The notes below the pieces were generated by a model. That model was given only the letters and a program-made list of their open reading frames with translations, had not been told where the DNA came from and made no database searches. From positions 372,001 through 436,000 of the forward strand of contig OZ025654.1 of NCBI GenBank assembly GCA_964019335.1: a DNA stretch of 64,000 nucleotides, given 5' to 3'. The first letter of the stretch is position 1. The number at the start of each line of letters is the position of its first letter. The stretch comes from Diplonema japonicum (lineage: Eukaryota > Protista > Euglenozoa: Diplonemea). Of this stretch, positions 1 to 64,000 are shown in pieces. The translations under genes and the position numbers were made by a program.

Positions 1-482
1 GGAACTGCATCGCGTGGTAACACGCTTACTGCGACATCGAACGCTGGGTCATCTGTGTTTCGTGGTGAGACGAGCTGTTTGTATTCGATGCCGGGGCCTA
101 TCTTCTCAGATGGGAAGCGGATGAACCTCGAGATAGCATTGCCCACCGTGAATGTAGTTCCATCGTGATTTAAAAGGGTTAACGCCATATTGTTCATATG
201 AAGACATGACCCATCTGCTTGGAACAGAATCGACGGCATTGGGAACTGGTCCACCAGGCTCACCACCATTTCTATCGTATCGTCTTGAAGGAGCTCCTCT
301 GCTGGGACGTCGTGTAGCTTCTTCGCTAGAAGTTGTGTTCTGTACATCTTTATCCGCTCCCTCCTCTCCTTTTTCTCAGCAGCCGTTGCTGGCTTGTATC
401 CATCCTCCGCGTCAGCGACAGGGGTGTCTACATCTTGCTCCTCTTCTTGCGCTGGTGCTGTTTTTGTAGCACCGCAGCCCAT
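1..482 (-). CDS. PAS-domain protein with N-terminal MGC dual-acylation motif (5' part only; runs off the window start)
   Basis: Not in the ORF track. My translation from ATG 482 is open to position 1: MGCGATKTAPAQEEEQ...VVSLVDQFPMPSILFQADGSCLHMNNMALTLL..., which matches a PAS N-terminal signature. An A-rich leader lies upstream, as for neighbouring genes. Confidence 0.7.
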   Translation of the reverse strand, partial: MGCGATKTAPAQEEEQDVDTPVADAEDGYKPATAAEKKERRERIKMYRTQLLAKKLHDVPAEELLQDDTIEMVVSLVDQFPMPSILFQADGSCLHMNNMALTLLNHDGTTFTVGNAISRFIRFPSEKIGPGIEYKQLVSPRNTDDPAFDVAVSVLPRDAV

Positions 483-841
483 CCCCTTGTTTTCTGAATA
501 GTTGTGTTTTTTTTTTTTTTTTTTTTTTTTTTTCAATATTTTTTTTTGTTTGAAAATAATAAAAATATAAAAAAAGAAAGTACGAATTTTATTTTCTCTG
601 ACAAAAAAAAAAAAAAAAAAAAGATAACATGGTAAAAGCTTGTTTTTGGGTTTTTCTTTTCGCTCGAGTAAGGGGAGGGGGAGGGGTTGGCAGCAAGGTT
701 AAAAACAATGAAAACCGGTCTTGTGCTCCCGGTCGCACCCCGAGGCGCAGTCGAAGTCCACAGGCACTGCAGGTGCTCCTTCGGTACAAGAGGGGCGTTA
801 ATTCATAAGGGTTCATCGATGCAAGCCATATTTTTTGTTTA

Positions 842-910
842 TGCAAACCGTTTTCACCTGCAGTAGGGATGGACGGACAAGCTGTCTCTACTCTTATGAC
901 AATTCTTTAC
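842..910. repeat. Dispersed intergenic repeat family A, copy 1
   Basis: Core ccgttttcacct(g/a)cagtagggat..acggacaagctg.ctctactctt recurs at ~25581, 26965 (partial), 32620, 45381, 51155, 51433, 59911 and 60235, always in the same orientation. Confidence 0.85.
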
Positions 911-1170
911 ACAGCCGGGGGAAAAAAAAAGAAAGAAAAGCAGAAGTACGTCCCTACTCAGCGCAAAAAGAATACAAGTTTATTATTATTATTAAACCAT
1001 ATTGTATTTTGAAAATAAAAAAGAGAATGATTTTTTTTTTTTTCGTTTTCATCACCACACTGAGGTTATTATTTTGTTTCTTTTTTCTAAAAAACTGTTC
1101 AGGGTGGTGGCTTGAGAGGGAGGAGGGTGGGTGTTTATTGTATTTTTTTTTTTTTTGTGCGGGTAGAGTC

Positions 1171-1347
1171 CTAACTTGACCCCTAAGTTTTCGAAATGCT
1201 CAAATTCCGCCCCTACGTTTCCAGAGACTTAGGAAACCTTGGGGACCCGGATCAGAAACCTTTCCCTCTTTAAAGATAGACCTTGAACATTGCTCAAACT
1301 AAGGGGGTGGGTTTTGAGCATTTCTCCGAACTTAGGGGTCAAGTTAG
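1171..1347. mobile_element. MITE-like element with ~50-bp imperfect terminal inverted repeats
   Basis: ctaacttgacccctaagtt (1171-1189) is the exact reverse complement of aacttaggggtcaagttag (1329-1347). Pairing continues inward (gaaatgctcaaa / tttgagcatttc). No coding capacity. Confidence 0.7.
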
Positions 1348-1379
1348 CAGTTTTTCTCTTTTTTTTTTGTTTAGTAATT

Positions 1380-1414
<35 letters not shown>

Positions 1415-2853
1415 TAACCCCCCCTTCGCCGCCTGTTAAACACATGGTGGACAAGGCAACACCCGGTCTACACGGCAGGAAAACAGCCCTAACCTATTGC
1501 TGAAACCGATTGCAACCTATTGCTCGGTTACAGCAATAGGTGTAGGTGTCAAGACAAAGCAGGAGGAGGGGTATTTAATAAAACACATGTTGGACAAGTG
1601 TTCTTCTGTTCTAGGAGGGGGCAAGAAATGTATATTGTGAGAAAATAAAAACAGAACTACACCCCTCTTTCTTTTGTTTTTCTCCAACGCAATTTGAAAA
1701 AGTGCACGGAAGGGGGGGGGGGGGGACTGAACCCTTATTCACCTCAACTTTTTTTCTTCTTTCTTTTGAAAAATATTGTCTAAAAATGCCGGGGGGGTAC
1801 AAATCCGCAGGGGCTTTATAACCCGTAACATTATAACCTTATAACCCGTCCGCCCTTTGTACAGACAAGTCGATGACTCGCTGACAGTTACTTAAGGAGA
1901 GGAGATTCAATAGAAATGTGTAAGCTCATAAACCTCTGCAAATCCCTGAAAGACCTCCGGTTTCTTTTTTGGCTTTTTTCTTTCTGGGGGGGGGGGGGGG
2001 TTCAGAAGAATATAAATAAATAAAAAAAGAAAGAAATACCGAATATGAAGTACCTCTTAAAAGTATAGTCTTAAAAAAACAAAATCACGGGGGGGGGGGG
2101 GGTGCAAATTTACCTACAGTTGTCCTTTCCACCCAGGTTTCACCACAGCCGAACTGCGGCACCGGACTGAAACAAAAAGAGGGGAAAGCAAGCATGGAAA
2201 GATAAAAGACGGTTCGGTGAGGGGGGTGGGGTGGGGGGAGAAGAAAACAAATCGGGAAAAGGAATAGGCCGCAGCTACAAAGCAATAGAATCCCCCATGT
2301 GTGTTGGGTTTCTGTCCCGAAATGCAATACGCTTCGCTAAACCGGTGACACGAAGTTCCATGTGACGGTCCTTAAAAGGTGACTTCCAAAAAAAAAAAAA
2401 AAAAAAAAAAAAAAACTACAGATAAATTACAAAACCTGAACTAAAAGCGCTTTTCCGATGGACTATACTCTTTATAAAAAAAAATAGAAGAAGAAAAAAA
2501 AAATACTTTTTTTGCATGTCGCACATTTCAGATCTTTTTCTTTCCTCTAGACGGTGTGTAGAACCTGTGTACAAACGGGTGCAGGACCATTTTCTTTCAC
2601 CTGGAAGATTCTGGGTCTTTTCTACCACACGAACTCTTTTTTTTTCTCCTTCTTTTTCCCCTTGTCCAAGCAAAAATAACTTCTTTTTCGTTTTATTTTT
2701 CATTTCCTTTTCATTTTTGTTCCTTCATCAGGCTGGTACGCAGTATGCTTCTATTCATCAGAAGGACTACGTCATCCTGTGTGTTGCCTTTCTCTTTCTT
2801 TCTTTCTTTCTTTCTTAGAAACAAAACGAATAATAAAAGAGGCTGCAGCCCTT

Positions 2854-5403
2854 TTAAAATTCAGTTCTCTTCACACCATCACCGCAGCCTGAAGAAGTGC
2901 TGGGAGTGCCGAGAGACTCGCCGTTCTGTGCTATTGCAATGGGTAATGCGAATGTTTTGTCGTTCGTTCCAGAGAGAGACACCCACTTTCCCTTAAGACT
3001 GCAACTGTCATACAGAGACATCGAGTCAAGGTCTTCATCCCCCTGGCATTCCCACGTGAGGGGTACTTCGGTGTTCGCCAGGAGCCATGCCTGCAGCTTG
3101 GTGCGCCGTCCGGACCAAGCAATGTACACTTCGCAGCACACATCGACCACAACCTTCGCAAGAAGCAGAACCACAGCCATCAGCAACAGGTGCGATGCCA
3201 CAGAAAACAGATTCCCCTCAAGATCCTCCTTGTAATACCCCACCCCCATCAGCAGCATCGCCACACCTTGCAACCCAAGCATTACTATATCCAAACTCGA
3301 GTCCCTGAACCTTGCATGTGGCCATAACTTTGCCTCCAACAACAGCATCGAGAAGAATATCACTCCTGTGAAGACCTTCTTGTGCCCGCACCCCACATAG
3401 CTGTCTGTCTCTGCTGCCGAGATCGCCGATATTGCCAACGACGCTGTGTACTCGATCAACGCGTACCACGCTGTGTCCTGCCTGAAGGTGCGCATTGAAG
3501 AGGCGTATCGCTGTACCCAGTGGCACCGCTTCTCCTTACTGGCCCATTCCCCTGCACCGAGGAGCACCTCTCGCCATTGATTGCACCTCTCCTTCACATA
3601 CACCGCAAGTCGAGGGACTGCATTCTTTACTTGCAGGAACACCACAACAGGGACCGCGACGCAGGTGCACATGCTGACAGCCCCGAGGATGAAGCCAGCA
3701 GGGTTCGGCGGGTGGATGATGAGGTTGATGGAGCCGAGGGTGGTCCCTTGGTAGAAGAGCTGGAAGACAACAAGTGGGGCCGATGGGAACCGCATCCACC
3801 CCTGTGTGTCCAGCCCGTTGAACAGCCGGGGGAACATCTTCGCACCACCGCACGTTGCGATCTTCACAAGGACAAAGCACAGCAGCCCGAACCCGAAGGT
3901 GATGGCGAAGTTCCCCACCACAAGCCCCAGCGCCTCGCTGTCCCAGATCTCCATCTGGGTGGGGTGCAGGGAGCGAGGGAGCTGTGGCTTGGCGTTCGGT
4001 GTGCACTGCAAACTGGACACAATGAGGCGTGTTGCTGTCCCTGCTGTGCCGCCGAGTGCAGCCGATCCGAAGGCAGCAGCAGTGCCCACAGATCTGACGC
4101 TGTCCTTGCTGGCAAGCACCTCAGGAGCGACTGTGGCGGGGGCATGCGTCGGCACTGCTGTCGGCACCATCGTCGGCATCAAGGTAGCTGGCAACAACGT
4201 TGCAGGCACTGAAGTCGACGGAGCCATGGTGTCCACCATAGGGACCCCGGTATCGGGGGGAATGGTCAAGGGCGCCGCGGTTACAGGTGCCATGGTTAAG
4301 GGTGCCACAGTTGGAGGTGATGTAGGAGGTGATGTAGGGCCCGCAGTTGGCTCAACTGTTGGCGCTATGGTGTCAGGCACCCCCGTCGGCGGGATCGGGG
4401 TGGGGGCAGGCGTGGGGGGAGGGATGTCCAGAACATGAAACCCACCCACACCACGGCACATGTAGATGAACCCTTCCGCTTCGTCACTGCCCACACCAAT
4501 CGTGGGATCCCCAGGAATCGCTATCTCAGTGAAATTAGGTTGAAGTGGGATTTTGCCTGAAAACTCGGTGAATGAAAGACTGCTGAGAGCGGATAAGTAA
4601 AGCGCTTCCGTCGTTTTGAAGCAACCCCCGAGGCTCGAGTCCGCGTGGCCGAAGGTGACGGTGCTGCTTGTGATGTTGAACTGGAAGGCTCTCTTGTCGG
4701 TGGAGGTGTAGAAGATCTCCTCGGGCTGCTTCGACACACACAGCCCAGCACCGACGCTCGTTGCATACAATCCGATCGAGAAACGTTCGGTCATCGTTGA
4801 TGTCCCAGGCTTCGTTGTGTAGTACGCAAAATGTGTGCTGTAAAGCGCGTAAAGCCGCTCCGTCACAGGGTCATAATGCAAATCTGCACAGCTGGAGTAG
4901 CGCAAGTCACGGTAGTAGGTGTCAAGAAATGGCAGTCCCGAGTTTAAATTGAAAATCTGTATGCCATACTGCATGCAGGTGTAGAGATAGGTTTTCCCCT
5001 TTGAGTCTGTCACAATCTCGAGATCAACTCCGTCCTTAAAGATAGCGTCACCCAGTGCTATAACCTTGAGGACGGGTGAGGCTGGGTCGGAAATATCGAT
5101 TTGCAAGACCTTGTTATCTGCAGTCAGCGCGTAGATGTGCTTTTCGTGTATGTCAAGTGCGACAATATCACCGACCGCCAGGCTGCTTGTTTGAACGATA
5201 GCACTGCTGGGGTTTAACTTATTTGGTATGCCGCTCATATTTGCCACCACCAAGCCTCCCTTTCCTGCTGTGTAGACCATATCATCCCGTGTTACATAAT
5301 TTATCGCGGTGAAACCTGTTGGCAAGGACAACGATCCCACAATTTCCTGTGCTGTGGTGTTCAATGCTAAGAGCAACAACGTTGCGAGCCCTCTGAGCGC
5401 CAT
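2854..5403 (-). CDS. 7-TM surface protein (bodonin/DGF-1-C-like) with beta-propeller (LVIVD-like) ectodomain and Pro/Thr stalk
   Basis: 849-aa ORF with signal peptide MALRGLATLLLLALNTTA, LVIVD-like segments (VLQIDISDPASP, GFHVLDI), a PT-rich stalk, and ~7 hydrophobic segments after LPRSLHPTQMEIW. Confidence 0.85.
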   Translation of the reverse strand: MALRGLATLLLLALNTTAQEIVGSLSLPTGFTAINYVTRDDMVYTAGKGGLVVANMSGIPNKLNPSSAIVQTSSLAVGDIVALDIHEKHIYALTADNKVLQIDISDPASPVLKVIALGDAIFKDGVDLEIVTDSKGKTYLYTCMQYGIQIFNLNSGLPFLDTYYRDLRYSSCADLHYDPVTERLYALYSTHFAYYTTKPGTSTMTERFSIGLYATSVGAGLCVSKQPEEIFYTSTDKRAFQFNITSSTVTFGHADSSLGGCFKTTEALYLSALSSLSFTEFSGKIPLQPNFTEIAIPGDPTIGVGSDEAEGFIYMCRGVGGFHVLDIPPPTPAPTPIPPTGVPDTIAPTVEPTAGPTSPPTSPPTVAPLTMAPVTAAPLTIPPDTGVPMVDTMAPSTSVPATLLPATLMPTMVPTAVPTHAPATVAPEVLASKDSVRSVGTAAAFGSAALGGTAGTATRLIVSSLQCTPNAKPQLPRSLHPTQMEIWDSEALGLVVGNFAITFGFGLLCFVLVKIATCGGAKMFPRLFNGLDTQGWMRFPSAPLVVFQLFYQGTTLGSINLIIHPPNPAGFILGAVSMCTCVAVPVVVFLQVKNAVPRLAVYVKERCNQWREVLLGAGEWASKEKRCHWVQRYASSMRTFRQDTAWYALIEYTASLAISAISAAETDSYVGCGHKKVFTGVIFFSMLLLEAKLWPHARFRDSSLDIVMLGLQGVAMLLMGVGYYKEDLEGNLFSVASHLLLMAVVLLLAKVVVDVCCEVYIAWSGRRTKLQAWLLANTEVPLTWECQGDEDLDSMSLYDSCSLKGKWVSLSGTNDKTFALPIAIAQNGESLGTPSTSSGCGDGVKRTEF

Positions 5404-6514
5404 TTCATTTTAATGTTTAATAACCTATTTTGTTTTATTTCTTTTTTGTCAGAACGATAATGAGCGGGGGTCAAAAAAAAGAGTAAAAAAATCTTTTCTT
5501 TTATCCCCCCCCCTTTTTTTTCCTTTTTCGTTCCCTTAAAGTTTCTTTCTTTTTTTTATCCTTTTTTTTATGAGTCTTTTTAAAGTTAGGTACTTTGGAT
5601 AGATCGGGCTCCCTACAAATCTTTTTTTCTTGTGGTGGGCGATAAGGGTAACCGAAAAGAGAAAAAGAAGAAAGAACCTCCTGATGCCATTTCTTCGTTC
5701 AGGAAGATCGTTTCTTTTTCTTTTAAATTCTTTAACTGCACTTAGCTACCAGTACTTCATTTCTATTGTTCACGAAAAAAAAAAAAAAAAAAGAAAAGAT
5801 CACTTTGGAAAACACTCGGAAAAACAAAATAGGACAGGGTTTCGAAGAAAAAGATGTCTTTGAAGAGAACCTGCAGGTATATGACAGGATCGTCTAAAGG
5901 AAGAAGAAAACTATTCTCATAATTTTTTTGCAGTTTACTTTTTTGCGCTCACCGGCCTAGATGGGTTTAGCCCCATAGTCCCCGTGGCGCGCTGACGGGG
6001 TGCCAAAAATAAAAAAGAATTAGAGAAAAAAAAATGGTTCACTGTGGCTGGGACAACCCCAACACCAAGGATTAAAAAAAAAAAATCACTATGATAAAAA
6101 AAATCTTTAAAAAAAAAACGGAAATTCGTTTCTCTCCCCCGCGATTATCCCACAAAGTAAGGTTCATGTGGACAGGGGAGGGCATCTTTTTTTTTTTTGT
6201 TTTGTTTTTGTTTCTTTCGTTTCTTTTTCAAAAGATTACTAGGTTCCGCGCACTTCTTGAGGGTTTCTATCCCAAGAACCTTTACTTTTAAGGATCCTGG
6301 ATTTCCTATTTAAAAAAAAAAAAAAAGGAAAATTGTATCGAGCCCATTATCTATATTACTACAGGAAACTGGTCGTAGCTTGCGCCCCAGGATAGAAATC
6401 GAGGAGAAGTTTATTGCCTTCTTCAAAGGCTCGTTCTTGAAGTAATAAGGATACAAAGCGTGGAAAACTAATAAAAAAAAAGATAGAAGAAGAAAAAAAT
6501 AATTCTTTATGACT

Positions 6515-6594
6515 ATATGTCTTTGTTGTTCGCACGAGCAAAAAAGGTTTTTTTAAAAAGCTGCGAAAGTTTTTTGCTCGGCACAAGTTGCATA
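6515..6594. repeat. Dispersed repeat family C (also ~27101-27190 and ~45588-45692)
   Basis: Shared tatgtcttt..gttgtt.gcacgagcaaaa...gctcggcacaagttgcata. It follows family A at two loci. Confidence 0.65.
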
Positions 6595-7671
6595 TAGTTA
6601 TAAAATCATTTTTTGAAAGATAAATATTTGTAACAAAAAAAAAAAACCACCCTTACCTTCTCTCTAGAACTCAAGAAGACATGATGGGGCTCGGATGGCT
6701 CTTCTTTGCTTTCCCTTGAAACACAATATAAAAACAAAAAACAAAAAAAAAAACTAAACTAAAATATACCCAGACGCAAGGAAGGGAGAAACAGATTCGA
6801 GGGGAAGTCCCAATGATTTGGGGGAGGGGGGGAATAAAGTACCAATAAAAGACGTATTAGAAGGAAACCTGCAGTATATGACAGGACCGCCTTAATAAAA
6901 ATGACCACTCTAAAAAGTAAGAAATGATCAAATCTTTATAAATAACAAAGGAAGGTGTAGCCTCTCACCCTCCGTTATTTAAAATTCGTACTTTCTTTTC
7001 TTTTTTTTTTTTCTTTTTAAATATTTTCGCCTCGAGTTGCGTATTTTTGCTTTTAAATAAGCGGTGCATTTAAAAGAACTCCGCGGGGGGAAAAAGAAAA
7101 AGAGAAACTGGCCATCATTTGTACGTGCAGGCAGAAAAAACCTAGAGGACCTCTTTAACCCGTAATCACGTTTTTCTTTGACAGTCGAAAACCGTTTCTT
7201 GAGAAAAAAAAAAGAAAAGAAGAAGAAGAAAAAAAAAAGAGCACTAATAGTTTATATTTCCTTGTTCTTTCTTCTTTAAGAGGCCGGATATAGCTTTTTT
7301 CTTTCTGCTTTCTTCTTTTTTCTTCGTTTCTTTTGCTTTGAATTGTAAAACACGTTGCCAATGACTCGTTCTTGCACAAAACCCATCAATTCAAAAGTGA
7401 AGCTCGAATTGCTCCTTTGTCTTCAAGTCCTCAACCCATGAAACGGGTGCAAACACCTTTCCAAGGTTCGGCAAAACGCCTTGAAAAGGATATCTTTTCC
7501 GAATACGATTTCTTTTTTCTTCTTCTTCTTTTTTTAATCTAAGAATGAATAAATAAGCTCTTCAAATCTTCTTTTTTCTTATTATTAAAAAAAAAAGAGC
7601 TATTTGTTTCACAACGAAACCGAGACCCATGGGTTTTTCGATTGATAGATAGGGTGCGGTTTAAAAAAAAG

Positions 7672-7813
7672 AAATCACTATGATAGGAACGAAGTGGTTA
7701 GCAACGGTCCGCCAAAAAAAAAAAAAAAGGGAAAAGGCTTTTGAAACAAAGGATGAATAGAAGGAAAACAAATTCACTATGATAGGAACGAAGTGGTTAG
7801 CAACGGCCCGCCG
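7672..7813. repeat. ~40-bp direct duplication
   Basis: tcactatgataggaacgaagtggttagcaacgg.ccgcc at ~7675 and ~7775, with a related copy at ~49222. Confidence 0.8.
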
Positions 7814-8581
7814 CGGTGGCGTGCCTATGATGCTCCCCTTTTGGGGTCGTTCCCTGCTACCCACCGTAGTGCCTAGCTGTCGTTTATATCTTCCAATCCT
7901 TTCTTTCCGGTAATCTTCTCTCAGTCCTTTCAGCTTGGTCGCCGTCAGCCCCAAAACAAATAAAAAATCGATCTTTTAACATTACACAAGTCAAACGACT
8001 CCGACCGCAGTCGGCTCCAAAGTGTACCATAAAGTACATGGGGTAGGGGCAGGGGTGGGGGTGTTTGTAGACAAATGACACATTAGGAGTGAGCATCTAC
8101 CTGTGCCCGTGCAGCGCCACCTCTGGACGGGTGCCTAGGTAGTTGCTCCCCGCATGACAGCCGCCAAGGTTGCCTATTCTTGGCTAAGAAGTCAAATATT
8201 GCTCTCCTGCTCCACCCGATCACCGACTTCGTCCCCCGATAGATCGCAGCGTTCGCGGCTCAGCAGAAAAAAAAGAAAAAAAAAGGTACACTTTCAACGA
8301 AGGTACCGTGATAATGAGAGGTGGGAAATCTTGTTAGGAAGGGCAAAGTTGAGGAAGGTGGGGGGGGAGGTTTATCTTTTATTCAATCTATTGCGAGAGG
8401 TACCCGATGACGAAGGTGTAAGAACTACTTACTTACCGACGGGCGCATCCTCGTATCTGGTTGGCAAGCTTTGCTTCCCTCCCCGTTCCTTTCTTCAATC
8501 GCCTTTGCCCGCTAAAAGAAAATGAGAGGGTGTTAAACTACCCCCGCGTAAAAGGTAAAAAAAATGCAGCGGAAGGGAGGG

Positions 8582-8722
8582 AGGGGCGGCTATGTTGGCA
8601 AGGAAACGCGTTCTTTTGAAAATAAGGAAACGGAAACGGAAACGGAAACGTTTCCTTATGTTGGGGCCGTTTCCTCAAGTATCTGAATAAAAAGGAAACG
8701 GAAAAGTTTCTTATAGCCCTGG
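8582..8722. repeat. GGAAAC-rich palindromic dispersed element (second copy ~49446-49592)
   Basis: Both loci share gggcggctatg.tggcaaggaaacgcgtt, tandem cggaaa, the palindrome ggaaacgtttcc and aagtatctgaa. Confidence 0.8.
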
Positions 8723-8771
8723 AAGGGGGGGGGGGGGGGGGGAAGACAACAACAAAAAGAATAACGCTGCC

Positions 8772-11720
8772 TTATAATCCATAAAGATTGCTGCACCCCG
8801 AAAGACTGCTGCCAGGGGTGCGCAGGGGAGTGACATTTGCTGTTTCATTCCTAGAGATCGTACTCGGAAGAATAAAGTGCTTATGGCTCCTTGCCTTCTC
8901 ACTGTCGTATAGGGACAGAGACATAACATCGCTTGAAAAGTCTTCTTTGTGCAAGTCCACTTCCATCTCAGTGTCTAAAAAGAGCCATGCCTGCAGCTTG
9001 GTGCGCCGTCCGGACCAAGCAATGTACACTTCGCAGCACACATCGACCACAACCTTCGCAAGAAGCAGAACCACAGCCATCAGCAACAGGTGCGATGCCA
9101 CAGAAAACAGATTCCCCTCAAGATCCTCCTTGTAGTACCCCACCCCCATCAGCAGCATCGCCACACCTTGCAACCCAAGCATTACTATATCCAAAGCCGA
9201 GTCCCTGAACCTTGCATGTGGCCATAACTTTGCCTCCAACAACAGCATCGAGAAGAATATCACTCCTGTGAAGACTTTCTTGTGTCCGCACCCCACATAG
9301 CTGCCTGTCTCAGATGCTTGTATTGCCGATATTGCCAATGACGCTGTGTACTCGATCAACGCGTACCACGCTGTGTCCTGCCTGAAGGTGCGCATTGAAG
9401 AGGCGTATCGCTGTACCCAGAAACGGCTTTTGAGTGTGTTCACCCACTCCCCGGTCCCCAGAAGGATCCCCCGCCCAAGACTGCAGTTCCCTTCCAACAC
9501 GTACACAGCGAACCGGGGGACGCCGTTCGTCACACAGTAAAAGATAACTGCAGGCATCACCATGCAGGTGCACATGCTGACAACCCCGAAGATGAAGGCC
9601 GCTTTGAACGGCGGGTGGATGATGAGGTTGATGGAGCCGAGGGTGGTCCCTTGGTAGAAGAGCTGGAAGACAACAAGCGGGGCCGATGGGAACCGCATCC
9701 ACCCCTGTGTGTCCAACCCTTCGAACAGCCTGGGGAACATCTTCGCACCGCCTGACATCGCCAGTCGCACAAGCCCGTAGCACAGCAGCCCGAACCCGAA
9801 GGTGATGGCGAAGTTCCCCACTACAAGCCCCAGCGACGCGCTGCCCCAGATCTCCATCTGGGTGGGGTGCAGGGAGCGCGGCACTTCGTTCTCTACATTT
9901 GTATTACACCGCATGCTCACCATCACCAGACGTGTTGCTGTCCCTGCAGCTGCTCCGGCTGCCATTGCAGCTCCTATGGCAGCGGCTGACCCGACCGTGT
10001 TGATTTTATCTTCACTTGGGAGCCCCTGAGGGGCCTTAGTTGGGACAGGCGTTTCACGGAACGCTGCTTCTGGTGCTGTTGTTTCCGGAACAGGTGTTAA
10101 AGGTGCTGATGTAGGCTGTGCAGAGGGCACAACCGTCGGCAGGGCAGTAAGGGGTGGCTGTGTGAGAGGTGGCTGTGTGAGAGGCGGCTGTGTGAGAGGT
10201 GGCTGTGTGAGAGGTGGCTGTGTGAGAGGCGGCTGTGTGAGAGGTGGCTGCGTGAGAGGAGCTGCCGTAGTCGGCGGCATTGTAAGTGGTGAATCTGTGG
10301 GAGGGGCCGTCGGCGGCGCGGTAGGTTCAACAGTAGCTGGGGCTGCAGTGGGAGGTGCGTTCGTCGGCTCCGCAGTAGGAGGTGCCGTTGGAATTGCTGT
10401 TAGCGGTGCATCAGTAGGCTTGACGCAAGTCAACGGCAAAGGCGTGGCCAGATGCCCTGTAGGTGCAAGGCCCGGGTCGGGCGGCGGCGGCGGAAGCGGT
10501 GCTGCAGCGCACACCCAGTTAAACTCAATCCCGGGGTACGTGCCACCAATATTGTCATAAGCAACAAGCATTAAATCGCCCGGTGGAGGTTGGTAGGTGG
10601 GCAACGTGTTGCCGCAAAGCCGCTCGCTTTGCACGCCATCATGCGAGATGAAGATGAAGTACTGCAGCTTGCAGGGCACGTCGGAGCTGCCGGGGTTCAG
10701 GTCCAGCGACTTAAACGCCAGCGTTATCTGACTACCGCACCGAAACCGCCAGCACGTAGTGCCTAATGGGAAGGTGCTGATGCTGACTGTGTTGAAGTTG
10801 CCGGAAGAGACTGAGAAGTCCTGCTTGTGTGCTGTGCATTCACGGAGAACGAGCGAGCCAGGCAGGGATGCGGCAGGCCAGTTCCAAGAGCTGCAGGTAT
10901 ATGTCAGCGAGAAGCCTGTGGCCACGGTGCAAAGATCTGAGACAAACCGGAGGACAAGGTCACCGGGAGGGTAAGAGAAGGTAAGGGTTGGGACATTGCA
11001 GATACGATGCCGGATGCTTTGGCTGTCGTACACCTCGATGAAGTCGAAGAGACATCCAGGAGTACTAACCTCGAAGTCCATCTTGGTAAGGGATAGCTTG
11101 ATCTGCCCGTTGCAAAGCAACCGCCAGCAGGTGTTCCGCCCTGCTTCGTAGTTGCCTGAAACCGGGAAGGCAAGAGTGCCTGACGAAGAGGTTATCGTGC
11201 TGAGGTACGTATGGTAGCATTTGGGGTCGTTCATCAGCTGCTCGGTCATGCCGTTGCACTGTTCCCAGCTGAGGGAGAACCCCTTGTAGCTTTTCGAGAA
11301 GTCTGAGACAAAACGGATGACCACGTCACCTTTTGCCATCGGTTGCCATGAAGGCAACACGTCGGGCTGGCCTCCGCAGATGGTCGCGTTGTTGGCAGCA
11401 TCGTCCCACACCTGTACGTAGTCCTTTTCACAGAACTTACCTGCATTGTAAGGGCAGGTTGAGAGGCTCCCGCAAGGCTTGTCGTTAGAGCATTTGTAGT
11501 GATCCTCCACTTCCATGAAGGTCCAGTCTAACCGTATCCATTCCGTTGATTTGATTTTCCAACACCTGTCCTCCCCCGCGGGGTACAGCCCTGCAGGGTC
11601 CGGGAACTGCATCGACCCGCTTGCTCCTATCAACAACTCAAACCCACTGCATTCCGGTGGGTTGTACCCATGCGCCATGGCCACGTAGGCTAGTGACACG
11701 ACGACATTGTAATTATACAT
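8772..11720 (-). CDS. 7-TM surface protein with three CUB-like domains and Pro/Thr stalk
   Basis: Likely start MYNYNVVVSLAYVAMAHG (ATG 11720). CUB motifs include YPAGEDRCWKI, CEKDYVQVWD, VVIRFVSDFSKSYKGFSLSW and CLFDFIEVYD. The C-terminal membrane region is nearly identical to that of 2854..5403. Confidence 0.9.
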   Translation of the reverse strand: MYNYNVVVSLAYVAMAHGYNPPECSGFELLIGASGSMQFPDPAGLYPAGEDRCWKIKSTEWIRLDWTFMEVEDHYKCSNDKPCGSLSTCPYNAGKFCEKDYVQVWDDAANNATICGGQPDVLPSWQPMAKGDVVIRFVSDFSKSYKGFSLSWEQCNGMTEQLMNDPKCYHTYLSTITSSSGTLAFPVSGNYEAGRNTCWRLLCNGQIKLSLTKMDFEVSTPGCLFDFIEVYDSQSIRHRICNVPTLTFSYPPGDLVLRFVSDLCTVATGFSLTYTCSSWNWPAASLPGSLVLRECTAHKQDFSVSSGNFNTVSISTFPLGTTCWRFRCGSQITLAFKSLDLNPGSSDVPCKLQYFIFISHDGVQSERLCGNTLPTYQPPPGDLMLVAYDNIGGTYPGIEFNWVCAAAPLPPPPPDPGLAPTGHLATPLPLTCVKPTDAPLTAIPTAPPTAEPTNAPPTAAPATVEPTAPPTAPPTDSPLTMPPTTAAPLTQPPLTQPPLTQPPLTQPPLTQPPLTQPPLTQPPLTALPTVVPSAQPTSAPLTPVPETTAPEAAFRETPVPTKAPQGLPSEDKINTVGSAAAIGAAMAAGAAAGTATRLVMVSMRCNTNVENEVPRSLHPTQMEIWGSASLGLVVGNFAITFGFGLLCYGLVRLAMSGGAKMFPRLFEGLDTQGWMRFPSAPLVVFQLFYQGTTLGSINLIIHPPFKAAFIFGVVSMCTCMVMPAVIFYCVTNGVPRFAVYVLEGNCSLGRGILLGTGEWVNTLKSRFWVQRYASSMRTFRQDTAWYALIEYTASLAISAIQASETGSYVGCGHKKVFTGVIFFSMLLLEAKLWPHARFRDSALDIVMLGLQGVAMLLMGVGYYKEDLEGNLFSVASHLLLMAVVLLLAKVVVDVCCEVYIAWSGRRTKLQAWLFLDTEMEVDLHKEDFSSDVMSLSLYDSEKARSHKHFILPSTISRNETANVTPLRTPGSSLSGCSNLYGL
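10151..10258 (-). repeat. Coding minisatellite, 15-bp unit, about 7 copies (PLTQP)
   Basis: Tandem gtgagagg(t/c)ggctg(t/c) units in the stalk of the 8772 gene. Confidence 0.9.
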
Positions 11721-12631
11721 CAGGAGTCTCCCTCCCCTTCCTCTCCCTTCCTTTTTTGTTTTTTTACTATGAATACACCTTTTGTTAGAAGGGGGCTTAT
11801 CTGGCGACATTCAGAATTTAGAACTTTCTCAAAAAAGTAGGGGAAAAAAGGGAGAAAAAAAGAAGAAAAAGAAAAACCGACTTTTTAAACATGCAAACCA
11901 AAGAACCTACCCCCTTGGTTCGTGTCCTCCGGCTGGGAACACCACAAATTCACCGAAGGACAGAGCACCGCAGGGCAGTAGGGGGTTGCGTGTGTCGCTA
12001 CGCACCTAATGCAGCTGCCTTTTCTTTCTCAAAAGAAATCGTTTCCTTTTCGACAGCTACAAAAAAAAAAAAAGAGATTTGTGTTTTCCGTTCGTAAAAA
12101 GAGGGGGAGAAAGAAATTTAAGAAAAGAGAGACAATGTGTCAGAAAGAAAATCAAATGAATACTACAAAAAAATGGAAATAAATGAAGATTGTTCCTGAA
12201 GTTGCCTCCTCGTGTAATGCCCTTGAGACTCAAGAGCTACAGACCTTATGCTTACTTCGAGCCAACAACACGTGTGATGAGGCCTACTGAAGTAGTCGTG
12301 GTGGCAAAGACACAACTGCATAGAGCAACTGCGAACTGTAAGGGGAGAAGGGGGGGAAACAAACAAGCAACAGAAGGAAGAAAATAAGAAGAAAAGAAAG
12401 GGGGGAGGAAAAAAAAAAGTCGAGAAAGAAAAAATGCAAAAGAGAGGGATGATATTCTTCTTCTGCTCTTTCTCAGAAATTCATTTCCTTCTCACTTTCC
12501 CGGATCAATGAAAAAAAAAAAAACTCGATAAAATTTCAGTGTGCATGGGGGTGCTCACTGTTCAAAAAAAAAAAACCATTTTAATGTTCCACAAGAGCTG
12601 CACGGTAGAAAGCCTCCTCGACCTCATGGAG

Positions 12632-15484
12632 CTAACCGTCTGACGAGGTGCTCAGCGTGAAAAGTGTGTTAGTTTTCACCAGAGAAATAGAGGTGGGCAA
12701 GGCAAAGTGCATCAGCTGCTTGTCTTTGTCCTCAAATAGAGAAACAGAGACCATTTCAATTTGTGTTTCGAACTCTGCCTGTATCTCATTGTCTAAAAGG
12801 AGCCATGCCTGCAGCTTGGTGCGCCGTCCGGACCAAGCAATGTACACTTCGCAGCACACATCGACCACAACCTTCGCAAGAAGCAGAACCACAGCCATCA
12901 GCAACAGGTGCGATGCCACAGAAAACAGATTCCCCTCAAGATCCTCCTTGTAATACCCCACCCCCATCAGCAGCATCGCCACACCTTGCAACCCAAGCAT
13001 TACTATATCCAAACTCGAGTCCCTGAACCTTGCATGTGGCCATAACTTTGCCTCCAACAACAGCATCGAGAAGAATATCACTCCTGTGAAGACCTTCTTG
13101 TGCCCGCACCCCACATAGCTGTCTGTCTCTGCTGCCGAGATCGCCGATATTGCCAACGACGCTGTGTACTCGATCAACGCGTACCACGCTGTGTCCTGCC
13201 TGAAGGTGCGCATTGAAGAGGCGTATCGCTGTACCCAGAAACGGCTTTTGAGTGTGTTCACCCACTCCCCGGTCCCCAGAAGGATCCCCCGCCCAAGACT
13301 GCAGTTCCCTTCCAACACGTACACAGCGAACCGGGGGACGCCGTTCGTCACGATGAAAAAGATAACTGCAGGCATCGCCATGCAGGTGCACATGCTGACA
13401 GCCCCGAGGATGAAGCCAGCAGGGTTCGGCGGGTGGATGATGAGGTTGATGGAGCCGAGGGTGGTCCCTTGGTAGAAGAGCTGGAAGACAACAAGCGGGG
13501 CCGATGGGAACCGCATCCAACCCTGTGTGTCCAGCCCGTTGAACAGCCGGGGGAACATCTTCGCACCACCGCACGTTGCGATCTTCACAAGGACAAAGCA
13601 CAGCAGCCCGAACCCGAAGGTGATGGCGAAGTTCCCCACCACAAGCCCCACAGACTCGCTGCCCCAGATCTCCATCTGGGTGGGGTGCAGTGCACGGGGC
13701 ATGCTTTGTTTTCCGTGAAGGCTGCAACCCATGCTGGCTACTACCAGACGTGTTGCTGCCCCTGCTGCTCCTGCTGTGAGTGCTCCGACAGCTGCGGCCG
13801 ACCCGAGTGTGTTGATCTTCTTACCTGCAAGTACCTCAGGGGCACCTGTAGCAGGGACAGGAGTTGGAATGGTCTTATCAGGTGCGGTTGTTCCCGGGTA
13901 AGGCGTCGAAAGTGCCATCGGTGTGGCGGTCGCCTGTGGAACAGCAGTTGCAGGACGCATGGTGACAGGGAGCTCCTTGGGTACCACAGTTGGGTGTGCA
14001 GTGGGCGACAGGGTTGGGAGTGCTGGGCTACCAGTAGGCATGATGGTCGCCTCTGCAGTGGGCGGTGAAGTGGGCACAGAGGTTGGCAGTGCCGTCGGGA
14101 CGAGAGGTGGCACAGTAGTTGGTTCGCTTGTTAGCAGTGGTACTGTAGCTGGTACTGTAGTTGGTGGTGCAGTGGGTGTGGAAGTTGGCTGTGCAGTGGG
14201 CAGCGAGGTGGGAACAAATGTTGGCATGGTACACGTAGGCGGTGTCACGACAGGCGAAACACCAGGATCAGGCGGAGGCGACGGCCCCAAACCGCAGGTC
14301 CAGTCAAAATTAATACCGCTGAAGGAGCCGCCGACCATGTCGTGGAAGACAAGCATCACATCGCCCGACGGAGGCTGGTAGGTGGGCAGAGTGATGCCGC
14401 ACAGCCGTTCGCTTTGCACACCGTTGTGCGAAATGAAGATGAAGTACTGCTTTTCACAAGACGTCTCTGTGTGCGGGGGTTTGTACAGCTCTAGCGAATT
14501 GTGCGTGAGGTTAATCTGCCCGCCGCACTGGAACCGCCAGCACGTTGTGCCCAGCGGCATGGCAGCGACATCGCCGGTGAGGAAACTGCCAGGAAAGGAG
14601 ATGTCCTCCTGAAGTGCAACACATTCAGAAAGGATGAGAGTGGCTGGCGCCAGGACGGGCGGCCACGCCCAAGCGTCGCAGGAGTACGTCAAAGAGAAGC
14701 CAGTCTTTTGCGTGCAAAGATCTGAGACGAAACGAAGCACGAGGTCACCGGGAGGGAACTCGAAGTGAAGGGCAGGCTGGTTACAAACACGATGCCGCGT
14801 GCCTTGGCTGTCATATACCTCAAGGTAATCGTACAAACAGCCTGCGGAGCTAACCTCAAAATCCATGCGGTCGAGCGTAACAGTGATCTTCCCGTTGCAT
14901 AGTATTCTGCTGCAAATGTTCACCCCGTGATTATAATTCCCCGAAGCTGGGTATGTAACGGTACCGGACTGAGAGACGTGTGAAGCAAGGTAAGTGTGAA
15001 AGCACAAAGGATGTTCCAGTCGGGGTGTCAATGGAGCGTCACATTCTTCCCATGACAATGCGAAGCCTTTGTAGATGTTCACGGTGTTCGAGGTGAATCT
15101 GATGACAACATCACCCTTGACGCTGGGCTGCCATGAAGGGACGACCTTGTTCCTCCCGCAGATGGTTGCGGTGCCACCTGCGTTGTCCCACACCTCTATC
15201 TTGTCTAGCTTGCATGAACCGCTGTTTAGATACCCGCAGACTAAGGGGGAACACTTTGCCGAAGAGGTGGGGCAGTCGAAGAAATCTTCAACTTCTATCC
15301 TCGTCCATGTAAGCTGAAGCCACTTCGTTGATGGTATCTTCCAGCATAAGTCTGCATTGTTCGGGTAGGTTCCAGACGTAGGGTATTCCAACATCCCCTT
15401 CAAAGGCAGCAATGTGAACGTCGAACATTCAGGTGGGTCGTAGCCCAGTACTGAAACTGCAGCGCACACCGTCACGATCGCCAA
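12632..15484 (-). CDS. 7-TM surface protein with three CUB-like domains (paralog; start codon unresolved)
   Basis: 950-aa ORF collinear with the 8772 gene and carrying the same TM cassette. The track start is TTG, and there is no in-frame ATG before the signal peptide. Confidence 0.85.
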   Translation of the reverse strand: MAIVTVCAAVSVLGYDPPECSTFTLLPLKGMLEYPTSGTYPNNADLCWKIPSTKWLQLTWTRIEVEDFFDCPTSSAKCSPLVCGYLNSGSCKLDKIEVWDNAGGTATICGRNKVVPSWQPSVKGDVVIRFTSNTVNIYKGFALSWEECDAPLTPRLEHPLCFHTYLASHVSQSGTVTYPASGNYNHGVNICSRILCNGKITVTLDRMDFEVSSAGCLYDYLEVYDSQGTRHRVCNQPALHFEFPPGDLVLRFVSDLCTQKTGFSLTYSCDAWAWPPVLAPATLILSECVALQEDISFPGSFLTGDVAAMPLGTTCWRFQCGGQINLTHNSLELYKPPHTETSCEKQYFIFISHNGVQSERLCGITLPTYQPPSGDVMLVFHDMVGGSFSGINFDWTCGLGPSPPPDPGVSPVVTPPTCTMPTFVPTSLPTAQPTSTPTAPPTTVPATVPLLTSEPTTVPPLVPTALPTSVPTSPPTAEATIMPTGSPALPTLSPTAHPTVVPKELPVTMRPATAVPQATATPMALSTPYPGTTAPDKTIPTPVPATGAPEVLAGKKINTLGSAAAVGALTAGAAGAATRLVVASMGCSLHGKQSMPRALHPTQMEIWGSESVGLVVGNFAITFGFGLLCFVLVKIATCGGAKMFPRLFNGLDTQGWMRFPSAPLVVFQLFYQGTTLGSINLIIHPPNPAGFILGAVSMCTCMAMPAVIFFIVTNGVPRFAVYVLEGNCSLGRGILLGTGEWVNTLKSRFWVQRYASSMRTFRQDTAWYALIEYTASLAISAISAAETDSYVGCGHKKVFTGVIFFSMLLLEAKLWPHARFRDSSLDIVMLGLQGVAMLLMGVGYYKEDLEGNLFSVASHLLLMAVVLLLAKVVVDVCCEVYIAWSGRRTKLQAWLLLDNEIQAEFETQIEMVSVSLFEDKDKQLMHFALPTSISLVKTNTLFTLSTSSDG

Positions 15485-16032
15485 ACCCCGCCACCACGCC
15501 AGCCTTCCGTTTTTTTTCTTTTTTTTTAAATCTGTTTTTTTTTTTTGTTTTTTTTTTGTCAGAAAGAAAAAGAGGGGGGGGACTTTATAATAATATAAAG
15601 GGTGGGAAAAGTCAGAAGTCTATTGGTGTGTGTTCTTTTCATCACCAATAGAATCTAAAGGGTAACAACCCTTCGAGTAAAACTTTAAAAGGTAGGGGAA
15701 AAAAAAAAGAAACGAGAACACAATCTCTGGTCAGTCTGGCAACACACACCCTTCGGTTTCTCCTGTAGTTCCCTAACACAACAGCTTCAGATTGTACGGG
15801 AATTGTACGTAAGAATGAATTTTACCCTCGCTGCCCTCTCACACAGAAAAGAAAAACAAAAACAAAAACTCTAGAAGCCTTTCTCACAGCCAATTGAAGA
15901 AAAAAGAAATCGGTATTTAGCACCTCTACAAATCCTGAGATAACTACCACTATTCCGCAGTAGTTGTTGTAAATACAAAAAGAAAAGCGATGGGGAAGCA
16001 TTCTTATTTAAGAAAGGTGTTAAGAGAGGAAT

Positions 16033-17847
16033 CTATGCATCCTTGTCTTTATTCACAGTGGCTGTCGCAGAAGTTCTGTTGTAGTTGGTAAAAATAACAC
16101 CCGCAGTGAACAGGAGAGGACCGGTGACCACTCCAGTGTAGCCCCACACGTAGAAGCCCATCACAAAGGACAGCACCGTCATTTTCGGGTCGGCACCACC
16201 AGACTGCTTAACAACGTCTGCAAAAATCCATTCGTCACCAACAACACAAGGAATCAGGATCCACAAGAAGATCCACGAGAAGTCATCATCGAAGAAGTCG
16301 TAATCGGGGTTCGGGGTCAGAAAAAGCTGGCGGTAGTGGAACAAGATAGACGGTAGAGGCACAATGTAATACTTTGGAAAGTAAGGGAACAGCGCGATAA
16401 GACCTGCGACAAGGGCACCGGTGTACGGAAAAGCAATTTTGAACCGTTGAAGGATGAACAGCGTCAAGGCAAAATGGTACAAGAAAAGCTGCATGATGCT
16501 CCTGAGGATCGCGGAAAGGTTTGACGCAAGCTGCCTCTCGGCAATGTCTGCCGCTTGTTCCGTCATAATCAAAGAAAGCACATTGTACATCAGAGTGTGT
16601 TGTGTCTTGTTCAACGCGAACACCGACAACACAAATATCGAAAACTGCCAGAAAAACCACATGATTCCCGTTGCAGCTCCTGTCACCATTGTGGCGGCAC
16701 CGAACAGCCACGTTGTAACAACGACCCCGCCAGACCCGAACTGTTTCGACAGGTCGAGCCAAAATGCAGAGTCGCCTCCAATGGCCTGAACCGCCTCTTG
16801 GTACCGTTCGGGTTCGAAGAGCAATCTCATCTCTTTCGTGTTGTTCTGCAACATGTACGCGATTTCAAACAATGCAGACGTTGAGATGTTCTGCGACTCT
16901 GCCAGCATGACGAGCCCCTCATATGCATAGGAGACTGCGATGTCAGTTTTATTCTTAGCTTGCTCGTCTGATATCATCTCCCCTGCGTTTGAAACGCCCG
17001 ATTTCGTAACCTCAACCAAGACCAGCACCTCCGACGCGAGGTGCGAACACACGAACGTCCCCGCCGCGATTAGTACCGCGCTTGTCGAAAAGAATATCAC
17101 CACAGTCACGCTGCGATCTGCCTCCAGTACAACCATGCATGTCGTTCCTACAATAAACACTGCGAATCCTATTAGCATCAGGCCCATGCTGTAGAAGTAC
17201 CCGCCGCAAGCTGTCATGATTATAAGCCCTATGCGATGGGAAACTTGTTCGTTGTTGCCCAACACCCATCTGCTGAACAGGGAGATGCCAGTAACGTGGG
17301 CGAACCACTCCGGTAGCTGCCCCCAGACACGGAGGCTCAGTATCAACTTCAAGAAGAAGTCATGCACTGCGATGGCGGCTTTGCTTTTCGATGTTGTCGC
17401 GTACCTCTGCAGAAGCTCCTGATGCCGTTTACGAAAGCCTCCGTAACTTGCACGGTAAACCGAAGGGTGGGTCACGATGGACACCCCCGCCGCCAGCAGC
17501 AACGGGCTCAGCACCGGGAGAAACGTTTGAAGTGCATACCACGCTAAATACGAAAGCACCACAATGCACCCGAAGGCCTTCAGAACCGCGATTTGAATTG
17601 CGGACACCAAGCTCTGAAAGCGCTGCTCCTCTTCGGAGCCATCCGTTCCAATGTTCATCATATCCCGCAGCCGTCCTATACCAGCAGCAACCGCCACCCT
17701 TGCCGACTCATACCCCGACAGGTCCTCGTCCTCTCTCGACAAGGATGTTGTCATCTGCCTCCTCCGCCGACGTTTCATCCTGCATGGCGAACTCTCCATA
17801 TTTAGGCTGCATGGATGATGATCAAAGATGGTACAAAACAAAGACAA
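16033..17847 (-). CDS. TMEM245 / AI-2E family multi-pass membrane protein
   Basis: 604 aa with many TM segments, N-terminal PVLSPLLLAAGVSIVTHP and C-terminal LSFVMGFYVWGYTGVVTGPLL, typical of AI-2E/TMEM245. Exact start uncertain. Confidence 0.75.
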   Translation of the reverse strand: MSLFCTIFDHHPCSLNMESSPCRMKRRRRRQMTTSLSREDEDLSGYESARVAVAAGIGRLRDMMNIGTDGSEEEQRFQSLVSAIQIAVLKAFGCIVVLSYLAWYALQTFLPVLSPLLLAAGVSIVTHPSVYRASYGGFRKRHQELLQRYATTSKSKAAIAVHDFFLKLILSLRVWGQLPEWFAHVTGISLFSRWVLGNNEQVSHRIGLIIMTACGGYFYSMGLMLIGFAVFIVGTTCMVVLEADRSVTVVIFFSTSAVLIAAGTFVCSHLASEVLVLVEVTKSGVSNAGEMISDEQAKNKTDIAVSYAYEGLVMLAESQNISTSALFEIAYMLQNNTKEMRLLFEPERYQEAVQAIGGDSAFWLDLSKQFGSGGVVVTTWLFGAATMVTGAATGIMWFFWQFSIFVLSVFALNKTQHTLMYNVLSLIMTEQAADIAERQLASNLSAILRSIMQLFLYHFALTLFILQRFKIAFPYTGALVAGLIALFPYFPKYYIVPLPSILFHYRQLFLTPNPDYDFFDDDFSWIFLWILIPCVVGDEWIFADVVKQSGGADPKMTVLSFVMGFYVWGYTGVVTGPLLFTAGVIFTNYNRTSATATVNKDKDA

Positions 17848-17879
17848 TTTGGCATGCAGATAAGGGTCATCCGCGCGAG

Positions 17880-18462
17880 AGTGGCACGGGGAGTAAAAGC
17901 CCCTCCGGACAGAAGGTTCATGGTAGTACTAGGTATCTCTCAGTTTAAAGGGACACACCGCAATTTCTCCAGGTGCTGTCCGCATCAGGCAAGAGGCACC
18001 CTTCAAGGGCTCCTACTAGCGTCCTAGTAGGTCGGAGAGTACCGTTCCCAACCACTGTCTTCGCATTCGCTTTGGACAAGCAATGGAAAGCCAAGTCTAC
18101 TAGCTCCTTCGTGACTTCCGCGGGGGTCCGGACAGGGAAAATAAAAACGGCTAGAACAGGGACAGGGAAAAGGAAGTGGAAGGGAGAGTGTTTGAATGGC
18201 CATCTTTATTAAAGGGTAAGCGGCACGAGTTCAGGATGGTTCCCTGACGGGAGGGTCCTGTACTCTACCCAGTAAAGCTACCTACTCCTTGTTATGGTTT
18301 AAGCATAAAAAAGACTACTTGAAATGCAGTGAAGTAGGTGCTTCTCAGTTTTGGACACATCTCTTACAACTCCTCCAGTGCTGTCCTCAGACACCCCTCA
18401 ACGCACTAACACTGGATAAGGTTATGGAAGAGCATAGCCCTTCGCGGTTCCTTCAGAAAATA
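17880..18462 (+). mobile_element. Degenerate retroposon-like remnants (related to 27455-27660)
   Basis: ~110 bp (ctccaggtgctgtccgcatcaggcaagagg...cttcgcatt) is nearly identical to 27498-27600. A second diverged segment at ~18366-18460 matches the 3' part of the 27.6-kb copy. Confidence 0.55.
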
Positions 18463-18520
18463 AAGAAGTGAAGGCTAGCAAAACAAACGGACAAGGTGCT
18501 GAAAAAGGGGAGGGTAGGAT

Positions 18521-19438
18521 CTATAGTAGAACGGTTCTGGGGTATGCAGTGGGAGGAAGTTTGCAATGCAATACTCTCTCAAGAAAGCTGTCTAAGAAGC
18601 GCAAGGTGATGCGCTTCTCGTTGTACAGTCTCATGTAAGAGTTGGCGCAGGCTGCCTTCCAGGACCAGACTTCGACTGGGATGTCGTTCTTGAGTCCCGC
18701 AGTGACACAATCGTAGAAAGAAGTAGGGCGGTCGCCGTTGGTGTTGCCATCGCCCGTTACCAGTACCACAACGTCTTTGTCGTTAAGCATTTGGCGGAGA
18801 ACAGCGCTGTGGACCATCTCATCTACGGACACCTCACGGTTCGTGCGGGGGGTGAGGTGCGTCTCGAAGTGTTTCTCCCAATACCTCTTCCACTTGGGCG
18901 GCCCGTCATGCTGTTGGTACGATCCAAACGCGTAGGCGCTTCCCACTTCTCTGCCTCCGGAGATGATCTCCTTGATTTGTTCAATGTCCAGCATTGCGTC
19001 GTGCACAGGTACCCCGTGCACAATGTTCGAGATATCTACAAAAATGTGAATTCTTGTTCTCTTCGCCTCTGCCACTGCTGCGTTCAGCGTCCCGACGGAC
19101 GCTGCCGCGCTTTTCACATAATCTTTCACACGGTCCAGCCCTTCTGGTGACCTTCCACTCACAGCCAGCCCATACCTTGTAAGCTTCAACGCGCAGCCGC
19201 ATTTGCTTTCCAACACTTGCAAGCTGTTCCTCTCGCTCAGGCTTACATTCACCTCGTCGCATATCTTCACCAGATCGCGGCCAAGCCGCTCTTTATCTAG
19301 CTGTGACCTCATTTTCTGCTCCTCCACATACGATGACTTGCTTTTGTTCACGGCCTTTTGCAGCCTATCATCATCGTCTTTCCCGTACACTATTCTGAGA
19401 AGGGCCACTGGATCTATTTCACCTTGGTTCCCAGACAT
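18521..19438 (-). CDS. NYN (LabA/DUF88-type PIN fold) ribonuclease-like protein
   Basis: Motifs IHIFVDISNI, EVSVDEMV, VVVLVTGDGN and SFYDCV..GLKNDIPVEVWSW keep the acidic residues. Confidence 0.85.
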   Translation of the reverse strand: MSGNQGEIDPVALLRIVYGKDDDDRLQKAVNKSKSSYVEEQKMRSQLDKERLGRDLVKICDEVNVSLSERNSLQVLESKCGCALKLTRYGLAVSGRSPEGLDRVKDYVKSAAASVGTLNAAVAEAKRTRIHIFVDISNIVHGVPVHDAMLDIEQIKEIISGGREVGSAYAFGSYQQHDGPPKWKRYWEKHFETHLTPRTNREVSVDEMVHSAVLRQMLNDKDVVVLVTGDGNTNGDRPTSFYDCVTAGLKNDIPVEVWSWKAACANSYMRLYNEKRITLRFLDSFLERVLHCKLPPTAYPRTVLL

Positions 19439-19549
19439 GGCTAATTCTTCTTTTAATTATATTCTCTTCCTGTTATACAAAAAGCCCTTTTCTTTTCTTC
19501 CCTTTGATCCCCTTGTTTTGTTGTCCTGGAAAAAAAAGATTTTTACAGA

Positions 19550-21007
19550 CTAAGGTATCATTTTAAGAAGACGTTGGTGCTGAACGATCCAGGTGGAGAG
19601 GATGGCCTGCTGGTCCAGACGGATCGACAACATTGCGGGGGTGTCCGATGGGTTAGGTGGAAGGATATCGGCACAGTGCGTACCATTAGCGACCCAAAGA
19701 ACAGGGAGGGTAGGGGAAAGGCCAGAAGACACTCCTTGCGTTGCCCAGGGATCGGCAGTGCCGTACGTGAACAGCACATGCGATGTGAAAGCAGCGAGCT
19801 GCGAAACATGGTACAGCCCGAAGATGGTGGGGATCTCCGTCGGACTGACACGCACACCAGGGAAGAGCTTCCCACAGTACTCATCCATCCCGCGGACCGT
19901 CCAATTACTCGGCGGGAACATATCAGTAACATTATTATAACCAATAGGATGCATGACCTCGGTGCAAGCAAGGTAAATCCACATCTGCGCGTCAGGCGTG
20001 TTCGCCGCAAGGTTATACGCAGTCAGGTTAAGACAAGCCGGCCTTTCGGGAATCTGTATCAAATCCGTGAAAATCTGCAAATCGGAGATCTTGGATCTCT
20101 CGAACATATTCTGGCAATCCGTTGGTATACTCGACTCCGAGAAGGGGTACGCGAATTCCGCCCCACCTTGCAGCGTTGAGAACACCATGTTATAAACCGT
20201 TCCGGATGATTGGGAAGACGGCTTCTCGCAGATATTAAACACATCGGCGATCGATTCATCTGAAGATTGAAGTAAGGCCGCAAAGCCACGCCTCACAATA
20301 TCAGGACAACCTTCACTGAGAACCTCATATGTTTTCGTGACGCGGGCCGACCACGAGAACTGGTCCATCCCTGTCATGTTTATGTATCCAAGTAAAGGAG
20401 TGCTGCTAGCAACAGCACCTTGCACGGCATGGGGGTATCTTAACCTTGCAAGGGTTGCAAGTGTGCCACCTAACGATCCACCAAATGTGTATACTGGGCA
20501 ATTCCATGCATTGTAGAGCTGTCTAATATGTGTTATAACTGCTAATGTATCCCTTGCGCCCTGCTCGATGGATAGGTAACCAACGTGATCTTTGTCCGGT
20601 TGCATAGAAGTGTTCTTGTTGTTGTTGAAGGGGAAGCTTTCACCGAAATATCTGTGTTCCACGTACACCGTCATGCCGTGTAGGGAGAAGAACATGTTGG
20701 AGTACGACCCGTAGTCCCAGAACACGTCTTCTACGTTGCCGCCCTCTGCGCCCGTGAAGACGAAAATGGGGTTTTGCTTGTCTGCGCCCCCATTCCTGCT
20801 CCAGATTGTGTCGTTGAGCAAGAAGCGTTGTGTGATCCTCTCCGTTGCCATGTGGTTGAAATGGTCCAAAGGGTGCTCGATCGTCTTCACTACATACGGC
20901 TTCGACCCTTCCTCGTGACGTATTCTCTTGAAGCGTGGGTTCACCACATGAGCTGAAACTGTGCAAAGAAGCATTAATAGACAGACACAGAGGCTTCTCG
21001 TTTTCAT
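19550..21007 (-). CDS. Peptidase S28 (prolylcarboxypeptidase/DPP7-like), secreted or lysosomal
   Basis: Signal peptide; PLDHF, PIFVFTGAEG, EHRYFGES, nucleophile motif FGGSLGG, DPW and THCAD. Confidence 0.92.
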   Translation of the reverse strand: MKTRSLCVCLLMLLCTVSAHVVNPRFKRIRHEEGSKPYVVKTIEHPLDHFNHMATERITQRFLLNDTIWSRNGGADKQNPIFVFTGAEGGNVEDVFWDYGSYSNMFFSLHGMTVYVEHRYFGESFPFNNNKNTSMQPDKDHVGYLSIEQGARDTLAVITHIRQLYNAWNCPVYTFGGSLGGTLATLARLRYPHAVQGAVASSTPLLGYINMTGMDQFSWSARVTKTYEVLSEGCPDIVRRGFAALLQSSDESIADVFNICEKPSSQSSGTVYNMVFSTLQGGAEFAYPFSESSIPTDCQNMFERSKISDLQIFTDLIQIPERPACLNLTAYNLAANTPDAQMWIYLACTEVMHPIGYNNVTDMFPPSNWTVRGMDEYCGKLFPGVRVSPTEIPTIFGLYHVSQLAAFTSHVLFTYGTADPWATQGVSSGLSPTLPVLWVANGTHCADILPPNPSDTPAMLSIRLDQQAILSTWIVQHQRLLKMIP

Positions 21008-21181
21008 TTTCTTTCTTTCTTTTTCTTTTTTGTCAAACCTTTTTTATATTTCTTCTTCAGGCTTTTCTTCCTCTCTGTTTCCCCTCTCTAACAAAAAAAA
21101 GAATGAGATGGAAAAAAAAAAAAAAAAAAAGTGAGAACGAAAAAAAAAGAGGGGCTGTAAAGCCCCCCCGTCGCACCCGTA

Positions 21182-22012
21182 CTATTGCATAGCTTGTTGT
21201 GGTGGTTCTGTCCGTGGTTTCGTGATGTTGAGGCCTCTTGGGTACCCTTCTACGGCCATTTGTTCAGCGTGCTGTGCGGCCATGCACCCCATAGCTGCCA
21301 TGTAGGCTATGTCGGAGGCAAGTTCGAGCTCCCTGCAGTCCAGACACATGGCGAGGATACAGAAGATCATGTGGAGGTGAATAAGAATGGTATCGCAGCA
21401 GGTGTCCTCCACCCCGTAGTGAACCTGCACCATGAAGCGGTTGCCGTGCATTGCGAGGAAGGGGCAACAGGCGGCCTCAAGGCAGAGGCAGAACTCCTCG
21501 TTCCCGTCGGTCTTGCTTTTGAGGAAATCCGGTCCGCAGAGCCCAGCACAGCACACGTAGCGTTCCCAGTTTTGAGGGTTTTCTTCGGTCATGAGAAGGG
21601 CGCTTCTTTGTTTGTACACTGCGCAAGGTCCACACCAGGCAGCACCGCAAAACCATTTTGGTTGCTGTGTTATCGCACCGCACAGCCCCACAACCCATTC
21701 TTCGTGGTTGTCCATATGCTCCTTGAATCCATCCTGGGGTGCTTGATACCACCATCCTCCATTGCTAGGTGCACCGCTCCTGGGCTGTCCATAACCTTGG
21801 TGGTGGTGTGGTTGTTGCTGTTGTTGTTGAATTTGTTGGTTGTGGTAGTGGGGTTGCTGCAACGGGACCCCTCCTGCCTGCGCGTCGTAGTAACTGAACA
21901 CAAGTGTCCCCGGCTGTAGAGGGTAGCTGTACCCTGGCGGCACTGGAGGCAAGCCTTGTTTCCATGAACTTGGAACTTGAGGCTGCGGCTGCGCTATGTG
22001 GTGCTGGTTCAT
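21182..22012 (-). CDS. PLAC8-family Cys-rich protein with Gln/Pro-rich N-terminus
   Basis: W..GLC, WCGPC, CLCLEAACCP and NRFMVQ motifs. Confidence 0.8.
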   Translation of the reverse strand: MNQHHIAQPQPQVPSSWKQGLPPVPPGYSYPLQPGTLVFSYYDAQAGGVPLQQPHYHNQQIQQQQQQPHHHQGYGQPRSGAPSNGGWWYQAPQDGFKEHMDNHEEWVVGLCGAITQQPKWFCGAAWCGPCAVYKQRSALLMTEENPQNWERYVCCAGLCGPDFLKSKTDGNEEFCLCLEAACCPFLAMHGNRFMVQVHYGVEDTCCDTILIHLHMIFCILAMCLDCRELELASDIAYMAAMGCMAAQHAEQMAVEGYPRGLNITKPRTEPPQQAMQ

Positions 22013-22132
22013 TGGTTTTGTGTAAAAAAAAAAAAAAAAAAAAAAGAAAATCCTGAAAAAAAACTGTAAAATGTCCAGACAAAGGAAATTACACCGACAA
22101 AAGAGGAACCGGCCGTTGTTTTGTACGTGCCG

Positions 22133-22221
22133 GGTAAAACCTGGAGAAGTTTGTCAACCCGAAACACGTTGCCAACGTTCCCCTTTTGTTTAGACAAGTC
22201 AAAGACTCGTTCTTGCAGAAA
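22133..22221. repeat. Dispersed repeat family B (full copy ~51284-51373; partial ~1860, ~7345, ~57835)
   Basis: gtaaaacctggagaagtttgt.aacccgaa.cacgttgcca..cgttccc.ttttgtttagacaagtcaaagactcgttcttgca is shared. Confidence 0.85.
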
Positions 22222-24338
22222 ATGGCATTTCATCTAGTATTTGTACTTGTTTTGTTTTTTACTTTCCCCCATTGTTTTCTTTTCTTTTAGCTGTACCCTG
22301 GCGGCACTGGAGGCAACAATCTAGCCTTGTTTCAATGTGAACGAGCGAAACCCCCTCTGGCCCCCTTCCCCTTTGACAGGGTAGTGCCATATCTTATAGT
22401 TGTATTGTTCCATATTTCGAAACGCAACTTTGAGCACAAGAACCGAACAGCAAAGAATAGTTTCCCGCTGTACAAGGTTTTGCGATGAGTTCGCCAGGGC
22501 TTTAAAAAAACTAAAAATAAAAATAAGTAAACATGATGCCTTTTTTCTTTTTTTTTTTTTTTCAGAAGAGGTTTTAAAAAAAAAATGAAAATGAAAATGA
22601 AACAAGGGGAGGAATGTAGGATACCGTATTTGAAAGGGAAAAAAAAAAAAAAGAGAAAGATACTTTGAACTACCTTTTTTAGTCTTCTTCTTCTTCTTTT
22701 TTTATTTCTTCTTTTCCATTGTTGTTTTTTTTTTTTTTTTTTTGTCCCAAATTTAGGTCGCAGAAATACGGTGCAAATACTGCAAAACGAAAAAAAAAGA
22801 TCTTTGGGAAAAGGGAAAAAAAAGAAGAAAAAGAAAGGGATAGCTTTTTCTTTTTTTCATTTTGGTGAATAGTAGTAGAAAAGGAAATAATAATAGAAAA
22901 TTCAGTATCCCCGGGTAAATGTGGTATAAAAAAAAAAAGAAAAGGTAGAAGGGAAAAATGGGAATTTAAAAAAAAAAAGAAAAAAAAAGTCATTTGTTAA
23001 TTGCTGCTTTTACGGAAAATTTGGCAAAGTTTTGGCGAAGGTAGCATGTATGCTTGGGCTATATAGATAGAAGTTGCCATGTTTTTTTTTTTTCTTTTTT
23101 TTTTTTTTTTCTTAAAAAAATCTCTCCTAGAAGAAATGGTTGAAGTGTGTTAAAGCAACAGAGCAGGCTACGGTTTCTAGTTATTGGGAAGTTATAAAAA
23201 ATTGGAAAAGCCGGAGTGGAGGGAAACAATAGACTTAAAGAGGGCCAGGTAGTAGATGCGGTGCGAGATTCAAGCCAAAAGACCCGAGCTCAACACCTAT
23301 GGTCTTATCCCCTTATTACAAGTGTCAGCGAGTAAGAAAAAAAAGAGAAAAATATAAGGTACAAAGAGCCGGAAGAAAGCGAAAAAAAATAAGAAAATAG
23401 GGGCAATGAAAAATGGCACAAAAGAAAAGGAGATAATAAAGGTAATGCACGAAGAGGGGGGGGGGGGGGGGGGAAACCAGAATTTTTTAAAAAATATTTT
23501 TCATTTTCTTATCTCGGATTAAAAAAAAGAAAAAGTTATTTGAAAACCATATGCCTGTTATTTCTTTTTTTTCTCTTTCTTTTCCTTCAAAAAAAAAAAG
23601 GATTAAGGAAATATAATTCAAAAAAAAGTTGTCTCGATTTTAGTGGTGCCATGCAGTATGTGACACAGCGGCCACCCTTGTGAAACTTCGCCCCGAAGCC
23701 TCCCAAGTCCCCTGTGGTCCCGTAGAAAGTAAAAGTGGAGAGGTAAAGAAAGCTTGGAAATTGAAATAGGGAGAGGGGCCACAGAAGCAATTAAACACCA
23801 ACTGGAGAGTTGTGGGAGGCTTGCTTCACTGGCACGATGCCGCGGGGAGGCTACTTGCCTGACCTGGTGAAGCCACCTCCTTGTTCGATGTAATGGGATA
23901 AGGGACTCTCCGTTGAGGGCGATGCTAACTGGCGCCACGCGTAGGGTGGGCTCTCCACCCCCGTCCAGGTTTCCCCACGTGTACGGCTTTAGAACGAGAG
24001 TTTCCCTTTCGCTTGTGTTTCTCCAAACCACAATTACCAGGAACCACCACAGGAGGTTGGAAACATTGGTCCCCTAAAAAAAAAAAAAAACCTTCTACTT
24101 TTTATTTTTCTTTCATTGAATTTTTCCTCTTTTTTCTTTTTTTTGAAGTAAAAAGAAAAATAAATAAAAAAAATGCTCTGCTGCTGTTAGGAAAAAAAAA
24201 AAAAAAAAACGAAAAAAAAATGAATCAAAAAAAAAAAAAAAAAAACTCCAGGGAAAGCAAAAAAAAAAAAAAAAAAATGGTGTAAATAAACTTCCACGCA
24301 CGAAGCAACAAAAAAAAAAAAAAAAAAATCATTTTTCA

Positions 24339-25199
24339 TCACACAAACCACGTGCAACCCGAAGTGTCGACAAACAGTTTTCCATCAGGGTTTGCAGCAG
24401 CAAGCGCAGAAAGCGGCAACGCCCCCACAGGAGGCGGCGGCGCTCCTGCAGCAGCAATAACACCAGCAGTCGAAAAAGGCAAGGTAGGGCTCGGCTGGTA
24501 CCCAGACAAAGGAACTGCAGTCTGCCGCAGCAACTGTGCCTGAATCTGCTGGATCTGCGCTGCCTGCTGCACCTGAGTCTGTTGCGTTTGCTGCTGCTGT
24601 TCCACAAGATGAGCTTGGCGCCGCGCCTCCTGCTGCTTCTTCTTACCCTGAGGGCCATACACCTGCAAAACAGGGTTCGGGTCAAGGTTGCTCCTCACCT
24701 GGTAAAGACCGTGTGCAAAGGCACACCGATCCCCAAACTGGCATGGCTGCCCAGTAGAATAATTCCTGCACACTTTAGTCCGGAACTTTGCCAGATCAAC
24801 AGCTGGTGCGCCTTTAGGGCGATCGTCGTTAGGGTCTTGTTCACCGTTAGCCATCACCCGCTCAGGGTCTTGTGCTTGAGGGTCTGAACGTGAAGTAGCA
24901 GCGCCCCCATCGCTGTTGATCTCCGCACCCCATCTTCCGCCAGATAAAACAGGAACTCCCGTCTCGGTGCTGCTTCCACTTCCCGCGGAAGATTCCCTCG
25001 GCTGTACTGTCGTGGGTGGCGGCTGGCTTGGTGCCATGGGTCGGTCTGTTACTTGGTTTGCCTCGTGCTCATGGTCATTTTCCCTTTCCCCCAACTGGCC
25101 CAGGTCTTTCAGAAGATCCCCCAACATGTTCAAAGAGAGACTATCCAGCTGTGGGGACTCGGCAGTCGAACCTTCATCAGTGTTGTGGAATGGGGACAT
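24339..25199 (-). CDS. CCCH zinc-finger RNA-binding protein (single finger)
   Basis: KFRTKVCRNYSTGQPCQFGDRCAFAH (C-x8-C-x5-C-x3-H with a TIS11-like lead-in) followed by a Gln-rich tail. Confidence 0.9.
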   Translation of the reverse strand: MSPFHNTDEGSTAESPQLDSLSLNMLGDLLKDLGQLGERENDHEHEANQVTDRPMAPSQPPPTTVQPRESSAGSGSSTETGVPVLSGGRWGAEINSDGGAATSRSDPQAQDPERVMANGEQDPNDDRPKGAPAVDLAKFRTKVCRNYSTGQPCQFGDRCAFAHGLYQVRSNLDPNPVLQVYGPQGKKKQQEARRQAHLVEQQQQTQQTQVQQAAQIQQIQAQLLRQTAVPLSGYQPSPTLPFSTAGVIAAAGAPPPPVGALPLSALAAANPDGKLFVDTSGCTWFV

Positions 25200-25669
25200 G
25201 ATGTGTGTGTTTTTTTTTTTTTTTTTCTCTTTTTTTTTTCATTTTTTTTCGTTTAGTTACGATTGTGGGGGGGAATACGGAAGAGTGGGAGGGAGGAATA
25301 TTCATTGTTTTGTTTGTTTGTTGTCTGCTTTCTTCTTTTTTTTTCTCCACATGTTTATATTATTACATTTTATTGCTTTTTGGACGGGGGGGGGGGGGAA
25401 TTCAGATTTTCTTTTTAAACCGAAAAAAAGGCGCTTTTACAGGACCATTGGCTTCGCGGCAGAGTGGAAGGTATTTTATCGACCGATACCTTGCTTGTCA
25501 CGTGACCCAAGTCCTCGTTTGTCACGTGACCCCAGCCTTTGCTTACCGGAGGTTCGCTGCTATCAAACCTAAGGTCCTGCTTTTGTTTGTGCACAGCCGG
25601 GATTAACCTGTAGAAGGATAAGCCCAACAATGCTACCACTACTCTTTTTAGCACTTCCGGACTATGCGT

Positions 25670-26192
25670 TTTTGCGCTCACCGGCCGCTCTGTACTTAGT
25701 CCCCGTTGTCCCCGTTCTGGGGGCTCTGCCGGGTTCCTACTGCGGTGGTCAAACTACGAGGCAGCCTTGTCGGGGTCTGCGACAGGTACGTGTCACGCAA
25801 GCCTTCGATGCTGCTCAAGGTTCGCTCCGGGAGTACTGGCCTCCTGTCATACCCGTGTGTGGTCGGTCCTCCTATACAGCGCAGGGAGTTGACCCGCGCT
25901 GCTGGGAACGCCGTCCTTCTGCCATCAGCGTGGTACAGGTCCTGGACACGTCTCAGCACATACCTCAGCCTCCTTGCCTTGACGCCCAGGTTCTCCACCT
26001 TGCCCACTTCCCCACACTGTCGTCTAGCGGCAGCTCCATCTCCCGCTCGAAGTCGAGGGCAAGCTCCAGCGTCGTTACCGTCGTGTGTCCAGGGGCGTCA
26101 TCCCACAGCAAGCCACTCAACCACCTCAGCATCGGCCCCAGCAGCCTGTCCATCACCTTCCCCGATGCTCCCAGCCCACGCAATTCGGCCAC
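25670..26192 (-). mobile_element. 5'-truncated, frameshifted retroelement-like fragment
   Basis: GC-rich coding-like island in A/T DNA with overlapping ORF pieces (TVTTLELALDFE; ends QNGDNGD*). Its 3' terminus ggccggtgagcgcaaaa also occurs at ~5941-5957. Confidence 0.5.
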
Positions 26193-26398
26193 CAAAAAAA
26201 AAAAAAAAAAAGAAGAGATGAGATAAAGGAGGTTCCTGTTTTTGAAACGTCCCCCCTTGTCTCTACTTATCTACCCTTTTGGGGAAAAGAAAATTAGAAA
26301 AAAAAGGAAAAGGAAAAAGGAAAACCACTCCATCCTTTTTTTTTTTCTTCTTTTTTTTGCATCATGAGAATAAGAGAAATGGGGAGGGGAAGAAATTT

Positions 26399-26436
<38 letters not shown>

Positions 26437-26538
26437 CTTTTCTTTTTTTCGTGCGCACTAACCCTACAAAGGTTATGCAAGCTATTGCTAACTATAGTTG
26501 CTAGCAGTCACTTGGGAAATGGGGAGGGGAAGAATTAT

Positions 26539-26583
<45 letters not shown>

Positions 26584-27198
26584 CCACACGAAGAAAGAAA
26601 AGTGATAGAAGCTATCCTCTTTTTTTCTTTCTCCGTGTGTTTGGTTAGATAGAGAAGAAAAATAGATTAAATTCAAATATTATCTGGCACTGAAAGAAGG
26701 GGGGGGAATGAAAAAAGAGAAGAAACCATCGCATCAAAGAACCCCCCCCCCCCCCCCCCTCCCCTGCCAAGTTTCTTTTTAAAAAAACAGAAATCCTGTT
26801 TTCTTGTCTTTGGTTAAGGGGCTTATTAAAAAAAGAAAGCAAAAAGAGACAGAAGTCCCTCGCATTTCTTTTTCTTCTTTTGTATTGGTTTGCTTTTTTT
26901 CTTTTTTTTTTTAAACTTAACTCACAAAGGACCGGATCTGACATATCAGTCAAAAAAGAAGGAAAAAAAAAGAGTCGGCTGATTGTTTGTGCAAGCCTAT
27001 CAATTCCAACAAACCGAAGTATAAACCGAGAGCAAGTTCTCGAGCAATGCAAAGCCCGCTGTTTTATTTTCTTTCCGGCGAAGAAGTATTTATGACTTTT
27101 ATATGTCTTTTGTTGTTAGCACGAGCAAAAAGAGATTTTAAGCTTGCGAAAGCTTTTTTTTTCTTTTTTTTTGTCTCGGCACAAGTTTGTTTATAAAA

Positions 27199-27235
<37 letters not shown>

Positions 27236-27302
27236 AAAAAGATTTACAAACAAAAAAAAAGTCAAAAAATCTCTCTCTTTTTTTTTTTTTTTTAGGCCGG
27301 AA

Positions 27303-27345
<43 letters not shown>

Positions 27346-27454
27346 AGCCGGTCCTTTATGGGGTTAAAAGAAACAAATTAGAAGAAAAAAAAAGAAAAAA
27401 GACATATTGGCATGCAGTGAAGGGACATCATTTTTGCTCTGCGTAAGAGCTGCA

Positions 27455-27660
27455 CAGGGAATAAGGCCCTCCCGGACCGAACCTTCTAGTACAACTCCTC
27501 CAGGTGCTGTCCGCATCAGGCAAGAGGCACCCTTCAAGGGCTCCTACTCGCGTCCTAGTAGGTCGGAGAGTACCGTGCCCAACCACTGTCTTCGCATTTG
27601 CTCTGTGGACAAGGCTATGGAAGAGCCAGGTCCTTCGCGGCTCCTGCAAAAAAAAAAAAG
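27455..27660 (+). mobile_element. Retroposon-like 3' remnant ending in poly(A)
   Basis: Near-identity with 17967-18080; ends ...cggctcctgc followed by an A run. Confidence 0.55.
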
Positions 27661-27725
27661 ATTAACGACTTTTTTTTAAAGTCTTAAAGTCTCCCGCCTC
27701 GAATTTAAAAAAATTGAGTACCCAC

Positions 27726-29096
27726 TCAATCTTTCAACGCACAGGACCTCGCGACACAATTAGAAGACGCAGTGAGCAGCATCCCCCCGGACACATCAAA
27801 CGAGTAGATGATGTCCCTCTCAGGCGACGCGTGAAAAAAACCAGGCAGCGCAGGTTCATTCGAATGAAATGTCACCCCACCATCCCGCCCAGCTGTCAAC
27901 AGATACCCACCATGGTACCCCACACAATGCGCAGGCCTGTGCGTCCTGCTACAAGACACAGCACTACGCGACAACAACGACCACACCACCAACTCGCTGT
28001 TCATCGAAACGGACGCGAGATACGACCCATCAGGAGAGAAAGCTATCGACCACACCGTCGCAGTATGCTGCCCTTTTAAAACAGCGGCTTCCTTCCCCGA
28101 CCGAACCTCATAAATAACAACGGGAAATCCAACACCATCACCAGACAGAGCAACATACCGTCCGCACGGCGAGAAATCACATGTTAAAACCTTTGTCAAC
28201 ATTGTGTTCAAAGGGCCCCGTTCCGTTCCTGTGATAACGTCCCACAAAACACCCTTCGCGTCCAGCCCACCTGTTACGATAATATCAGGCGACATGGAAA
28301 CTGCGTATATTCGCGACATGTGGGAAGCGAGGTTTTTCTGTAATATCAGATTCCCGTTGTTTGTCACGCTCCATATTTTTCCCAAATGATCATCGCCGCC
28401 TGTTACAATAAGATTCTCAGAAGGATGCGATGCAAGGGATAAGACGAATCCTGTCCCGTGTGCGTGTTGCTCATTGTGGAGAAGGGAGTCTTTTCCGGTG
28501 GTGGTGGTGGTGGACCATATACGGACGGAGCCGTCTCTGCCGCATGATGCGAACATGTCGGTAGGGTTCGAACGGAGAAACTTCGCGCCGTAAACGGGGC
28601 CGTCGTGGGAGTACTGTTTGAAATGTTGTGTTGGTTCGCTTGGTGTCTCGTAGGCGGTGTTTGACTTAACAGACAACAACAGGCTTGGTTCCTCATCCTC
28701 AATGGAACGTGCTGTGTGTAGAATTGTGTTGAAGGTTGCGTCGTCATCAATATCGATGAGGTCCCCTTCATCGTCTCGATAGGTTACTTGTAAGATAGTC
28801 TCTTCGTCTTGCACTTCCTTCATAAAGCCTTGTAGGGAGCTGCCCTTGCGTACTTTTATTTTTTTCTGGACGCCCTTATCGCCCATTACTACGACAGAGA
28901 CCTCGTCCGCTATTAGGCTCCATGCGTCCCGCCAGTTTCCTTGGCCGTGGTTGTCTTTCCAACATCTTTTGAAGTCGTGCCGGGTGATGTCCTTGCAAAC
29001 CTTTTTCGTAAAGGAAAGGAGCGCCTCTGATCGAGTGTAACCATTATCAGCGGTGAAGGGGTGGGATTTGTTTTGGTAATAGAAGTTGTGTAGCAT
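27726..29096 (-). CDS. PB1-domain plus WD40-repeat protein
   Basis: Likely start MLHNFYY (ATG 29096). PB1 acidic motif VTYRDDEGDLIDI; about 7 WD repeats (ASCGRDGSVRIW, VTGGDDHLGKIW, VWSIAFSPDGSYLAS). Confidence 0.88.
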   Translation of the reverse strand: MLHNFYYQNKSHPFTADNGYTRSEALLSFTKKVCKDITRHDFKRCWKDNHGQGNWRDAWSLIADEVSVVVMGDKGVQKKIKVRKGSSLQGFMKEVQDEETILQVTYRDDEGDLIDIDDDATFNTILHTARSIEDEEPSLLLSVKSNTAYETPSEPTQHFKQYSHDGPVYGAKFLRSNPTDMFASCGRDGSVRIWSTTTTTGKDSLLHNEQHAHGTGFVLSLASHPSENLIVTGGDDHLGKIWSVTNNGNLILQKNLASHMSRIYAVSMSPDIIVTGGLDAKGVLWDVITGTERGPLNTMLTKVLTCDFSPCGRYVALSGDGVGFPVVIYEVRSGKEAAVLKGQHTATVWSIAFSPDGSYLASVSMNSELVVWSLLSRSAVSCSRTHRPAHCVGYHGGYLLTAGRDGGVTFHSNEPALPGFFHASPERDIIYSFDVSGGMLLTASSNCVARSCALKD

Positions 29097-29984
29097 GTCT
29101 TTTTTTTTTTTTTTTGGACGTGGGGGGGGCGGGTTTTTGCCCTCGCCCTTTTTCCTCTCCCTTTTTTTTTTGTTGTGTGATAATTTTGATTTTTTGTAAC
29201 TCAAAAAAAAAGGGGGGGGGGATACGGGGGAGGGGGGGAAAAAAAAAGGGGAGATAAAAAAGAAATATTGCCATTTTTTTTTCTTTTATTTTTCCGCGGG
29301 AAAATAATTCGTTTTTTTTTTTTTTTCTTCCCCTCCCCCCGAAGCGCCGAGAAAGAAAAAAAAAAACACAAGATAACGAGCGCTTTTTTTAGTTTTATAT
29401 CTTGCAAGGGAATTTGGACGGCGTTGTGTTTTTCCTCCATTCGGAGGACCGCGCAGTTGTATTTTTCTGCTTTTTTTTTTTTTTTTTTGAAAAAAAAGCC
29501 GAGCCAAAAACCTAAGTTTTCCCGTTCTTTAAAGGCGAGGTTGAGGATATGGAAAAAAAAAAAAACAAAGAAAAAAAAGAAGAACTTTCAAAAAAAAAAA
29601 AAAAAAAAGTACTTTTCTTCCTTCGCTCGAACAGGGGGAGGGTCAGGGGGGAAAAAAAAATTGCACATGGATCTCAAGAAATCACAAAAAAAAAAGCCCC
29701 CCTGAGGAGTGTAGCAGAGAAGAGCTGGGTCTGAGAGACAAGTGAACGAAATCTGCCAAAGCTGCTGTAGCTTTTGTACAACAATTTTCTTTTGTTTCTT
29801 TTTTTTCTATAAAGAAAACACTACGAGCTGCGCGCAAAGCCACCTTTTTTTTTTCTTCTTTCTTTTCTTTTTTTTTTTTCTACCTTCTTTTTTTTCTCCT
29901 TCTTTAATTCCATTAATTAAAATGGATTTCCGTTCTATCCGATTATAATACTCAAAAAAAAAAAAAAAAGAAAAGACTCCTTCA

Positions 29985-32506
29985 TCACAACAATGTAACC
30001 CCTATCATGCACGACCCGCTCACTTTGTCGCTCGCTGCAATTGCCTGCACCTTGTAACTCGATTTTAGCTCCTTCCCAACTGTGAGCTTTGGTACGAGGT
30101 CTGGCATTTTTAGGTCGATCCTGCCCATGTTGTCCTTCCCGATGAGATCCTTGTCGAAAATCGACACTCTGACACAGTCGGAGGAGGGCACAAGGAACGT
30201 GAATGATTCACGCCATTCCGGGTTAAGCGTCTTTGGAATCACCTTGGAAACCTTTTTCTGCGGGTTCGGATGAGAAGCACCGACACGGCCATCCTTAATC
30301 TCACGAAGCTTCACCTCGCAAAACGGGTCGGAAAGCCCATTGGAATCCATTGAAATCAAGTCGCTCCCGGAATAAAGCGTCACTTTAATCTGAACAGCTG
30401 CTGCACTGACGGGGGCGACAGTACCAGCGGACTTGACCTCACCCTTTCTCCGTTTGTCCTCTGCGTCGGCTCGCTTCTTGGCAAGCTTCATGGTAGTGGT
30501 GGAAACATCATCTTTCGCACCCCCGAAATCGACTGTTTTACCAGTACGATTGACAACACACCCATTTGTGCTGAATTGTCCTTTGATTTGATAATTCGCT
30601 TGTGTTGCTTTCCAATCAGCGGCAGAGAACTTCTCCGGCGTGTCGTATCGCTTCGGCTTGACAGGCGTTGCGAATGTGATTTCTGCCGCATCCTTGTCCT
30701 CAACAAACAGTGAGCACACCATTGATTTGGAAAGCTTCGCTTCCTTCGGCTGTGCCAGCAGGTAGTACTCCGTTCCGGGGGATAACGTTATCTCCAGATA
30801 CAGCTCTCGCTGGGAAGATGATTTTCTCCCAGCGGGCTTCGATGTTGCTCCGTTCACCACTGTCGGGATCCACATTTCTATGGCATCGAGCTCTGAGTCA
30901 GGGTGGCCTTTTGGTACACCACGAGGGTCCTTCTGATAGACAGCGAACCAGCACTTTTGCTTTCTTGACACGGTTATCTTTGCCACGATGTCTGTCACAC
31001 CGCTGTTGTAATTCCCTGCGATGTGTATTTGATCCCATGAGCCGTAGGTGTAGCACACGGAAACCTGGTTGAACCACTTCACAACATCGGCCCACTCCAT
31101 CCAGAAGGAGCCGTCGTCTTGCGCAACGAAGCCGCATTCTTTCTTCATCGCGGGTGTCCATGATTTGTCGGAATCGCTCCACTTCCCCTTCCACTCCTTG
31201 TCGTTGCCCCAAGGGTTCCTGATCATGCACAGCTTGTGGCCGTCCTTCGTTAGCTTCACCGTGATCAAGCTGTAGGAGTGCTCGGTGATCAGACCTACGC
31301 TTTGGTATTTATCCCACATCGCCCTGTGATAATTGAAGGGAGGTAAAAAAAAAAAAGGTATTTTCATACTTCTCGGCGACGGTGTGGAGGTCCTCAGGAA
31401 CGTTCATGAGATTCTTCCCCGGGGTCCCCAGGATTTGTAGGAATTCCTGGAATTTTTCTTTTTTAATACATTCCCACTTCCCCTCCTCTCCAAACCTTGT
31501 TGTCGTTGTCTAGAAGCGTCTGCCACATATCTTCCTTGAGGTCGAAGAGGCGTGCAGGGCAACCGGTTAAGTCGGACATGGCTCTGTTTTTTTTGGGCTT
31601 TCTTTTGTTTCTTCTTTCGGAATACCTGGTGCAGCTCCCTGTTTGGATCGCTGCGTACGACCCGTGCAGCTTCGCGTAGGCCTTCTCAACAAGACACACC
31701 CACAGCTCGTTGGGCTCTTCCCGGTTCCGTGCGAAGGCGGGCTTCGACCCTGAGCACGGGAGGAAGTCATCAACGATCACCGTCTGCCACCACCCGTTCT
31801 TGCAAAGCGTAATCCGGTAACACCCAAGCTCAGGGTCTTGCTGGTCTTCAAACATAGAACGAACAAGGTGCTCGAATTCAGCAACAGATGCCAAAGCACC
31901 CATAAGGTAGCAGTCGGCAAGGGCGCCCTGATCGATATCGTTGGGCTCGATCTTATCCACGAACAAAGTAGGTTTCAAACCAGTTCCCTGTAGGTAAAGT
32001 GCAGGGCGCTTCCAAGGGTACAGTTGAATGATTCGTTTTATCCAGTCGGGCTTCAGTGATGCGTCCTTTGGTGGGAAGTTTAAATCAACGAATCTGACGC
32101 CATGGGCGGCGCACTCGTCGGCAATGTGCTGTGCGGTGACAGTCTTCTTCCCAGACTTCTTCAGCAGCTCCATCACGAACTGCACGTCCGTATCTGTTGC
32201 GTCCTTTGACTCGTTGGCTTGTTTGTCTTTCCAGCTTTTGTCTGGTTCTCCCGAACCGTGGGACTTCGACATCCCTGTCCACGTCCCTGTTACGAACCTG
32301 CTGCTCTCACCGGGGTACACATTCACGACATACTTCCCGTCTTTTTCCGAGGTGCTGCCCAGTGCCCTAACGCTGCCCCCTTTGAAGCCGTAGCTGCATC
32401 GGAACATCTTGTCGCGAAGCTCGTTGTGGAAAACGAGCGTCTTCTCCCCGCCCTCCGGTATCGTCTCCAGGATCAGCCCTGGCTTAGCTTCCGTTTTTGT
32501 GCTCAT
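29985..32506 (-). CDS. Calpain: DUF1935-like, CysPc, domain III and C2 domains; 4 exons (32506-31626, 31583-31496, 31446-31370, 31323-29985)
   Basis: Removing three GT-AG introns joins ORFs 31463..32611 and 29985..31367 in frame. Catalytic triad: QGALADCY, EHSYSL, RNPWG. C2 motifs MDSNGLSDPF and FDKDLIGKDNMG. Confidence 0.9.
31324..31369 (-). other. Spliceosomal intron, 46 nt (calpain intron 3)
   Basis: GTATGA...CACAG; splicing gives AEK-AMWDKY in frame. Confidence 0.85.
31447..31495 (-). other. Spliceosomal intron, 49 nt (calpain intron 2)
   Basis: GTTTGG...TCCAG; removes the in-frame stop and gives DNK-EFLQILGTPG. Confidence 0.85.
31584..31625 (-). other. Spliceosomal intron, 42 nt, in frame (calpain intron 1)
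   Basis: GTATTC...AACAG; removal restores the calpain motif GSCTRAMSDLTG. Confidence 0.8.
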
Positions 32507-32619
32507 TTTTCTTTTTTTTTTGTTGTCGGTAAGGTCCTCCCTCCCCCGCCTTCTTTGTATTTCTTTTCTTCTTTTTTTTTCTTCTTCTTTTGCGCTTTTT
32601 TTTTTCTCCAAATCTCTGT

Positions 32620-32712
32620 TTCGTTTTCACCTACAGTAGGGATAAAACGGACAAGCTGCCTCTACTCTTCTTTTGCAATAACAATTCTTTTCAAAGTTTT
32701 ATAGACTTGTTC

Positions 32713-32717
<5 letters not shown>
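32620..32717. repeat. Repeat family A copy between the ankyrin and calpain genes
   Basis: Nearly identical to 59945-60039. Confidence 0.85.
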
Positions 32718-32744
<27 letters not shown>

Positions 32745-32785
32745 CAAAAAAAAAATACGAACGGGCTAGAAAAAGAATGGGGTTT

Positions 32786-33181
32786 TCACAGGGCAATCTC
32801 CTTAGAAACAAGGTAGTCACGTAGCTCCTCGTTTTGTATACCGATGAGCTCTTGGAGGGCGTCACTGGGCAACTGACTTGCCTTGAGCAGCGCGGTCAGT
32901 ACGCCGTTTGACGGCACCGCGCAGGCGTGTCTCAGAGCCCGGGTTGTGACATGGGCACCGTGTTGTAGGAGTAACTCGACGCAGGGGAGGGTCCGTTCCG
33001 TGGGAACGGTCAACAAAGCTGCCTCCAGCACTGTCTTTGCTGTTCTGTGGGTCGTAGCGTTGACATCGGCACCATTATCCAAAAGCACCTGGCAGCACTC
33101 CAACAAGCCGACGGACGCAGCGCTGTGCAGCAACGTCTCCTTATCACTTTGCCTTTTCTTCTGAAATCTTAAGGTGAGCAT
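32786..33181 (-). CDS. Small ankyrin-repeat protein (start uncertain)
   Basis: ETLLHSAASVGLLECCQVLLDNGADVN and CVELLLQHGA. ATG 33181 follows a pyrimidine tract and CAG at ~33200. Confidence 0.75.
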   Translation of the reverse strand: MLTLRFQKKRQSDKETLLHSAASVGLLECCQVLLDNGADVNATTHRTAKTVLEAALLTVPTERTLPCVELLLQHGAHVTTRALRHACAVPSNGVLTALLKASQLPSDALQELIGIQNEELRDYLVSKEIAL

Positions 33182-33397
33182 GTATTTACCGTGTATGGGC
33201 TGCAGCCGGAGTATAACACGGAAATGGAAGGGGGGGAGATAATCATTACTTGGCCAAAAAAAGAAATTAGCGGGCGGGGGGGGGGGGGGGGGAGAAAGTA
33301 GGGAGTGTAACAAGAAATAATTTGGTTTTTATTCTTTCTTTCTTTTTTTTTTTTTTTTCGTTCTACCGGTGTTCTTCTGAAGAAAAAGGTTTTGGTT

Positions 33398-33433
<36 letters not shown>

Positions 33434-33979
33434 CTTTTTTGCGTTTACTATGGAACCTAAACCTTAAAAAAAAAAAAATAGCGACACAAGGTAATTCTCT
33501 TTTCTTTTCTTTTTTTTTTTTTTTTTTTGTTTGCGTTGCGAATTCACCTGGGCGCTGCAGCGGGCACAAAGGGCCTTCTGACATATACCTTGGTACGAAG
33601 AAAAACTTTTTTAAAAAAAAAAGAGGGTAAAAGTAACGTGAAGGGGCTGTAAATTAAGTTAAGCTGCCACAAGTTATTTCGAAGTCTGAAATAATAGAAG
33701 TAATACTCATAGTAAAAGACAATCCCACTTGAGGACAGCCTCAGTAATAGAATACTATGACAGCACACAGTCTGGAATAATTTCTCTTTCCTCCTATGTA
33801 ACGCGCCCATGCTATTTCAAGGGTCGCACTTAAACTGCCATTCCTTGTCTTGACGAAATAGTGTGCAAACCTTTGGTAAGTTACTACCATAAATAGTGAC
33901 AAAAAAAAATATATATAAATATGTGTAAAGTAGATGAATAATGCTACGGAACTCAAAGAATAGTTTCCGTTTATTCCGT

Positions 33980-34490
33980 TTATTTTCTTCACTCTTCGTC
34001 ATTTTAATCACTCACTAGGGGCCCTCATAATTTAACGCGAAATGGCCATTTAAATAATGAGATTTTGGAGTTAAATTATGGGGCGTTAGAGTGAAAAAAA
34101 ATGGGTCATGCCGTGGGAAAAAATGTACCCAACCCCTTGAAAATTCTTTTGGGGATGGGGTATTTTGACTGTTTTTGGCCATCTGAGGCCATTCCAGCCC
34201 TTAAAAGTGGGAAAAAGTGCTTTACTTCCCCTAAAATGCCACGGCGAAATAGCTACCTCATATTTTATTACCTTAGCTGCGTGAAAAAAAACAGCAGTGA
34301 AAGCAGTGAAGAGTGACTCAAATAACGAAGAGTGAAATAAAACGACTTACTTGCCGCCAAATGAGCCATTATTTAACACTCGCTACCGTTTTTTTGCACG
34401 AGGGCCCTGCGGGCCCTCGTGCAAAAAGTTCAGGAGCTCGAGTTAAATAATGACTCATTATTTGTTGGCAATAAATAGCTATTTTTTCAT
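33980..34490. mobile_element. Composite palindromic non-autonomous element (TIR block plus GGGCCCTGCGGGCCC hairpin)
   Basis: ttcactcttcgtcattt (~33988) pairs with aaataacgaagagtgaa (~34320). A long hairpin centred at ~34402-34416 follows and ends in aaatagctatt. Confidence 0.65.
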
Positions 34491-34649
34491 TCACAACTAA
34501 ATAGGCACTATAGCAAAAGAACAAGAAAAAGAAAAAGAAAAAAAAAAGGAAACGGAGCGGGAGAAATACGAGAGATAAAAAAAAAAGGCGTTGTTTAAGG
34601 GCAAATCCCACTTGAGGACCACCCTTCCAAAAAAAAAAAAAAAGAATAC

Positions 34650-34707
34650 ATGAGTTAAAGGAAGTCTTTGTGAGACGCCCCCTTGTTCTCATCTACTACC
34701 TGCACCA
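34650..34707. repeat. ~58-bp dispersed repeat (second copy ~49063-49119)
   Basis: atgagttaaaggaagtctttgtgagacgcccccttgttctcatct.ctacctgcacc occurs twice. Confidence 0.85.
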
Positions 34708-34854
34708 TTTCTTCCCTCGACCCCCATTCGTTTCTACAGTTTTCAAGAAAAAAAGAAGAAAGAAAACGCTGAGCTTCAGAGGGGATAAAAATCTTTTTTT
34801 TTCCCCCTTTCCTAGAAAAGAAGGGGGGAAAATAAAAAAAAAGAATTTTTCTTT

Positions 34855-35340
34855 TTACAACAAAAGTTCAAATCTCGGTTCTTTGGCTGGTAGGGACTGC
34901 GCGTCTATTGGAGACCGTAGCCTCGCAACCATGGCTTCCTTGAGCTGGGGGGGTGCGGGAAGGGGACTCACGGGAGCACTTTGTGGTTCTTCGCCATCGT
35001 CAGACGTAGTAAGGTACTTATAGGTTAGACCTGCAATAATAAACACAGTGAAGACCCCAAGGGTAATGACAGCTCTCCAGTACGTAGTAGACAAGTTGAG
35101 GAAGTCACCGGGGCCAAAGGATGACTCCCCTACTATGACGATCTCTCTCGGTTGCCGCGTCCTTTTCACAACTGCTTCCTTCTCCTTCCGTCCAAAACCA
35201 TGCATATTCCTTCCTTTCCTGCCCCTGTGGTGGTTCCCCGTTTCGTCAGGCCACCAAGACATGTCCTCGCCGCCTTCGTCACAGCTACCACTGCTTGCGT
35301 AACACAGCAGGGTTAGTAATAGTATGTAGGGCTTTATCAT
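34855..35340 (-). CDS. Small type I membrane protein, function unknown
   Basis: 161 aa; signal peptide MIKPYILLLTLLCYASS; one TM (AVITLGVFTVFIIAGLTY). Confidence 0.75.
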   Translation of the reverse strand: MIKPYILLLTLLCYASSGSCDEGGEDMSWWPDETGNHHRGRKGRNMHGFGRKEKEAVVKRTRQPREIVIVGESSFGPGDFLNLSTTYWRAVITLGVFTVFIIAGLTYKYLTTSDDGEEPQSAPVSPLPAPPQLKEAMVARLRSPIDAQSLPAKEPRFELLL

Positions 35341-35544
35341 TTGTATTTTATTTTTATCCGATAACCTGTATCTATGACCCCAAACGAGGGCGGGTAAACA
35401 GAAATGAAAACAAATGTGAAAGGAATCTACTACTGAACGAGAAGGGGGGGGGGGGGGGGGATGGTAAACTCTAGATAACGAAGAACAAAAAAAAAAAAAC
35501 TGAAACAGATTCTTTTTTTTCCCTCTTTTTTTTTTTTTTGAATG

Positions 35545-38500
35545 TCAGTAAATATCATCGTGCACGGGCTGGTTCAACGGGTTGGTCTGGTTCCTTCCTG
35601 AGAGGAGTGTATGCAGTTCGTGGAGAACAGTAGGCCGCTCGCTATGGGCAGGCGGGGCTGGGTAGAGAAAAGGTTCCTGCTCCTTGCTGGTAGGGGGAGG
35701 CAAGGGGTAGTAGGTCCCCACAGTGGACGACCTCAGGGACGAGCTTCCTTCTCTGTCAGACTCCACCACGGCAGGCGCCGCCTTCACCTCCGATGACGGC
35801 AGGGAAGGCGGGGGTGGCGGTGGCGGTGGGACGTATCCCAACAACCTTCCAGAGCCCTCCTCTTCTATTTCCTCTTCAGGTGACTCGGGTTCCTGTATCA
35901 ACGGCTCTGCAGGGGCGCTTTCCTGTTCCTCCTGCTTTTCCTCTTGTTTTTGGCTGTTTATGATCAGCCAGTAAAGCATGTAGCAGCAACAGAGCAACAG
36001 CAGCGCGATCAGCACCCACACCCACCACGTCTCGTACCACTTGTCGTCTTCCGACGGAGCAGCGCAGGTTGCGGACTTGTTCACACCGACTTCCCCTTGC
36101 TGAGGCGATTGACAGGTGCATGTGTATGCTCCTGGTCCTGTTGTGTTGCATGTTTGCATTTCCCCACAGGGCGTGCTGCTGCATTGGTCTGGTGCAGTAC
36201 ACGTCGCAACCTGGGCAGTCCCCGTTCCTGACAAAGGCGCCACGCACCGACACTCCCAGTTTGAATCTTCACCGGAAGGATCTTCACATGTCTGGTCAGC
36301 AGCTGTGCACACACTACCGCTTGAGATGCACTCATCGACGTAGCAGTCTGCAGGGCCGTTCGCCACGTTGGTTCCTTTCAAAGGCGCGACGCATGTGCAC
36401 TGATACCCAGCACTATCGGTGGTGCAGGTTTGGTTCACGCCGCAGTCGCATGTCACGGTCTCTTTGGGCGGGTTGACCACCGGCTCGCAGTTGGCCACAG
36501 GGCCGCCCACCTGCCGTACTCCTGTGTTGTCGTCGCACGCACAGTACCAATCCGCCAGCGACCTTGCAGATTTGTTAGGGTCCGTGCATGTTTGGTTTGC
36601 TCCGCATGATGGCTGAAGCTGCTCACATTCATCGATGATACACATCGTGGGGCCTCCTTGTTGTGCCGTACCAACTGCCGGTGGTACGCACACGCAGCTC
36701 CAGATGTCGGATCCTTGTGGTACATAACACGCTTGCCCTATATCTGTGCACACCATACTGTGGTTGGCACAGACGCCTTGAAAGCTGCACACAGCAGCGG
36801 CACCGTTTGCCTTGCCTGTCGAAGACCCGGTACACTCACAGGTGACACCAGGGCTGTTGTCGATGCAAACCTGCCCTGCTGCAAAGCAAGGGTTTGCCAG
36901 ATTGCTGCATCCCGTTGCGCACGTGGCAACAGCACCCACTCTCTCGCCGACAAGCCCGTTCATGCACGAGCACACCCAGTTGTTGGGAACGCTGCTACTA
37001 GGGTCCCTGCACTGCTGACCTGCTGCGGAACAAATGCTGTTCCCCTCACACTCATCCACAGTGCAAACAGCTGCAGTACCCACTGCAGAGCCCACTCCTG
37101 GTGGCTTGCAATGACAAGTGACCTGTCCGCCCTGCTCTGTGCATGCTTGCCCTGCTCCTTGGCACACCGCACAGCCCGCAGCAACGCACGTCGCAGGAGT
37201 ACCCACAGCTTGCCCGATGAGTGGGGCCTTGCACTGGCAAGTCCAGTCACCCATGGTTCCACTCGGGTCCATGCAAGACTGTCCAACCGTGGTGCAGACA
37301 CCTGCATTGCTGAAGCACTCGTCAACGACGCACGACGCTGCCGAGCCCACTGCCGCTCCAGTATACGGCGTGGTGCACTCGCAACGCCAGTCGTTGGTGC
37401 TGCCTAAGATGGGAGAAGGGTCAACACACCGCTGGCCTTCAAGACCACAAAGATTGCCGTACCCTTTGTTTGCACAACTATTGCATGTCACAGCGCATTC
37501 ATCGAATACACAAGGGGGCACAAACGTCGCACTGCCCACCGGGCAGACACACCGCCAGCCACCGACATCTGATTGGCATGCGAGTCCTTGAGCCGCACAT
37601 GTGGCGCACAACTGGTTTGGGTGTGTGCATACAGCCTGCCCACCAGTTTGTGATCCCGAAGATGGACTCACACAGGAGCATATCCAGTCACTGGTGGTAG
37701 CAGCGCTTGTATTAGGATCAAAACATGTTTGCCCCACCTTAGAGCAGATGTCTCCGTTTGCCACGCACTCATCTAACGTACAAGTAGCCACGCTTCGCTG
37801 GCCAAAGCCCTGGAACGGTGCCGAGCACACGCACAACCAGTCACCTGTCAGGGAGGTGTTGGGGTCCTTGCACGACTGTCCTGCAGCAGCGCAGATTGCC
37901 CCACTTGCCAGGCACTCGTCGATCCCCGCGGAGCAGGCAGCTTGCGATCCAGTACTACTGGCTCCTGTTGAAGGAGGCTTGCAGCTGCACTGCCAGTCGT
38001 TTCTGATGTTCACAGACTGGTTGGGGTCCGTGCATAGTTGCTGTGCTGCAACGCAAACAGTGTCAGCGGTGCATTCATCGAAGTTACAATCAGCAGGGCG
38101 CCCTTTTGCATTCTGCCCATTCAGTGGAGGATTGCAAACACATTCCCAGTCACCAGATTTTGTCAGGTTGGGGTCTGCACAGCTTTGTCCAGCGGCTGTG
38201 CATACCGAGCCGCTTAATGTGCATTCATCCAGCGAGCACTGCGCTGCCTGCATGGTGACAGGCTGACCTTGGTACGGTGCCACACACACGCACTGCCAAT
38301 CATTCAGCGAGGCTGCAGTGTTGTTCGTGTCCTGACAATTCTGACCTGCAGGGCACACGCCTTGTTTACTTGTACACTCATCAAACGGGCAGAGTGCTGG
38401 TGCGCCCTGTGCAGCGTTGGAACCATCGATGCATTGGCACCTCCAGTCATTCAGGCTTGATGCTGCTGTGTTGCTGTCGATGCATTCCTGACCAACACTT

Positions 38501-41500
38501 GTGCAGACCGTCCCGTTAGTAGTACACTCGTTCAGCGTACAGGTGGCGATTCCAGCAACACTCCTGCCTTGCGAAGGCGGAGGACACTCGCACACCCAGT
38601 CGTTCAGCGTGACCTTGTTGGAGTCGATGCATGTCTGGCCGCTGACCACGCACACACTCCCCCTTACAACACATTCATCCAATCCGCATATAGCTGCTTT
38701 GCCAACTGCACTACCTGCACTTGGCGACCTGCATGTACATCTCCAATCTCCTAGGCTGCCTGGTGATGTGTCAGGGTCCACACAATCTTGCCCCGCCTCC
38801 CGGCACACTGTCACATCATCACATTCGTCTTTTGAACAGTTAGCTGTTTTTCCCACTCCGGCAGGGCCCACCTGTGGTGCTACGCATAGGCATTGCCAGT
38901 CTCCCATGGCATCAGACGGGTCGTTGCATGTCTGTCCCACCTGCGTGCAGATCGGACTGTACGGCACACACTCACCTGTGAATTTGCACGCAGCTACGGA
39001 ACGGACCGCTGATCCCGTTGCGGGGAGTACGCACTCGCACCTCCAGTCGTTTACTGAGTTAGGCGACGTGTCCTGATCGTTACACTGCTGCCCCTGACTG
39101 CTGCAAACACTATTCCCCTTGCATTCGTCAAGTGTGCACTCCGCCGCGTCGATAACTTGAGAACCTTGCAGAGGCAGCACACAGACGCACCGCCAGTCGT
39201 TCAGAGAGTCCGATGCCGTCGACCCTTCGACACACGTCTGGCCTGCTGCTTCGCAAACATTGCCCGACCCCGAATCAGCGCAGGTTGGACAAGGCGCCAA
39301 ACATTCGTTCAGCTCACAGACAGTAGCCATAGCTGCACTGGGAGCACCTGTGTAAGGATACACACAGCCACATGCCCAGTCACCCGCATCACTTGAAGGG
39401 TCGATGCAGGCCTGGCCGGCATCAGTACATATGCTGCTATAAGGAACGCACTCGCCTGAGTAGGAGCATACAGCTGCCTGTGCGACCGCTACCCCCACCG
39501 AAGGCGGAGCACACTCACATCTCCAGTCGCTAGTTGCTGACGGGTTCGTGTCTGGATCCTTGCAGAGTTGGCCTGCAGCACTACAGACAGAGCCAGAGAC
39601 GGAACATTCATCTATTGTGCAGCTGGCAGGCTTTGCCTCGGAACTCACGTTTGTGAGAGGGGAAGGACACACGCACCTCCAGTCCATGGTGCTGGAGGGC
39701 GATGTATTCGGGTCAAAACATGTCTGGCCTGCTTGAGCACAGACATTTCCGGTGCCTGTGTCTGCACACGTAGAGCACGCGACGCTGCATTCATCCAACA
39801 CACACGCAGTGGTGCCGCGGACAACAGCGTCACCCACCTGCGGGGGGGGACATTTGCACATCCAGTCATCGCTCCCTGTCGAGGGGTCGTCGCAGTATTG
39901 ACCTTGCTGAGTACATATTGTTTGAACTGTCTGGCACTCACCTGAAACTGCGCAGGTTGCAGCTGTTTTCAGTGCTTCACCCGTGGAGGGCAGTACGCAC
40001 ATGCATTTCCAGTCGTCAAGGCTCTTGTCCGACTTGTTGGGATCCATGCAGACCTGTCCTACTGCTGCGCATATCTGCACATTTGTGGAGCACTCGTCGC
40101 GGGCACATGAAGCAGCCCTGCCACGCGCCTTCCCTGTGGATGGTGCAATGCAAGAGCAGGTCCAGTCGCCGAGAGAGGAATACGACGTGTCAGGATCTGT
40201 GCACGTTTGGCCCACATCACTGCATGCAGTGGATGCGCAGGTCGGACATCTGCTCTTGCATTCATCTATCTCACATTGCGCTGGGGAGCGCGTGGTGGCC
40301 CTGCCGACAGCAGGTGCTACACACGCACACTGCCAGTCGTCAACTGTGGGGAACGGGTCAACGCACGTCTGGCCTACAGCAGTGCAAATGCCTGAGTTCG
40401 CCAAACATTCACCATCATACACGCACACAGCAGATGCTCCGATACTTGACCCCACAGCTGGAGCAACGCAGTTACATGTCCAGTCATTGATGCTATTAAC
40501 TGCCGTCTGCGGGTCGTGGCACGTTTGCCCAGCACCTGAACATGTGCTGCTTATATTCAAAGACATGCACTCATCGAAAACACACAAAGCGGTGGCTGCT
40601 ATAGCAGACCCAGTGGTAGGCGGCGGGCACCTACACTCCCAGTCACCAGTTAAGGAGGGTGATGTGTTTGGATCGAAGCAAGTTTGTCCTTTTCCCTCGC
40701 ACATACGGCTGTAAACAAGACATTCATCAAATACACAGGCAGCCGGTCTCATAGTTGCAGGGGTGCCTGTCTGCGGGGTAACGCACCTGCATTCCCAATC
40801 ATCAAAGGTGGTAGTAGGATCGACACACGTCTGGCCAAGCTTCGTGCACTGTGACTGGTAAGCAGCGCACTCACCGTTAAATGTGCATTGCGCCGCAGCC
40901 GTCACAGCTGAACCGTTCGCAGGAGCGACGCACCTACACATCCAGTCGCCCACATTTGCTGTCCCTGTGTTGGGGTCGTGACATTCCTGTCCTGCAGAAA
41001 GACAAATGCTGCCCCTTGTCATGCACTCATCGAGCATGCAAGAAGCAGCACCTCCGCGCAGTTTCCCGATGCTCGGTGCATTGCACACACACTCCCAGTC
41101 ACCGGTGGACTGCGGTCGCACATCAGGGTCGAGGCACTGCTGACCGTCTGGGCACCTCACACCCGTCGTGCATTCATCTAATACACATACAGCAGGCTTC
41201 CCAACCTGAGACACCCCGTCGGCTGGCGAAACGCATGCACATATCCAATCGTCAGAGTTGGTGCTCGGGTCACTACACGCTTGGCCCTGATTGGTGCATA
41301 CTGAGCTATAAGGAACACATTCCCCTGTCTCCACACAAGTTGCTATTCCTAAAACAGCCGACCCAACTGCTGGGTTCACGCATGAACACACCCAGTCATT
41401 GAGAATCTCGGGGCTGGTGTCAGGGTCAGAGCAGAGCTGCCCCTTTGAGTTGCATATTACGTTGCCTGTTGTAATGCACTCATCTAGCACGCATGTTGCA

Positions 41501-44500
41501 GCTGTGCCGACTGCTACGCCGACTGATGGAGGGCGGCAGGAGCAGCGCCAATCACCTTGGCTGCCAGGTGATAAGTTGGGATCGTCACAAACCTGGTTTG
41601 CTTGTTGGCAAGTATTGTAGATGCTGCACTCATCAAGAACGCACACGGTGGGTCCTGCCGTGGCCGATGTTCCTGTTTGAGGAGGGACACATTGGCATTG
41701 CCAATCCCCTATGGCAGCTGACAGGTCAACGCAATTTTGTCCTTCAGATGTGCATACGCTAGAGTAAGGGACACACTCACCTCCAAACGTGCATGACGCA
41801 GGCTTCGCTATGGCAGCTCCAGTGCCGGGTGTCGCGCAGGAACATTCCCAGTCACCAACCGAAGCTGCTGCAGTGTTCCTGTCTGTGCATATCTGACCTA
41901 CTGCGGAACACGTGGCACGATTTGCACCACATTCATCCAACACACATTGCGCAGCACCGCCTTTCTTAGACCCTATGGAAGGTGCTTTGCACGAGCATGT
42001 CCAGTCATCGGTGCTGGCAGGGCTGGTATCAGGATCATTGCAGAACTGGTTGTTCTCAGAGCAGATGGACGTCACCGGGTTGTTGCATTCATCATAAGTG
42101 CATGAAGCAGGGGCTGCTTGTCTCGGAGTGCCGACCTGCGGTGGGATGCACTCGCACCTCCAGTCACTGCTACTTATAGATGGATCGAGGCAGGCTTGGC
42201 CTCTCGACGTACATACACTGCTGTAAGGTACACATTCTCCGTTGTGCTCACACGTGGCCGGTGTGCCCACAGCACTTCCAACTGCATTGACGCACAGGCA
42301 CAGCCAGTCGTCCTTGCTCGCGGGGTCAGTGTTCTGGTCTAAGCAGGTCTGGCCAACTGCAGCGCAAGTCCTGATGTGAGTGTCACATTCATTTAAAGTG
42401 CACGTAGCCACAGCCCCTGTCTGCAAGCCAGTCATCGGGGGAGCGCACAAGCACTGCCAGTCGTTTAAGCTTCTCGAAGACGTGTCAGGGTCATAACACT
42501 GCTGCGCCGCATTGGCGCACACAGTGTTGGAAGTGCATTCATTGTGGCTGCACGAAGCAGGTGAACGGGTGGCTGCAACCCCCGTCAAGGGCGACACGCA
42601 GAGGCACTGCCAGTCGTCGGATTGTGCTGTAGGATCGTGACATGTCTGGCCTTGGGAAGTACAGGTGGAAGAGTATTGCAGGCATTCACCTTGAAAGGTA
42701 CAGGTTGCTGCGGTGGCAACCCCTGTTCCGACAGCAGGTGAAATACATGAACAATACCAGTCACCTAAACTCTGTGGTGACATGTTAGGGTCTGTGCACG
42801 TCTGCCCCACTTGAGAGCAAATGCTGAAAGTTTCGCATTCGTTGTGGGTACATTGTGCTGGTGATGTAGTACCAGGAGATCCCTTCGACGGGAGGACACA
42901 CGTGCACGTCCAGTCGCCCCGTGCTGTAAAGTCTGGGTCATGACATGCTTGCCCGCTGCCACTGCAGATGGAGGTCCCATTTGGGCATGCCGCGCACACC
43001 GTTGTGCATTCATCGAACTCTTGCACGCACGCCACCCCACTGCTGTCGCTGAACATGTTATTAAGACACGTCAAGGTGAAGTCCTGACCTTTCAGCTTTA
43101 CATGTCCTGCTAAGCATGTTGGGCGGCACGTATCCCCTGTGACAAGGCTTGTGCAGGAAGAGTAGCTGACGCCAGTAGAGGGGTTAGTAGGCCCTGCGAC
43201 GCATGTGTTCCCCCTGCACGTCAGCCCCGACTGGTCAATGTAGCCGCTGATGCTGCACAAGACTGTAAAAGAAGCGCCTTGCACGGCTTGCGAGTATCCA
43301 GAAAGGCAAGTTGGGTTGCAGACCCCGCCTGTGGATAGTGCGTTGCAGGAAGTATAATCGACACCTTTCTGGGCGTTGGTGGGCCCGTTCATGCACCCTA
43401 TCCTCGTGCATACGGTAGAAGAAGAGTCGATGTACACCCCACCTACTGCACATTGCAAGACGAAGCTGTTCCCAGAAGCCTTCTGGTAGCCTGGCAGGCA
43501 GGTCGGTGAACACGTCCCGCCGGTGCTCAAAGACGTGCATGTTCTGTAGTCGACGCCTAGCGATGGTGCGACGGGGCCACTTGTGCATTGTCTGGGGCTG
43601 CACACAGCACCTGAGGAGTCGGTGTATCTCCTTCCAATGCAGAGCAGTGTGAATGCAACGCCGCTGCCTTCGTAGCCATTCCGGCACGACACGCTGCATG
43701 TGGATGCGGTGGCCAATGCGTTGCATGAGGTGTAGTCCGCAGCGGCGACGGCAGTGGTGGGACCAGACGCACATGACGACGGCGAGCAAGTAGTACTACT
43801 CGAATCGACAAACGAGCCTGTCGGCAAGCAGACGATGAAGAACGAGGACCCTGTCACCATGGTGTACCCCTCTGAGCACGTCGGGGCGCACAACGACCCA
43901 GTCCGTTGCCCGACGCAACTGCCATACATGACATTGGCTGCTGGGTTGGAAGGGCCGGTGGTACATTGAATGGCATTGCAGGAAATCCCAGACACATCAG
44001 CATAGTTAAACCCTGGCCCAGCGAGACCGGTGCAAATTACGGCAAATGAAGAAGGTGCTGCACCAGAGTAGCCGGGTTCGCACGATGGTGTGCACACCCC
44101 TCCGGTGGTTAGGTTATTGCACGCCGAGTAATCGACATTGGAGGCCGGGGTGAAAGGACCGGAGAGACAGGCATTCGGAGAGCAGCCAGTGGAAGATAGA
44201 TCCGTATATGTCCCTGCAGCACTGCAGGTGAGGGTGAACGAAGATCCAGCTGCCTTGCTGTACCCATCAAGACACCCCGTGTCGCAGATCCCATCGGTCG
44301 ACAATAAGTTGCAAGCGACGCCAGTTTTGCATCCATACTGAGATCTGCAACGTGCATAATCTGCTTGAGGTGCCGGGTTCGTGGGACCTCCCGCACATGT
44401 GTTTCTGGTGCAACACTCTGACACTCCACATATTGCCCCACCACACATAACGCTTCCTGGGTTCGCTACTGTTGATCTTCCTATTGGGCAGGCAAACCCA

Positions 44501-44559
44501 GTGCAAGTCACTCCGTATGCAGATGATACAGCGCAGGACAATAAAACGAAGAGCCGCAT
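35545..44559 (-). CDS. Giant Cys-rich type I surface protein with EGF-like repeats (3004 aa)
   Basis: Signal peptide; about 7 N-terminal ~65-aa repeats (GP..VDY..C..L.TG..C.P.C..GY); roughly 45 ~50-aa six-Cys repeats (DEC..C...GQ.C.DP...DW.C.C..P..G...A.C); TM WWVWVLIALLLLCCC; Pro-rich tail. Confidence 0.93.
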   Translation of the reverse strand: MRLFVLLSCAVSSAYGVTCTGFACPIGRSTVANPGSVMCGGAICGVSECCTRNTCAGGPTNPAPQADYARCRSQYGCKTGVACNLLSTDGICDTGCLDGYSKAAGSSFTLTCSAAGTYTDLSSTGCSPNACLSGPFTPASNVDYSACNNLTTGGVCTPSCEPGYSGAAPSSFAVICTGLAGPGFNYADVSGISCNAIQCTTGPSNPAANVMYGSCVGQRTGSLCAPTCSEGYTMVTGSSFFIVCLPTGSFVDSSSTTCSPSSCASGPTTAVAAADYTSCNALATASTCSVSCRNGYEGSGVAFTLLCIGRRYTDSSGAVCSPRQCTSGPVAPSLGVDYRTCTSLSTGGTCSPTCLPGYQKASGNSFVLQCAVGGVYIDSSSTVCTRIGCMNGPTNAQKGVDYTSCNALSTGGVCNPTCLSGYSQAVQGASFTVLCSISGYIDQSGLTCRGNTCVAGPTNPSTGVSYSSCTSLVTGDTCRPTCLAGHVKLKGQDFTLTCLNNMFSDSSGVACVQEFDECTTVCAACPNGTSICSGSGQACHDPDFTARGDWTCTCVLPSKGSPGTTSPAQCTHNECETFSICSQVGQTCTDPNMSPQSLGDWYCSCISPAVGTGVATAATCTFQGECLQYSSTCTSQGQTCHDPTAQSDDWQCLCVSPLTGVAATRSPASCSHNECTSNTVCANAAQQCYDPDTSSRSLNDWQCLCAPPMTGLQTGAVATCTLNECDTHIRTCAAVGQTCLDQNTDPASKDDWLCLCVNAVGSAVGTPATCEHNGECVPYSSVCTSRGQACLDPSISSSDWRCECIPPQVGTPRQAAPASCTYDECNNPVTSICSENNQFCNDPDTSPASTDDWTCSCKAPSIGSKKGGAAQCVLDECGANRATCSAVGQICTDRNTAAASVGDWECSCATPGTGAAIAKPASCTFGGECVPYSSVCTSEGQNCVDLSAAIGDWQCQCVPPQTGTSATAGPTVCVLDECSIYNTCQQANQVCDDPNLSPGSQGDWRCSCRPPSVGVAVGTAATCVLDECITTGNVICNSKGQLCSDPDTSPEILNDWVCSCVNPAVGSAVLGIATCVETGECVPYSSVCTNQGQACSDPSTNSDDWICACVSPADGVSQVGKPAVCVLDECTTGVRCPDGQQCLDPDVRPQSTGDWECVCNAPSIGKLRGGAASCMLDECMTRGSICLSAGQECHDPNTGTANVGDWMCRCVAPANGSAVTAAAQCTFNGECAAYQSQCTKLGQTCVDPTTTFDDWECRCVTPQTGTPATMRPAACVFDECLVYSRMCEGKGQTCFDPNTSPSLTGDWECRCPPPTTGSAIAATALCVFDECMSLNISSTCSGAGQTCHDPQTAVNSINDWTCNCVAPAVGSSIGASAVCVYDGECLANSGICTAVGQTCVDPFPTVDDWQCACVAPAVGRATTRSPAQCEIDECKSRCPTCASTACSDVGQTCTDPDTSYSSLGDWTCSCIAPSTGKARGRAASCARDECSTNVQICAAVGQVCMDPNKSDKSLDDWKCMCVLPSTGEALKTAATCAVSGECQTVQTICTQQGQYCDDPSTGSDDWMCKCPPPQVGDAVVRGTTACVLDECSVACSTCADTGTGNVCAQAGQTCFDPNTSPSSTMDWRCVCPSPLTNVSSEAKPASCTIDECSVSGSVCSAAGQLCKDPDTNPSATSDWRCECAPPSVGVAVAQAAVCSYSGECVPYSSICTDAGQACIDPSSDAGDWACGCVYPYTGAPSAAMATVCELNECLAPCPTCADSGSGNVCEAAGQTCVEGSTASDSLNDWRCVCVLPLQGSQVIDAAECTLDECKGNSVCSSQGQQCNDQDTSPNSVNDWRCECVLPATGSAVRSVAACKFTGECVPYSPICTQVGQTCNDPSDAMGDWQCLCVAPQVGPAGVGKTANCSKDECDDVTVCREAGQDCVDPDTSPGSLGDWRCTCRSPSAGSAVGKAAICGLDECVVRGSVCVVSGQTCIDSNKVTLNDWVCECPPPSQGRSVAGIATCTLNECTTNGTVCTSVGQECIDSNTAASSLNDWRCQCIDGSNAAQGAPALCPFDECTSKQGVCPAGQNCQDTNNTAASLNDWQCVCVAPYQGQPVTMQAAQCSLDECTLSGSVCTAAGQSCADPNLTKSGDWECVCNPPLNGQNAKGRPADCNFDECTADTVCVAAQQLCTDPNQSVNIRNDWQCSCKPPSTGASSTGSQAACSAGIDECLASGAICAAAGQSCKDPNTSLTGDWLCVCSAPFQGFGQRSVATCTLDECVANGDICSKVGQTCFDPNTSAATTSDWICSCVSPSSGSQTGGQAVCTHPNQLCATCAAQGLACQSDVGGWRCVCPVGSATFVPPCVFDECAVTCNSCANKGYGNLCGLEGQRCVDPSPILGSTNDWRCECTTPYTGAAVGSAASCVVDECFSNAGVCTTVGQSCMDPSGTMGDWTCQCKAPLIGQAVGTPATCVAAGCAVCQGAGQACTEQGGQVTCHCKPPGVGSAVGTAAVCTVDECEGNSICSAAGQQCRDPSSSVPNNWVCSCMNGLVGERVGAVATCATGCSNLANPCFAAGQVCIDNSPGVTCECTGSSTGKANGAAAVCSFQGVCANHSMVCTDIGQACYVPQGSDIWSCVCVPPAVGTAQQGGPTMCIIDECEQLQPSCGANQTCTDPNKSARSLADWYCACDDNTGVRQVGGPVANCEPVVNPPKETVTCDCGVNQTCTTDSAGYQCTCVAPLKGTNVANGPADCYVDECISSGSVCTAADQTCEDPSGEDSNWECRCVAPLSGTGTAQVATCTAPDQCSSTPCGEMQTCNTTGPGAYTCTCQSPQQGEVGVNKSATCAAPSEDDKWYETWWVWVLIALLLLCCCYMLYWLIINSQKQEEKQEEQESAPAEPLIQEPESPEEEIEEEGSGRLLGYVPPPPPPPPSLPSSEVKAAPAVVESDREGSSSLRSSTVGTYYPLPPPTSKEQEPFLYPAPPAHSERPTVLHELHTLLSGRNQTNPLNQPVHDDIY

Positions 44560-45380
44560 CTCATTTGTGAACGACCCCCCCCCTTCTCCTGCATGGGAAT
44601 AGAAGGTAAGAGAAACAGAAGAGTTTTAAAAAAAAGAAAAGATTCATGTTGGTTTTTCTTCTCTTTCTTTCTTTTTCTCGTTTTCATCATTAGCAATAGA
44701 CCCATTACTCATGGCCGTATCCATTTTTCTTCACTACCTTGATAAGAACAGTGGGAAGGAGGGAGAAAGGGGACCCGCTTTATCGTGGCGTGACTAATAA
44801 AACAAACGGTTTAGTTAGAAATTGTCGGGAAAGTAAAAGAAAATATAAGAAGAAGAGAAGAGAGAAAAAAACGTTTTCTATTACTCGGCTTAAAACATAA
44901 AAAAGCCGCTTGGAATTTTTTTTTCTTTTTTCTTTTCTCTTTTTCTCCTCCCTCCTCCCCTTTTTTTCTTTTTTAAAGTGTGACCAACAGAAAGATGAAC
45001 AAAAGAAAAAAAAAAGAAAAAGCAATTCTCCGAAAAAGAGCGCTGCCGAGGAAAAAAGAAAAAGTTTCCTTTTTTTTCTTTACTCTTTTCTTTTTCTTCT
45101 TCTTGAGGTCATCTTTCCTCTTTTTTTCTCGCTAGCATGCGCACATTCAAATTTTGTTATCAAGTAGTCGAAGTAGAAAAAAAGAAAAGTAGAAATGACT
45201 TCGTCTAAGAAGGAAGGGAGAGAGCAGTGAGAGGAAGTAACAAGAATAGGCAGAAAAACTAGTTTGGCGCTCCATTTGTTTGTGCTCACGAGCGGAATTT
45301 TACCTAATAAAATAGCTCATTACGCTGTCATCAACTAGTTTTTAGTCTCGACAATAATATTGTTAAAACAAAAAATAGGC

Positions 45381-45617
45381 GTGTGCAAGCCGTTTTCACC
45401 TACTGTAGGTTAAACGGACAAGCTGCCTCCACTCTTTTTTGCAATTAACAATTATTTTTCAAAGTTTATTGTCACTTGTTCCAGCAAAAAAAAAAAAAAA
45501 AAAAAAAAAACATTTCTTGCTCGAAATATCTTTTATTCTTTTTTCGCTTGCACGGTGGCGCACGAAAAAAAAAAGATGATTTTTTTCTTATGTCCTTTTG
45601 TGGTTTCGGTTACGAGC

Positions 45618-45648
<31 letters not shown>

Positions 45649-45692
45649 TAATTTCTTTTTTCCTTTTATTTTGCTCGGCGGCAAGTTGCATA
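45381..45692. repeat. Repeat family A plus C copy
   Basis: A core at 45381-45486 followed by a C-like block at 45588-45692. Confidence 0.8.
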
Positions 45693-45761
45693 AGGAAAAA
45701 AAAAAAAAAAAAAAGAAAAAAAAAGCCAATCGGGCACTTTACTCGAAAAAAAAAAAAGAAA

Positions 45762-46988
45762 TCATAACTTACTACTACCGCAATCGAGCACTATATCCAG
45801 CAGCCCGATCACACGGTCAACCTCTTCCTCTGTGTTGTAATGCGCCAAAGAAATCCTGACAGCACCGTGCGCATCCGACAGCCCGAGGTCACTCGCTATC
45901 AAAGGCGCCATCATGTTCCCACTCTTACAGACAACACCACGAGAATTGAGAAACTCCACAACATGGGCAGGAGTGACCCCCTTGGGGATGAAGGACACAA
46001 TGGGCTTATAACATTTCTCCCATTGAGATGAAGCCAGCAGCGTAGCATTCGGGTGATCAACGATATACCTACGCATCTTCACAACCAAAGGCCTCACAAG
46101 CTCATACATCTTGGAATACCCCTCCACAATGAGCTCGCGCTTGGTTCTGCAAACCATTGGAAATACAACCCTTTCCAAATACTTTGCCATGCCTATTATC
46201 CCCGAGTACACAGCCCAGTTCGTCCCTCCCGAACCGTATTCAAAAACAGTTCTGTCAACGTTAAGAAAATCCCATCCTCGCGGGCTTGCATAAAGCACTG
46301 CAGACTGCGGGCACAACATTTTATACAGGGAAAGCGTGTAAAAGTCGGGCAAAAACCGCTGGATGTCAATGTGAGATGAAGAAGCAAAAGCAACACCATC
46401 TACAAAGGAATATGTCCTCGGGAAACTTCTGCAAATATTGCATATTTTCTTCACGTCAATGGTCTCGCCTAAAAGGTTCGACACCTGAGCAACCACCACC
46501 ACAGTGGGTTTTGTATTGTCCAGGGATCGAAGAGCGGAAAGGAGGTCGTCTGGGTTGAAGAACCCTGGTAAGCTTGGGCTGACACACTCGATCATTGTTA
46601 CCTCTGACGGGTTGACGTCGATAAACGGGGTTAAATGAGTTTGATGGTTGTTGTTGCATATGACAAACTGCGGCCGTTGTTTCATCTGCATCATTGCACG
46701 TGTGGCGCTTGCGACGAGTGCCCTGCTTGACGAGCCGATGGAACACCCACCTTCTTCGCTGTTCAGCATTGTTTCCACAAGCCCTTTCCCTTCCTTGATT
46801 ATCGCGTTTACTGCTTCACCCTCCTTGTGCTGCCCAGGCTGCACGCTCAGCTCTGTTAAGTGTTTGTGCATCGCCTTCGTGACCAGCCTTGGAACCAGCG
46901 AGCCTCCTGCATTGTCCATGAACACAGAGTCCGTGGGGTACACGTCAAACTCCTTGCGCAACCGGTGTCTCTCTGCTTCTTGGTTCAT
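45762..46988 (-). CDS. Class V PLP-dependent aminotransferase (cysteine-desulfurase-like, VC1184-type)
   Basis: FMDNAGGS, FVDGVAFA, DFYTLSLYK (PLP lysine), FEYGS and VRISLAHYNTEEEVDR. Confidence 0.88.
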   Translation of the reverse strand: MNQEAERHRLRKEFDVYPTDSVFMDNAGGSLVPRLVTKAMHKHLTELSVQPGQHKEGEAVNAIIKEGKGLVETMLNSEEGGCSIGSSSRALVASATRAMMQMKQRPQFVICNNNHQTHLTPFIDVNPSEVTMIECVSPSLPGFFNPDDLLSALRSLDNTKPTVVVVAQVSNLLGETIDVKKICNICRSFPRTYSFVDGVAFASSSHIDIQRFLPDFYTLSLYKMLCPQSAVLYASPRGWDFLNVDRTVFEYGSGGTNWAVYSGIIGMAKYLERVVFPMVCRTKRELIVEGYSKMYELVRPLVVKMRRYIVDHPNATLLASSQWEKCYKPIVSFIPKGVTPAHVVEFLNSRGVVCKSGNMMAPLIASDLGLSDAHGAVRISLAHYNTEEEVDRVIGLLDIVLDCGSSKL

Positions 46989-47599
46989 TTTCTTTTTTAA
47001 TTATTTGCGGTATAGTTTGTGTTTAAATATCTGTAACATCCTCAGGGTTCAGGTGGTAAGCGGACAAAAAAGAAAAATAAAAAAGAAACTTTTTTAAGGT
47101 ATGCGTTTATGCGTCTTTCTCGTTGTCACCGAACCCCAACCCAACATGAGGAAAGCAACTCGCTCGAGGGGAGGTGTCGTTAACCCACATTGGACTTAAA
47201 CCAGCAGACCAAAGGTCTTGCCGCCCCCTAAAAAAAACGTAAGTAAGTCTTGCCCCAGTACGGACGAAAGGCTTTCTGATGAAACGTGCAAATAGGACGT
47301 CTCCTTCTCCTTGTGTTCACCTGCTTCAATCTGACGTGTTGTTCGTCCACCGAACCGGAGTATGACGCATTCTGCGTTCAGTTCACTAATGTCACGCCCT
47401 GCAAAGCTGCCTGAGTACTCACAATCATCCCCTCTCTGCACGGTTCAAGTTTTTGCAAGTACCGCTTTTGCAACCCTGATCCTATCCCGGATGGATCACA
47501 AGGGGGGCCTCCAGAAACAGAAGCTTAATAGTTGTAACTACTGTAAGGAAGGGGCATTGGTCTTTCATGATTTGCTTCAGAGCCTTTTGCAGCAAACTA

Positions 47600-48000
47600 G
47601 TGCCGACGAGCTGTCAGGTAGACCTAGAGCCACTCCCCCTCCCCCAGCAGCTGTCGAAGTACCTCCAGTTCCCATCAACCTTCACGGCGTTCCGTGGCAC
47701 AGCCAGAAACTTGCAACTTGCAACTTGCATGCTTCCACGCCACATGACGAAGCCAGTTCTTTGAGTAGACTTGCAAACCAGGCAGAGCAGGGTCCGTAGG
47801 TACAGGTTTGTTGTAGTCGTAGTCGTTGTAAGAGATGTTCTCCGTCACCCACCTGAACAGCATCCAGGTCAGTCCTGCAGTGTATCTGGTGAAGTGCTGC
47901 GCCTGCTCCTCGATGGTTTCTTGTTTACGAAGTCATCGAACACACGGTAGTCCCCCCACCCGCTGAGAGGGCTTCTCTGCCTCCTGCTGCGGGTGGAACT
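47600..48000 (-). pseudogene. Frameshifted transglutaminase-like (KY-peptidase-type) pseudogene; boundaries approximate
   Basis: Ordered motifs across shifting frames: LFRWVTENISY, LC/(G)FASLLKELASSCGVEA, H..NAVKVDGNWRYFDSCWG. Confidence 0.65.
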
Positions 48001-49031
48001 GCTTTCTGTATGGGTCCTCGTGTTCAACTACCGTTCCGACATCTCCTTCTGCTTGTGCTCGTTTTCTGCTTCGTACTCATTTCGCTGTTCAGCTGGCTTG
48101 GACTACGCAGTTGTTCGGCATTTTTTACTTTAATGTGCTGCCTGGTGTCATGTGTAAAGACGAAGTGCAAAAAGCTGTTGGAAAGGAGGGTTCTTGTTTT
48201 GGAACGTCCCCTATTTATCTACCCTTTCCCCTTTTGGGGCCTCTTTTCTTTTTTTTCTTCCGGCTGCATTGCTTCTCAAAGTGTTTTCCCCTTCTTCTTG
48301 CCACTTCCTGCCCAGTCCTTCTTGGTTTCTTCGATGTTGCTCGTCCTTTCTTCTGCAACTTGTTGAGCTGTTTCGAATGGCTCTCTGCTTGCCTCGCATT
48401 CAGCTACCCACACGAGCCAATTGTTGTTGGTGCTTACCTTGCCGCGGCCTTAATAAGGCGCGTTGACTGTCTCGTCCTTCAGCAGTATCCTCAGCTAGCG
48501 CGAGGTGTACCGCCTCTGGGTTTTTTTTGCACTCTGCTGCCTTCCTCTTCTGGGTTTCTCTGGGTATCATGTGCCTCTTCGCTGTCTGCTAAAATTTCAA
48601 AAGCTTCAGCACTTGCCTTGGCAACCTTTTAGAAAGGAATCAGGTAGAAGACAAAAAATATTCGCTGTGATATGAGGGGTAGGAAGGTGGGAGAGGAAAA
48701 AGTTCAGTGCAGAAAGGAAATGTGGAGAAAAAAAAAAAAACAAACAAGGGGGGGAAATAATTGATACTTTGTGCACAGGCAATCTGTAGGTAAATCCCAA
48801 CTACCTACTACTTTCCCCCCTTTTCTTTCCAAAACAAACCAAAGGGGCATGAATAATGCTGATTGAGGCTTCTCGTAGGAAGTCACAGTAGTTATCGCTT
48901 TCTTTCCCCCCCCCTCTTCTTGTTCACAAGCAAAAAAAAATAAGAAAAAAAAAGAAAATGGACCTTTCTTATCAGGTCAAATGTGCCTTAAAAACGTTAA
49001 CAAGTGGTAATTTCTTTTCACGATCTTCACT

Positions 49032-49062
<31 letters not shown>

Positions 49063-50462
49063 TATGAGTTAAAGGAAGTCTTTGTGAGACGCCCCCTTGT
49101 TCTCATCTTCTACCTGCACCTATCCCCTTTCAGCAGCGGGTTCTCCTCCTTTGGTGGTCTTGCCGGCCTTCTCCCCAGCCTGGCCGCTCTTTCTCTTCGT
49201 TCTCTCGCCCAAAAAAAGAAAATCACTGATAGGAAACGAAGTGGGGGCGCGTAATCCCTTTTGTGACGCTGGAAAGGCCTTAAGGCCAAATTCACGAAGA
49301 CCTTCGAGTCAAGTTGCCTTAGAAACACATTTTTCTACAAAACCGGAAAAAATACCATTTGTTAACCTCAGCATTATCGGTTTCTTCTGAAAAAACCTTC
49401 CCAGATATTTTCTTGGGTCCGCATTGGGATGCCTAACGGGGGGGCGGGGGCGGCTATGCTGGCAAGGAAACGCGTTTTCCAAGCTTTTTTTTTAAAGCTT
49501 TTTGAAAAATAAAGAAAACGGAAACGTTTCCTTGCTTTTGGGGCTGTTTCCTTAAGTATCTGAAAAATAAGGAAACGGAAACGGAAACGTTTGGGGGGGG
49601 GGGGGGGGGTTCAAACATGGCACATATCGTGCCTTGACTCTCTTGAGAAGGTACGAAGTGGACTTTTCGGTTTTCTTCTTTCTTTTTTTACAACAAAAAA
49701 AGGGATTCTCCCCCTTTTTTTTTCCCGTTTCATTCTTTTCTCTTTTTTTTATAAAAGGTTCTAACTATTCTTTTTTTTTTTTTTTTTTAAAACAGTCGCA
49801 GGAAAAATCTTTTTTCTCAAGACGCAAAGATGACATCACGTGTGAAATCACCACCGAGTGAGCGATGAGCTACCAAAAACCTCAAGGGGAGAGTCTGATG
49901 GTGGCAGATCGTCAGAAAAAAAGAGTTGAAGCAAAATACCATGCTTGTTCAAAAGAAGTATGATGAGCAACTGCGGTGGGGAGAGGACGTGCATGACGAT
50001 AGAACTAACCCATAACTAACACTGAGTAGAAGAAAAAGGGGAGGAGATAATGGAAATGTAATAATGAAGGAAAAGGAATAGTAAAAAAAGAGGTGGTGGC
50101 CTTGTTTTCTTGCTAAAAAAGGCTTCTTTTTCTTCTTCTTCGTTTCTGTTTGGACAGGTAAGTCCTTTATTTTTTTTACAACGAAAATAACTGGGACCTT
50201 TGGAAAAGCGTTGGGCCTCGTCATTTTTTTCTTTCTTCTTTTTTTGAGAAAGAGAAAAGATAGCTAACTTTACTGCCAACAAGCAATTTCTGACCCACTA
50301 GGTCAAAATAAGAAGAAAAAAAGTAGAAAAAAAAGAGAAATAAGAAGAAAACGAAATGCAACCGTCCCAAATTCAAATGCTTCTTTGGAGGATGAGTGGT
50401 GAGATGAATTAGCATTATCCACTAGAAATATATCTTGCTCACGATATTCATTCTTTTTTTTT

Positions 50463-51013
50463 TTATTCACTCTTCAGAAATTACTTCACGCACTGGGGGG
50501 CCCATTACTTCACGCTAAATCTCATTACTTCACGGTGAAATAATGGCCTGTAAGTAATAGGGGGTTTCCGTAATAATATGCCTCGGTAGGCCAATTTTTT
50601 GCCTCGGTTCGGTTCCCAGTGGGGCTACTTTTTCCTCTCAGTTTGCTAATTTCCCCCTAGGTTCAGCTCAATTGGCCAACTTTTACCTCGGCTCAGTTCC
50701 AAGTTGGACTACTTTTTCCTCCGCCGCGCCAGGTATGAGAGGGCTTGATTAGAGATGGTGACAGTGGCAATGCCAGCTCTTTGTCAACAAAAGGAGGAAC
50801 GCGAACGAACCCCTTGTCACCCCTTAGTGACCCTAGTGGTGAAGTAATTTCAGAGTGTCGCGAAATAAAACCACTTACCTACCGCCAAGTAATGCTTTAT
50901 CGACCTCTCGGTTCCGCATTTTACCATCTCGGGCCCTGCGGGCCCTCGACGATAAAATGACGGAACCTCGAGGTAACGGTAAAGTCATTACTTGTTGGCA
51001 GTAAATAGCTATT
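50463..51013. mobile_element. Second composite palindromic element
   Basis: gaaattacttcac (~50477) pairs with gtgaagtaatttc (~50839). A hairpin centred on gggccctgcgggccc (~50931-50945) follows and ends in aaatagctatt. Confidence 0.65.
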
Positions 51014-51154
51014 GACTTTTTTACACGAAGATTGTTCTTACATTATTCTTGTTTTGCTATATCTTTTTGCCAAAACTCCAGTCAGAATTTTATTATTTTT
51101 AATATGGCCATGTCTTTTTTGATAGGCCGGACTAATATAAAATCGCTTTTTTAA

Positions 51155-51501
51155 AAAAAAGAGTCGGCTGATTGTTGTTTGTGCAAAGCCTACAGTAGGG
51201 ATAAACGGACAAGCTGCCCTCAAAATTTGTTTACTTGTCCAGCAAGGGGGGGGGGGGGGGGGAACTTTTTGATTGTACATGCAGGGTAAAACCTGGAGAA
51301 GTTTGTAACCCGAAGCACGTTGCCAAACGTTCCCTTTTTGTTTAGACAAGTCAAAGACTCGTTCTTGCAAAAAGAAAACCTTTCGAATAGCTGCGAATTT
51401 AGAAATATCACTCCAAGTCAGAATACGGTCTCTTGTTTGTGCAAGCCATTTTCACCTGTAGTAGAGATAAGCAGACAAGCTGCCTCTACTTTCAAAGTTT
51501 G
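51155..51501. repeat. Cluster of repeat families A-B-A
   Basis: A at 51155-51246, B at 51284-51373, A at 51433-51501. Confidence 0.8.
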
Positions 51502-52493
51502 CTTTATTGCAGCAAAAAAGAAAAATAGAAAAAAGAAAGAAAAATAGATTAAGAAGAGAATAGTCAAGAGTCGTTGCCGACACATTCCGTCTTGTACTTA
51601 AATATGGTACGAAAAAATATTTATTGGGCTGCACGGTTTGTGGAATTACTCCACTCCCCAACGCCTCCCTTTTCGGACCTCGCTTTGAAACAGCAGAAAC
51701 AGGGGGGTGCTACGGGCCAAAGAAAACCAAAATAATTGGTGCTTTTCCCGTTTCCATATTAAGTACAAAGTACGGAAGAAGAAGAAAGAAAAAGAAACAA
51801 AGAAGAAAAAGGCAAGGTTTCATACGTGGCACAGAAACCTCCTTTTTTTTTTTCTTCTTTTTCTTTTGTTTGAGTTTGGTATAAAAAAAAAAGAAAGTTA
51901 CAGAAGGTTTTTGCAAAAGTCTTTGAAACGTCTTCTCTCAAAAATATTTTAAAAAAAGATCAAAGATCCATGAACTCCATCATGAAAAGGATAGGAGTTG
52001 TGTTGCTGCGATCGACTAGAAGAAGAACAATATAAAATAATGCATGAAAAAGATGCAGGCCGAGCGATTTTCTGTTCGGAGGGGATCCTCTTGAAGTCCA
52101 CAGACCAGAACGAGTATTCGTTTTCTCTTCTTCGGGGCCCGAATTATTTTATCTTTGCAGTACTACTTTGATGTTCTTTCGAACATTTATCTTCTCTTTT
52201 CTTCTTATTTTTTTCTTTTTTGAAACGCATCAAATACAACAAGGGTTTAGTTACCAGGAAAGAAAGGAAAACGAAAGAAAGGAGGGGGGGGGGGGGGAAC
52301 AGTATTACTTATTTTGATAAAACCCACATTTACTTCAAAGAAAAGGGGGAGTGGGGAGATAAGCTATTTCTTGCTTTATGGGGGGGGGGGGTCTATCTGT
52401 TAATATTTCCCTCTCGAGCATTGCTTAAAATATGGTTCTATACACCTCTCTATAGCACCCATGTATTTCTGCCTCCCTTCTTTTTCCTCCTCC

Positions 52494-55400
52494 CTACACT
52501 AAGAACATCGGATATCTCAGCGAACTATTCGTCTTCAACATATTGACAATCCTGTTGATAGTGGCACTTGAACAGGCCTCTGCCTCGATCGGTGCATAGT
52601 GGCCAGTTTGAAACGCTTCCCAGTATGCAGTGGACCATTCCCACGAAATCTTAACTACTTCTTCATCAAGCCCTATACGCACAAGCCTCGAGTCTTTAAG
52701 CCCAGCAGTGTTCACCTCGTACACCACAGTAGCCTTAGGACCGCTGGATGTCACAAGATACCATTTATCCACGGGCCTGGCGAAAGAGTGAAGAAGAGGC
52801 AAGTTCTTCTCAGAATCATCCGGCATGGGTGTGCAGAATAGACATGTAGTGCACAGTGCCCTGCACGACTCCGAGAGGTTCACTGCCATTGGAACGCAGA
52901 GTCCGTTCACCGCGACGAAACGTTGTGCGCTTGATCCTAAATTACCGCACAAGGTGCTACCTGTTGACAGCCCGACAGAGAGGGTCTTCCCGTTGTGATC
53001 AGCTCGTTTAAAGATGTGGTCGAGAAGCGAGACGCAGCGCAGACTAGTTTCGAAGTGGGAGCTTATCCGCTTTGACGTGTTCCAACCTACTAGTATCGAT
53101 GAGCTGAGCATCCCAACTACGACACCTTCTGTGCGCTCTGCGCATGCTATGACACGTGTTAAGGTATCATTCACCCCATGTACTGTCTCGTCCACGGTTG
53201 CGGAGGTCACGCACACGCAGGCGATCGTCGACGCGGCTACCCGTTCCAGCTTTTCACGAAGAAACTCTGGTGTCTCCTGCACGCTGTCCGAGCTTGTCGT
53301 GAACCCCGAACCTGCGCAAGACGCACGCTTCTCTTCCGTCGACCCGTCGCGTGAATGGGCTCTCATCCGTGTCGGCCGCTTCTGTGCTTTGATCTTTATA
53401 CATGTTTCGATGTGCTCTCTGCGCTTGATCACTTCCTGTGGGATCATGATGTGAATGGTTGCCGCTCCTGCGCCTTTCAGTGCCACCTCTCCCATCGATA
53501 GAACATGCGGTGAGTTCAAACATGCAAGCCCCGAATCCAGAATAGATGAATCCATATTAGACGGTTCTGTCGAAACCTGTTTGATGCAGTCGAGTACATC
53601 GCGTGTGACTGCCACGGCGCCCCCTACACATGCTGCCTCTACACGTGCTGCCCTGTTCACTGTTCCCCCGAAGTAGTCGTAACGTCCCGTTACTCTGTTG
53701 AGCTCTTTCTCTACTGCTCCCCAATGGATCCCGATTCGGATGCGCGGTCCGCACCATTGTTCTTCCACCACCTGAGAGCACGCATCTACGTCTAGCAGTT
53801 CGGAGGGCCAGTGCGCTTTGTAGAGAACCACATGTGCATCGAGCCCGAACTTGCATGCGTCAACAACGGACTCAAAGGCCACCATGAAGGCATCTCCAAT
53901 GGTCTTCACCTCGTACCCGTTGTGTTCTGAGATGCACTCCCGCAAAACGGTGTTGTGTATTTTCAGCCCTTTGTTCATCCCCTCGGGGCACTCCTCCCAC
54001 GAGGCGGTTGACTGTTCGATATCAGTAAACACGATAGCTGCGCTCCCGCTGTCACCAGGCGCAGGAACATTCTTTGGTGAGACCAGAGTTTTAGCTGTTT
54101 GCATCTCAAACAAGGAGTCGGGTAGGTACGGGCGGTACATCTGAAGGTTCTCGATCAGCCGGTAGTACGCCATGTAAAGGTCACTGCTGCTCCCGGAGCT
54201 TGTGTTCAAGTGCTTCGTGGCGGCATCTAAGTTGAACGAGACAAGCGCCTCTGCTATCTTGTGTGCGACCTCGACGCTCTCAACGGCACGCGTTTTCTCA
54301 GCTTCCAGCTTGTCAATATAGTCATATGAGTGCGCTTTGTGCTTTGCTAGGTCAAGGCCTTGCAGTTCAGCTTCCTCAGACGTCCTGACGTCCAATACAA
54401 GCCTCATGCTGAAGTAGATAGCAAAGCTCAACAACACAGCCCATGCAACCACCACGAGAATAGCGACGCACTGGGTTGACAACAGCGTGCCTCCGCCTCC
54501 GTGGAACAGTCCGTAACGCACTGAACCTGTGGTCGCGAGGGCAGCCCTCACCCGTGCCTCATCGGAGAACAGGCCGACAGCAAGCCCGCCCCACAGTCCG
54601 CCGCCGAAGTGCACGGCGCCCGCATCCACTACGTCATCTATCTTCGCGAGGAACACCAGATTAAGTATCACAAAGTAAAAAACTACTGCCACAGCCCCAA
54701 TGATGGGCGCGTATACGGGCGACACGTAAGCACAGCTAGCCGTGATCGAGACAAGCCCGACAAGGACTGTGTTGCAGCAATGTGTCAGCTCGAAGTACCC
54801 GTACAAGATACGCGTGGCAAACATCCCCACGATGCCTGACGTCGCAGACGCCACGAGTGTTGAGATGATGGCGTTTGCCGCGACCTTGCCCCCCCCACCT
54901 GAGAAGGAAACAACGGAGCCGCCGTTGAAGGCGAACCACGCCGTCCACAACAGGAGAGTCCCTGTGGCAAGCTGGAATTTGTTGTGCGGGGCAACGATCT
55001 CGCCCCCTTCAGGGGAGAAGACGCTGATGTTGTCCCTCAGCTTCCGTGGCCCGATCAGCGCAGCAAGTGTAAGTGCATTCGTTCCGCCGAACAAATGAAT
55101 GACAACCGACCCAGAAAAATCAAGTGCACCATCGTTGAGAGAGTCTGTCGACCATGGGCTCAACCACCCCGAGTCGGACCATACCCAGTGCACGACCACA
55201 GGGTACGCAAAAATGGTAACGAAAAATATAATGACAAAATAGGCCTCCAGTGTGATGCGTTCGGCAACGGCGCCTGAGATGATAGTCGCTGCGGTCGTCA
55301 TATAGGTGAAGGAAAGGAAGAAGTGTCCACTAGACTCAGACAGTCCATTGTCTGCGGAGAAAGCGATGCGGTCCCTTGTTATGCCCATGAAAGGAGAGCC

Positions 55401-57200
55401 GCCGCCGTAGGCAATGGAGTATCCGCACAACCACCAGCACAGACCTCCCAAAGCACAGTCTGCGAAGTTCTTGAAGATTATTGAGATTACGGAGCCCGAT
55501 CGCACACACCCTGCTTCCAAAAAGCAGAACCCAAGCTGCATCGAGAACACTAATATCCCACAAATGAGGTTCCACATGATATTAATATCCGTCGACATTA
55601 ACTGGATCTTTGCAGTCAGCTCCTCAGTCCTATTCAGCAGTTCATAGATGGAGGGAGACATATTGGTTAGTTCTGTTGCGAGGGATTCGCCCCCCACTCC
55701 GTCAATGAACATCACGACCAACAGCAGCGAGGTGACACAGGAGCACCGCAGTGCCGCATTCACGTTGCTTTTGAGAAACTTCCACAGCCCTGGTTCGGTG
55801 ATCGTGTCGTCAACGAGGCTGACGTCTATGTTCTCATTGACGTTCATATCCGTACTAAAGTAGGTGCGGGCATAGTCGCAATAATTACCGTGGTGTATCT
55901 TCACGTCCCACTCCTCTGTGTGGTCGTACACGTCGTAGCCTATTGTGACTTTTATCAGCATAAGCACGGACATCGACCAGACCACCCCCCAGGAGAAGAT
56001 GCTTAGGAATCCTATAAGTTGCGATGCCAGAAGCTCGCCTGAACCTCCGGCAAGCAGGCCGTATTCTAAGCCCGTTTGCCCAGGGTACGTCATGCTCAGT
56101 ACCCGCTGTGTTGAGAACAGCCCCGTCGCGACGACCCCCCACGCAGCTGGTAGAAGGTACGTAGCCACAACGCGCATAGGGTCGTCCATGAGCTTGTACG
56201 TTCCGTTCGCCCACCAAACTGCGTAGTATAGAAACACTGCAATTGCGGTCGTGAATGGAACGTGTGACAACGGAATATATGGGACAGCGGTAGAGGCCAT
56301 AGATGCCCCGCATAGCACACAGTGCAGCAGGTGGTGGATGTCAAGGTAGCAATAGAAGCTCTGCGTGATGCAGCAGCTCAGAAGAGCTCCAACCCCGATA
56401 CTAAGCATGGTCCCCGTGCAGCAATGGGCCACCGACCGCGGGGAAAACCCTGCCTCACCTAACCCGCTGGAATTCAAAGCAAAAAAACACATCAAAAGGA
56501 ACAGGGTGCCCGTGGACTGGTACAGTTTGTTGTGCGACGCGACGAACAGCTGCCCTGAAGGAGAGAAAACCGAGATCTTCCCTGGAAGGGAACGGGGCGG
56601 CACGCTGAGCACAGACGCAAGCGTCGCCCCGCCAGCAAAAGCCATCGCAGCGGCCATTCCGTTCACGTCGTACAGACCACTGAGCACCCTGTTTGAGGAC
56701 ATGGGGTTCAACCATCCTGCAGACGCCCACACCCAGTGAAGAGACACAGGGAATGCATACAACCCGCATACTCCTGTGACCAGTGCATATCTTACAATAC
56801 CAAGCCTGCAGACCACAGATGAGGAAAATAGAGTAACGCCAATGAGGGACAGGCCATAAGACGGGAGGTACGTGGCTGCATTTACCTCGTTGAACATATA
56901 TGTTGAAGCTGTCGACATGTAAGAACCGGTGGGGGAGAAGGCCTGGTTGAAGCCGACCATCCACCACACGACGGCACCTATGGAAAGATCCACCAAGTGC
57001 TGGAACAGTGCCCCGATCACGCCCCCACTAGGCAGGGACCCGCTTTTAATCATCCCTAGAGCGAGCGGCAACAACATCTCAATTAACCCACAGAAGAGTA
57101 TCCAGGTCTCTCCTACATCCTTTCGGTGTACGCCCAGATCCTTCCACAGGCTGTCTAATGTATCGCTTGTGTTCTGCAGGAGGCCGTCCGAGTAATTCAT
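52494..57200 (-). CDS. Tandem ammonium transporter (Amt-Amt) fused to a class III adenylate cyclase and a degenerate cyclase domain
   Basis: Likely start MNYSDG (ATG 57200). Amt2 motifs: MQLGFCFLEAG, IISGAVAER, LDFSGSVVIH, WFAFNGGS, IDDVVDAGAVH. Amt1 is divergent. Cyclase motifs: IVFTDIEQST, YEVKTIGDAFM, DYFGGTVNRAARV. Confidence 0.93.
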   Translation of the reverse strand: MNYSDGLLQNTSDTLDSLWKDLGVHRKDVGETWILFCGLIEMLLPLALGMIKSGSLPSGGVIGALFQHLVDLSIGAVVWWMVGFNQAFSPTGSYMSTASTYMFNEVNAATYLPSYGLSLIGVTLFSSSVVCRLGIVRYALVTGVCGLYAFPVSLHWVWASAGWLNPMSSNRVLSGLYDVNGMAAAMAFAGGATLASVLSVPPRSLPGKISVFSPSGQLFVASHNKLYQSTGTLFLLMCFFALNSSGLGEAGFSPRSVAHCCTGTMLSIGVGALLSCCITQSFYCYLDIHHLLHCVLCGASMASTAVPYIPLSHVPFTTAIAVFLYYAVWWANGTYKLMDDPMRVVATYLLPAAWGVVATGLFSTQRVLSMTYPGQTGLEYGLLAGGSGELLASQLIGFLSIFSWGVVWSMSVLMLIKVTIGYDVYDHTEEWDVKIHHGNYCDYARTYFSTDMNVNENIDVSLVDDTITEPGLWKFLKSNVNAALRCSCVTSLLLVVMFIDGVGGESLATELTNMSPSIYELLNRTEELTAKIQLMSTDINIMWNLICGILVFSMQLGFCFLEAGCVRSGSVISIIFKNFADCALGGLCWWLCGYSIAYGGGSPFMGITRDRIAFSADNGLSESSGHFFLSFTYMTTAATIISGAVAERITLEAYFVIIFFVTIFAYPVVVHWVWSDSGWLSPWSTDSLNDGALDFSGSVVIHLFGGTNALTLAALIGPRKLRDNISVFSPEGGEIVAPHNKFQLATGTLLLWTAWFAFNGGSVVSFSGGGGKVAANAIISTLVASATSGIVGMFATRILYGYFELTHCCNTVLVGLVSITASCAYVSPVYAPIIGAVAVVFYFVILNLVFLAKIDDVVDAGAVHFGGGLWGGLAVGLFSDEARVRAALATTGSVRYGLFHGGGGTLLSTQCVAILVVVAWAVLLSFAIYFSMRLVLDVRTSEEAELQGLDLAKHKAHSYDYIDKLEAEKTRAVESVEVAHKIAEALVSFNLDAATKHLNTSSGSSSDLYMAYYRLIENLQMYRPYLPDSLFEMQTAKTLVSPKNVPAPGDSGSAAIVFTDIEQSTASWEECPEGMNKGLKIHNTVLRECISEHNGYEVKTIGDAFMVAFESVVDACKFGLDAHVVLYKAHWPSELLDVDACSQVVEEQWCGPRIRIGIHWGAVEKELNRVTGRYDYFGGTVNRAARVEAACVGGAVAVTRDVLDCIKQVSTEPSNMDSSILDSGLACLNSPHVLSMGEVALKGAGAATIHIMIPQEVIKRREHIETCIKIKAQKRPTRMRAHSRDGSTEEKRASCAGSGFTTSSDSVQETPEFLREKLERVAASTIACVCVTSATVDETVHGVNDTLTRVIACAERTEGVVVGMLSSSILVGWNTSKRISSHFETSLRCVSLLDHIFKRADHNGKTLSVGLSTGSTLCGNLGSSAQRFVAVNGLCVPMAVNLSESCRALCTTCLFCTPMPDDSEKNLPLLHSFARPVDKWYLVTSSGPKATVVYEVNTAGLKDSRLVRIGLDEEVVKISWEWSTAYWEAFQTGHYAPIEAEACSSATINRIVNMLKTNSSLRYPMFLV

Positions 57201-57754
57201 TCCTTTGGTGGTTAGAGGAGTTAGACGTTTAAAAAAGTTCTTAAAAAAGAAAAGGCGAGCGGTGAGGGAAATGATATCTGTCGGGAGGAGGGGGAGGGAA
57301 AATACCCGTAAAGGGAATCTATCCACGGAAAGACGAGGGGGTTAACTTAAAGGCAAAAAACCCACCAAGATGAAAAAATGAAGAAGAAGAAGAAACAAGA
57401 AAAAAAAAAAAAAAAAAAACAGATTCATTTCTACTCAGAAAAAAAAAGAAAGAAAAATTAAAAACATTTTCAGTTTCTTTTCATTCAGAAAAAAAAGAAG
57501 AAGAAAAAAAAAAGAATCACTAAATAATGAGTCATTATGTACTCGGGTTTCCGAGTTCTAAGGTGGCTGGCACCTCCGACTCATTTCAGCGGTAAGAAGT
57601 CATTTATGTCACACTTTTCCACAGTCATTTGAGTCATTCACTGCTGCTCCCTGGCCGCTGTTTCAAGAGCTGCGACGAAAGGTGAAATAAGAAACTTTAA
57701 AAAAAAATAGAAATTGCTTTTGAAAATATGCCGCCTAGGTCTTTTCTCGGCTCG

Positions 57755-57794
<40 letters not shown>

Positions 57795-58663
57795 AACAAA
57801 GCAGAAGAAAGAAAGCGAAAAAAAGAAGAAAACCGAGACAAGTCAAAGACTCACTTGGCACAAAGGAAATCTCTTTCTTCTTTTTTTTTGGCTTTTTCTT
57901 CCGAGCTGAAAGAAGTGAATACTTCATACCGCTGCTCGGCACACAACAAGCGACAAATTCTTAGTCATCAACTCTTTACTTTTTCTTTTTGCTCACAAGG
58001 AAGCGGTACAAACCTTCTTACGGGAGGAAATCCGACAAGGGGGGGGTCAAAACACAAAAAAGTGTCAGGAGTCACACGTCAGAAAGGTCAGCCGCTTTCC
58101 CTAGCATGAGAAGGAATAAAAAAATAGAAAAAGAAAAAGAGAAAAAAATGGGGCTTTTATTGCAACACTAAGTGGCGTTAAGTGTGCAACGAAGGATGAA
58201 CTGTCTCTACTTGATTACAGGAGGCGCACAGCTTCTTCTGTATTCCGCGTCATCCTTAATGCGTGAGGTGCAACTCAACCCTAGACGGGGCGTCCCGGGG
58301 AACTAAGATTCTGTGCTCGTGCAGTTTGCTGCTTGTTCGTCACCCTGAGCGTCTGCAATACGTTTTTCCACAACCAGTGGAGGCCAACAGTGAACAACAC
58401 ATCTGATGTACTTCTTATATATCTAAGTTATCCACCACCCTAAAAAACGAAGAAAAAAACAAGCGGAAAAAAAAGGCTGTACAGATTAGGGAAGAAGAAG
58501 AAGAAGAAAAAAAAAAATATCCCCTGTAGGAGTGGCACGGGGCTTGAGGCCACCTTGTACATCTTACAGAAATCACCCAGTAAAAGGGGGGAAATTACTT
58601 ATTCAGTTTCTTTCGAACGGTTATTAGGTACAAAGCTTACTTAAAAGGATCTCAAAACCATTT

Positions 58664-59185
58664 TCAAAGAAGAAACATTTTGCTGGTACGTCTTCCCGAA
58701 ACAGGCGGACAGCTAGGGGGTGCCTGCTTAGGGATCGGAGGAGCAGCAGCAGCAGACGCCAGCTGCACGTACACCTTCTGCGCAATGGGGCGATTCTCAA
58801 TCATCTCAAATGAAGGTATCTCATTGACAGGGTCTTCAGGCCGATAAACTGAGGCAATAAGACGGATGAGATCGCTTGTGGCCATTGATGCAGACAGAGC
58901 GTCGTACTGGTTAGGCGCTCCCTTCACAGCTTGCACATCGTCCTCATACAGAACCATTGTCTCGATGTGTGAAATGGCAATGCACCGCTCTATAGATGTT
59001 TGAAGGTCGGCAGCATAGCCCTCCTTGTCAAGAAGAAGTACCAGCCGCTTTGACTGCCGACCGTCCCTCCCAGGACGCCCTGACACTTGGAAGAAGTGCA
59101 GCGTGCATGCACCGCTGGAGCTGCTCGCAGACGTAAGGTACTCTACAGGCAGGCCGACGTGGCTTGGGTACTGAGGAATCGGCAT
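58664..59185 (-). CDS. PH-like domain protein, short paralog of 62581..63420 (possibly decaying)
   Basis: About 400 nt nearly identical to 62990-63385; lacks the coiled coil. Confidence 0.65.
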   Translation of the reverse strand: MPIPQYPSHVGLPVEYLTSASSSSGACTLHFFQVSGRPGRDGRQSKRLVLLLDKEGYAADLQTSIERCIAISHIETMVLYEDDVQAVKGAPNQYDALSASMATSDLIRLIASVYRPEDPVNEIPSFEMIENRPIAQKVYVQLASAAAAPPIPKQAPPSCPPVSGRRTSKMFLL

Positions 59186-59910
59186 TTTTTCTCTTTTTTT
59201 TTTTTCTTAATTAGAGGCGGAGCAGTGAATTACATTTGAAAAAGAAAGGAAAAAAAAAAGAAAACTTAACACTGAGTCTGGAGTGTGGGAGAAGAGGGGT
59301 GTAGGGGGGGGGACTGATTTCTAATAACCCTTACGGAAACGAGCACTGATTACTGTAAAATCTCTTAATCTTTGTAATCAGGTTTTTTTTTTTTTCTTTG
59401 CGTTTTTTGTTTTTGTTTTTGTTCTTGAGCGAGATTTTACCACCGATGCAATTCAATCTGACGTAAGCGAGACAGATGGTTCACCATCTCAAGCCCAAGG
59501 TCACTAAGAAACCCTCGAAGAAGAAGAAAAAAAAAAGAAGAAAATCGTGTGGCACGTGTGCAATAAGTCCGGGGTGGTAAGCTGATGGACAGAAGGAAAA
59601 ACCGGGTGCCAAAAAAAAAGAAAAAAAAAGCTCAATCTGCTTTTAAAGCTTTATTGTAGAAAACAAACACCCCCCTGTTCTTTTCTTTTTGGGTTTTTTC
59701 CCACGTTCTGCAAGGATTATAAATACAAGACGGAGAGGTAAAAAAAAGGGGGGGGGGAAGATCGCTTTCTTTCCCCCTTTCTTTTTTCCCCAATATGATG
59801 GGAGAACTATTTAAAAAAAAAAAAAGAAGAAAAAAAAGAACCCCTCGTGCTTTACGCCACCCCATAACTCTTTTAAAGACAGAAAAGATTTGCCAACCCT
59901 TCGTCTCTTT

Positions 59911-60039
59911 AAAAAAGAGTCGGCTGATTGTTGTTGTGCAAAGCCGTTTTCACCTACAGTAGGGATAAACGGACAAGCTGCCTCTACTCTTTTTTGCAAT
60001 AACAATTCCTTTCAAAATCTGTTTACTTGTTCCAGCAAA
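59911..60039. repeat. Repeat family A, longest copy
   Basis: aaaagagtcggctgattgttgttgtgcaaagccgttttcacctacagtagggataaacggacaagctgcc...cttgttccagcaaa. Confidence 0.9.
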
Positions 60040-60456
60040 TAAATAAAAAAAAAAATAGTGTCCGCAAAAACACAACGTCGTGTCTTTGAGAAGACTTTCC
60101 TTATTTTCTTTTTTAATATTTCTTTTGTTTTCCTGGACAATAATAAAATAAATAAAAAAAAAACTGGACATATCTGAAAAAGAAATTGCGTTTTCCTTTT
60201 TTTTTTTCTTTTTGCGTCTCACCGCCTAGTTCTTAAAAAAGAAGTTGATTGTTGTTTGTGCATAGCCAGGGTTAACCACTACTCTTTTTGGCACTAACAA
60301 TTCATTGTCGATACTTATTATATTTGTATTTCTTGTTCATGCAAAAAAAAAAAAGAGGTAGAGGTGGGGGGGGGGGGGGGGGTGAGGTTTTTTCCCCCCC
60401 TCGCTGCTTCGACGGCATTCTTTTCTCTTCTATTTTTTTTTTTCTTTTTCAAAATC

Positions 60457-62423
60457 TCAAAAGAAATCATAATCAGACAGATCAGGACAAAACGTGGGAT
60501 TTTCGTAAGTGTCAACACCGGCTGCGTGCATAAAACCAAGAACGGTATTCACCACAAGAGAAGACGCACCAAGAACAAGCAGCGCAAGAGGAGGGAGCGC
60601 CTCCCAGCTTGTGATAATCGTGGTGTAGCTAGGCCGGCTGTCTACCGCTTCACCAGCTGAAGACGACATCCCAGCCGGCTTCCCCGTAACCTGCGGTGGG
60701 TTACTCAACGGGCTGCCGTACTCGACATACGTCTTTTCGACGCTTGGAGGAGGGGTGTGCGTGAATCTCCTTTTTTTTTTTTTTTTTTTTCTTTTTCTTT
60801 TTTTTTTAAATATTCCCCATACCTTTTAAACTTAAACCATAAAAGCCCCGGAAGGATAAACCCCAAGGCAGATGCAGCTAAACCTCCGGTAAATTCCAAA
60901 ACAAGCCCTAACTGATCGGATGAGAGAAGCACCCCAGGAGGCAATGTCGCGGCAAAGATGATAGCAGTCAACGCATAATGACGTTTGTTGCTCGTGTCGC
61001 CCTTGAGCACCATTGTGGTCAATGCCTGTCTGACTACAAAGAACTCCATGGGGAAGGTGAAGATCATCGTGAATGCGAGGAGAATCCTGGCGACGTTGAT
61101 CGCCTGGTCGCTCTCGGGGGAGAAGTTGTTCAAAATGTTCGGCCGCGTACACCTGAGGAACGTCCCGTACCCGGCGATGGACAGCACGGCGGAGAGAACG
61201 GTGGCGATCCCGATGCTGATGTAAACCACCTTGGGCCAGTCGTCCTTGTTCTTCAAGGAATTCCGCACCAAAAACGACGAATGATGACACACATACGCAA
61301 ACGCTATCACACCAAACGCAGGGAAGAAATTCTTATGAGCAAAGGCCAACCCACTTTCGTCGTACTGTGCATACGGCATAGAACCTAACGTTACGGAGAA
61401 TCGTGTGTATCCTTGTTCGGTTTCCCAATTAACGGATATCTCAGGATGCGACAGTGTAGCAGCACCACGGGGTACCGTTGTGACATCGAGAACGACTGTT
61501 TCCTTGGTGGCGAGGTTCGCGTTGGAGATGTTCTCGCAACGCGGAAACGGGTTTCGTAGAACCTCCGCACCGGCGTAGATTGCAAACGGTGCAACGGAGT
61601 CAACAAGGGTGTCCATGGTTGTGAAGTTGAACTGGAACCCAGCATCGTTTTTCGTGACGCGAGACAATGTGATGTTTTCGTACCCATACTGACAATCGCT
61701 TCGTATGGTCCACACTCCGGGTTGCCCGACGCTGATCCAACCTACGTTGTTGTTCGACAGGTCTTCAAATGTCCCGGCGACATCAGCGGATCTGACAACC
61801 ACAATAATCAACAAGGCAAAAACCCCCAGTATCGACACAGCCGATGTCTTCGCAAGCACCCCGATATCCTTGAATGACGACAACGGCAGGCACACGAAGC
61901 AACCGCACACAACAATGCACAGTTCCCTCGAGCCTCCCATGTATTTTGCGATGTCCCATGTGCTGAATACCGGGTAAAGCGTATCACCTAGAATGATCAA
62001 ATATGACAGCATGGCGCCGTAAGCAAACAGCGCCATTGATATGGACACCACGTAGTAGCCTGTCTTGCCAAGGAGAGAGTGGCACAGGATTTCATAGTCG
62101 TTTATTTTCATTTTGTCGCCGAGGTCGATGATTAATCGGACGGAATACGCTGTCAGGACACCCGTGGCGAGGAGGACGATGAAGGAGAAGAATGCGCCGC
62201 CCTCCTCCATTGCGAAGGGGAGGCCGATGATGCCAGCGCCTACGATGGAGTTTACAAAGTTCGCAACGCCACTCCACATCGAGTGCGTCCCCCGAATGCC
62301 ATGCACTTCTCTTACGTCGCCCGCTGCTGCATCGACTGTCTGGTCCCCCACCACCTCGATATCTACCTCTTCCATTTCAACCTCTTCATGGTCATTCTCC
62401 CTCGCTGCCAAGTCTTCTTCCAT
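60457..62423 (-). CDS. AAAP/SLC38 (SLC38A11-like) amino acid transporter; 2 exons with intron 60770(or 60767)-60822
   Basis: NFVNSIVGAGIIGLPFA, FAYVCHH, GYGTF, FTFPME and LGFILPG. A GTATGG...AG intron joins the ORF to 60457..60708, which supplies the last TM. Confidence 0.9.
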
Positions 62424-62580
62424 CGTTTACAGTATAGCGTGGAAAATAGACTGTATGGTTATTCTTTTCTTCTTCCAAAATAAAAAACACACAAAAAAAA
62501 CAAAAATAACGACAAGGAGAGGAGGGAAAAAGACAAAGCAGTATACACCTATACATTTATGATACATGAGGCCAGGTGGG

Positions 62581-63420
62581 CTACCCATAAGTCATCGGGG
62601 TCCTTCCGTTTGAGTAGATGTTTACCTGTGTTCTATTCTTCATTGGGGGGTGCCCAGAGGTGGGTTGGTAGGCAGTTGGCGGTCCTTTTTTCGGGATGGG
62701 TGGTGGGGCGGTCGTGTTTCCAAGAGGGACAGATTCAGAAAAGCCAGTGTAGGGAGCCGCTTGCTTCGAATTGGTCATCTTCATGAGGAGTTGTGTTTGT
62801 TCCAGCCTGTGCTGCAGTTCGTTGTTTCGTGTTTGAAGGTCGACCAATTCATTGGACTTCGCCTCACGTTCTTTTCGGAGCTCCTCTCTGAGCTGCGCGA
62901 TTTCAGTGGTAGCGTCTTGCCGCACACGTCGCAGCATCTCTTCTCCCTGCACCTTCGAGAAGTTGCTTTCATGCATCACAGTTGACGGTCGCACGTACAC
63001 CTTCTGCGCAATGGGGCGATTCTCAATCATCTCAAATGAAGGTATCTCATTGACAGGGTCTTCAGGCCGGTAGACTGAGGCAATAAGGCGGACAAGATCG
63101 AAAGCATTGATGGCGGAGAAAAGCAGGTCGTACTGGTTAGGCGCTCCCTTCACAGCCCGCACATCGTCTTCATACAGAACCATTGTCTGGATATGTGAAA
63201 TGGCAATGCACCGCTCCATAGATGTTTGAAGGTCGGCAGCATAGCTCGCCCTGTCAAGAAGAAGTACCAGCCGCTTTGACTGCCGACCGTCCCTCCCAGG
63301 ACGCCCTGACACTTGGAAGAAGTGCAGCGTGCATGCACCGCTGGAGCTGCTCGCAGACGTAAGGTACTCTACAGGCAGGCCGACTCTATTCGTCTGTGTT
63401 GAGTACTGAGACACTGACAT
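62581..63420 (-). CDS. PH-like domain plus coiled-coil protein
   Basis: 279 aa; RQSKRLVLLLD...ERCIAISHI...QYDLL resembles euglenozoan PH-like modules (tentative); heptad-rich region; Pro-rich tail. Confidence 0.7.
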   Translation of the reverse strand: MSVSQYSTQTNRVGLPVEYLTSASSSSGACTLHFFQVSGRPGRDGRQSKRLVLLLDRASYAADLQTSMERCIAISHIQTMVLYEDDVRAVKGAPNQYDLLFSAINAFDLVRLIASVYRPEDPVNEIPSFEMIENRPIAQKVYVRPSTVMHESNFSKVQGEEMLRRVRQDATTEIAQLREELRKEREAKSNELVDLQTRNNELQHRLEQTQLLMKMTNSKQAAPYTGFSESVPLGNTTAPPPIPKKGPPTAYQPTSGHPPMKNRTQVNIYSNGRTPMTYG

Positions 63421-63683
63421 TTGCCCACCCTTTTATTTTCCTTTTTGTTTTTTACCAGAATTTTTAAAGTGTGGGTATGCAAATGAGAAAGGGGAAATAG
63501 TGAATGGGGGAAAAAAAAAAAGAAATGAGGGAAGAAAAAAGGGGGCTGGAAGAAGAGGGGACTCAAAAAATCATCCCCTTCAGAAACACAGCCCATCTAT
63601 TAATACCCCCCCCCCCCCCCCCCCTCCCTTTCTGGGAAAGCCCTTGTTCATCCTCAACAAAAGAAAAAGAACAATAGGAAATT

Positions 63684-64000
63684 TCACCATTCCCTGAACT
63701 CCATCCATTTATTCAAAATGATCTCAAGCAACATAAAGATGCCCTTCGCAACGAGATACAAGACAACAGGCCAGACAAGGTCCCAGAACGTAGGTAGGAT
63801 GGCGAATGTGTTGGAGAGAGGCTGGAGTTCCTGCATTGCATTTTTCTTTCCCCCCCCTCCCCCACACACCTTCCCACTCGACGACACAGGGTGGTTAGGT
63901 AGCAGCTTGGCATGTGTTTCGAAATACTCCCTCAGGACAGGGTCCTCCTTAGCACGCTGCGTCTTGGAAAGTTGTCTTTTATCAAATTGTGTAAAAGGCG
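63684..64000 (-). CDS. 3' end of a gene with a C-terminal hydrophobic anchor; 39-nt intron at 63831-63869
   Basis: Frame is open from the window end: PFTQFDKRQLSK...SSSGK|ELQPLSNTFAILPTFWDLVWPVVLYLVAKGIFMLL...; intron GTGTGT...TGCAG. Confidence 0.6.
   Translation of the reverse strand, partial: PFTQFDKRQLSKTQRAKEDPVLREYFETHAKLLPNHPVSSSGKVCGGGGGKKNAMQELQPLSNTFAILPTFWDLVWPVVLYLVAKGIFMLLEIILNKWMEFREW

What the first reader, a model, noticed from the sequence alone, without database searches (positions are those of the whole stretch)
52494..57200. Amt-Amt-adenylate cyclase fusion: candidate ammonium-sensing cAMP transceptor
Seen: one uninterrupted ORF encoding Amt1 (~57120-55930), Amt2 (~55590-54330), a helical linker (LIENLQMYRPYLP), a class III cyclase (~54040-53460) and a second cyclase-like domain. 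The cyclase keeps both metal-binding Asp (FTD, IGD), the adenine-specifying Lys (VKT) and Asp (DYFG), and the N..R pair (VNRAAR). Known: Amt fusions to histidine kinase and diguanylate cyclase domains act as ammonium sensors in bacteria, whereas trypanosomatid receptor cyclases use single-pass periplasmic-binding-protein ectodomains. Inference: this protein converts ammonium directly into a cAMP signal in a euglenozoan. I do not know of a characterised example of this architecture.
Basis: partly seen in the sequence, partly recalled or inferred. Interest (0 to 1): 0.92.

Follow-up and report, generated by a model that had tools for sequence, protein, structure and literature searches.

The report
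Ammonium-transporter pair fused to adenylate cyclase
A diplonemid protist gene joins two ammonium-transporter domains (one degenerate, one intact) to an intact adenylate cyclase and a dead cyclase-like domain, so it is a real, conserved but untested candidate for an ammonium receptor that makes cAMP directly.

Summary
Window 52494-57200 (minus strand) is one 1568-codon ORF with this order:
- a degenerate Amt domain (Amt1);
- one extra membrane helix;
- an intact Amt domain (Amt2);
- a conserved helical linker;
- a class III cyclase domain (CHD1) with all seven catalytic residues, of adenylate-cyclase type and closest to Trypanosoma brucei GRESAG4;
- a second domain (CHD2) with a cyclase fold and none of the catalytic residues.

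Contigs of runs from three studies match the window without a difference, and single contigs in two of those studies (the third in overlapping pieces) join both Amt domains, the linker and the start of CHD1. One contig carries a spliced-leader tail 3 nt upstream of the ATG.

The genome is diplonemid-like. The architecture recurs in Diplonema papillatum and Artemidia motanka, and Amt1-Amt2 in D. ambulator. The same double-Amt module is also fused to protein kinases and to cNMP-binding/ion-channel outputs, which argues that it is a sensor module.

The ammonium-to-cAMP function is still an inference. The published "sensor Amt" signature residues are present in Amt2, but also in this genome's stand-alone Amts, so they do not discriminate. 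I found no paper describing this architecture, although homologues sit in public databases labelled as ammonium transporters. First-stage notes flag related paralogues elsewhere in this genome. I rate it a new variant of a known kind and of high interest.

The parts
57283..57516 (-). Polypyrimidine tracts upstream of the gene, the kind of signal that precedes a trans-splice site
   Evidence: Runs of 16-30 pyrimidines lie here. Within 50500-58700 such tracts are intergenic, apart from one 16-nt run inside the ORF.
57203..57204 (-). AG trans-splice acceptor, leaving a 2-3 nt 5' UTR before the ATG at 57200
   Evidence: an X6 contig ends at 57203 with loose letters whose reverse complement is GTTTCTGTACTTTATT, the 3' end of the spliced leader. 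AG at 57204-57203; the leader's 3' 19-mer occurs 217 times in this genome against 0 for the control.
52494..57200 (-). Complete coding sequence, 1568 codons plus stop
55872..57104 (-). Amt1 (aa 33-443): a degenerate Amt-fold domain, probably non-conducting
   Evidence: Pfam 99.9 bits. Aligned to Sd-Amt1: twin-His -> M186/Y348, Phe gate -> L117/L242, S219 equivalent -> G246, while W158 and D178 are kept. It is the fast-evolving part: tree branches ~1.0-1.4 against 0.2-0.4 for Amt2, and 20-25% identity to the unnamed ENA homologues.
55695..55751 (-). Extra transmembrane helix (aa 484-502) that returns the chain to the outside, so that Amt2 starts N-out
   Evidence: It is the only hydrophobic segment between Amt1 TM11 and Amt2 TM1. 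The NMS and NRT sequons in the following loop fit an extracellular location (sequence; inference).
54324..55574 (-). Amt2 (aa 543-959): an intact Amt domain
   Evidence: Pfam 314 bits. Q555, F558, E562, N578, Y633, T639, W674, D694, H702, F758, S762, N810 and H864 are invariant in 13 homologues, bar one S762G and one alignment gap at W674. The best PDB sequence hits are the sensor Amts 6eu6 and 8qj3/8qpf.
54072..54323 (-). Cytoplasmic linker (aa 960-1043), covering the end of the Amt C-terminal-region motif, helices, and the conserved motif NLQMYRPYLPDSLF (about 54108-54158)
   Evidence: Identity to homologues is 35-45%, close to CHD1's 42-47% in the ENA homologues. The YRPYLPDALF motif precedes the catalytic domain in the aligned paralogous cyclases that reach it. 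AlphaFold2 predicts a helix at aa 1005-1021.
53415..54071 (-). CHD1 (aa 1044-1262): a catalytically complete class III cyclase domain of adenylate type
   Evidence: Pfam 97.5-102 bits. D1060, K1099, D1103, R1155, D1175, N1182 and R1186 are conserved in this protein and 9 of the 12 aligned homologues that reach this domain. Best PDB hits are T. brucei GRESAG4.3/4.1 (Foldseek TMt 0.72-0.73).
52542..53279 (-). CHD2 (aa 1308-1553): a pseudo-cyclase domain with the cyclase fold and no catalytic residues
   Evidence: AlphaFold2 pLDDT 87.2, pTM 0.87. Foldseek against PDB: every hit shown is a class III cyclase, best E 2.6e-10. hhalign in register with CHD1 places T, G, S, S, A, P, N at the seven catalytic positions. 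It follows CHD1 in >=130 paralogues.

Best explanation
The gene encodes a polytopic membrane receptor-cyclase of a diplonemid.

Shown:
- One trans-spliced ORF encodes, in order, a degenerate Amt domain, a single topology-resetting helix, an intact Amt domain and a conserved helical linker.
- The linker ends in the family's YRPYLPDSLF motif and leads into a complete adenylate-cyclase catalytic domain of kinetoplastid type, followed by a catalytically dead cyclase-fold domain.

Inferred mechanism:
- NH4+ is recruited at the outer site of Amt2 (W674/S762).
- It enters the pore past Y633/F758 to the H702/H864 pair.
- Occupancy or passage changes the position of TM11 and of the Amt C-terminal region (E..GLD...H....Y, aa ~938-958).
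- The linker helices transmit this change to CHD1. Because CHD1 carries both halves of the active site, it must pair with a CHD1 of a neighbouring chain to make cAMP.

On this reading ammonium availability sets cAMP synthesis. Amt1 and CHD2 would be non-catalytic scaffolding or regulatory domains. CHD2 may, for example, occupy the CHD1 dimer face in the off state.

Whether Amt2 also transports ammonium (a transceptor) or only binds it (a receptor) is open.
For: Architecture and residues:
- Pfam domains.
- The Amt2 pore and recruitment residues are essentially invariant across 13 homologues.
- The full CHD1 catalytic set aligns to GRESAG4 structures.
- CHD2 has a cyclase fold but no catalytic residues.

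The gene is real:
- Contigs of four runs from three studies match the window with no difference, and single contigs in two studies span Amt1 to the start of CHD1.
- There is a spliced-leader junction at 57203.
- Polypyrimidine tracts lie outside the ORF apart from one 16-nt run.

Conservation:
- Amt-Amt-CHD1-CHD2 recurs in unnamed ENA homologues (P0004, P0006-P0009) and in Artemidia motanka transcripts (P0039, P0041); D. papillatum has Amt-CHD1-CHD2 models, one with an Amt1 remnant at its cut N-terminus; the D. ambulator transcript holds Amt1-Amt2 only.
- The Amt2-CHD1 linker is close to CHD1 in conservation (35-45% against 42-61% identity).

Sensor-module argument: related double-Amt modules are fused to protein kinases and to cNMP-binding/ion-channel outputs in Artemidia, Namystynia and Hemistasia.

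Precedent: bacterial Amt-HK (Ks-Amt5) and Amt-GGDEF (Sd-Amt1) are demonstrated ammonium receptors. In Sd-Amt1 the twin-His pair is needed for activation (PMC11152129). These two proteins are the best PDB sequence matches of Amt2.
Against: - There are no functional data of any kind.
- The N1/N2 and exit-constriction residues proposed as a sensor-Amt signature (Q, F, E, N, T, N) are present in Amt2. They are equally present in the stand-alone 475-534-aa Amts of this genome, so they do not mark Amt2 as a sensor. Only the outer Phe-gate F->Y change tracks the Amts that carry C-terminal tails.
- Amts are trimers and class III cyclases act as dimers. No HAMP domain is found, so the coupling geometry is unknown.
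- The two-domain AlphaFold2 model has pTM 0.50, so it says nothing reliable about how CHD1 and CHD2 pack.
- Several homologues have lost the CHD1 catalytic residues yet keep Amt2 intact (P0005, P0010, P0014, P0015). cAMP synthesis is therefore not essential to every member.
- The kind of run X6 (RNA or DNA) is not on record. The spliced-leader evidence rests on 16 loose letters of one contig.
Confidence: 0.55

Rival explanations
1. The Amt domains serve only as a membrane anchor and oligomerisation scaffold, much as the 6-TM bundles of mammalian cyclases were long viewed. The cyclase would be regulated by something else, such as phosphorylation, pH, bicarbonate or partner proteins, and not by ammonium.
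For: - Amt1 has lost its pore residues, so an Amt fold can persist here without a transport function.
- This genome holds >=144 cyclase genes with the same CHD1-CHD2 cassette and other N-terminal parts. The cassette is therefore a generic output.
- The sensor signature is not discriminating.
Against: - Every pore and recruitment residue of Amt2 is essentially invariant across 13 diverged homologues, while Amt1 drifts. A mere anchor would not need W674, D694, H702, F758, S762 and H864.
- The Amt2-CHD1 linker is conserved.
Confidence: 0.17
2. The coupling runs the other way. The protein is mainly an ammonium transporter, and its cytoplasmic cyclase and pseudo-cyclase domains act as a nucleotide-binding regulatory tail that gates transport.
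For: - Amt2 has a full transporter residue set and the canonical C-terminal-region motif that controls transport in plant AMT1 and in Mep2 (established knowledge of the family).
- Paralogues and homologues with only degenerate cyclase-like tails exist (L004, L005, L007, P0005, P0014, P0015).
Against: - CHD1 keeps all seven catalytic residues in this protein and 9 of the 12 homologues that reach the domain, which is unnecessary for a binding-only module.
- The genome has separate stand-alone Amts for uptake (L009, L010).
Confidence: 0.13
3. It is a receptor-cyclase, but the ligand sensed by the Amt module is not NH4+. Candidates are methylated amines, another small cation, or a gas, as proposed for some Rh proteins.
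For: All tail-bearing Amts of this clade carry Tyr instead of the outer gate Phe, whereas the stand-alone paralogues keep Phe. That could alter selectivity.
Against: The rest of the NH4+ recruitment and deprotonation apparatus is canonical and invariant. In AmtB the outer Phe is reported to tolerate substitution (from memory, not checked here).
Confidence: 0.08
4. It is an artefact or a decaying gene: a chimeric assembly that joins an Amt gene to one of the many cyclase genes, or a pseudogene.
For: Short-read contigs break at 53875-53924, a stretch of CHD1 whose 31-mers are shared with paralogous cyclases. The join between the first ~50 aa of CHD1 and the rest therefore rests on the window's own assembly.
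Against: - The contig that carries both Amt domains already includes the linker and the first ~50 aa of CHD1 in single contigs of two studies (X1, X4).
- Depths on both sides of the break are similar.
- The ORF is open for 1568 codons.
- The same full architecture is found in several other species, in Artemidia as single transcripts.
Confidence: 0.02

Closest known systems
Bacterial sensor Amts (ammonium receptors): Ks-Amt5 (Amt-histidine kinase, PDB 6eu6) and Sd-Amt1 (Amt-HAMP-GGDEF, PDB 8qj3/8qpf)
   Same: - An Amt domain is fused at its cytoplasmic C-terminus, through a helical linker, to a dimer-requiring signalling enzyme.
- Amt2's best PDB sequence matches are exactly these proteins.
- All pore residues and the N1/N2 ligand equivalents are present.
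- It faces the same trimer-versus-dimer symmetry problem (PMC11152129).
   Different: - It is eukaryotic.
- The output is a class III adenylate cyclase, not a kinase or diguanylate cyclase.
- No HAMP domain is detected.
- It has two Amt domains in one chain joined by an extra helix, and a pseudo-cyclase domain follows the catalytic one.
- The signature residues are shared with non-fused paralogues.
Trypanosomatid receptor-type adenylate cyclases (T. brucei ESAG4/GRESAG4; PDB 1fx2, 1fx4)
   Same: - The catalytic domain is closest to these in sequence and fold.
- It has a homodimer-type residue set.
- It belongs to a large, tandemly arrayed gene family.
   Different: - The sensor part is a 23-helix double-Amt module rather than a large periplasmic-binding-protein-like ectodomain with a single transmembrane helix (established knowledge, not tested here).
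- A second, dead cyclase-fold domain follows.
Tandem-cyclase-domain enzymes: human soluble AC (4cm0 and others) and the C1-C2 of membrane ACs (AC9)
   Same: There are two cyclase-fold domains in one chain. Foldseek aligns ~500 columns of the two-domain model to the sAC and AC9 soluble domains.
   Different: In sAC and tmAC the catalytic residues are split between C1 and C2, so that one composite site forms. Here CHD1 has all of them and CHD2 none, so a CHD1-CHD2 pair would be inactive. The relative orientation in the model is not like sAC (rmsd >20 A) and is of low confidence.
Fungal Mep2 ammonium transceptor
   Same: It is a eukaryotic Amt with an intact pore and the conserved C-terminal regulatory region, proposed to signal ammonium availability to the cAMP/PKA pathway (PMC5890159, abstract only, listed).
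   Different: Mep2 has no enzymatic output domain, and its link to PKA is indirect and unresolved. Here the cyclase is covalently attached.
Ciliate and apicomplexan ion-channel/transporter-cyclase fusions (K+-channel-AC, P-type-ATPase-GC)
   Same: A polytopic transport-protein fold is fused to class III cyclase domains in a protist (from memory, not tested here).
   Different: The membrane module is different, and so are the lineage and the cyclase subtype.

Membership tests
Amt/Mep/Rh (PF00909), Amt2 domain | Pfam profile match over the full 11-helix domain | tested here: met
   314 bits over profile positions 2-399 of 399.
Amt/Mep/Rh (PF00909), Amt2 domain | Recruitment site W148/S219, D160, Phe gate F107/F215 and twin-His H168/H318 (AmtB numbering) | tested here: met
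   W674, S762, D694, F758, H702 and H864 are present and essentially invariant in 13 homologues. The outer gate Phe is Tyr (Y633) in all of them.
Amt/Mep/Rh (PF00909), Amt1 domain | Twin-His pair and Phe gate | tested here: not met
   M186/Y348 and L117/L242, with only W158 and D178 kept. The fold is retained (Pfam 99.9 bits), so this is a pseudo-Amt.
Class III nucleotidyl cyclase (PF00211), CHD1 | Two metal-binding Asp, a substrate-specifying Lys/Asp pair, and transition-state Asn and Arg | tested here: met
   D1060, D1103, K1099, D1175, N1182, R1186 and R1155 align to GRESAG4. The K/D pair indicates ATP.
Class III nucleotidyl cyclase (PF00211), CHD1 | Cyclase activity, and dimerisation to form the active site | not testable with these tools
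   This needs an enzyme assay or a multimer structure.
Class III nucleotidyl cyclase, CHD2 | Cyclase fold | tested here: met
   AlphaFold2 pLDDT 87, pTM 0.87. Foldseek returns 185 PDB hits at E<=1e-3; every hit shown is a cyclase.
Class III nucleotidyl cyclase, CHD2 | Catalytic residues | tested here: not met
   T, G, S, S, A, P, N sit at the seven positions (hhalign register). Pfam gives only E 0.17.
Sensor Amt / ammonium receptor (AmR) | Amt domain C-terminally fused to a cytoplasmic signalling enzyme | tested here: met
   The fusion is conserved across species.
Sensor Amt / ammonium receptor (AmR) | N1/N2 site ligands and the exit constriction (Sd-Amt1 Q22, F25, E29, N45, T104, N269) | tested here: inconclusive
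   All are present in Amt2, but also in the stand-alone Amts L009, L010 and L011 of the same genome. In this lineage they are not diagnostic.
Sensor Amt / ammonium receptor (AmR) | Ammonium-dependent output | not testable with these tools
   This needs biochemistry.
Trypanosomatid receptor-type adenylate cyclase | Large extracellular binding-protein-like domain plus a single transmembrane helix N-terminal to the catalytic domain | tested here: not met
   The N-terminal 1000 aa are two Amt domains plus one linking helix. Only the catalytic domain is of this type.
C1-C2 pseudo-heterodimeric cyclases (tmAC, sAC) | Complementary split of catalytic residues between the two domains | tested here: not met
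   CHD1 is complete and CHD2 is empty.

The most novel reading that the evidence does not exclude
Diplonemids use a double-Amt module as a general ammonium receptor that is wired directly to several second-messenger and phosphorylation outputs: adenylate cyclase here, and protein kinases and cNMP-binding/ion-channel modules in relatives. On this reading the present protein would be the first eukaryotic receptor in which ammonium binding or passage through an Amt pore directly switches cAMP synthesis. It would also be the first euglenozoan receptor-type cyclase with an identifiable ligand.
Probability: 0.4. Interest if true: 0.85.

Novelty: new variant of a known kind. Interest (0 to 1): 0.74.

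Why it matters
Three open problems meet here.

1. No ligand is established for the large receptor-type adenylate cyclase families of Euglenozoa, which include the trypanosome ESAG4/GRESAG4 enzymes (this statement is from memory). This protein attaches the same type of catalytic domain to a sensor whose ligand can be guessed and titrated.

2. How eukaryotic Amt/Mep "transceptors" pass an ammonium signal to the cAMP/PKA pathway is unresolved. A covalent Amt-cyclase is a natural minimal system for studying that coupling.

3. Sensor Amts have so far been structurally and biochemically defined only in bacteria. A eukaryotic version adds three new features: a pseudo-Amt partner domain, a pseudo-cyclase domain, and a trimer-versus-dimer symmetry problem.

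Diplonemids are among the most diverse marine heterotrophs, so ammonium sensing may matter for their ecology.

Tried and rejected
I could not fetch the contigs or name the organisms of the ENA homologues P0004-P0011.
- The look-up of sequencing runs returned no run on record as RNA. Read laying gave only contigs, so transcript ends and expression levels cannot be read. The only RNA-like evidence is one spliced-leader-tailed contig in X6.
- I considered using the AmR signature residues to classify Amt2 as a sensor. I rejected this because the stand-alone paralogues share them.
- I considered an intramolecular CHD1-CHD2 catalytic pair like C1-C2. I rejected it because CHD2 has none of the complementary residues. 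The two-domain model is not confidently packed (pTM 0.50; rmsd >20 A to sAC).
- Profile-profile comparison of CHD1 with CHD2 is weak (probability 6.6%, E 0.0055). The homology claim therefore rests on the fold search.
- I considered that the fused Amts came from bacterial sensor Amts. The tree does not place them together: the bacterial sensors group nearer to the stand-alone paralogues (quick tree, midpoint root, long branches, so this is weak evidence).
- Literature searches for this architecture found nothing relevant.
- Both structure-prediction jobs went on the cytoplasmic half. The double-Amt membrane part and any oligomer were not modelled.
Full report
**1. The observation**

The minus strand carries an open frame from 57326 to 52494. 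Its first ATG is at 57200, giving 1568 aa.

Pfam finds four matches:
- Ammonium_transp at aa 33-436: 99.9 bits, full-length but divergent.
- Ammonium_transp at aa 543-959: 314 bits.
- Guanylate_cyc at aa 1052-1216: 97.5-102 bits.
- A sub-threshold cyclase match (E 0.17) in the last 302 aa.

Every ORF of 276 aa or more in the window lies on the same strand, as in a euglenozoan polycistron.

**2. Is the gene real and expressed?**

Logan contigs from four runs in three studies lie on 51800-57700 with no substitution, indel or alternative joint.
- In X1 and X4 one contig (53895-57366) carries Amt1, Amt2, the linker and the first ~50 aa of the cyclase domain (X3: 53896-57325; X6 only in short overlapping pieces), so the Amt-cyclase junction is not an assembly chimera.
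- Contigs break only at 53875-53924, where 31-mers are shared with the many paralogous cyclases. Depth is similar on both sides of the break.

In run X6 a contig stops at 57203 and continues with 16 letters whose reverse complement is GTTTCTGTACTTTATT.
- The 19-mer CAGTTTCTGTACTTTATTG occurs 217 times in this genome, against 0 for the reversed control.
- It sits in the context CCAACGATTCTAAAGCTACAGTTTCTGTACTTTATTG.
- That sequence differs by two bases from the one spliced-leader type in PMC3795323 that starts AACCAACG instead of AACTAA. From memory, that type is the Diplonema leader.
- An AG lies at 57204-57203, and long polypyrimidine tracts lie just upstream.

The mRNA therefore appears to be trans-spliced 2-3 nt before the ATG at 57200. 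Inside the ORF there is only one 16-nt pyrimidine run.

Two caveats apply. The kind of run X6 is not on record, and contigs cannot show transcript ends with certainty.

**3. The organism**

The genome is 62.5 Mb in 132 contigs. Three lines of evidence point to a diplonemid distinct from the named species:
- the spliced-leader type (section 2);
- the nearest named homologues, which are Diplonema ambulator (68% identity in Amt2) and D. papillatum;
- further relatives in the hemistasiids Artemidia, Namystynia and Hemistasia.

**4. Anatomy of the membrane half**

*Amt2.* Aligned to Ks-Amt5 and Sd-Amt1, Amt2 has:
- the recruitment Trp and Ser (W674, S762);
- the conserved Asp (D694);
- the inner gate Phe (F758);
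- the twin-His pair (H702, H864);
- equivalents of the Sd-Amt1 N1/N2 and exit residues Q22, F25, E29, N45, T104 and N269.

These positions are invariant in 13 homologues apart from one S762G and one alignment gap at W674. The outer gate Phe is Tyr (Y633) throughout.

*Amt1.* It keeps the fold but has M186/Y348 for the His pair, L117/L242 for the gate and G246 for the Ser. It evolves three to five times faster than Amt2 (tree branches ~1.0-1.4 against 0.2-0.4). Its identity to the unnamed ENA homologues is 20-25%, against 53-58% for Amt2.

*The connecting helix.* A single hydrophobic helix (aa 484-502) lies between the two domains. An 11-helix Amt ends inside the cell, so this helix is what lets Amt2 begin outside. 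N-glycosylation sequons in the N-terminus and in the loop after the helix fit that topology (inference).

*An important negative.* The "sensor" signature residues are also present in this genome's stand-alone Amts (L009, L010, L011). Only the F->Y change at the outer gate tracks the Amts that carry C-terminal tails.

**5. Anatomy of the cytoplasmic half**

*Linker.* After TM11 comes the canonical Amt C-terminal-region motif (EAELQGLDLAKHKAHSYDY), then helices, then NLQMYRPYLPDSLF.
- This last motif precedes the catalytic domain in the aligned paralogous cyclases that reach it. From memory, it resembles the cyclase transducer element of class IIIa/b cyclases.
- The linker is 35-45% identical between homologues, close to the catalytic domain's 42-47% in the ENA homologues.

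*CHD1.* Its best solved relatives are T. brucei GRESAG4.3/4.1 (Foldseek TMt 0.72-0.73). It has both metal Asp, the Lys/Asp adenine pair, and the Asn and Arg residues. It is therefore a homodimer-type adenylate cyclase.

*CHD2.* The C-terminal domain was modelled from an alignment of 30 paralogues (pLDDT 87, pTM 0.87).
- Every solved structure shown among its matches is a class III cyclase (185 hits at E<=1e-3).
- In register with CHD1 it has T, G, S, S, A, P, N at the seven catalytic positions.
- It is therefore a pseudo-cyclase and cannot complement CHD1 the way C2 complements C1.

**6. Family context**

*Within this genome:*
- There are at least 144 cyclase genes, mostly in tandem arrays, and at least 130 of them carry the same CHD1-CHD2 cassette.
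- There are about a dozen Amt genes.
- One further Amt-cyclase fusion has a single, divergent Amt (C2:496039-498405).
- One double-Amt gene has only a degenerate tail (C90).
- Several single Amts have 300-400-aa tails, and two to three are stand-alone.

*Across public proteins*:
- Amt-Amt-CHD1-CHD2 is found in Artemidia motanka and in unnamed ENA assemblies; D. papillatum has Amt-CHD1-CHD2 models (one with an Amt1 remnant) and the D. ambulator transcript holds Amt1-Amt2 only.
- Related double-Amt modules are fused to protein kinases (Artemidia, Namystynia).
- They are also fused to cNMP-binding or ion-channel parts (Namystynia, Hemistasia).
- A weak CHD2-like domain often lies directly after Amt2 in these families.
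- Other fusions occur: an Amt-PAS-GAF-cyclase and two further Amt-cyclase types in unnamed metagenome and ENA contigs, and a truncated Mesostigma viride model with the start of a cyclase-like domain.

Recombination of one membrane module with several signalling outputs is the usual mark of a sensor domain.

**7. Mechanism**

*Shown:* the architecture, the residue sets, the conservation pattern and the fold assignments.

*Inferred:*
- NH4+ occupancy or passage in Amt2 moves TM11 and the C-terminal region.
- The conserved linker relays this to CHD1, whose pairing with another chain's CHD1 sets cAMP synthesis.
- Amt1 and CHD2 are scaffolding or regulatory domains.

The precedent is Sd-Amt1. There, ammonium raises diguanylate cyclase activity, the twin-His double mutant is locked off, and a trimeric sensor drives a dimeric output (PMC11152129).

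The rival readings (anchor only, tail regulates transport, other ligand, artefact) are weighed in their own sections.

**8. Novelty**

No paper in the searchable library describes an Amt-adenylate cyclase protein. Public records label the D. papillatum proteins only as "putative ammonium transporter 1 member 5".

The principle of an Amt fold repurposed as a receptor fused to an enzyme is known from bacteria. The eukaryotic setting, the cyclase output, the double-Amt arrangement and the pseudo-cyclase domain are new. I therefore rate it a new variant of a known kind.

First-stage notes of this scan flag the same stretch (s1-864687) and what appear to be the related paralogues on other pieces of this genome.

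**9. Limits**

- No RNA run is on record.
- The membrane half and oligomers were not modelled.
- The tree is a quick search with long branches.

Noticed in passing
G000 genome-wide, e.g. C109:10000-210000, C28:58000-140000, C52:333000-421000, C2:836000-872000: The genome has a very large family of class III cyclase genes: at least 144 matches, mostly in tandem arrays, with ORFs of ~700-1000 aa. They share a cassette of YRPYLP motif, complete catalytic domain and dead cyclase-fold domain. Their N-terminal 200-300 aa were not examined.
   Followed up: partly
G000:C2:496039-498405 (+), locus L012:1040-3406: This is a second, unrelated-looking Amt-cyclase fusion in the same genome. It has a single, very divergent Amt (163 bits) that has lost the Trp, the Phe gate and the signature residues, fused to a cyclase domain (69.7 bits). 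It is identical in its Amt part to library protein P0109.
   Followed up: partly
G000:C90:216206-220312 (+), locus L004:1207-5313, and L005, L006, L007, L008: A double-Amt gene and four single-Amt genes carry 300-400-aa tails with no Pfam match. Some tails match the CHD2 pseudo-cyclase profile weakly, and L005 shares a 22-aa stretch (50% identity) with the query region that holds the YRPYLP motif. L004's Amt2 and L005 are nearly identical, which suggests a recent duplication.
   Followed up: partly
Proteins P0043, P0045, P0046, P0012, P0044, P0047, P0016 (Artemidia motanka, Namystynia karyoxenos, Hemistasia): In hemistasiid diplonemid transcriptomes, double-Amt modules with both halves well conserved are fused to protein kinase domains or to cNMP-binding/ion-transport domains. 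The proteins are 1800-2800 aa long.
   Followed up: partly
Proteins P0129, P0128, P0116, P0077: Amt-cyclase fusions exist outside the diplonemid family:
- P0129: Amt-PAS-GAF-Guanylate_cyc (211 bits) on small ENA contigs.
- P0128 and P0116: an Amt followed directly by a cyclase-like domain, in metagenomes.
- P0077: a truncated Mesostigma viride model ending in the start of a cyclase-like domain.
Their origins were not resolved.
   Followed up: no
G000 genome-wide; loci L001:1480-1520 and L002:1480-1520: The spliced-leader 3' 19-mer occurs 217 times, scattered over most contigs and often near contig ends, and not only in one array. In L001 it follows an A-run, which may indicate retroposed leader-bearing copies.
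   Followed up: no
window 29985-32608 (-): A calpain-like gene is split over two adjacent ORFs. Peptidase_C2 profile positions 1-170 fall in 31463-32608, and positions 208-296 plus a C2 domain fall in 29985-31364. This could be an intron, a frameshift or a broken gene.
   Followed up: no
window 60705-62420 (-) and 45762-46985 (-): Two nearby genes on the same strand are nitrogen-related: an Aa_trans amino-acid transporter a few kb upstream (60705-62420) and a class V aminotransferase further downstream (45762-46985). In polycistronic euglenozoan genomes this is probably coincidence.
   Followed up: no
window 52187-52393 and 57367-57522: Low-complexity tracts flank the gene, including a poly-C/G run near 52300-52393. 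Short-read contigs of all runs break or lose depth there.
   Followed up: no
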